The notes beneath the pieces are model-generated. The model ran no database searches. It was given only the letters and a program-made list of their open reading frames with translations, and was not told the DNA's origin. DNA of 29,329 nucleotides from a virus (Duplodnaviria > Caudoviricetes): IMG/VR virus record IMGVR_UViG_3300032319_000282, positions 1 through 29,329 of that record; one strand, given 5' to 3'. The number at the start of each line of letters is the position of its first letter. Within the stretch, counting starts at the first letter, position 1. The position numbers were made by a program, and so were the translations under genes. Positions 1 to 29,329 of the stretch are shown here, in pieces.

Positions 1-3000
1 GATTGAGCAAAAAGATATCCTCTTGAATTATATTCGTTTGGTAATAATGAACCGGCTCTAGGATAATCACTAGTTAATCTATCTAACGATTGATACTTTT
101 GAGCGTAAAATCCATTAACAGGTGGTGTTGTCACCCAATCATTAGTTTGTTTTCCAAAAAGTGTATATCCTCCGGTTTGAACTTTCCATTTATAATTTGG
201 AACTATTTGTGATTTATTAGGTATATAATCATAAACAAAAGAATTTGTATTTGTGTTATATCTTATTATTCTCATTGGGGATATAAAATCCCTAACTTGC
301 ATATCTTCAGTTGTTGATTCGAAAAAAATACCCATCATTATATTATTAGCACCGAATCCCGCCGCGATTAATGCAGGATTAGTTCCCGTACTATCATAAT
401 AATCGGAATCAAAAGGTATCACACCTATTTGACTATTAATTGCAGAAGATTGAGCAAAATCGGCATCAACTCTATATCCTTTAGAACCACCACGACTAAA
501 AAGTTTTTTAATCATATCTGTACTCAATAATGAACGCCAAAAATTAGTATCTATCACTCTAATAATTGAAAAAAAGTTTATCATATCAGATAAATCAGTA
601 TATGATGTTTGAGATATTTTTTTCATATTATACCCATAATAATTAGGACTCAAAATTATTTCTTTTAAGAATTCATCTCTAGGTCCTAAATTCATTATTG
701 TTGTGGGAGTTTTTATATCAAAATAATTAGCACCTCTATCAGTGTCGCCATTAGACTGAGCACCAACAAATCTATAAGAACTTAAAAATTTTTCAGCCGG
801 AGATGAACGATAATAAAAATTATTTGTTTCATATTGTAACATAACAGTTTCAAAAGGAAACTTACGTTTATAAACTTGATTTAATTTATTATAATACGTA
901 TCAACCTTAAAAGGAAACGCATATAAATTACCATTAACCCAATTATTAACAAAAACATTAGATAAAACACCTTGACACAAGGCATAGAAAAATCTAAATC
1001 TTAAAACATATTCAGACCATCTTGTAATATCATTATCCGATTTCGGGTTAAATAACCCTTTTAAGGGTTCTCTAACAAACACATAACATCCATTTTCAAC
1101 CGCATCGGTATTTGTACAATTACTACTGACACCAAAATTTATACCATTTCCTGAATAGCAATTAAACTGAACCATTCCCGCACAATCAAAAGTATTCAAT
1201 ACCGTTCCATAAAATGCGTTGTTCCCCGATAAAAAATCACCCGTATTATACTGAGGAGAACTAATTCCTCCACCAACCGTCAAAACACCACTATCGGTAA
1301 AGATATACATATTTTGTTTGGGGTTTTGATTCATCATTGCAACATTATTATAATTAGTATACGCAGTACTACCTGTTGAAAATAATAACAATCCATCCGA
1401 TGACGGTAATCTATCGGACCTCATAACAATATTATTTTTATCCGACATGTTTGTCGTATATCCAGTTGGATATATAAAACTAAAATAAAGTTCTTGTGGT
1501 GTAGTTTGATTAATACCATTACCAGGGGCGCCATAACAACCATCCCCCACGCCAGCAATTCCAGGTTTTGTCATATACATAAAAGTACCTCCAACTAAAG
1601 AATCTTGTGTAGAATATTTTTGAGGAATATTAGTATTTGAAAACAAATAATTATTCGAATTAGAAGTAATATCTTTAGAACTATTATTATTGTTATTTAA
1701 GATAACTTTTCCACTAATACTTGTATTTCCCGCATTTGTTGGGTCAATCACATAATTTAATGTTGTGGTATCTAAAGCTGAGTAATATCGTGTTAAATTT
1801 GTTGTATATCCTGAATACTGATTACTTGGTGTAAAAAAATATGATGGATTCCAAAGTTTTTGCCCATTATTAACCGTTAAATTATCATTTGCCAATCTAT
1901 GGATATAACATAATTCATTACCAATCGAACCACCAATGGTTGGGTCAATATTTCTAATAGGTATATTTAATCTAAGTGAAGTATTTACTTGAACACCATT
2001 TATATTACTAAACCCTAAAAGTTTTCCCAACCCTACTTTTGTTGGATATTTTGGTGAATATGGGTCAACACCTCTTTGAGCAATATATATTATCGAATTA
2101 TTATCAATATAATCTATATTTTTAGTAAGGTGTGAGCAACTAAATAATTGATATCTATCAATAACATATTGAATACAATAATCGGTTTGGTACCAAGTTC
2201 TTTTTATTATATTAGTTTTACTTTCAATTATATCAGCCAAAGTGTTCGGTAATGGGGTTGAAGCTTGTAGATTTCTAAACTGCGTAATTGTCATTCCAGT
2301 CACAACTTGGAAATATTCTATATCACTAGAATATTGATAAGTTTTTTCGTCGGTGCTAGCACTAGCCGTTAGAGCATACGTTACAGGCGCCTCATTACCA
2401 ATTCTAGTATTTGTTTTACCATAAATTATTGTTACCGAAGTTTTACCTGTATCTGTCGTACCTGTAATTGATTTAGTACCAAAACTATTTAGAGTACCTC
2501 CTGTTATATTAGGGTCTTTAGAATTTTTTGGACCAACAAAACTAAACATAGAGCCAGCACCTAAATCCCCATATGTACCTGCCTGCCCAATAAACACAAT
2601 GACATTATCTAAATGTTGTTTATTACTATTTGTAGGTATATTTGGTTCTATTTGTAGTGATATTTGATTAGTTCCATTATAGTAATTCGCTTTAGTATTA
2701 AACTGATTTAATCTCTCACCAAATGGCATATTATCAGTATATAATGTAGAATAATAATCACTTCCAATAATTTCAAAGTAAGTATATAACTGAACCCCAT
2801 AGTTTGAGTTATATTTTTTTAGATTGCCAGATAGTAATTGAAGAACTAATATATAATCATAATCTTTATAAAAACACCCATTACCACCAGTACGTTCTTG
2901 ATGTAATTGTGGAAAATCATCGGTAAATTTAACTTCTAAAACATCTGAGTATACTCCTAAATTAGCAAAATTGACCAATAAACCACTATTACTACCTGCG

Positions 3001-4952
3001 TTTGCGGTTGAAGATTGTGCCGACGATAACGTGCTACCCCCATTATCATCACCACTACAATCACAAACATCACAATCAGGATATGTTATCATCGGTAATT
3101 TTAGTGGTGGAAAATCATAATCTATTAATCTTGCAAAAACAATTATAAGGGCAATTGCAATTCCTAACCATAAAAGTAACATTACTGAATAGTATATTAC
3201 ACCCGCAACCCAAACTGTCGCACCAAAACCTATTGATGGTGTTGCCGCCGCAATTATACCTAATGTCGATTGAACTATATTATATCCCGCCCATAATTCT
3301 AAAAAAATAAAGAAAAATACTTTTAACCAACTTTTCCAAAGATAAGCTATTAAACTATATAAAATTATTAAAGGTAATCCAATAATACCCAAAATAATCA
3401 ATAAAAAATTAAAAACTCTCCATATTAAACTAGTATGAAAAACCCCATCATTTACGGGATACCTATTAGCAACATCTTCGCAGGTATCGTCGTCAATTCT
3501 TTTAATACCAATAAATTTTTCTTTATTATTTGCGATTTTATAATTATCAATAAATGAAGATACTGTATAAACCTTGTTGTATTCGAACTCATAAAAATAA
3601 TCTTCACAATTTATTATGTCTTGAATATCAGGATTAGTAATACTTACACTACCATTAGTATACGCTGACCAATCTAAACTAAATGCATACGATTTCTGAA
3701 AATCTAACCAATCAGGGTCAGTTTCGTAATTCGGATTAACAAATTGAATAACCGTTGGGTCAAACCCTCCATTCCATCCTCGTTCCTTAACATTAGGTAC
3801 TAAATAATATCCTCTTTTATAATCTTCGGATACACTAGTACTTTGTTGCCATTTAATCTTAAATCTATATTTTGCCTTTGTTGGAACTCCTACCGAAGGG
3901 TCATTAGATAAAACCTGTTGTCCAAATTCATTTGTAAACACATAATCCTGATTCATCGGTAAATCAAATAACCAAGCCCCCGCAGAATCTATTAATTTAC
4001 CACCATTTGGTAAATCAGCTCTTTCAATTATAGGTAATCCATTAGAATCTCTATAAATTGATTGTGTTAGTCCAATGATTTCACCAGGACCCGTAATTAA
4101 CTTACATAAATCACCCGTTGATTTTTGAGCAATACCGTTTGACTTTACTGCCGACTTTTCATTAGAACTCATTAAAGACCCCATGAAAATTGAGGTGGGT
4201 TGTATATCAATATTTGCTTCACTTGTTAAATCGAAATCACTTCTTGTAATCCCAATTTGACACACATCTTTTTCACCCCAAAATGGGACAATCTCAATTG
4301 TTTTATTAATTACAATAATTTGTGGTAATTGATTAAAATTTGATGATGATTTGAACTTCACTCCATCAAATTGTTCTTCGGTTGCAACACCCATCCTTAC
4401 TAAATCTTGAGGTGTTAATGAAAATTCACCAATATCTGATAAATCAACATTCATCACAATTGTTTGAGTTCCAACAGGAACACCAAAAATTAAAAAGTCA
4501 CCACTGTCGTTAGTTGTTACAGTATATTTATAATACTTGTCATATAATTCTACAACAGTTTGATTTACTAAGGCATCTAATCTTGTTGGAAAGGTACCTG
4601 TTGGTACGTGATTAGTATATGATGGAACATATGGTAATAAATTATATCTATAACCATCTTCATTAGTTTGTTCTAAATTCTTATAAGGATATATAGAAGA
4701 GATTACAGGATTATCCTCATCTTCGGGCTTAATTGGAATAAAAATTGAAAGTTTGGCATTTGGAATACCGTACCCGTTATTTGCAAAAACTCTTCCCGCA
4801 ATAACTCCATAATCAGAACACATTCTAGTGTAAACATCTGATTGTCTTATTTTTAAAGACAGAACTTCTAATTGCTCAAAATCTTGTTCTACTTTAATAA
4901 CAATATTTTTGTCATCTCCAGGAGTTGTCCTTATTCTATACGATTGACCCAT
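1..4952 (-). CDS. Large putative virion/baseplate-associated protein (>1650 aa, C-terminus beyond the left edge), with an N-terminal carboxypeptidase-regulatory/prealbumin-like fold and an internal multi-TM segment
   Basis: Not in the ORF track, consistent with no stop inside the window. ATG at 4952 reads MGQSYRIRTTPGDDKNIVIKVEQDFEQLEVLSLKIRQSDVYTRMCSDYGVIAGRVFANNGYGIPNAKLSIF...TVTTNDSGDFLIFGVPVG, and the same frame is still open at the edge (...NSRGYLFAQ). Hydrophobic run at about 3130-3430. TATTTATA box 13 nt upstream. Lies directly after the baseplate wedge gene. Confidence 0.8.
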   Translation of the reverse strand, partial: MGQSYRIRTTPGDDKNIVIKVEQDFEQLEVLSLKIRQSDVYTRMCSDYGVIAGRVFANNGYGIPNAKLSIFIPIKPEDEDNPVISSIYPYKNLEQTNEDGYRYNLLPYVPSYTNHVPTGTFPTRLDALVNQTVVELYDKYYKYTVTTNDSGDFLIFGVPVGTQTIVMNVDLSDIGEFSLTPQDLVRMGVATEEQFDGVKFKSSSNFNQLPQIIVINKTIEIVPFWGEKDVCQIGITRSDFDLTSEANIDIQPTSIFMGSLMSSNEKSAVKSNGIAQKSTGDLCKLITGPGEIIGLTQSIYRDSNGLPIIERADLPNGGKLIDSAGAWLFDLPMNQDYVFTNEFGQQVLSNDPSVGVPTKAKYRFKIKWQQSTSVSEDYKRGYYLVPNVKERGWNGGFDPTVIQFVNPNYETDPDWLDFQKSYAFSLDWSAYTNGSVSITNPDIQDIINCEDYFYEFEYNKVYTVSSFIDNYKIANNKEKFIGIKRIDDDTCEDVANRYPVNDGVFHTSLIWRVFNFLLIILGIIGLPLIILYSLIAYLWKSWLKVFFFIFLELWAGYNIVQSTLGIIAAATPSIGFGATVWVAGVIYYSVMLLLWLGIAIALIIVFARLIDYDFPPLKLPMITYPDCDVCDCSGDDNGGSTLSSAQSSTANAGSNSGLLVNFANLGVYSDVLEVKFTDDFPQLHQERTGGNGCFYKDYDYILVLQLLSGNLKKYNSNYGVQLYTYFEIIGSDYYSTLYTDNMPFGERLNQFNTKANYYNGTNQISLQIEPNIPTNSNKQHLDNVIVFIGQAGTYGDLGAGSMFSFVGPKNSKDPNITGGTLNSFGTKSITGTTDTGKTSVTIIYGKTNTRIGNEAPVTYALTASASTDEKTYQYSSDIEYFQVVTGMTITQFRNLQASTPLPNTLADIIESKTNIIKRTWYQTDYCIQYVIDRYQLFSCSHLTKNIDYIDNNSIIYIAQRGVDPYSPKYPTKVGLGKLLGFSNINGVQVNTSLRLNIPIRNIDPTIGGSIGNELCYIHRLANDNLTVNNGQKLWNPSYFFTPSNQYSGYTTNLTRYYSALDTTTLNYVIDPTNAGNTSISGKVILNNNNNSSKDITSNSNNYLFSNTNIPQKYSTQDSLVGGTFMYMTKPGIAGVGDGCYGAPGNGINQTTPQELYFSFIYPTGYTTNMSDKNNIVMRSDRLPSSDGLLLFSTGSTAYTNYNNVAMMNQNPKQNMYIFTDSGVLTVGGGISSPQYNTGDFLSGNNAFYGTVLNTFDCAGMVQFNCYSGNGINFGVSSNCTNTDAVENGCYVFVREPLKGLFNPKSDNDITRWSEYVLRFRFFYALCQGVLSNVFVNNWVNGNLYAFPFKVDTYYNKLNQVYKRKFPFETVMLQYETNNFYYRSSPAEKFLSSYRFVGAQSNGDTDRGANYFDIKTPTTIMNLGPRDEFLKEIILSPNYYGYNMKKISQTSYTDLSDMINFFSIIRVIDTNFWRSLLSTDMIKKLFSRGGSKGYRVDADFAQSSAINSQIGVIPFDSDYYDSTGTNPALIAAGFGANNIMMGIFFESTTEDMQVRDFISPMRIIRYNTNTNSFVYDYIPNKSQIVPNYKWKVQTGGYTLFGKQTNDWVTTPPVNGFYAQKYQSLDRLTSDYPRAGSLLPNEYNSRGYLFAQ

Positions 4953-4965
4953 TAATAACCTTTAT

Positions 4966-4973
4966 TATAAATA
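4966..4973 (-). promoter_or_regulatory. TATTTATA box, putative phage late promoter
   Basis: Minus strand reads cTATTTATAataaaggttattaATG; the same box precedes six other genes. Confidence 0.6.
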
Positions 4974-5047
4974 GTTGATGGGGTATTTTTCCTAAATAAA
5001 AAATACACTCCTTATAAACATATCTTGTTTATTAAATAAATAAATTA

Positions 5048-6889
5048 TTAACTAATACTTACTGATTGGAGATTCTTGACTTTAACCCTAATATCTTTAT
5101 TAGCAAATCGTATTTGATATATTTGATTCGGCATTGCGAATATAGTACCATCTACCACGCCGATTTCTTTTGTGGTAGAATCAATATAAGACATGGATGT
5201 TTGAGATGATGAGTATTGTCCACCAACTTTGTTAAAAATTTGTAAACTCGTTACGGATATAACACCATTTTGTGATTGTAATATTCTATTAAGTTCTGAA
5301 ACATTAACGTTTTGACCTAATTGTCTTGTTGCGGGATTAAAATAAGTTGATATTTGATTTATAATTGAGGAGACGACAACTCCCTGATTTTGACTTGCGT
5401 CCAAAACTACGGATAAATCAACTCCCAAATCAATAACTTCAGCACTTTCTACCGAAATATAATCATTCAACATTCTATAATTAGACAAATACTCCGCAAT
5501 ATTACTTAGTAAAGTGTTAGAAACAATTGCGGTTAATGAGCCATTAGCATCATATGATAAAATTTTAACTTTAACTTTGTTGTCTTCTTCTAAAATCGCT
5601 ACCTTAGCTGGTGCCCCAAAATTTGATGGCATTTTTCTAATTAAAGCTTCATAATCATTTACTGTAACCGCTCTATTCTGAGATGCGAAATTAAATGAAA
5701 TAAAATTTCTGACTTCTTCTAATGTTGGTAGACCGGAACCCCCAATAGCCGCAGTAACGTTATTACATCTTAAAGAAGTTATTACTGATGTGTTAGTTTC
5801 CTCTGAAGGACCATTTACAAAGAAATAAACAGTACCTATTTGATTAATAACATTAACCCCAAGATTAGTTCCTAAACCACCACCAATTCTATATTGGACA
5901 AACAATGTTGTATTAGGTTTTAGTGCACTACCCAAAGAAAAATTATTCAGATATGTTTGTACGCTTTGAACATTAATTCCTGTTCTAGCAAATTCTCTTA
6001 ACTGGTCTTCTGCCGATGTGTTACCGCCACCAAAAGTCATTTTCATAAATCCTTCAGGAGTATATTCGGTCATAAATCTATTATCAGTTGATATATAGGT
6101 ACCAACTTTAATTCCAGGTCTATCTGTAGGTTTTGTTGGGTCTTCAACAAAAACTCTATCTTGAGCTAACGCCTCCACTTCATACCATTTTCCATTGGTG
6201 GTTAAAAATTCTTGTACTGTAGGTACATTAGAATAGTTTGTACCATCTTTTTGAATTACAGATGTTACTCCCAATATATTTTTTTCGGGTAAAAATAATT
6301 CATAAAAAGGTTTAACATCTCCAGGTGTTATTGTTTGCTTAAACACTTTTGTAATACCGTTAACAACTATTTCTCGTTTTGTTATAGTATAGTTTACCAA
6401 TGTATTATTACCGTTTGTATTAGGACGAATTGTTCTGTTTGGAAAACCGTCAGAATTGAAGGGTGTAGTAAAATCAATATCATTAACAGTTTCAAATACT
6501 TGTCCCGCACCAATAACTTGACTCCCCTTTCTTAACAAACCCAAATATCTTTCATCAGGTTTGTCTCCATTAGCAGGAACTGTAATTGAAAAATCAACTA
6601 AAGCAACTGAAGGTCTTTGTCCTGGTAATTTCAATCCATAGGTTCTGGCAATATTATATATTGACGATTTTTGTTGTGCGTATTGTAAGACAGTTTCTTG
6701 AATACTCCTATCAATATGATAATGTAAATTATCAGATACCGCAGCATTCAAATCCAAGAACATTGAAAATACTGACGCATCGTTAAAATTATCAATTAAA
6801 TCAGGATAATACGTTTTAACAAAATTTATTAATTCTGTTCTTATTGATTGGAAATCCCTTACGGTATACGATATTCTTTTTTCTGCCAT
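5048..6889 (-). CDS. Baseplate wedge subunit (T4 gp6 / baseplate J-like)
   Basis: N-terminal YTVRDFQSIRTELINFVKTYYP..FNDAS and C-terminal QNRAVTVNDYEALI motifs typical of gp6/J-family wedge proteins; directly follows a gp25-like gene. Confidence 0.88.
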   Translation of the reverse strand: MAEKRISYTVRDFQSIRTELINFVKTYYPDLIDNFNDASVFSMFLDLNAAVSDNLHYHIDRSIQETVLQYAQQKSSIYNIARTYGLKLPGQRPSVALVDFSITVPANGDKPDERYLGLLRKGSQVIGAGQVFETVNDIDFTTPFNSDGFPNRTIRPNTNGNNTLVNYTITKREIVVNGITKVFKQTITPGDVKPFYELFLPEKNILGVTSVIQKDGTNYSNVPTVQEFLTTNGKWYEVEALAQDRVFVEDPTKPTDRPGIKVGTYISTDNRFMTEYTPEGFMKMTFGGGNTSAEDQLREFARTGINVQSVQTYLNNFSLGSALKPNTTLFVQYRIGGGLGTNLGVNVINQIGTVYFFVNGPSEETNTSVITSLRCNNVTAAIGGSGLPTLEEVRNFISFNFASQNRAVTVNDYEALIRKMPSNFGAPAKVAILEEDNKVKVKILSYDANGSLTAIVSNTLLSNIAEYLSNYRMLNDYISVESAEVIDLGVDLSVVLDASQNQGVVVSSIINQISTYFNPATRQLGQNVNVSELNRILQSQNGVISVTSLQIFNKVGGQYSSSQTSMSYIDSTTKEIGVVDGTIFAMPNQIYQIRFANKDIRVKVKNLQSVSIS

Positions 6890-6895
6890 ATAATA

Positions 6896-7357
6896 TTAAA
6901 TATTAAGTATTACGAAATCTTTAGAGCCAAAGACATCATCAGTTATTGCATAATCAATTCTAACTTTTGCGGTGTATGGTTGAGTGGTTGAGCTAGGTAC
7001 ATTAAACTCGTAATCAGTAACATTCCCCGCAGTTGTAACTACAATAGATTCTTCTTCATCTGATGCGGCTTTTATAGAAATATTAGTTATCTTAAGTTGT
7101 GGCATATATTTTTCACAAGCTTCTCTAATATCCGCCTCAATATTATTAAAGGTTGGACTATCCATTGGTTCAAAAATATATTCATATAATCTTGTTCCAA
7201 AATCAGGTAAAAAATATCTCGAACCTTTTCTTGTTAATAGTAAATGAATTAAATCAGTTCTAATCTCATCATTAGCAGTTTGAGTTAATTTTAGATACTT
7301 TCCCTGTTCCGAAATATTGAAAGGAAAGGCAATCCCGTATGTTTTACCATTTGACAT
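6896..7357 (-). CDS. Baseplate wedge / sheath initiator, gp25 (GPW_gp25) family
   Basis: GIAFPF...IRTDLIHLLLTRKGSRYFLPDFGTRLYEYIFEP is the gp25/W signature. Confidence 0.92.
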   Translation of the reverse strand: MSNGKTYGIAFPFNISEQGKYLKLTQTANDEIRTDLIHLLLTRKGSRYFLPDFGTRLYEYIFEPMDSPTFNNIEADIREACEKYMPQLKITNISIKAASDEEESIVVTTAGNVTDYEFNVPSSTTQPYTAKVRIDYAITDDVFGSKDFVILNI

Positions 7358-7361
7358 ACAA

Positions 7362-7368
7362 ATAAATA
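7362..7368 (-). promoter_or_regulatory. TATTTAT box, putative late promoter for the gp25-gp6 unit
   Basis: Occupies most of the 11-nt spacer: TAA-TATTTAT-ttgt-ATG. Confidence 0.5.
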
Positions 7369-7569
7369 TTATGTATTAGTTTTTTTTATATTAGTCACCC
7401 CTTTTTCATGTTTTGGTTCATAGGGACAATTCAGACATTTGTTTCCACAACAATGTCCTCTACTTAAATGATAGTCCTCAGTAAAAACTAATAAACCCTT
7501 TTCATTAAAATAATAATAAGAAGGGAGAAGTTTATCCTTCTCCCTAATTTTTTGTTCTATGTTTTCCAT
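7369..7569 (-). CDS. Small Cys-rich protein, DUF5522-like (66 aa; start revised from 7614 to ATG 7569)
   Basis: YYFNEKGLLVFTEDYHLSRGHCCGNKCLNCPY matches the DUF5522-type CCGxxCxxCPY motif. ATG at 7569 lies 1 nt after the nrdJ stop, whereas the track's start overlaps nrdJ. Confidence 0.75.
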   Translation of the reverse strand: MENIEQKIREKDKLLPSYYYFNEKGLLVFTEDYHLSRGHCCGNKCLNCPYEPKHEKGVTNIKKTNT

Positions 7570-7570
7570 A

Positions 7571-9439
7571 TTATTTAACCTCACATCCTGTCGCCCCACA
7601 AGCGATTTCACCACTTAAATCAGTATTATCTTGTAATTCCACAACTTTACTCAAATCAATAGAATGAAGTTTAGAGAACAATCTGTCAAACTCTTCTTTA
7701 GTACAATCCTCGAAAGGTGCTTGAATATAACTTCCTCCGTCATATGGTAATACTGAAAGACCGTTATAAAAATCACGATTCTCCCACATCCATTCTCCGG
7801 CTAATTCCCAATCTTCAGATTTCAAACTTACAGTTGCGGATACGTTATGGGTATTTGACCCACTTCTGTGTCCAGGTCTAACCCACTCTTGAGTAATCTT
7901 TTTGATTCTATCAAGAAGTTGGAATGGACTTTCAGTTCTCAAAATAGCCCCTTCTGGTGCCTTTTGTGGTACTGAGATAACCGCCGTGTCGTGTGGACGG
8001 AAATATTCATCCTCAACAAGTTCAGGGTGATTTTGTAATAAATAAGAATAAATTGCTTCATTCTTACCTACACGAACTCTTCTAACGTAGTAGTCATTGT
8101 GCCAAGCGTGAATACCACTTGATGTTCCTAATGTCAATGATGTTGTTCCTGCCGGTTTAACAGTTGTTGTTCTTGCAGATTTGTTAATCCCGATAAGTTC
8201 TGCAACTCTCGAGTTTTCTTCTTTAACAAGATTTGCCGCTTCTTTCATATCATATCCAAGAACTACACCTGAACCAATACCTGTCATAGATACCCCGATA
8301 AGGGCTTCTTTCTCAGTTGTTCTTTTCCAAACATCACGAAGATAATGGAAGTCAGTATAACCCGCTTGTAATGTTCCGATGAACGCAGCTGCTTTAACAC
8401 GGTTGTTCAAATCTTCTTGTGATTCTATGTCAGATACATTTACCTCACAAAGATTACAGAATTGATTTGGACGAAGTGCAATCTCACAACAAGGATTGGT
8501 ACCCCAATCTTTATCATTTGTAAAATAGATTCCTGGTTCACCTGCTCCTGAAGCCTCAACTCTTTTCCATAAGTCCATAAAGAACTCCTTGGTAATTTTG
8601 TGTCTTACAAGTGCCGCCGAGTTATTTGCTCTTCCTCTTTGTGGGTTATTCTCCCACCATGCACCCGCTTTACAAGCAATCATTTCGTGGTCATCAGCAC
8701 TGAATAGGGATATGAGTGCCGCTCTCCGGATTCCTCCGGCAAGGACGGCGTCAGCGATATGACAAACCATATCATGAACCTCAATGGTACTTAATTTATC
8801 ACCATCTTCTCTTGCTTCCAACATTCCTTGTAGTTTGTGAAGACAATCTTTAAGTGGTTGAGGACCCGGTGCTTTACCACCTGATGTCACCAATTGAGCA
8901 CCTTTTGGTCTGATGTCTGAGAAATCAAACTCAGGCATTGATAATTGTTCTCCGAAATAAGATTTGAACAATACTTTGATTGCGTCAGCCCATCCTTCAA
9001 TAGAATCTCCAATTAAGAATCTTCTTTTTCTGTTTGAGTTTGGTTTTCTAATTTCAGGTAATTTATCAACATGATGTTTTTGTACTGAGTACCCAACACC
9101 TGTTCCACCCAAAAGTAGAAACATAGCTTCCGCAAATGCATCCAAATGGTCAATAGGTAAATAAGCACAATTATAAATTCTGTTTGGAGAAATTTCAATT
9201 GGTTTTCCACCGAATTGCATTGACCTCATTGAGGGTAATACTTTTTTATCATACACATACTTGTATACCTCAACAATCTCACTTTCGAGTTTTGGGTATT
9301 TTTTAATATGCATATTCATGTTTCTGGTTACTAATTCTTCCCACGTTTCTCTTCTATCGAGTTCAGGTAAAAATTTGGCGTATTTCATATACACCGTAAT
9401 GTCAGACAATATCTTCTGAGATGCGTCCATTTTATTCAT
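7571..9439 (-). CDS. nrdJ: Class II (adenosylcobalamin-dependent) ribonucleotide reductase, monomeric RTPR type
   Basis: RRETWEE, PSMRSM, YNCAY, GGIRRAALI, GEPG, catalytic TNPCCEI, CNL, TTVKPAGT, and C-terminal redox pair CGATGC. No adjacent NrdB. Confidence 0.93.
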   Translation of the reverse strand: MNKMDASQKILSDITVYMKYAKFLPELDRRETWEELVTRNMNMHIKKYPKLESEIVEVYKYVYDKKVLPSMRSMQFGGKPIEISPNRIYNCAYLPIDHLDAFAEAMFLLLGGTGVGYSVQKHHVDKLPEIRKPNSNRKRRFLIGDSIEGWADAIKVLFKSYFGEQLSMPEFDFSDIRPKGAQLVTSGGKAPGPQPLKDCLHKLQGMLEAREDGDKLSTIEVHDMVCHIADAVLAGGIRRAALISLFSADDHEMIACKAGAWWENNPQRGRANNSAALVRHKITKEFFMDLWKRVEASGAGEPGIYFTNDKDWGTNPCCEIALRPNQFCNLCEVNVSDIESQEDLNNRVKAAAFIGTLQAGYTDFHYLRDVWKRTTEKEALIGVSMTGIGSGVVLGYDMKEAANLVKEENSRVAELIGINKSARTTTVKPAGTTSLTLGTSSGIHAWHNDYYVRRVRVGKNEAIYSYLLQNHPELVEDEYFRPHDTAVISVPQKAPEGAILRTESPFQLLDRIKKITQEWVRPGHRSGSNTHNVSATVSLKSEDWELAGEWMWENRDFYNGLSVLPYDGGSYIQAPFEDCTKEEFDRLFSKLHSIDLSKVVELQDNTDLSGEIACGATGCEVK

Positions 9440-9454
9440 TTTTCTTTTTTTAGT

Positions 9455-10837
9455 TTATTTGTTTTGTGATTCTCTTTGTTTTCTCTTCTCCAATAACTCT
9501 TTAACTCTGTTCTTTTGTTGTTCTTCCTTGTTTTCTTCAAACCCTAAAAATGTTATGGAACTTTCGGTATCTATCACCAATAGTTCGTTATCAAATTTAC
9601 AGTTCTCAAAGACAATTCCATCGGAACCAATACGAGATTTTGTGATAGCGATTGTAGCCAATTTCATTTCTTTCTGTTGTAAACTTTTTGCAACAGTAAT
9701 AATAACGTGCCCAACTTGTGCCTTTTTAATGGAGCCACCCATTTGGTCGGTGGTAACGACCTCAGAAGATATTGAACTTCTGTTACCCTGTGTTGCAGTC
9801 CAACCTGCTAGATTAAGTTCGTGACACATGGACTCAAACCCTCTCATAACTGAACCTTCACTTTTCCACTCATCACCAAGATTCTTATCTGGTACAACAC
9901 AATCAATATAATCCAAAAGAACCATATCAATTTTATTACCCTCAGCAATCATCTTTCTGATTTGACCTTTAATTTGCAACATTGTCATTGTGTCGGATGG
10001 TAATTTCTTAAGTACTAACTTATTTGGCATCGTCTCCTTAATCTCAACAATTTTTCTCATCACCTCTTCCTTTTGATTTGCCAACTCATCAGGTGATATA
10101 CCCGTCCACAATGTAAAATGTTTTCTTTGTATAATCTTTGGGTTATCCTCAAAAAATATTTGAAGGACATTATACCCAAGATTAAATGCGTGGTTAGCAA
10201 TCTTTGTAAGTAATGTTGATTTACCTACTCCCGTTGGGTCTAATACCACACCTATCTCCCCCTTCGCCAAACCACCTTTAAGTAGTTTGTCTATGGAAGG
10301 TAACCCCATCGGAATTGGATCTCTAAAATCGTCGTTTAATACGTCGTCAAGGTTGTGGAACACATCCTCAGTTCCCTTATCAACCTCACCTACTTGTAAT
10401 GCCTCCCTAACCATTTCTTCCAACGTGTCGTAATTCTCAAATTCTCCTCCGTCAATAATCTTTTGAGCCTTTGTCATTACCTTCTGTAACTCTTGTTGTT
10501 TACAGAATTTTAATGCTTTTTCCTGAACAAATGTCACACCTTCAAATGGTGCATCTTTCACTTGCTTAATTGTATCTAATACAATCTTAGCAGCAAGTTC
10601 TTGTGAAATTTCTGACTTAGCAATTTGTTCCAAAGTGTCAAAAGATGGCGTTGACTCGTACTTCACGTAATACTCTTTAACCATCTGAATGATAATCTTA
10701 AAGTACTTATTCTCAAAGTAATTTAACTCAATAACATCAATTATTGAACGAGAAAACTCTTTGTCTATCACGATTTGATTGAGAAGTTGTAGTTGGAATG
10801 TATTACCTAAATAATTAAAATTTTTGTCAGAATTCAT
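9455..10837 (-). CDS. dnaB: Replicative SF4 helicase (DnaB / T4 gp41-like)
   Basis: GGLAKGEIGVVLDPTGVGKST (Walker A), IFFED, LLDYID (Walker B), WTATQGNR, KSR. Confidence 0.9.
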   Translation of the reverse strand: MNSDKNFNYLGNTFQLQLLNQIVIDKEFSRSIIDVIELNYFENKYFKIIIQMVKEYYVKYESTPSFDTLEQIAKSEISQELAAKIVLDTIKQVKDAPFEGVTFVQEKALKFCKQQELQKVMTKAQKIIDGGEFENYDTLEEMVREALQVGEVDKGTEDVFHNLDDVLNDDFRDPIPMGLPSIDKLLKGGLAKGEIGVVLDPTGVGKSTLLTKIANHAFNLGYNVLQIFFEDNPKIIQRKHFTLWTGISPDELANQKEEVMRKIVEIKETMPNKLVLKKLPSDTMTMLQIKGQIRKMIAEGNKIDMVLLDYIDCVVPDKNLGDEWKSEGSVMRGFESMCHELNLAGWTATQGNRSSISSEVVTTDQMGGSIKKAQVGHVIITVAKSLQQKEMKLATIAITKSRIGSDGIVFENCKFDNELLVIDTESSITFLGFEENKEEQQKNRVKELLEKRKQRESQNK

Positions 10838-10859
10838 ACTAAAATGTGTTTGTGTTAAG

Positions 10860-10866
10860 ATAAATA
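10860..10866 (-). promoter_or_regulatory. TATTTAT box upstream of the helicase gene
   Basis: TAA-TATTTAT immediately after the upstream stop, 22 nt before the ATG. Confidence 0.4.
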
Positions 10867-11319
10867 TTAGACCTCTAGCGGAAGTCCAAGGTATTCGTAA
10901 GTTAAATTTTCTTCTGAAAAAATGTCAGTCAAATCTTTAAGAATACTTTTCAAGTAAGGGCGTACATCCACAGTATACCTTACCTTCGGCGGATACATTT
11001 TAGCATCAAACTGTCTATGACAAATTGTCTCATCTCCAAGTTTTATGTACATATTAAAATACTCAGGTTGGTCAGTCATAGAAGTGTTCATAACTTTTGC
11101 GTCCTGCTCAATCAACGATTTATTGTCAATCATATACACAATTGTTTTCCACTTCAAGTCGTTTTGCAACTCGTTTTTAATTTGAAACATCAAGTCGTAA
11201 ATCTCAAAAGAATTTCTCACACTTGGGTTGTAATTTCTAACATTATAGAATCTTTGCACGATAATAATATCGTTTAGTGTCAACAAAAATTCCATCTTCG
11301 TAATGTCCATCTCTTTCAT
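10867..11319 (-). CDS. Hypothetical protein in the replication block (150 aa)
   Basis: Intact ORF packed tightly between the exonuclease and helicase genes; no motif recognised. Confidence 0.8.
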   Translation of the reverse strand: MKEMDITKMEFLLTLNDIIIVQRFYNVRNYNPSVRNSFEIYDLMFQIKNELQNDLKWKTIVYMIDNKSLIEQDAKVMNTSMTDQPEYFNMYIKLGDETICHRQFDAKMYPPKVRYTVDVRPYLKSILKDLTDIFSEENLTYEYLGLPLEV

Positions 11320-11338
11320 ACTTTATTTTGTTTTTTGG

Positions 11339-12328
11339 TTATTTTTTCTTTTCCTTTCTTGTTAATTTTAGAAATGGTTTAAGGAAGTTAATCCAAGCAT
11401 TGTCGTCTTTCGGCAAGTACTTGAATAATCCGTCAGCCATCATCATCTTCATTAGATTTTTATATCCCCTATCCGTAGGGTCAATTCTTTCTTTATAAAC
11501 TTCCTCAACTAATACTTTAGCCTCATCTGTAATTAGTGGGTTTCCTAAATCAATTATTTTTAGATTTGTATTATAAAACTCTTCACCAAGTATACCATTT
11601 TTTGATTCACCAGTCAAAATTTTACCAATAATTTTTGGAACTTTCTTTTCCTGCCCGATAATTCGTGCATTATCCAAGATTTCGGTGATAGTGCACGATT
11701 TCTCCTGCAACATAGGGAATAACTTAACCAAAGTTTTTACGCCAAGTCCATCAATACCTGAAATATTATCTGACGTATCACCAACAAAAACTTTTGTTAA
11801 TAACACATTTTGATGGGGAATATCAACTTTATCAAGTGATATCATATCACCTAATTTATAGTATTCTTTCTTAATAGGATAGTAAATTTGGACTCTTTCT
11901 GATATGAGCTGTGTAAAGTCCTTATCTCCTGAGAATATGGTTATATTCTCATCTAATGCAATCTTACAATATTGTGCTATTAAATCGTCAGCCTCATTAT
12001 GGGGAACTTCTAATTGTCTTACAAACACTTCTTCTAAATATTGTTTTACACGTCGTCTTTGGTGAAGGTAGGACTCCTCTTGGTCTTCACTCATCTCGTT
12101 TCTTCTTTGACCCTTATAGTTGGGGTATAACTCTCGTCTAACCGATGTATTGGTCTCACTATCCCAACAAACAATTACTTTATCGTAATTATGTTCTTCT
12201 AAAAACTTCCGTATTGTATTAATGAAGTGATATATTCCTCCGATATGATTATTACCTGAGAATAAATCCCTAACCCCCTCATATCCAATTTTGTAGAGAT
12301 TGTTTCCGTCAATTAAAAATGTTTTCAC
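11339..12328 (-). CDS. 5'-3' exonuclease / flap endonuclease (PolI 5' nuclease, T4 RNase H, T5 D15 family)
   Basis: LIDGNN, VCWD, RRELYPNYKGQR, EADDLIA, SGDKDFTQL, H3TH motif GDTSDNISGIDGLGVKT; GTG start. Confidence 0.92.
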   Translation of the reverse strand: MKTFLIDGNNLYKIGYEGVRDLFSGNNHIGGIYHFINTIRKFLEEHNYDKVIVCWDSETNTSVRRELYPNYKGQRRNEMSEDQEESYLHQRRRVKQYLEEVFVRQLEVPHNEADDLIAQYCKIALDENITIFSGDKDFTQLISERVQIYYPIKKEYYKLGDMISLDKVDIPHQNVLLTKVFVGDTSDNISGIDGLGVKTLVKLFPMLQEKSCTITEILDNARIIGQEKKVPKIIGKILTGESKNGILGEEFYNTNLKIIDLGNPLITDEAKVLVEEVYKERIDPTDRGYKNLMKMMMADGLFKYLPKDDNAWINFLKPFLKLTRKEKKK

Positions 12329-12367
12329 TTAACCATTTGTGTGGTGATAAAATATTGTTTCTAATTA

Positions 12368-12396
12368 AGTATAGTTGTTAGTTATAGGTAAGTCAA
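12368..12396 (-). promoter_or_regulatory. Sigma70-type promoter TTGACT-N17-TATACT for the exonuclease-helicase-nrdJ unit
   Basis: -35 at 12391-12396, 17-nt spacer, -10 at 12368-12373. Confidence 0.72.
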
Positions 12397-12398
12397 TT

Positions 12399-13514
12399 TT
12401 ATTTTTTTTCTTTACCATTTTCTTGAGTCGCGTATTTAATACCCATAATTGTTCCTACAATTGAAAACGCATTTGTTAACAATACACTAAACATATTACT
12501 CCAAGTTGAACCAATAATTTGCGTTTCCTTTCCCATCACAATTGCCATCCAATAAAGAGAAGTTGTTACAAGACCCACACCTATTATTACCGATAATGCA
12601 CATTTAACTATTATTTTTATTAACTCACTTTGACTCTTTTTCATCACCACATCCAAGTCATTCAAAGCTGCATTCTTTTCTATTTCTATAGAATCTTTAA
12701 GTTTCTTTGAATTATCTAACTCTAATTTCAAATCTTTTGTTAGTGTTTCTATTTTATTTTTACTGATAACAGTTTCAGTTATATCAGTAGCAATTTTAAT
12801 TACACTTATAACATTTCCTTTACTATCTAAAATGGGATTATACGTAGCTTGTAAATAAATAACACTACCATCCACTTTTTTTCTTTCTACCACACCTTCA
12901 AAAAACTTACCACTTCTTAAGGTATCCCAAAATATTTTATATTCATCTGACTTTGAATACTCATAACTAACAAAGATACTATGATGTCTCCCGACTATTT
13001 GATTTTTTTCGTTTGGTTTATATCCCATCGCTTGTAAAAACAGAGTGTTCGCATCTAAAATGAATCCATCAACATTAAAAGTAATACTTGCCGTACTTCT
13101 GTTAATCGCTTCTAATTGTTTTTTACTATTCGCAATTGCCGTAATGTCAGTAGCGACTTTCATTATTTTAGTAATCTTACCACTATCGTCAAAAATAGGA
13201 TTGTATGTCGCTTGTAAGTTGATAAGGGTACCATCTTTTTTTATTCTTTCAAATTCCCCTGAATAATACTTACCACTTCTTAAAATGTCCCAAAACTTTT
13301 CATACTCCGATGACTTTGCATAATCTTTACATACAAAGATGCTATGGTGCTTACCAATAAGTTCATTATATTCATCAACTTTATACCCCATCGCCAACAA
13401 AAAAATGTCGTTTACACCCAAAATGATACCTCCTAGGTCAAAATAGATAATGGCATTACTTCTATTAATGCCCTCAAGCCGGCTTAATAGCTCTTCTTTA
13501 GATAAGTTTTTCAT
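12399..13514 (-). CDS. Tandem PAS/PAC domain protein with coiled coil and two C-terminal hydrophobic helices; no output domain
   Basis: Two copies of the MCP/BdlA-like PAS pattern (IL.AN..FL.AMGY....GxHHSIFV......EY..FWD.LRSG......R.K.DG..I.LQATYNPI.D..G......K.ATDIT), then a heptad-like segment, then IIVKCALSVIIGVGLVTTSLYWMAIVM and MFSVLLTNAFSIVGTIMGIKYA. Confidence 0.88.
   Translation of the reverse strand: MKNLSKEELLSRLEGINRSNAIIYFDLGGIILGVNDIFLLAMGYKVDEYNELIGKHHSIFVCKDYAKSSEYEKFWDILRSGKYYSGEFERIKKDGTLINLQATYNPIFDDSGKITKIMKVATDITAIANSKKQLEAINRSTASITFNVDGFILDANTLFLQAMGYKPNEKNQIVGRHHSIFVSYEYSKSDEYKIFWDTLRSGKFFEGVVERKKVDGSVIYLQATYNPILDSKGNVISVIKIATDITETVISKNKIETLTKDLKLELDNSKKLKDSIEIEKNAALNDLDVVMKKSQSELIKIIVKCALSVIIGVGLVTTSLYWMAIVMGKETQIIGSTWSNMFSVLLTNAFSIVGTIMGIKYATQENGKEKK
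12775..13480 (-). repeat. Internal tandem duplication encoding the two PAS domains
   Basis: Similarity is visible in the DNA, e.g. acttaccacttcttaaggtatcccaaaa (about 12905) versus acttaccacttcttaaaatgtcccaaaa (about 13268), and tatcccatcgc versus taccccatcgc. Confidence 0.75.
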
Positions 13515-13531
13515 AGGTTAGTTTACTTTAT

Positions 13532-13539
13532 TATAAATA
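13532..13539 (-). promoter_or_regulatory. TATTTATA box for the PAS gene, inside an imperfect palindrome (13522-13555)
   Basis: Minus strand reads aaTATTTATAataaagtaaactaacctATG. Confidence 0.6.
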
Positions 13540-13581
13540 TTTTATAAAAAGTAAATAGTTAATTAAAAAAATAATTTAATT

Positions 13582-13610
13582 AAAAAACCCCTCTTTAAGG
13601 GAGGGGTTAA
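13582..13610 (-). terminator. Rho-independent terminator after the HNH gene
   Basis: Minus strand AACCCCTC-ccttaaa-GAGGGGTT followed by TTTT, just after the stop at 13614. Confidence 0.85.
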
Positions 13611-13613
13611 TTT

Positions 13614-14231
13614 TTAATTTAGTATCTTATTACTCTTCTTTAAGTTTTCCTCCGCCCATAATGGTTGGAGATTTGTGTAATGACAGAGTTTATAAAGTTC
13701 TTCTTCTGTCTTTGCGGATGATAATGGGACTATGTGGTCAATGTGCCATTCCGTTCTGTTTTCCCAACTCATTCCCGAAACAAACTTGTTTTCCAAATGT
13801 TCCTTTAATTCTTGTGGTGTACAACCGACAATTTCAGAGGTTCTTTTTGATTTATACTTTAAATATCTATTAACAGAATGTCTCATTTTTTCAAGTAAGG
13901 CAAATAAAATATCCTCTCTTCTTCTATTTTTTAAATATTCATTTATGTAACCCGGATTATTATCCCAAAATCTTTTTCTTTTCGCCAATACTTTTTCATA
14001 GTTCTCCACTTCCCACACTTTCCTATAATCTTGATAATATTTTTTATTTTCAGAGTTCCATTTATGATTGTATTCTTTAATCTTTTCTTTGTTTTGTAAT
14101 TTATATTTTTTAGTTTCTACTCTTTGACATTCTCTACAATAACTTCTAACTCCACATTTAACTTTAGACATTTTATTGAATTCACACAATTCTTTTTCTT
14201 CTTTACACTTACTACAAACTTTTGTTTCCAT
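13614..14231 (-). CDS. Free-standing HNH endonuclease (putative homing endonuclease) with N-terminal Zn finger
   Basis: CSKC...YCREC at the N-terminus; WHIDHIVPLS...LCHYTNLQPLWAEENLKKSN HNH core. Confidence 0.9.
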   Translation of the reverse strand: METKVCSKCKEEKELCEFNKMSKVKCGVRSYCRECQRVETKKYKLQNKEKIKEYNHKWNSENKKYYQDYRKVWEVENYEKVLAKRKRFWDNNPGYINEYLKNRRREDILFALLEKMRHSVNRYLKYKSKRTSEIVGCTPQELKEHLENKFVSGMSWENRTEWHIDHIVPLSSAKTEEELYKLCHYTNLQPLWAEENLKKSNKILN

Positions 14232-14373
14232 TTTTTATATATTCTTTCAATAGTTTATTAACTAGTGAAGAAAGATTTATTGATTTATCTTTAAAGTATT
14301 GTGGTAATTCAGGGTCAACCGAAATACCTATTTTAACTTTCTTTTCAATTTCTTTAATTTTATTTCTTCCCAT
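14212..14373 (-). CDS. Small ribbon-helix-helix-like DNA-binding protein (53 aa, below the track cut-off)
   Basis: MGRNKIKEIEKKVKIGISVDPELPQYFKDKSINLSSLVNKLLKEYIKNGNKSL*: beta-strand KVKIGISVD, then helix A, then helix B NLSSLVNKLLKEY. Ends TAG TAA, overlaps the HNH start by 20 nt, and has its own TATTTAT box. Confidence 0.72.
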   Translation of the reverse strand: MGRNKIKEIEKKVKIGISVDPELPQYFKDKSINLSSLVNKLLKEYIKNGNKSL

Positions 14374-14378
14374 ATATA

Positions 14379-14385
14379 ATAAATA
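14379..14385 (-). promoter_or_regulatory. TATTTAT box for the RHH-HNH cassette
   Basis: Minus strand reads gaTATTTATtatatATG. Confidence 0.55.
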
Positions 14386-14425
14386 TCTACAAATTAATAA
14401 AAAGTGGAATTATTATAACTTTTTT

Positions 14426-15418
14426 TTATTCTGTTATTTCCGGTTCATCACTTTCTTCAAGTTTTATTTCTCCATCTCCTCCAAGTATTGCATTCCAATA
14501 TTGTGAATAATCTTTTTTATATGTCTCCAAAGCTTCTTTCGTATCACTAATGAATCCTTGCGGAACCGCTATTAACTTCGTATCTTTATAACCTAAACCA
14601 TTTACGTGATTTTTAAGTATAGATACTTTTGTTCTTATCGCATAAGACACTGTTCTTCCATTTTTAGTTGCCGTAATATGGTTAATTCCCGCACTTGCTT
14701 GATTACCGAAAAGAAAAACTAAACTAGCCGACAACCAAACACTATTACCTCCCTTACTTTTTATAGTAGGTTGACCAAAGGGATTATCTGGTAGAGCCAC
14801 CCATGGTTGGTTTATTACAACAAGGGTATTGTAGTAGGGGTAATCTTCTTTTTTTGATTTGGAAATTCTAGAATGTATTCCCATACCAATCTTGTCCGAT
14901 AAAACTTTAGCATTATGCATTCCCCCACCTTTACCATCAAACGTCATTTGACAGGGTAAACTTCCGATTGAGTCCCAAAAAAATGCTAAGCTATATGGTA
15001 AATCCCCTTTTTCCTGTGCATCTAACAATTCATTAATATAATCAGTTGCCTGCTCAATAGTATCAAAACTATCGTTAAAAAGGAAATCCCCATCCCAAGT
15101 TCCGTCCGTTTCTTTTTTCGCATTTAAACCCAATTCAACTGCATGTTCAAAAGACCATTTTTTTTCTGTAATGATAAAAACAGGTAGATGTCCTTTTTTT
15201 TGGGCACTTACCGCAGCTAAAATCATTGCGGTTGTCTTACCTGCATTTGAATGACCTAACATCATTGATATTCCACCCAATACAGGACCTGGTAATCCAC
15301 AAGCGTCATAAAATGCTTGTCCGCAGTTATAAAACTCGGTTTCTTTATATTTTGTTTTTGTTGAGAACTTATCCTTAATACTTGATAATGATATCTCTTT
15401 TTTCTTAATTCCTGCCAT
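14426..15418 (-). CDS. recA: RecA/UvsX-like recombinase (start revised to ATG 15418, 330 aa)
   Basis: Walker A GHSNAGKTT, FIITE, Walker B FFWDS, VINQ, KSKGG, LKNH. The track's GTG start at 15457 falls inside a terminator hairpin. Confidence 0.85.
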   Translation of the reverse strand: MAGIKKKEISLSSIKDKFSTKTKYKETEFYNCGQAFYDACGLPGPVLGGISMMLGHSNAGKTTAMILAAVSAQKKGHLPVFIITEKKWSFEHAVELGLNAKKETDGTWDGDFLFNDSFDTIEQATDYINELLDAQEKGDLPYSLAFFWDSIGSLPCQMTFDGKGGGMHNAKVLSDKIGMGIHSRISKSKKEDYPYYNTLVVINQPWVALPDNPFGQPTIKSKGGNSVWLSASLVFLFGNQASAGINHITATKNGRTVSYAIRTKVSILKNHVNGLGYKDTKLIAVPQGFISDTKEALETYKKDYSQYWNAILGGDGEIKLEESDEPEITE

Positions 15419-15431
15419 AAATTTAATGATT

Positions 15432-15461
15432 AAAAAAGGGTGAGGTTTTATCCCCACCCTT
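15432..15461 (-). terminator. Rho-independent terminator between the ssb and recombinase genes
   Basis: Minus strand AAGGGTGGGG-ataaaa-CCTCACCCTT followed by TTTT. Confidence 0.8.
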
Positions 15462-15476
15462 AAAGTTTTATTTTAA

Positions 15477-16307
15477 TTAGAATGGTAAATCACCTGATGT
15501 TTCTTCGTCCATCTGAGGGTCTCCACCCAACATAACTTCCGATGTAGAACTATCACCAAACACATACCCACCTTTATTACTATCCCATCTTGGAGTTTCT
15601 CCACGGGCAATCGCCTCAAGATAGTCAGTTTGTTTTTTAGAATAAACATCTCTCCATGTTAACTCATCCTTAACCCACTCATCAGCCTGAGCCTTTTCAG
15701 TGTGTACAGGACTTGGGTCATCGTACATAACCGTTTGGATGATTGTATAATCCTTACCTTTTGGTGTTTTTGCTTTAGCCAATTCAATGATTAAATCTCT
15801 ACCTTTTTCAGGGTCGGTAACATCACCTTTAGCTCTCCAAATAGGAATGATTTTATCAAGAACTCCTTCGTTCTTATAGTTGTGCTTGAAACGCCAGAAC
15901 TTAACACCTTCTTCAGGTTTATCTCTGTCAATAACTTTAACAATATAAAACTTACGTGCTTTATACTGACTCGCCAATTGTTTATCCGATTCTTTACCTG
16001 TGGATATTAATTCTTCGTAAACTTCATTGAGGGGTGAACGTTCATTGTCGTTCTTTGCTGGGTCGTAGATTTTGTTCCATTGACCGCCTACTTGTACTTC
16101 GTGGAACCACGCTTCTACAAATGGGGAACTACCATCTTTGGTTGGGAGAATTCTAATTCTCTTCTGTGCTGAATTTTGATTTTGTGGAAGGATTGCCGCG
16201 AAGTATTTCTTCATACGCTCTTCCTGTGACATTTTGCCACTGCCTGAACCGCTTGACTGTTTTGATTTCTCGTACTGCGCAAGGACTGAATCTAGTGTTG
16301 ACATCAT
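15477..16307 (-). CDS. Single-stranded DNA-binding protein, T4 gp32-like
   Basis: RIRILP..DGSSPFVEAWFH, FYIVKVIDRD, DVTDPEKGRDLII, acidic C-terminal tail ending DLPF; adjacent to the recombinase gene. Confidence 0.82.
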   Translation of the reverse strand: MMSTLDSVLAQYEKSKQSSGSGSGKMSQEERMKKYFAAILPQNQNSAQKRIRILPTKDGSSPFVEAWFHEVQVGGQWNKIYDPAKNDNERSPLNEVYEELISTGKESDKQLASQYKARKFYIVKVIDRDKPEEGVKFWRFKHNYKNEGVLDKIIPIWRAKGDVTDPEKGRDLIIELAKAKTPKGKDYTIIQTVMYDDPSPVHTEKAQADEWVKDELTWRDVYSKKQTDYLEAIARGETPRWDSNKGGYVFGDSSTSEVMLGGDPQMDEETSGDLPF

Positions 16308-16341
16308 AACTTAAGTTTTATTTAATTTTTATTAATAACTA

Positions 16342-16370
16342 AATATAAACCCAAATTATCCGTTTGTCAA
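16342..16370 (-). promoter_or_regulatory. Sigma70-type promoter TTGACA-N17-TATATT for ssb
   Basis: Perfect -35 at 16365-16370, 17-nt spacer, -10 at 16342-16347. Confidence 0.78.
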
Positions 16371-16371
16371 A

Positions 16372-17049
16372 TTAAATCCCGAAGTTTTTGTTAGGTCCAG
16401 GTACAAATGATGTTCTAAGGTCTGATGGTGAGAAGTTCTCAACATCGTCTGTTGTTAAAATATATTCATTCTTACCTGACTTTTGCATATCCTGTTCCTT
16501 ATCAACAAAAAAATCTGTCAATTTCTGATTGTAAGGGCCAGAATCTAAACTTCTTAACTCAAGTTTTTCTTGCGGAGTTTTTGGACGACTTTTCTCAACC
16601 GCCGCTTCTAATGAATTAATTTTATTAACCAAATTATCCATCTCACCCAATTTAGATTCTAATCTTTCTATGTGAGCAAATAATTCTTCAAAGTAATCAT
16701 CTTGTTTTTGACTAGCATCTTTTTGACTTGTAACCAAATCAGTAATATCCAATTCTTCAGTACCTGATTCATCACCACCTTCGGTTTCTTCACCTTTAGG
16801 TTCATCACCAATCTTTTCAACATCGGGGTCATTCTCAATATCAACAGGTGCTGGTGCTCCTCCCGCATCAGGCGTTGCTGGTGGTGTCTCTCCTCCCGGT
16901 GGTGGGGGTGGTGTACCTAACCCTGTTGGCGGTGTCTCTCCTCCCGGTGGTGGGGGTGGTACATCAGTGGCAGCATCTTGCTCCATAATGTATTTATTGA
17001 TACTACGGTATCTATTAAGCTCCTGAATTATTTTCTTATCTATTGACAT
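16372..17049 (-). CDS. Acidic Pro-rich hypothetical protein with coiled coil (possible head-internal or scaffold-type protein)
   Basis: Short N-terminal helix ending IMEQ, two PPPPPGGETPP repeats, acidic linker, coiled coil IERLESKLGEMDNLVNKINSLE. Function is inferred only. Confidence 0.7.
   Translation of the reverse strand: MSIDKKIIQELNRYRSINKYIMEQDAATDVPPPPPGGETPPTGLGTPPPPPGGETPPATPDAGGAPAPVDIENDPDVEKIGDEPKGEETEGGDESGTEELDITDLVTSQKDASQKQDDYFEELFAHIERLESKLGEMDNLVNKINSLEAAVEKSRPKTPQEKLELRSLDSGPYNQKLTDFFVDKEQDMQKSGKNEYILTTDDVENFSPSDLRTSFVPGPNKNFGI
16883..16960. repeat. Exact 30-bp direct repeat (16883-16912 and 16931-16960)
   Basis: ggtgtctctcctcccggtggtgggggtggt occurs twice with a 48-bp period and encodes the poly-Pro unit. 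Confidence 0.95.
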
Positions 17050-17052
17050 ATG

Positions 17053-17277
17053 TTAACCATTTAATAATTGTTTAACTCCTTTCGAAGTTTCAACTTGTAC
17101 TTTTTTATTTGCCGACATCATGTGGTCTACTCTTTCAATTAAACCATCTTTCATTCTAACAGTATAACAATCTCCTGTTTCCAAATCACAAACTTCCTTA
17201 AAACCGTTACCAGTTTCTTTTTCTGTATACCTTCCTTTTTTATTTAAGTAGGTATCTAATGTATTTTTTACGTTCAT
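17053..17277 (-). CDS. Hypothetical protein (74 aa) with a CDLETGDC motif
   Basis: Intact ORF preceded by a TATTTATA box, ending 3 nt before the next start. Confidence 0.75.
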   Translation of the reverse strand: MNVKNTLDTYLNKKGRYTEKETGNGFKEVCDLETGDCYTVRMKDGLIERVDHMMSANKKVQVETSKGVKQLLNG

Positions 17278-17288
17278 AATGTTTTTAT

Positions 17289-17296
17289 TATAAATA
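17289..17296 (-). promoter_or_regulatory. TATTTATA box, putative late promoter
   Basis: Minus strand reads gaTATTTATAataaaaacattATG. Confidence 0.6.
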
Positions 17297-17325
17297 TCAT
17301 CATTTAGTTAAAATTACAAATTTTA

Positions 17326-20300
17326 TTACAACCCTAGAGTTTTTGCCAATTCTAAAGCATCTGTAACTTCTTTTAATTTTTTTGAATAATCATTCGGAAG
17401 AGATTGTTTATAATTATCAAAATAATCTTTGTTCCAACCTTTATTCCATTTTGTAAACCAAGCCCTTAAAAAAGTTTCCGGATTATTTCTATTTATACTA
17501 CTATCTATAGATATTTTTCCCCATCTAGCTTTCATCAATAAAAACATATCTTGTTTATCCTTAAACACTGCAAAAGGTATTGATACTCCGTTAATGATTT
17601 CACACAAATATTGTGATTGAAAATATTTAATACTTTCTCCAGGCCATTTAATAAATCTTTCTTCATCATTATAAAATGTTAAAAATGTCGCACCATAGTT
17701 ATTATTCCAACAATTAAAATAACTTCCATTATATGACCCTAAATAAACTGTAACAAAACTTAATAATCTAGCAATAACATCATTACCCCCTGTCGCACTT
17801 ATGTATGTTTTAATGTCACTAACCATACCCGAAACGGACAGTGTTGTTGCCGATTGTGTTGCTGGTACGTATTTTTCATAAGCTTTAATACCTGATAATA
17901 AATTAGAACAATTACTTGATACGTCAATTTCATATGTATTATCAAGAGTTGTATTAGTATTATTATTTATTGTATTTATAGTTCCGGTTGTTTGTGTTTT
18001 TGTTTTTAACTTTTCAGCAAATTCTGTTAAAATTTTTTTTGTTAGAATTTGCATATAATTTATATTGTCATCAAAAGTAAAAACACTTTGTCTAACACCC
18101 CTAAATGTTGTTTCAAAACTTCCAGGCGAAATACTATGTTTAACTTCAGTTATCATGTATGGTCCATAAAACATAGGAACATGTCTTAAATTAAAATACA
18201 TTGTAGGTTGTATCATGGCATTACCCATACATCTAACCTGTGATGTATATGACCTTGACTTATAAAAATCCCATAATCCCGCATTTTGAGTTGACCCTTT
18301 CTTACCATTAATTTGGTTAATCGTATAATCAACAGTTTTTAAAGATTCATCAGTTTCTTTACCCATATCTTGAGACACATCAAAATGATAAAAAATATTT
18401 TGGTTTCTTATTCCAATATCAACATTAAATCCAACAACTTTATTAACTTGTCCCCAATTAGTATTACTATCATACGTTTCTCTTAATGGAACAGTACTTG
18501 GTCTTTCAAAATGAAATGAATCTGAATTATATCTATTCATTTCATTTTTAGATGTATCAGTATGCTGACTTCCTACACTATTATACATACACACCATTTT
18601 TGGTGAAGATTCTCTTGTATCAACATTCAAAAAAGTACCAAATAAATTATTACCAAATGCCAAAATTGGTTCACTTTGAGGTGTCGCATTTTTCTTAACT
18701 TCATTAACATTATAAAAATTAACAAAGGCTGGTTGCATTGATACGTAAAAATTATGTTCAGTAATAATTGAACCTAACACTCCAAGTACAGTTGCACCAT
18801 CACTAAGACTATTTAAACTTAAATATTTTCTTACAATATATGGGTCAATAAATATTTTATTTCTTATATTTCTACTAGCCCTATCTAAAAATAAAAAATC
18901 ATCTAACATTGTTTTTTGTGAAAATTCGTAACCCGAAATCCATTTATCATTTAATCCTTTAAACGAATCCCATAAAGTATATTGAAGTTGTTCTGATTGA
19001 ACCGCCTTATCTGTCGGTTTTTGAGGTTGTTCCGTTATTGTTGGTAATATTTTTTGTAATTGTGTAAATAACGAATTAAAAACTAAATCACTGAATTTTT
19101 TATTATTTAATAAAAATTGATTTATTGCCGCAGTAAATTTAGTTTTATTAAATGTTGAGTCAATCTTTTTTTGTGTTGAATATATTTTTATAATTGGCGC
19201 TAATATTTTAACTGAATCTGGTGTAAATTCAATATCCATATCAATAAAAAAATCGGTAATTGTTGAGCCTGTATTTGTATATTTAACACCATCTTCATCT
19301 GAAAATCCAACATATAAAGATAGGTTGTTCCATGCTTGGGTATTTGAACTTATAAAAGAACTTAAAGGGACTGATGATGTAGTACTACTTGGTAAACTAC
19401 CAATAACATATGGATTGAAAGTTATTTTATCCTCAATTTGATTTACAGTAGAATAACTATCAAATAATTTTCTATCATACCCTGACGGATTACCATATTT
19501 TAATACAACATCATATTCTAAAAAGTTTTGAACCACATTCAAGGCATTACTAAATTGAGTTGTTTGAACTTGAGTATTAAAATCATCTGAAGATGAATAA
19601 GATTTAACTTGATTAATTGTTAATAAATTAATCATTAATAATTGAAAGTTTTTATTTTTAGAATCAACATCCTTAGGAAGTTTATCTATGATAACTTTAG
19701 TCATTGTATTATTAACACTTTGATTAACTTCATAATCATACATTGATTTTGAGAATTTCAAAAATTCATCTTCCATAACATCTAAAATTGATTTCTCAAA
19801 TGTAGAAAATATTTCCTCAAAATTAGTATAATCATCACCCAAACCTCTAATTGAAAAAGACTCTTGTTCTGACGAACCAGAATATATTTTTTTCATATAT
19901 TTTGTCGGTGACGGTATAATTAAATTTGAATTATCAAAATACCCATAGTTCGGTAAAGACCAAAATGTTCTAACGGAACCGTTAAATACCGCAGGATTTG
20001 ATGGGATTTTTATTAAAACATTACCATTATTATCAAAACATTCATTTAATGTTTGATTAAAATTATTTCCAAATGACGGTACCACATAGTCTTTTTGTTT
20101 TTTAGAATCTTGTATAGTACAGCTCCAAGTCTTTAACCTAAGAGATTCATTAGTCGACAAATTCTTATCAAAAGAGGACAATGAATTTGTATTAAACACT
20201 AAGGTAAACCCACTGTTAGTATTTAATTTATTTTGAATATCGGTATCGGTATAACCATCAAACAAATCATAACCTCTAAAAAAAACATTAAAGTCGTTAA

Positions 20301-23300
20301 TTAATTTAGGGTAAAATCCCAAATTAATTTGTGTTAAATTCGTAGTACCAACAGTTGTTGAAGTCTCTAACGGGATTAATTGAGTTGTTCCACTTATAGT
20401 TAAACTATATGATTTATTTATATTTTGTGTTATAGGGTCAAAATTTTTAACATAGTCAAAATCTTTAAATACGTTTTGCAAAATGTCAATTCCGGTATTA
20501 ACAAATGTTTTATACCGATACCAAATACTTCCGTATTTTAATACCCAAGCATATGGTATTTTATGAATAGCACCAAATTTCTTAAAGGTTGCAAAAATAT
20601 AATCCAAATCTAATGAAGACGTACCATCATATGTTTTATATTTTTCTCTTAAAGTCGCCAACGGTAAACTTTGTAGAAATAAAAAAGCAGAACTTGCGTA
20701 TGGAAAAGAATTACCTGACAACCAATTGTTAACCCCTTGTTGTATTGAATTTACAAAGTAAGGTGTATTTAATATTGATGTTGTTTGAACATCTAAAACA
20801 TTACCACTGTATGTCTTAAAATATAAACCGCCTTCTGTTGGTAGTTGATTTTTAACTTTATCATTAATTCTATCTAAATAAAATTGTCTTAAGTTACTTG
20901 GATTGGGTTGTGGTTGAGTGACACTATAAAAATTAAAATTGCTAATTGGTCTTATTTCTTTTACAGTAGTTTGTGAAGCAAAATTCGCAATCATTTTTTT
21001 ATCGTCATTAACCAATAAAGTTTTTGTTGTGTTATATATATCAGTAGAAGATGAAGTTTTACCATCAGCCAAATTAGTCTTAAACCAATCGGTTATGCCA
21101 CTAAAAGGTAGTGTATCAGTTATATTGGTAGTATTACTAGTTTTTTGTGTTAAATAATCTTTTAGTTTATCCATCTGTGTTGGTTCGGGTGAAACAATAT
21201 TTATACCAGGAGTAATATATGTTTTATCTAAAATACTAAAATTATTATCAACTTCAGATTGAATATATGGTGTTACAAAAATATCTCTTATATATTTCTG
21301 CCAACTTTCCCCAACTCCACCTAAAGAAATATTTTTCATAGTACTAATAAAGTTATTAGAATTAAATCCAAATTCTTTAAGCGTTTTTATTAAATCAGGT
21401 GAGTCTTGAGACAAAGAATTTTTTATATTAATCGCTTCTGTTTCCGCAATAAGATTACTAACACCATTTTCAGTACCAGGTCTCATTAATCTTTGATAAT
21501 TTGAATATAAATAAACTCTCTCCCAAATTTCATATAAAAATCTAACAGTTTGTTTGTTTGAATAAATTATATTGTCTGTTGGGAAATCTAAAGCATTTAT
21601 TGAAACTCTGTTGATAACTTGAGCGGAGTTTACCGACTGTCCTAAATTTTGAGTATAACTTGTGTTAATTGTCCTCGCCTTTATAAATTCTTCAACAAAT
21701 TCTATTTCAGGCCAAATGTCATACATATAACCTTTTGTTTGTTGAATATATCTAGGGTCTCCAGGATACGCCAAAGCAAATGGTTCATCATTACCCCCAT
21801 TCCTCTGAACAAAAAATTGTGGCCAAGGATAAACAGGTATTAAATTATTACCATCTTTCTGAACTGAATCTTTTGAGTCAGTAGATATCACACTTTTATT
21901 GGAATCTAGAATTGCACCTCTTCTATTAGGGTCTTCTCTAACATTCCACGCCTGATTATGAACATCAGACAACAGTCGTAAAAACGCCTCACTACTCGCA
22001 AGTATAACCGCAATAACGTTTATTAATAATGGTTTAAACCCTAACCCTTGCTTTTTGTCTTCTAATCTACTTGATAATTTTTTACTTAATTCGTTTGTTT
22101 TTTCATCTGATTTACTTGTTAAAAGATTTTTAATATTAGTAATACAATTATCAAATGAGTTTTCTCCCTCAAAAAAATACCAATATTGAACGGGGTTTCC
22201 ATTAATATAGATAACATTATTAAATTTAGAATCTAAATTTCTTCTAAATTGTTCATAATCACTGAAATTATTGGGGTCACTTGGGTCTTTGCCAGTTCTT
22301 TTTTTATAAGATTCACTTACATTTATATTATCTTTAGAAAATGGTTTAAGATATATCTTATCATATGTTATAGGATTACTGATATCCCCATATGTTGGGT
22401 TGTTTTTTAACTCTAAATTTTTTGTTTCGATTATTTTTTTTAGTTCGTCTTCAACCGCTTTAACCTCACCTCTATCAATCACCTCTGGTTTAAAGGTATA
22501 TACTTTTTTATTATCTGTACTAATGTAAAAATTATTTTTATCAATATATTTTCCAAACCATGATTCAGAAAGATACCCATTGACCTCTTTTTTATAATAA
22601 TCTAAAGTATCGGAATAGTTAGTCGCGTCTGTTATTATAGATAAATCACCATCACTAAATGTTTGTGTGATATACGCCTCAATATTTTCTAATCGAGTTA
22701 AAAGTTCTTGTACGGTCAATTCAGGAAAATCATCATCAATCAATCCTTTAGCCTTGTATTCAGAATATACTTCATGTATTTTTTGTCTACCTTTTGAAGT
22801 ATTAATATTAATAACATCACTTTTAGTTGTGTTACCCGCAGTTATACTTGAAGATTGTGCAGAACTATCATTATTTTGATTAACTGTGTATTGTTTATCA
22901 TACATAAATGGAACTGAGAATAAGTCTCTAACAGGTATGTTAGTCAAAACATTAAAAGTATATGGTAATAAAATAAGAGATACTCTGAAATTACCTGTTC
23001 CAGTGTCGAATCTAGCATTAAATGACCTTAAAAATAATTGATACGTAATCGCCTTACCAAAATACCCTTTTACTGTTAAATGAAATATGGGGTACGGGTA
23101 ATTAAAAAAAGCCGCGTAAGGTGAATTTTCACCTTGTTCAAATAAAGCTCTTCCTCTAATATCATCCATTTCAATAGAAACTGACGCAATTCCGGCCTGT
23201 TTTAATTCAATATTTATTGAACTAATTAACAATAATTCACTATCAACAATATTAGTATTCTCTTGACTAACAAAAGTTTGGTTCTTTTCTACCGTATTAT

Positions 23301-23601
23301 CAATCTTAATTCCCGTTAATGTGTTTGTATATTCATTCGTTAAATAAGACTTATTACCTGGTTTCAAAAAATTTATTGTCGCTATAGATATTTTTTGATT
23401 CTCAAAATTACCTTGATTACTTAAATTTAATCTTGTTCTTGGTATTAAAGAAGCTTCTAAATTAGCATACATAACAAGATTTTCATGTTTAACTAATCTT
23501 TCACTCACCACTCCGTTGCTACTAATAACTTTATTTGGGTCGACCAAAACAATGTTATCGTAATCTAACTCAACATAAACATTATCGTCATTATCTACCA
23601 T
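17326..23601 (-). CDS. Very large baseplate hub-like protein (gp27 / gpD-like termini with a large insertion; possible C-terminal lysozyme-fold domain)
   Basis: N-terminal LLISSINIELKQAGIASVSIEMDDIRG and C-terminal YTSQVRCMGNAMIQPTMYFNL...GPYMITEVKHSISPGSFETTFRGVR resemble the start and end of hub/VgrG-gp27 folds. Follows a gp53-like gene. Confidence 0.65.
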   Translation of the reverse strand: MVDNDDNVYVELDYDNIVLVDPNKVISSNGVVSERLVKHENLVMYANLEASLIPRTRLNLSNQGNFENQKISIATINFLKPGNKSYLTNEYTNTLTGIKIDNTVEKNQTFVSQENTNIVDSELLLISSINIELKQAGIASVSIEMDDIRGRALFEQGENSPYAAFFNYPYPIFHLTVKGYFGKAITYQLFLRSFNARFDTGTGNFRVSLILLPYTFNVLTNIPVRDLFSVPFMYDKQYTVNQNNDSSAQSSSITAGNTTKSDVININTSKGRQKIHEVYSEYKAKGLIDDDFPELTVQELLTRLENIEAYITQTFSDGDLSIITDATNYSDTLDYYKKEVNGYLSESWFGKYIDKNNFYISTDNKKVYTFKPEVIDRGEVKAVEDELKKIIETKNLELKNNPTYGDISNPITYDKIYLKPFSKDNINVSESYKKRTGKDPSDPNNFSDYEQFRRNLDSKFNNVIYINGNPVQYWYFFEGENSFDNCITNIKNLLTSKSDEKTNELSKKLSSRLEDKKQGLGFKPLLINVIAVILASSEAFLRLLSDVHNQAWNVREDPNRRGAILDSNKSVISTDSKDSVQKDGNNLIPVYPWPQFFVQRNGGNDEPFALAYPGDPRYIQQTKGYMYDIWPEIEFVEEFIKARTINTSYTQNLGQSVNSAQVINRVSINALDFPTDNIIYSNKQTVRFLYEIWERVYLYSNYQRLMRPGTENGVSNLIAETEAINIKNSLSQDSPDLIKTLKEFGFNSNNFISTMKNISLGGVGESWQKYIRDIFVTPYIQSEVDNNFSILDKTYITPGINIVSPEPTQMDKLKDYLTQKTSNTTNITDTLPFSGITDWFKTNLADGKTSSSTDIYNTTKTLLVNDDKKMIANFASQTTVKEIRPISNFNFYSVTQPQPNPSNLRQFYLDRINDKVKNQLPTEGGLYFKTYSGNVLDVQTTSILNTPYFVNSIQQGVNNWLSGNSFPYASSAFLFLQSLPLATLREKYKTYDGTSSLDLDYIFATFKKFGAIHKIPYAWVLKYGSIWYRYKTFVNTGIDILQNVFKDFDYVKNFDPITQNINKSYSLTISGTTQLIPLETSTTVGTTNLTQINLGFYPKLINDFNVFFRGYDLFDGYTDTDIQNKLNTNSGFTLVFNTNSLSSFDKNLSTNESLRLKTWSCTIQDSKKQKDYVVPSFGNNFNQTLNECFDNNGNVLIKIPSNPAVFNGSVRTFWSLPNYGYFDNSNLIIPSPTKYMKKIYSGSSEQESFSIRGLGDDYTNFEEIFSTFEKSILDVMEDEFLKFSKSMYDYEVNQSVNNTMTKVIIDKLPKDVDSKNKNFQLLMINLLTINQVKSYSSSDDFNTQVQTTQFSNALNVVQNFLEYDVVLKYGNPSGYDRKLFDSYSTVNQIEDKITFNPYVIGSLPSSTTSSVPLSSFISSNTQAWNNLSLYVGFSDEDGVKYTNTGSTITDFFIDMDIEFTPDSVKILAPIIKIYSTQKKIDSTFNKTKFTAAINQFLLNNKKFSDLVFNSLFTQLQKILPTITEQPQKPTDKAVQSEQLQYTLWDSFKGLNDKWISGYEFSQKTMLDDFLFLDRASRNIRNKIFIDPYIVRKYLSLNSLSDGATVLGVLGSIITEHNFYVSMQPAFVNFYNVNEVKKNATPQSEPILAFGNNLFGTFLNVDTRESSPKMVCMYNSVGSQHTDTSKNEMNRYNSDSFHFERPSTVPLRETYDSNTNWGQVNKVVGFNVDIGIRNQNIFYHFDVSQDMGKETDESLKTVDYTINQINGKKGSTQNAGLWDFYKSRSYTSQVRCMGNAMIQPTMYFNLRHVPMFYGPYMITEVKHSISPGSFETTFRGVRQSVFTFDDNINYMQILTKKILTEFAEKLKTKTQTTGTINTINNNTNTTLDNTYEIDVSSNCSNLLSGIKAYEKYVPATQSATTLSVSGMVSDIKTYISATGGNDVIARLLSFVTVYLGSYNGSYFNCWNNNYGATFLTFYNDEERFIKWPGESIKYFQSQYLCEIINGVSIPFAVFKDKQDMFLLMKARWGKISIDSSINRNNPETFLRAWFTKWNKGWNKDYFDNYKQSLPNDYSKKLKEVTDALELAKTLGL

Positions 23602-23914
23602 AATAGAAAAAATAATTTTTTAAATTCGCCTCATAATCTTGTACTGAGGAAGTTAATGGAAAAGGTATAATTAATAAACCACCATCAGGTATATTCCACT
23701 CTAACCCACCATATTCCGGATTTGCCAACAATATTAACCAACCAAAATAAGGACTTCCATAATATTCTTGACTAATCTTATCAAGACGACTAACATTTTT
23801 CTTATAAAAATATTTTTTATCAGATGGCTTACCAGGTACCTTAACAAATGGTACAACTGTCTGTTCCCCGTTAATTAAAAAATTAACATATCTATTAAAA
23901 TATAAATTACTCAT
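23591..23914 (-). CDS. Baseplate wedge protein, gp53 / tail X (LysM-like)
   Basis: SRLDKISQEYYGSPYFGWLILLANP...IPDGGLLIIP; TAATG overlap with the upstream gene. Confidence 0.82.
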   Translation of the reverse strand: MSNLYFNRYVNFLINGEQTVVPFVKVPGKPSDKKYFYKKNVSRLDKISQEYYGSPYFGWLILLANPEYGGLEWNIPDGGLLIIPFPLTSSVQDYEANLKNYFFYYGR

Positions 23915-26900
23915 TAGTTAAATTTAGTTTTACCGTTGAAAATTTTATTATTGGTATTAGAATTACCATCTTTATATAGATTTTTTAATCTTTCTTCTTG
24001 TACTGGAGAACCACCATTATAATTTGAAAATAAAAACTTTCTTGTCTTACCTTTAACGAAGGCATTCCATTCTTTATATTTTTTATTATAATCAGTTTCA
24101 ATTTTATTCAAAAAGAACTCTTGTTCTAAATTATATTCACTACTGTAAGTTTTTTTTCTTGAGAAATAAAATACATCAAAAACCGTTAGTGGTGTAAATC
24201 CGTTATAATTTTCATCCGCAATATCATTAGGGATAACCTTACTCCTAAAAGAATTATAACTTGTTTCATTTAAAAGTATATTACTCATCCCCGTAAAAAA
24301 TCTTTTCTCTGAATTTGTACAAACATCACAATTAGGATATATAAAATCAGGATTATAAATAAGATTAATATCATCAAAATCAAATTCATATTTAATTATA
24401 TTATTAGTTAAATAATTAACATAGAATGAAAATAATTTTGTAGAACCAGAACTATAATCATTTACCAATTCATCGTAAGTATTAACAACATTAGAACCTG
24501 TTTGTACTTCGGTTGTTGCGGTTAAATCAAAAATTTGAGCACTTTGATTAGATTTTATATAACCATCTGTTAGTGTATCAACTAAATCTAATTTAGCCAT
24601 AACGCTTACAAGATTTTGTTGGTTTTGTACCAATTCTTGAATTACTTGACTTAAAGATGAAATCATTTTTTCTTTTGCGGAATTAATTTCTCTTATTAAG
24701 TTAGTTTTAATAACATTAATTACTTTTTTCTTTGGGAAATTAAACATAAATAAAGTCGCAATAAATCTATTTCCCTCATCGGTTTTACTATTAACTCTTT
24801 CTATATCATCAATAATATTATCAAATAAATCTGTAATATTTTGTTGTATACTATCAGGTTTACCATAAATGTACATGGTAAACGGTGTTGTAAAGTCCCT
24901 AGCGTTACCTTGCGAATATTTTCTATCTAAAGAAAAAAGAGTAAATAACGGTATATTATATTGAGATATTATTTCTTTTGATTTATTAAAGAATGAATTT
25001 ATATAAGATTGTCCTGCATCATAATATGAATCCATTATTTTTTGATACGTTGTTGTTCCACTAATACCATTATTATCTACAAATCTTTCTTGTATTGTAC
25101 CAATAGTATCACCACCATTATTTTCAAGTTCTTTATTTAAGTTATTAATACCAACCACATAATCAGTATTATCTAAAATCGCTTTAACTAAATCATTATC
25201 TATCTGTTGGTAAGAATCATCCGTAGCATCTGCCCTCTCATCATACATTTCCGTATTTGCGTAGTAGTTAAATGATAAAGCATTTTGTAATTTATCGATT
25301 GGTCCTTTTAATCCCTCCCCACCTATTATTTCAAAATTTAAACTAATTTTTGCTATCATTGGTTGAACTCCAATACCTTCAGGGTTCATATCTAATAATA
25401 ATGGGTCGTATGTTATATTCATACTTTGAGGTATAATCTTAGTATTATAAAAATCACCGACTCTTAATACCAAGACAGGTGGAGCACCAAATGCCGTATT
25501 TCTAGCATCATTATAAACATCCTTACCATTTTTATCAATTGCCGGTATTGTATCGCCGGGTCTCATACATTGTTGCAAAAATGTTAATCTAGAATTTAAT
25601 CCTTCAGGTGTTATCGAGTGAAATGCTGGATTGAAAAATCTTAATTTATCTTGTAATTTATTATAAATCATACTATCAGTTTCTTTCAACAATTCAAAAT
25701 AATCACATTCAGATAATAATTTTCTTAAAACTTCTTTACTAATACCATCTTTAATTCTTTGTTGTGTGGTAATTGTATCAGGTTGTGGTTTGGAAGTCCA
25801 ATATTCAGGAGTTCCTTCTTTTCCGGGGCTAACATTTTGTTTAGATGTACTAGTTGTTTGTTTTGGGTCGGGAGTACTATATGTTATATCAGAAATTGCA
25901 ACCCTTCTGCAGGCCATCGCATTTACTGAATATCTTTTTTCAAATAAAGTCGCATTATTTGATAATTTAGTACAGTCAATACTATCCACAGGAAACCCTG
26001 AATTTGCCATGGTAGTTGCGGTATAATCTTCCCCCATCGCACCACCATTTACAATTTTTAATTGTCCATTCTGAATGTATTGAGACAAGAAACTATCCCC
26101 CGATAAGTAATTTACAACGGAGTTAATTCTTCTTGCAGATAAATTAACATTGTATTGATTTGACGCCACCGCAGACGCACTACCAACCAAAGTAATTGTA
26201 ACTAATGGTTGTGTTGTAGAATCAGGATTTTGTTTAAAATCATTAAAATATTTTTCAATATCTCTATATAAGGCATTTGTTTGTTCGTAGTTATACGTTA
26301 TTGCAGAATAAAAAAATGTTCTTACCGCATCTTTTAATTTATCCGTAGGAGCTTTCGCACTATATGAATCAATATTTTGTATATATGTGTTATACAATGT
26401 ATTCCAGTTACTTGTGGATGTTGTTGCGTAAGTATTAGGATTTGGGGTATCATTATCAAAATAATATCCAAATCCTTCATAATTCTTTAAGTTAGGTACA
26501 CTTATAGGTGTAACTATAGTATTTGTAACATCTTTAGTTTTTGGCGATTCCGCAGCAACTGCCGCAACATATTCTACTTTAGGATTGTTCTTTTTGATAG
26601 TTTCTTGTAAAACAAATAACTCATTTGGACTAATTTGATTCCATCTTCTAGCCAATTCATATATATCATATTTTAAGCATCCCGCCATAAAAGATTCTAT
26701 TATATTATCAGCGTTTGAATTATTTTGTAGTTCTTTATTAGCAATTACGTTTAGTATTGAAGGATGGTCAACAATTATTTTCCAACTTAATTGTCCAGAC
26801 CTTTTTGTACTTGTATAGGTATAAACGGGTTCAGGTCTTCCAAGAAAATCCTGTCCCTTAAACGTTGGCGAAACTGTTTCACTAAAACTAATATCATATG

Positions 26901-28887
26901 GTGGGAACCACATAATGCGACCACCATTAGGCCCTATTTCACACGCCGGCAAATCTGATACAGAAAGACCAGGTCTTTTTGAGCTAGCCCAAGCTAAGTT
27001 TTCTAAAGAAAACATATATTTTTTAACTTTACCTTCAACAATATTTGTTGAACCAGGTCCTTTGATTGGAGCAATATTAAGATTAAACGTGTTATCTAAA
27101 ACGGAATATGTAAATTTTCTTATATTACCATCTGTTTTTTGTAAGTCAGAATATTGATAATAAGGAGTATCTTTAGCAAATACTCTACAATAAACATTAG
27201 TACCACTATACACCGATTTTGCCGGATTAATATACCCTTGAACTTTTGAGCCTTTAGTTATTTCTTTATACCCATCATGAAATACCTTACTTAATTGATT
27301 TATCGCATTACCCGCATGAGATAATCTTCTCGAACTATGTGGTGTCGAATCAATTAATCTTTGTGTATTATCTAATATAGACCCTTGTTTAAAATTATTA
27401 AATTTGTCTGTTAGATAAATTGAACCTATTTTTGTTGAAAAATCATTTCTTGTGTATTCTTTTGCCTTTTTAGGTTCTTGTCCTCCAACCATGGCTTCTT
27501 TTCCAACAACGTTATATTTTGGTGAAGTCCAAATCAATCCTCCCGTTTCACCTCTAACCTCATCACTTGTAATTGCTAACCCTCCTAAACCAAATTTAAA
27601 ATTACCATCAACCATATTACCCTCAAATGTGTTATATAACTTATCAGGCCCATAAACAGATGATTGCATTTCTCTACCCCAAGGGTTAATAGGAATGTCA
27701 CCAGATGGTGAATTAATATAGGAAGCATCTAATTGTTTTGTTCCGACATAATAACCACCTTTAGTCGGGTTGTCTAATAATTTATTAATAGCCCCTTTAG
27801 CAACATCAACAATCTCACCAAAAATAGATTTATTATAATCAGGTGCGTATCTATTAAAACCTAAATTATAATATAATTGAGATTTTTGTCCTTGTCCCGT
27901 ATTATCGAGAAATAATTGTGATGGTGATGGTTTTGAATAAAATCGCCCTATTAATTTACTAGTACTACTACTTCCTATAGGGTTTCCTTCATCATCATAC
28001 GATAGTCTTGGGTCTCTACCTCCATTAAACGCTTTAGATATCTGCCCAAATAAACTTAAATTATGGTCATCAGCCGTAAAATAATCACCCGGTATTACAG
28101 ATGCAGGATAATATGCCCCACCTAATCGTGCAATAAAATCGGCAGCTCTAAAAACGTAATTACTTGGTCTTGAGATAGTCCAATTCTTTTCAATTAATGG
28201 TGTCTTTCCTTGTAAAATTTGTATCGCCTGTAATGGATTACCAATAGCGTTTAATAAATTAACCCTACCTACAGAATTTCTATAAATCTCTCTAGCAATT
28301 CTATCTTCAAAATCTTTTTTAAGTTGTTTTGCTCCTAATTGAGCTATGTACGAATCCTGAGATAAACTTCCGTTATCTCCGACCGCATTGTTATTATTTA
28401 ATAAAATTTCATACGGTGTGTATGTTGATGGTACAAAACTTAATGGGTCTGAATATTGTTGAAATGTTGGTATTGATTGAATATTATTAATTGATATTAA
28501 ATCTGTTGGCGTTAGAGACCCGTATTTATTTAAAGACGGTACTAAACTTTCAGTATTTAAACTTAATCTTGGTAATTTAGCATCACTATAGTCATAAGGA
28601 CCGGCATTAGAACGAGTATTACTTAACCCCCCAACATTAATATTTTTATCGTACCCACCATCAGGACCATAAATATTTAACGGATATAAAATATCCGCAA
28701 ATGGGTCGTTAGCGATAAGATTATCGGGTGAGTCAATAACAGGTGAAACTGTTTGTACTATTTCTTGTACAATATTGGTTACAGGTGGTGGTGTATAAAC
28801 ACCAGGAACTGTATATGGTGATAAGTTCTTTGTTAAACATCTATTCCTAAAAGCTTCTGTTGATGAAAAATCTAAACTGCTTGGCAT
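23914..28887 (-). CDS. Large tail/baseplate protein: tube-initiator-like fold interrupted by an OmpA-like peptidoglycan-binding domain
   Basis: IMWFPPYDISFSETVSPTF...FLGRPEPVYTYTSTKRSGQLSW and PPVLVLRVGDFY...IGVQPMIAKISLNF resemble the halves of a tube-initiator domain. Between them: YFDND...ITLVGSAS..ASNQYNVNLSARRINSVVNYL...GE...CRRVAI (OmpA_C signature). Confidence 0.7.
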   Translation of the reverse strand: MPSSLDFSSTEAFRNRCLTKNLSPYTVPGVYTPPPVTNIVQEIVQTVSPVIDSPDNLIANDPFADILYPLNIYGPDGGYDKNINVGGLSNTRSNAGPYDYSDAKLPRLSLNTESLVPSLNKYGSLTPTDLISINNIQSIPTFQQYSDPLSFVPSTYTPYEILLNNNNAVGDNGSLSQDSYIAQLGAKQLKKDFEDRIAREIYRNSVGRVNLLNAIGNPLQAIQILQGKTPLIEKNWTISRPSNYVFRAADFIARLGGAYYPASVIPGDYFTADDHNLSLFGQISKAFNGGRDPRLSYDDEGNPIGSSSTSKLIGRFYSKPSPSQLFLDNTGQGQKSQLYYNLGFNRYAPDYNKSIFGEIVDVAKGAINKLLDNPTKGGYYVGTKQLDASYINSPSGDIPINPWGREMQSSVYGPDKLYNTFEGNMVDGNFKFGLGGLAITSDEVRGETGGLIWTSPKYNVVGKEAMVGGQEPKKAKEYTRNDFSTKIGSIYLTDKFNNFKQGSILDNTQRLIDSTPHSSRRLSHAGNAINQLSKVFHDGYKEITKGSKVQGYINPAKSVYSGTNVYCRVFAKDTPYYQYSDLQKTDGNIRKFTYSVLDNTFNLNIAPIKGPGSTNIVEGKVKKYMFSLENLAWASSKRPGLSVSDLPACEIGPNGGRIMWFPPYDISFSETVSPTFKGQDFLGRPEPVYTYTSTKRSGQLSWKIIVDHPSILNVIANKELQNNSNADNIIESFMAGCLKYDIYELARRWNQISPNELFVLQETIKKNNPKVEYVAAVAAESPKTKDVTNTIVTPISVPNLKNYEGFGYYFDNDTPNPNTYATTSTSNWNTLYNTYIQNIDSYSAKAPTDKLKDAVRTFFYSAITYNYEQTNALYRDIEKYFNDFKQNPDSTTQPLVTITLVGSASAVASNQYNVNLSARRINSVVNYLSGDSFLSQYIQNGQLKIVNGGAMGEDYTATTMANSGFPVDSIDCTKLSNNATLFEKRYSVNAMACRRVAISDITYSTPDPKQTTSTSKQNVSPGKEGTPEYWTSKPQPDTITTQQRIKDGISKEVLRKLLSECDYFELLKETDSMIYNKLQDKLRFFNPAFHSITPEGLNSRLTFLQQCMRPGDTIPAIDKNGKDVYNDARNTAFGAPPVLVLRVGDFYNTKIIPQSMNITYDPLLLDMNPEGIGVQPMIAKISLNFEIIGGEGLKGPIDKLQNALSFNYYANTEMYDERADATDDSYQQIDNDLVKAILDNTDYVVGINNLNKELENNGGDTIGTIQERFVDNNGISGTTTYQKIMDSYYDAGQSYINSFFNKSKEIISQYNIPLFTLFSLDRKYSQGNARDFTTPFTMYIYGKPDSIQQNITDLFDNIIDDIERVNSKTDEGNRFIATLFMFNFPKKKVINVIKTNLIREINSAKEKMISSLSQVIQELVQNQQNLVSVMAKLDLVDTLTDGYIKSNQSAQIFDLTATTEVQTGSNVVNTYDELVNDYSSGSTKLFSFYVNYLTNNIIKYEFDFDDINLIYNPDFIYPNCDVCTNSEKRFFTGMSNILLNETSYNSFRSKVIPNDIADENYNGFTPLTVFDVFYFSRKKTYSSEYNLEQEFFLNKIETDYNKKYKEWNAFVKGKTRKFLFSNYNGGSPVQEERLKNLYKDGNSNTNNKIFNGKTKFN

Positions 28888-28903
28888 TTATAATACTTTT
28901 ATA

Positions 28904-28910
28904 ATAAATA
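28904..28910 (-). promoter_or_regulatory. TATTTAT box, putative late promoter
   Basis: Minus strand reads cTATTTATtataaaagtattataaATG. Confidence 0.55.
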
Positions 28911-28926
28911 GATTGTTAATTGTTTT

Positions 28927-29329
28927 TTAAACATTATAACTATAGTTACCCGTACCTTCCATTATTTTTTGATTTACAACATGATTAACTATTTTTCTTT
29001 GTAAGTCACCAATAAATTGAGGGTTATTTAATGCTGATTCTAAATTTGGCATATTAGGTACATTTATAGTTATATCTCCCTTTATATCATCAAATTTGTG
29101 ATTAACATCTTTGGTCACCGTTTCAGTTTTAAGAACATTAGATACATTAGTAATTGCCGGTGGTATAACATTAGATATCGGTACAGTAGTTACTGGTGGT
29201 TTAACATTAGCAACACTCTCATCACGAACAGGAGTAATAACTTTATTAATGGTACCATATAAATCTCTATTACTTTCATCTATTTTTGTTATTAACGAAT
29301 TTGGATTATATATTTTTGATATATCATTA
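28927..29329 (-). CDS. C-terminal part of a longer gene entering from the right edge, possibly the tape measure protein
   Basis: The frame of the 63-aa track ORF stays open to the edge (NDISKIYNPNSLITK...VKPPVTTVPISNVIPPAITNV...TVTKDVNHKFDDIKGDITINVP). The position upstream of a tube-initiator-like gene fits a TMP; the product is inferred from synteny only. Confidence 0.55.
   Translation of the reverse strand, partial: NDISKIYNPNSLITKIDESNRDLYGTINKVITPVRDESVANVKPPVTTVPISNVIPPAITNVSNVLKTETVTKDVNHKFDDIKGDITINVPNMPNLESALNNPQFIGDLQRKIVNHVVNQKIMEGTGNYSYNV

Follow-up and report, generated by a model that had tools for sequence, protein, structure and literature searches.

What does a phage gain from a pair of PAS sensor domains that run, within one chain, directly into a hairpin of two predicted membrane helices, and on what would such a protein act? 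The question is raised by a 371-aa open reading frame in a 29,329-nt stretch of DNA from a virus of the Caudoviricetes (IMG/VR record IMGVR_UViG_3300032319_000282), hereafter the window. The window, part of the genome of a large myovirus-like phage, encodes baseplate J, gp25, a class II ribonucleotide reductase, DnaB, a 5′-3′ exonuclease, RecA and a gp32-like SSB, all on the minus strand. Of the sequencing runs in which the stretch occurs, most bear a freshwater or lake label, and since the nearest cultured baseplate relatives, from Flavobacterium and Microcystis phages, are at only 27%, a Bacteroidota host is a guess. To our knowledge, how phages match the time of lysis to host physiology is understood for few systems, namely T4-type lysis inhibition and the transcriptional switches of temperate phages. 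The reading that we favour for the present gene, with a probability of roughly 0.55, is that its product is made late and would adjust the moment at which the host lyses to a signal in the cytoplasm, probably of flavin or redox type.

Two PAS domains, a stalk and a predicted hairpin

The gene and its parts are as follows.

12399..13514, minus strand: PAS-PAS-stalk-hairpin gene, 371 aa (ORF call, domain matches, homologues, AlphaFold2 model)
13140..13454, minus strand: PAS domain 1, about residues 21–125 (Pfam, PAS structure comparison, model, alignment)
12777..13091, minus strand: PAS domain 2, about residues 142–246 (Pfam, PAS structure comparison, model, alignment)
12627..12776, minus strand: helical stalk, residues 247–296, a predicted coiled coil (spacing count, model)
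12537..12626, minus strand: predicted transmembrane (TM) helix 1, about residues 297–326 (hydropathy, conservation)
12426..12524, minus strand: short loop and predicted TM helix 2, residues 331–363, nearly invariant (alignment, pN/pS)
12402..12425, minus strand: short charged tail with the end GKEKK, variable in sequence (pN/pS, alignment)

The open reading frame is real and intact. PAS_3 (E 2e-23) and PAS_9 (E 4e-22) of Pfam each match it in two stretches, NCBIfam matches the PAS part and leaves the hairpin unmatched, and an AlphaFold2 model (mean pLDDT 78, pTM 0.38) has two PAS folds, a continuous helix over residues 246–327 and a return helix over residues 332–365. The order PAS-PAS-coiled coil-TM-TM-basic tail (GKEKK), which had been read from the letters, is borne out by ORF call, Pfam and model, as is the absence of the usual outputs of such sensors, neither Pfam nor NCBIfam giving a match to an MCP, kinase or GGDEF/EAL domain in the 371 residues. 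Single-PAS versions of about 250 aa exist among relatives. Membrane insertion of the hairpin is a prediction: in a Kyte-Doolittle profile of 19-mers TM1 peaks at 2.4 and TM2 at 1.34, the latter being amphipathic and marginally hydrophobic, and basic residues lie on the predicted cytoplasmic side of both helices (a positive-inside bias). A homodimer model of residues 246–368, run without folded controls, scored 0.00 against a mark of 0.42 and counts neither for nor against self-association.

The best 120 of 6050 matches to the protein are 365–396 aa long, with 98–100% query cover and 78–100% identity. Most of the named homologues among them bear the automatic name methyl-accepting chemotaxis protein; an MCP domain is absent from the Pfam lists of these best 120. 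The C-terminal 121 residues have a relative encoded in 507 of the 529 IMG/VR stretches that matched a sequence pattern. Short homologues of 81–194 aa are nearly all contig-end fragments and not stand-alone hairpins. One relative, L146:370-1475, has the PAS-hairpin gene in two frames, an apparent frameshift that is either an assembly error or a real break.

The hairpin core is the most constrained part of the gene. Among 81 distinct full-length genes pN/pS is 0.026 for residues 331–364, 0.065 for residues 1–20 and 0.16–0.24 for the PAS domains, stalk and TM1, so that the core is constrained 6–9 times more than these last; pS is 0.53–0.74 along the whole gene, synonymous sites having diverged everywhere. 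Residues 331–364 are unchanged in all 101 aligned homologues. In a set of 50 more diverse hairpins TM2 is conserved on every face (mean 0.94) and carries a polar/glycine stripe (N340, T347, N348, S351, G354, T355, G358), and TM1 has one conserved and one variable face. From this we infer that TM2 is an inner helix, packed on its own copies or on a partner.

The closest solved relatives of the two sensor domains, by sequence and by fold, are the PAS domains of MmoS and Aer (3ewk, 8dik), the Trp of Aer aligning with W196 and that of MmoS with W75. In FAD-type PAS domains the F-alpha Trp is the primary determinant of FAD, according to the available part of PMC10468136, and the F-alpha Trp of its FAD-binding clusters 4, 9 and 14 is present and invariant in both domains here. 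Trp75 and His57 of PAS 1, and Trp196 and His178 of PAS 2, are unchanged in 101 of 101 homologues, the match of the two histidines to the FAD-motif His of that paper, as far as its available part goes, being uncertain. For both PAS domains FAD is a predicted ligand and no more, since Glu stands in place of the motif Asn in each (E89, E210); the signal is probably cytoplasmic and of flavin/redox type. The likeness to the FAD-type sensors MmoS, Aer and NifL, and to the tandem PAS of BdlA and McpS, lies in the conserved F-alpha Trp and in the closest solved PAS folds (PMC10468136 and PMC8694187, available parts), the latter source reporting both BdlA PAS domains as predicted to bind FAD. The 371-aa protein differs from all of these in that it lacks an MCP, kinase or EAL/GGDEF output and has Glu for the motif Asn; with MCPs of the BdlA/McpS type it shares tandem N-terminal PAS domains but not the C-terminal MCP signalling domain. 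Heme is a further cofactor associated with BdlA.

Other inputs to the same hairpin

In other phages the same hairpin ends a protein of another kind. An operon at L161 (4138-6585) comprises genes for a histidine kinase with two PAS domains, for a lone receiver and for a protein in which a domain, here called X, is followed by stalk and hairpin; X has no family match above cut-off. This relay is also present in L378:2196-4929 and in other loci among L206-L365, sometimes with two kinases. There are 548 stretches in IMG/VR related to the L161 receiver, and in 79 of 80 fetched loci the X-hairpin gene is at most two genes after the receiver, the exception being cut by the contig end. Stop and start overlap in 140 of 154 pairs, the H-box is intact in every one of 109 kinases, and so are the DD/D/K motifs in every one of 85 receivers. 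Phage histidine kinases are already annotated in UniProt; a description of the hairpin, the relay or the fusions was not found in the literature searched, though the gene tables of huge-phage surveys could list the genes.

The stalk is kept in register. Between X and the hairpin Trp six spacings occur, from 99 to 141, all 1 mod 7 (94 of 94 distinct proteins), and the spacing from PAS to hairpin is 98 aa in 216 of 219 scored proteins (two further ones stood outside the scoring), the remaining three spacings being 98+121, with the second repeat missed. With a looser anchor, the heptad rule held for 7 of 11 distant representatives. Conservation of the heptad register is what a signalling coiled coil would need. 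A GAF-hairpin fusion (P0245) forms a cluster of seven members, and the hairpin also occurs without any PAS. Two single-member clusters, P0253 and P0354, have different PAS types on the hairpin; they are possibly chimeric and serve as leads only. Longer fusions of the X domain (393–2000 aa) were absent from 110 candidates, which is weak evidence. Because the inputs are interchangeable, the stalk is locked to the heptad and the constraint is extreme, the hairpin is best taken as the signal output. The original prediction was right that there is no kinase in the gene, but it overlooked that, of the PAS pairs compared, that of a phage sensor kinase is the nearest, and that a relay stands ahead of the same hairpin elsewhere.

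The relay operon and the 371-aa protein share hairpin, stalk end and the PAS type of the kinase, and can fill the same genomic slot (below); they differ in that the relay would hand its signal on by phosphorylation, to another protein that has the X domain, and not within one chain. In a midpoint-rooted tree of 59 hairpin rows dereplicated from the loci, the PAS-fused hairpins are one group (100/99) whose sister is the X-hairpin of L161/L206 (97/96). In a PAS tree of 38 rows, for which the regex missed some repeats, the first PAS of the soluble phage kinases of 474 aa falls in one group with the PAS repeats of the hairpin fusions (support 96). The trees have about 110 columns and a bootstrap that had not settled. 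Among those compared, the kinase of the L161/L206 type of operon has the closest PAS pair (55–56%), the L161 kinase itself being 55% identical over 260 residues. The PAS-hairpin protein is probably a one-protein short cut that arose from the relay by loss of kinase core, receiver and X domain, and the simplest history would be a single internal deletion that turned three genes into one; as the root is by midpoint only, the direction of this change is the one that we infer.

The hairpin appears to be phage-specific. When 185,579 prokaryote species genomes were scanned with a sequence pattern it came up on 4 contigs, all in MAGs and each with an endolysin gene at most two genes from the hairpin gene, and none of 400 other genomes from the phylum of G009 was matched by a profile of the X-hairpin; the architecture is hence no common one of bacterial chromosomes, which would have counted against the original prediction. 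In GenBank phages there are matches in the PAS region only (4 records) and the X-hairpin protein is unmatched, among plasmids the C-terminal part is unmatched, the ESM Atlas gave no usable match with residues 250–371 as query, and Pfam, PHROG, NCBIfam and PADLOC hold no family that matches the hairpin. A profile search of 1.84 billion representatives gave 115 matches, the longest at most 371 aa; chimeric-looking ones (e.g. P0242, P0244, P0266, P0270) were left out of the counts. P0239, named with the short homologues, is of the X-hairpin form.

The slot between the RecA-like gene and the exonuclease gene

In the window the gene stands alone as one cassette of an array (12329-14425) that has counterparts in L375-L394. 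The elements of this slot are these.

14426..15457, minus strand: RecA-like gene, upstream flank of the slot (annotation, locus comparison)
13614..14373, minus strand: second cassette in the slot, a 53-aa ORF and an HNH/endonuclease VII-like gene (annotation, locus comparison)
13586..13608, minus strand: terminator-like hairpin that closes the upstream HNH cassette (sequence; the same element separates cassettes in relatives)
13532..13539, minus strand: TATTTATA box, predicted late-type promoter element of the 371-aa gene (motif position)
12368..12396, minus strand: sigma70-like promoter TTGACT-17-TATACT, downstream of the 371-aa gene and pointing into the exonuclease gene
11339..12328, minus strand: 5′-3′ exonuclease gene, downstream flank of the slot (annotation, locus comparison)

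Most of the cassettes inspected in close relatives consist of a terminator of the AACCCCTC..GAGGGGTT type, a TATTTAT box and a gene. That the present one is a self-contained unit had been foreseen, and the terminator-like hairpin (13586-13608) and the sigma70-like site (12396-12368) are where they were then placed. The −10 of the exonuclease promoter is invariant in all 8 aligned loci whatever the slot contains, its −35 varying in the first base only, and this promoter marks what these loci suggest is the fixed downstream edge of the slot. The 53-aa ORF (14212-14373, minus strand) overlaps the start of the HNH gene and by eye is like a small DNA-binding protein; similar ORFs of 53–59 aa are ahead of HNH in L375, L386 and L389.

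Counted as a bare 8-mer, TATTTATA occurs 10 times in the window where 8.45 are expected, which is no enrichment. Of 101 ORFs in the relative G001, which has a 97%-identical copy of the gene, 30 have TATTTAT in the 45 nt ahead of them; among 2401 coding windows of that length, 22 contain it. It precedes 5 of 8 structural ORFs versus 1 of 10 for DNA metabolism. This positional enrichment and the bias to structural genes make late expression likely, and the sharing of the box with virion genes that the original prediction had claimed is upheld by them and by the box at 13532-13539. TATTTAT is also ahead of the 371-aa gene in L001, L002 and L004.

The contents of the slot change from phage to phage. 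Of 80 exonuclease loci recA is visible in 59, and there the slot is empty in 39 and holds HNH or other cassettes in the rest. Close relatives have a PAS-hairpin gene in it (L001, L003, L383, L384, L390, and L379 as a cut-off end), a complete kinase-receiver-X-hairpin relay (L378, with an exonuclease 95% identical) or an X-hairpin (L387); in L375-L377, L380 and L381 it is filled by 84-aa 2-TM and 103-aa membrane families typical of lysis cassettes, and some close relatives have in it neither PAS-hairpin, nor relay, nor these membrane genes. Its other occupants include a 331-aa ORF that by eye is methyltransferase-like (L419) and, in L388, a protein of 156 aa for which a signal peptide is predicted. 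In one freshwater DNA run there are contigs with the gene and also one from which 12382-13581 is missing (25 nt on its short side, likeness 85); this hints, if weakly, at the coexistence of gene-bearing and gene-free forms. Two lake metatranscriptome assemblies hold short contigs 99% identical to the gene at depth 2–5, which as contigs cannot show transcription. That the gene is optional, exchangeable with the relay and constrained away from lysis genes supports a self-contained function in trans; the same facts limit how far an argument from lysis-gene neighbourhoods can carry. Elsewhere in the window, an open-ended ORF of 1650 aa (3-4952, minus strand) has a TATTTATA box and an internal hydrophobic stretch at about residues 510–610.

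Lysis-gene neighbourhoods and the possible output

The argument for lysis comes from the relatives. After 20 same-contig duplicates were dropped 140 loci remained, dereplication at 95% reduced these to 75, and 63 had enough flank. An endolysin gene (GH19, lysozyme, M15 and PG-binding types were counted) is at most three genes from the PAS-hairpin gene in 55 of the 63, as against 4 of 466 control positions, the endolysin profiles having been built from those same loci. Gene order varies widely among these neighbourhoods, and the endolysins belong to four families. In 47 of the 63 a member of an unclassified 87-aa 2-TM family is present, and in 19 a recognised holin. The former family (72–100 aa, two TM helices; L030:9297-9560 and 95 other loci) is very diverse, is the commonest neighbour of PAS-hairpin genes and is a candidate for the holin of those phages. 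Relay operons are near an endolysin gene in 30 of 55 loci. In the window no lysis gene is present among the annotated ORFs, none was found in G001 (134 kb, 46% complete), and a GH19 query in five close-relative records and the 87-aa family in five gave none, the records being 3–64% complete.

How might such a protein influence lysis? It would be a one-component sensor anchored in the membrane. The PAS domains would bind FAD and the protein would dimerise or oligomerise; a change in the PAS domains would travel down the stalk and reorient the polar TM2, which would open or shut a small leak or free a grip on a membrane partner, and holin triggering would then come earlier or later. The protein would be an optional modifier and not the holin. 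Of the claim that it couples host state to a membrane action, the output-like hairpin favours the coupling and the neighbourhoods of relatives make lysis timing the best-supported target, the weak point being the window itself, with no lysis gene among its annotated ORFs. A wider proposal is more tentative, and we give it slightly less than even odds: large freshwater phages may own a pathway whose output is a gated membrane hairpin and not transcription, and which sets lysis from the redox/energy state of the host via plug-ins (relay, PAS or GAF fusions) that are swappable at one slot.

The hairpin need not serve lysis at all. A signal-gated membrane effector with another job, such as superinfection exclusion, killing of co-infected cells or late ion balance, would be found among lysis genes because late membrane genes gather there, and lysis clusters may indeed simply collect such genes. 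This agrees with a gene that in the window is alone in a moron slot with its own late-type box, with relay loci of which only 30 in 55 are near an endolysin, and with a TM2 conserved on all faces whose polar stripe is like that of a pore lining; pores made of a sensor plus two TM helices are known in defence (Cap1; bioRxiv 10.1101/2025.11.13.688252, available part). However, an endolysin within three genes in 55 of 63 PAS-hairpin loci, across many gene orders and four families, tells against such a role, as does the lack of a PADLOC match, and we regard it as the strongest of the alternatives, though unlikely. Less probable again is that the target is some conserved membrane protein of the host, for example a membrane protease or an enzyme of envelope synthesis, which the hairpin would bind and inhibit under the control of the sensor. 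Near invariance of the hairpin, set beside the great diversity of the 87-aa 2-TM family that is its commonest neighbour, would suit some other, constant partner, and the hairpin can leave the lysis genes and stay conserved, but self-assembly accounts equally well for conservation on all faces.

A further alternative, put forward in the original prediction and extended there to biofilm signalling, is a decoy or sink: tethered to the membrane by a hairpin that is a mere anchor, the protein would divert the PAS signalling of host chemosensory systems. The PAS type is like that of soluble chemoreceptor PAS pairs, and the automatic MCP names of most named homologues point the same way. An anchor constrained 6–9 times more than the PAS domains, stalk and TM1, hairpins found without PAS, and a stalk that keeps its heptad register all speak against the idea, which is left without support and which we consider very improbable. 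As for a truncated MCP or kinase remnant without function, the probable origin by deletion from a kinase operon and the split gene of L146 are what could be cited for it; full-length homologues, 507 IMG/VR stretches and strong purifying selection rule it out for practical purposes, as would have to be so if the first reading of the gene was to stand.

The favoured reading, a late-made modifier of lysis timing, has partial parallels. In T4 lysis inhibition (holin T, antiholin RI; PMC11413866) and ICP1 lysis inhibition (PMC7182436) a phage accessory protein shifts lysis timing at the membrane on a signal; in the available parts of these sources superinfection provides the signal and the periplasm is where the antiholin works, whereas here a predicted cytoplasmic PAS pair or phospho-relay would be the sensor. 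Homology to the lysis-inhibition proteins of T4 and ICP1 was not found. VqmA has a PAS domain. As described in the available part of bioRxiv 10.1101/2021.04.15.439952, VqmA of vibriophage VP882 is likewise a phage sensor that reads a host signal and times killing, but it is a transcription factor that starts the lytic programme via qtip, and the 371-aa protein is without a DNA-binding domain and ends in a membrane hairpin. Cap1 of type III CRISPR resembles it in layout, with a domain that binds a ligand and two TM helices attached to it, the ligand gating a pore; systems of this type are bacterial and anti-phage, with CARF-like cyclic-nucleotide sensors (bioRxiv 10.1101/2025.11.13.688252, available part), while the present protein is phage-encoded, has PAS inputs and is only a candidate pore. 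With a CARF/SAVED sensor absent, no PADLOC match and a phage context, it does not belong to the Cap1 type.

With class II holins, which the original prediction invoked together with abortive-infection effectors, the predicted hairpin would share two TM helices and a charged C-terminal tail, the hydrophobicity of TM2 being marginal; such holins are encoded with an endolysin, a context seen in 55 of the 63 dereplicated relatives and not in the window. The hairpin is without detectable homology to holin or defence families (none to holins in Pfam or PHROG; HHalign probability below 6% against 8 neighbouring families), and neither assignment is supported.

As a single chain of 371 aa the sensor-hairpin is a small and expressible test object, for which PAS deletion, shifts of stalk register and swaps of GAF, PAS and X inputs are already present as natural variants. 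If it does gate lysis, hundreds of freshwater phage contigs encode an undescribed readout of host energy state, which would bear on burst size and on the release of nutrients, and the hairpin would be a new kind of gated module in the membrane. In some phages polyphosphate kinase 2 and a TonB-dependent receptor are encoded near the hairpin gene (L024:4210-5304, L088:7440-9686).
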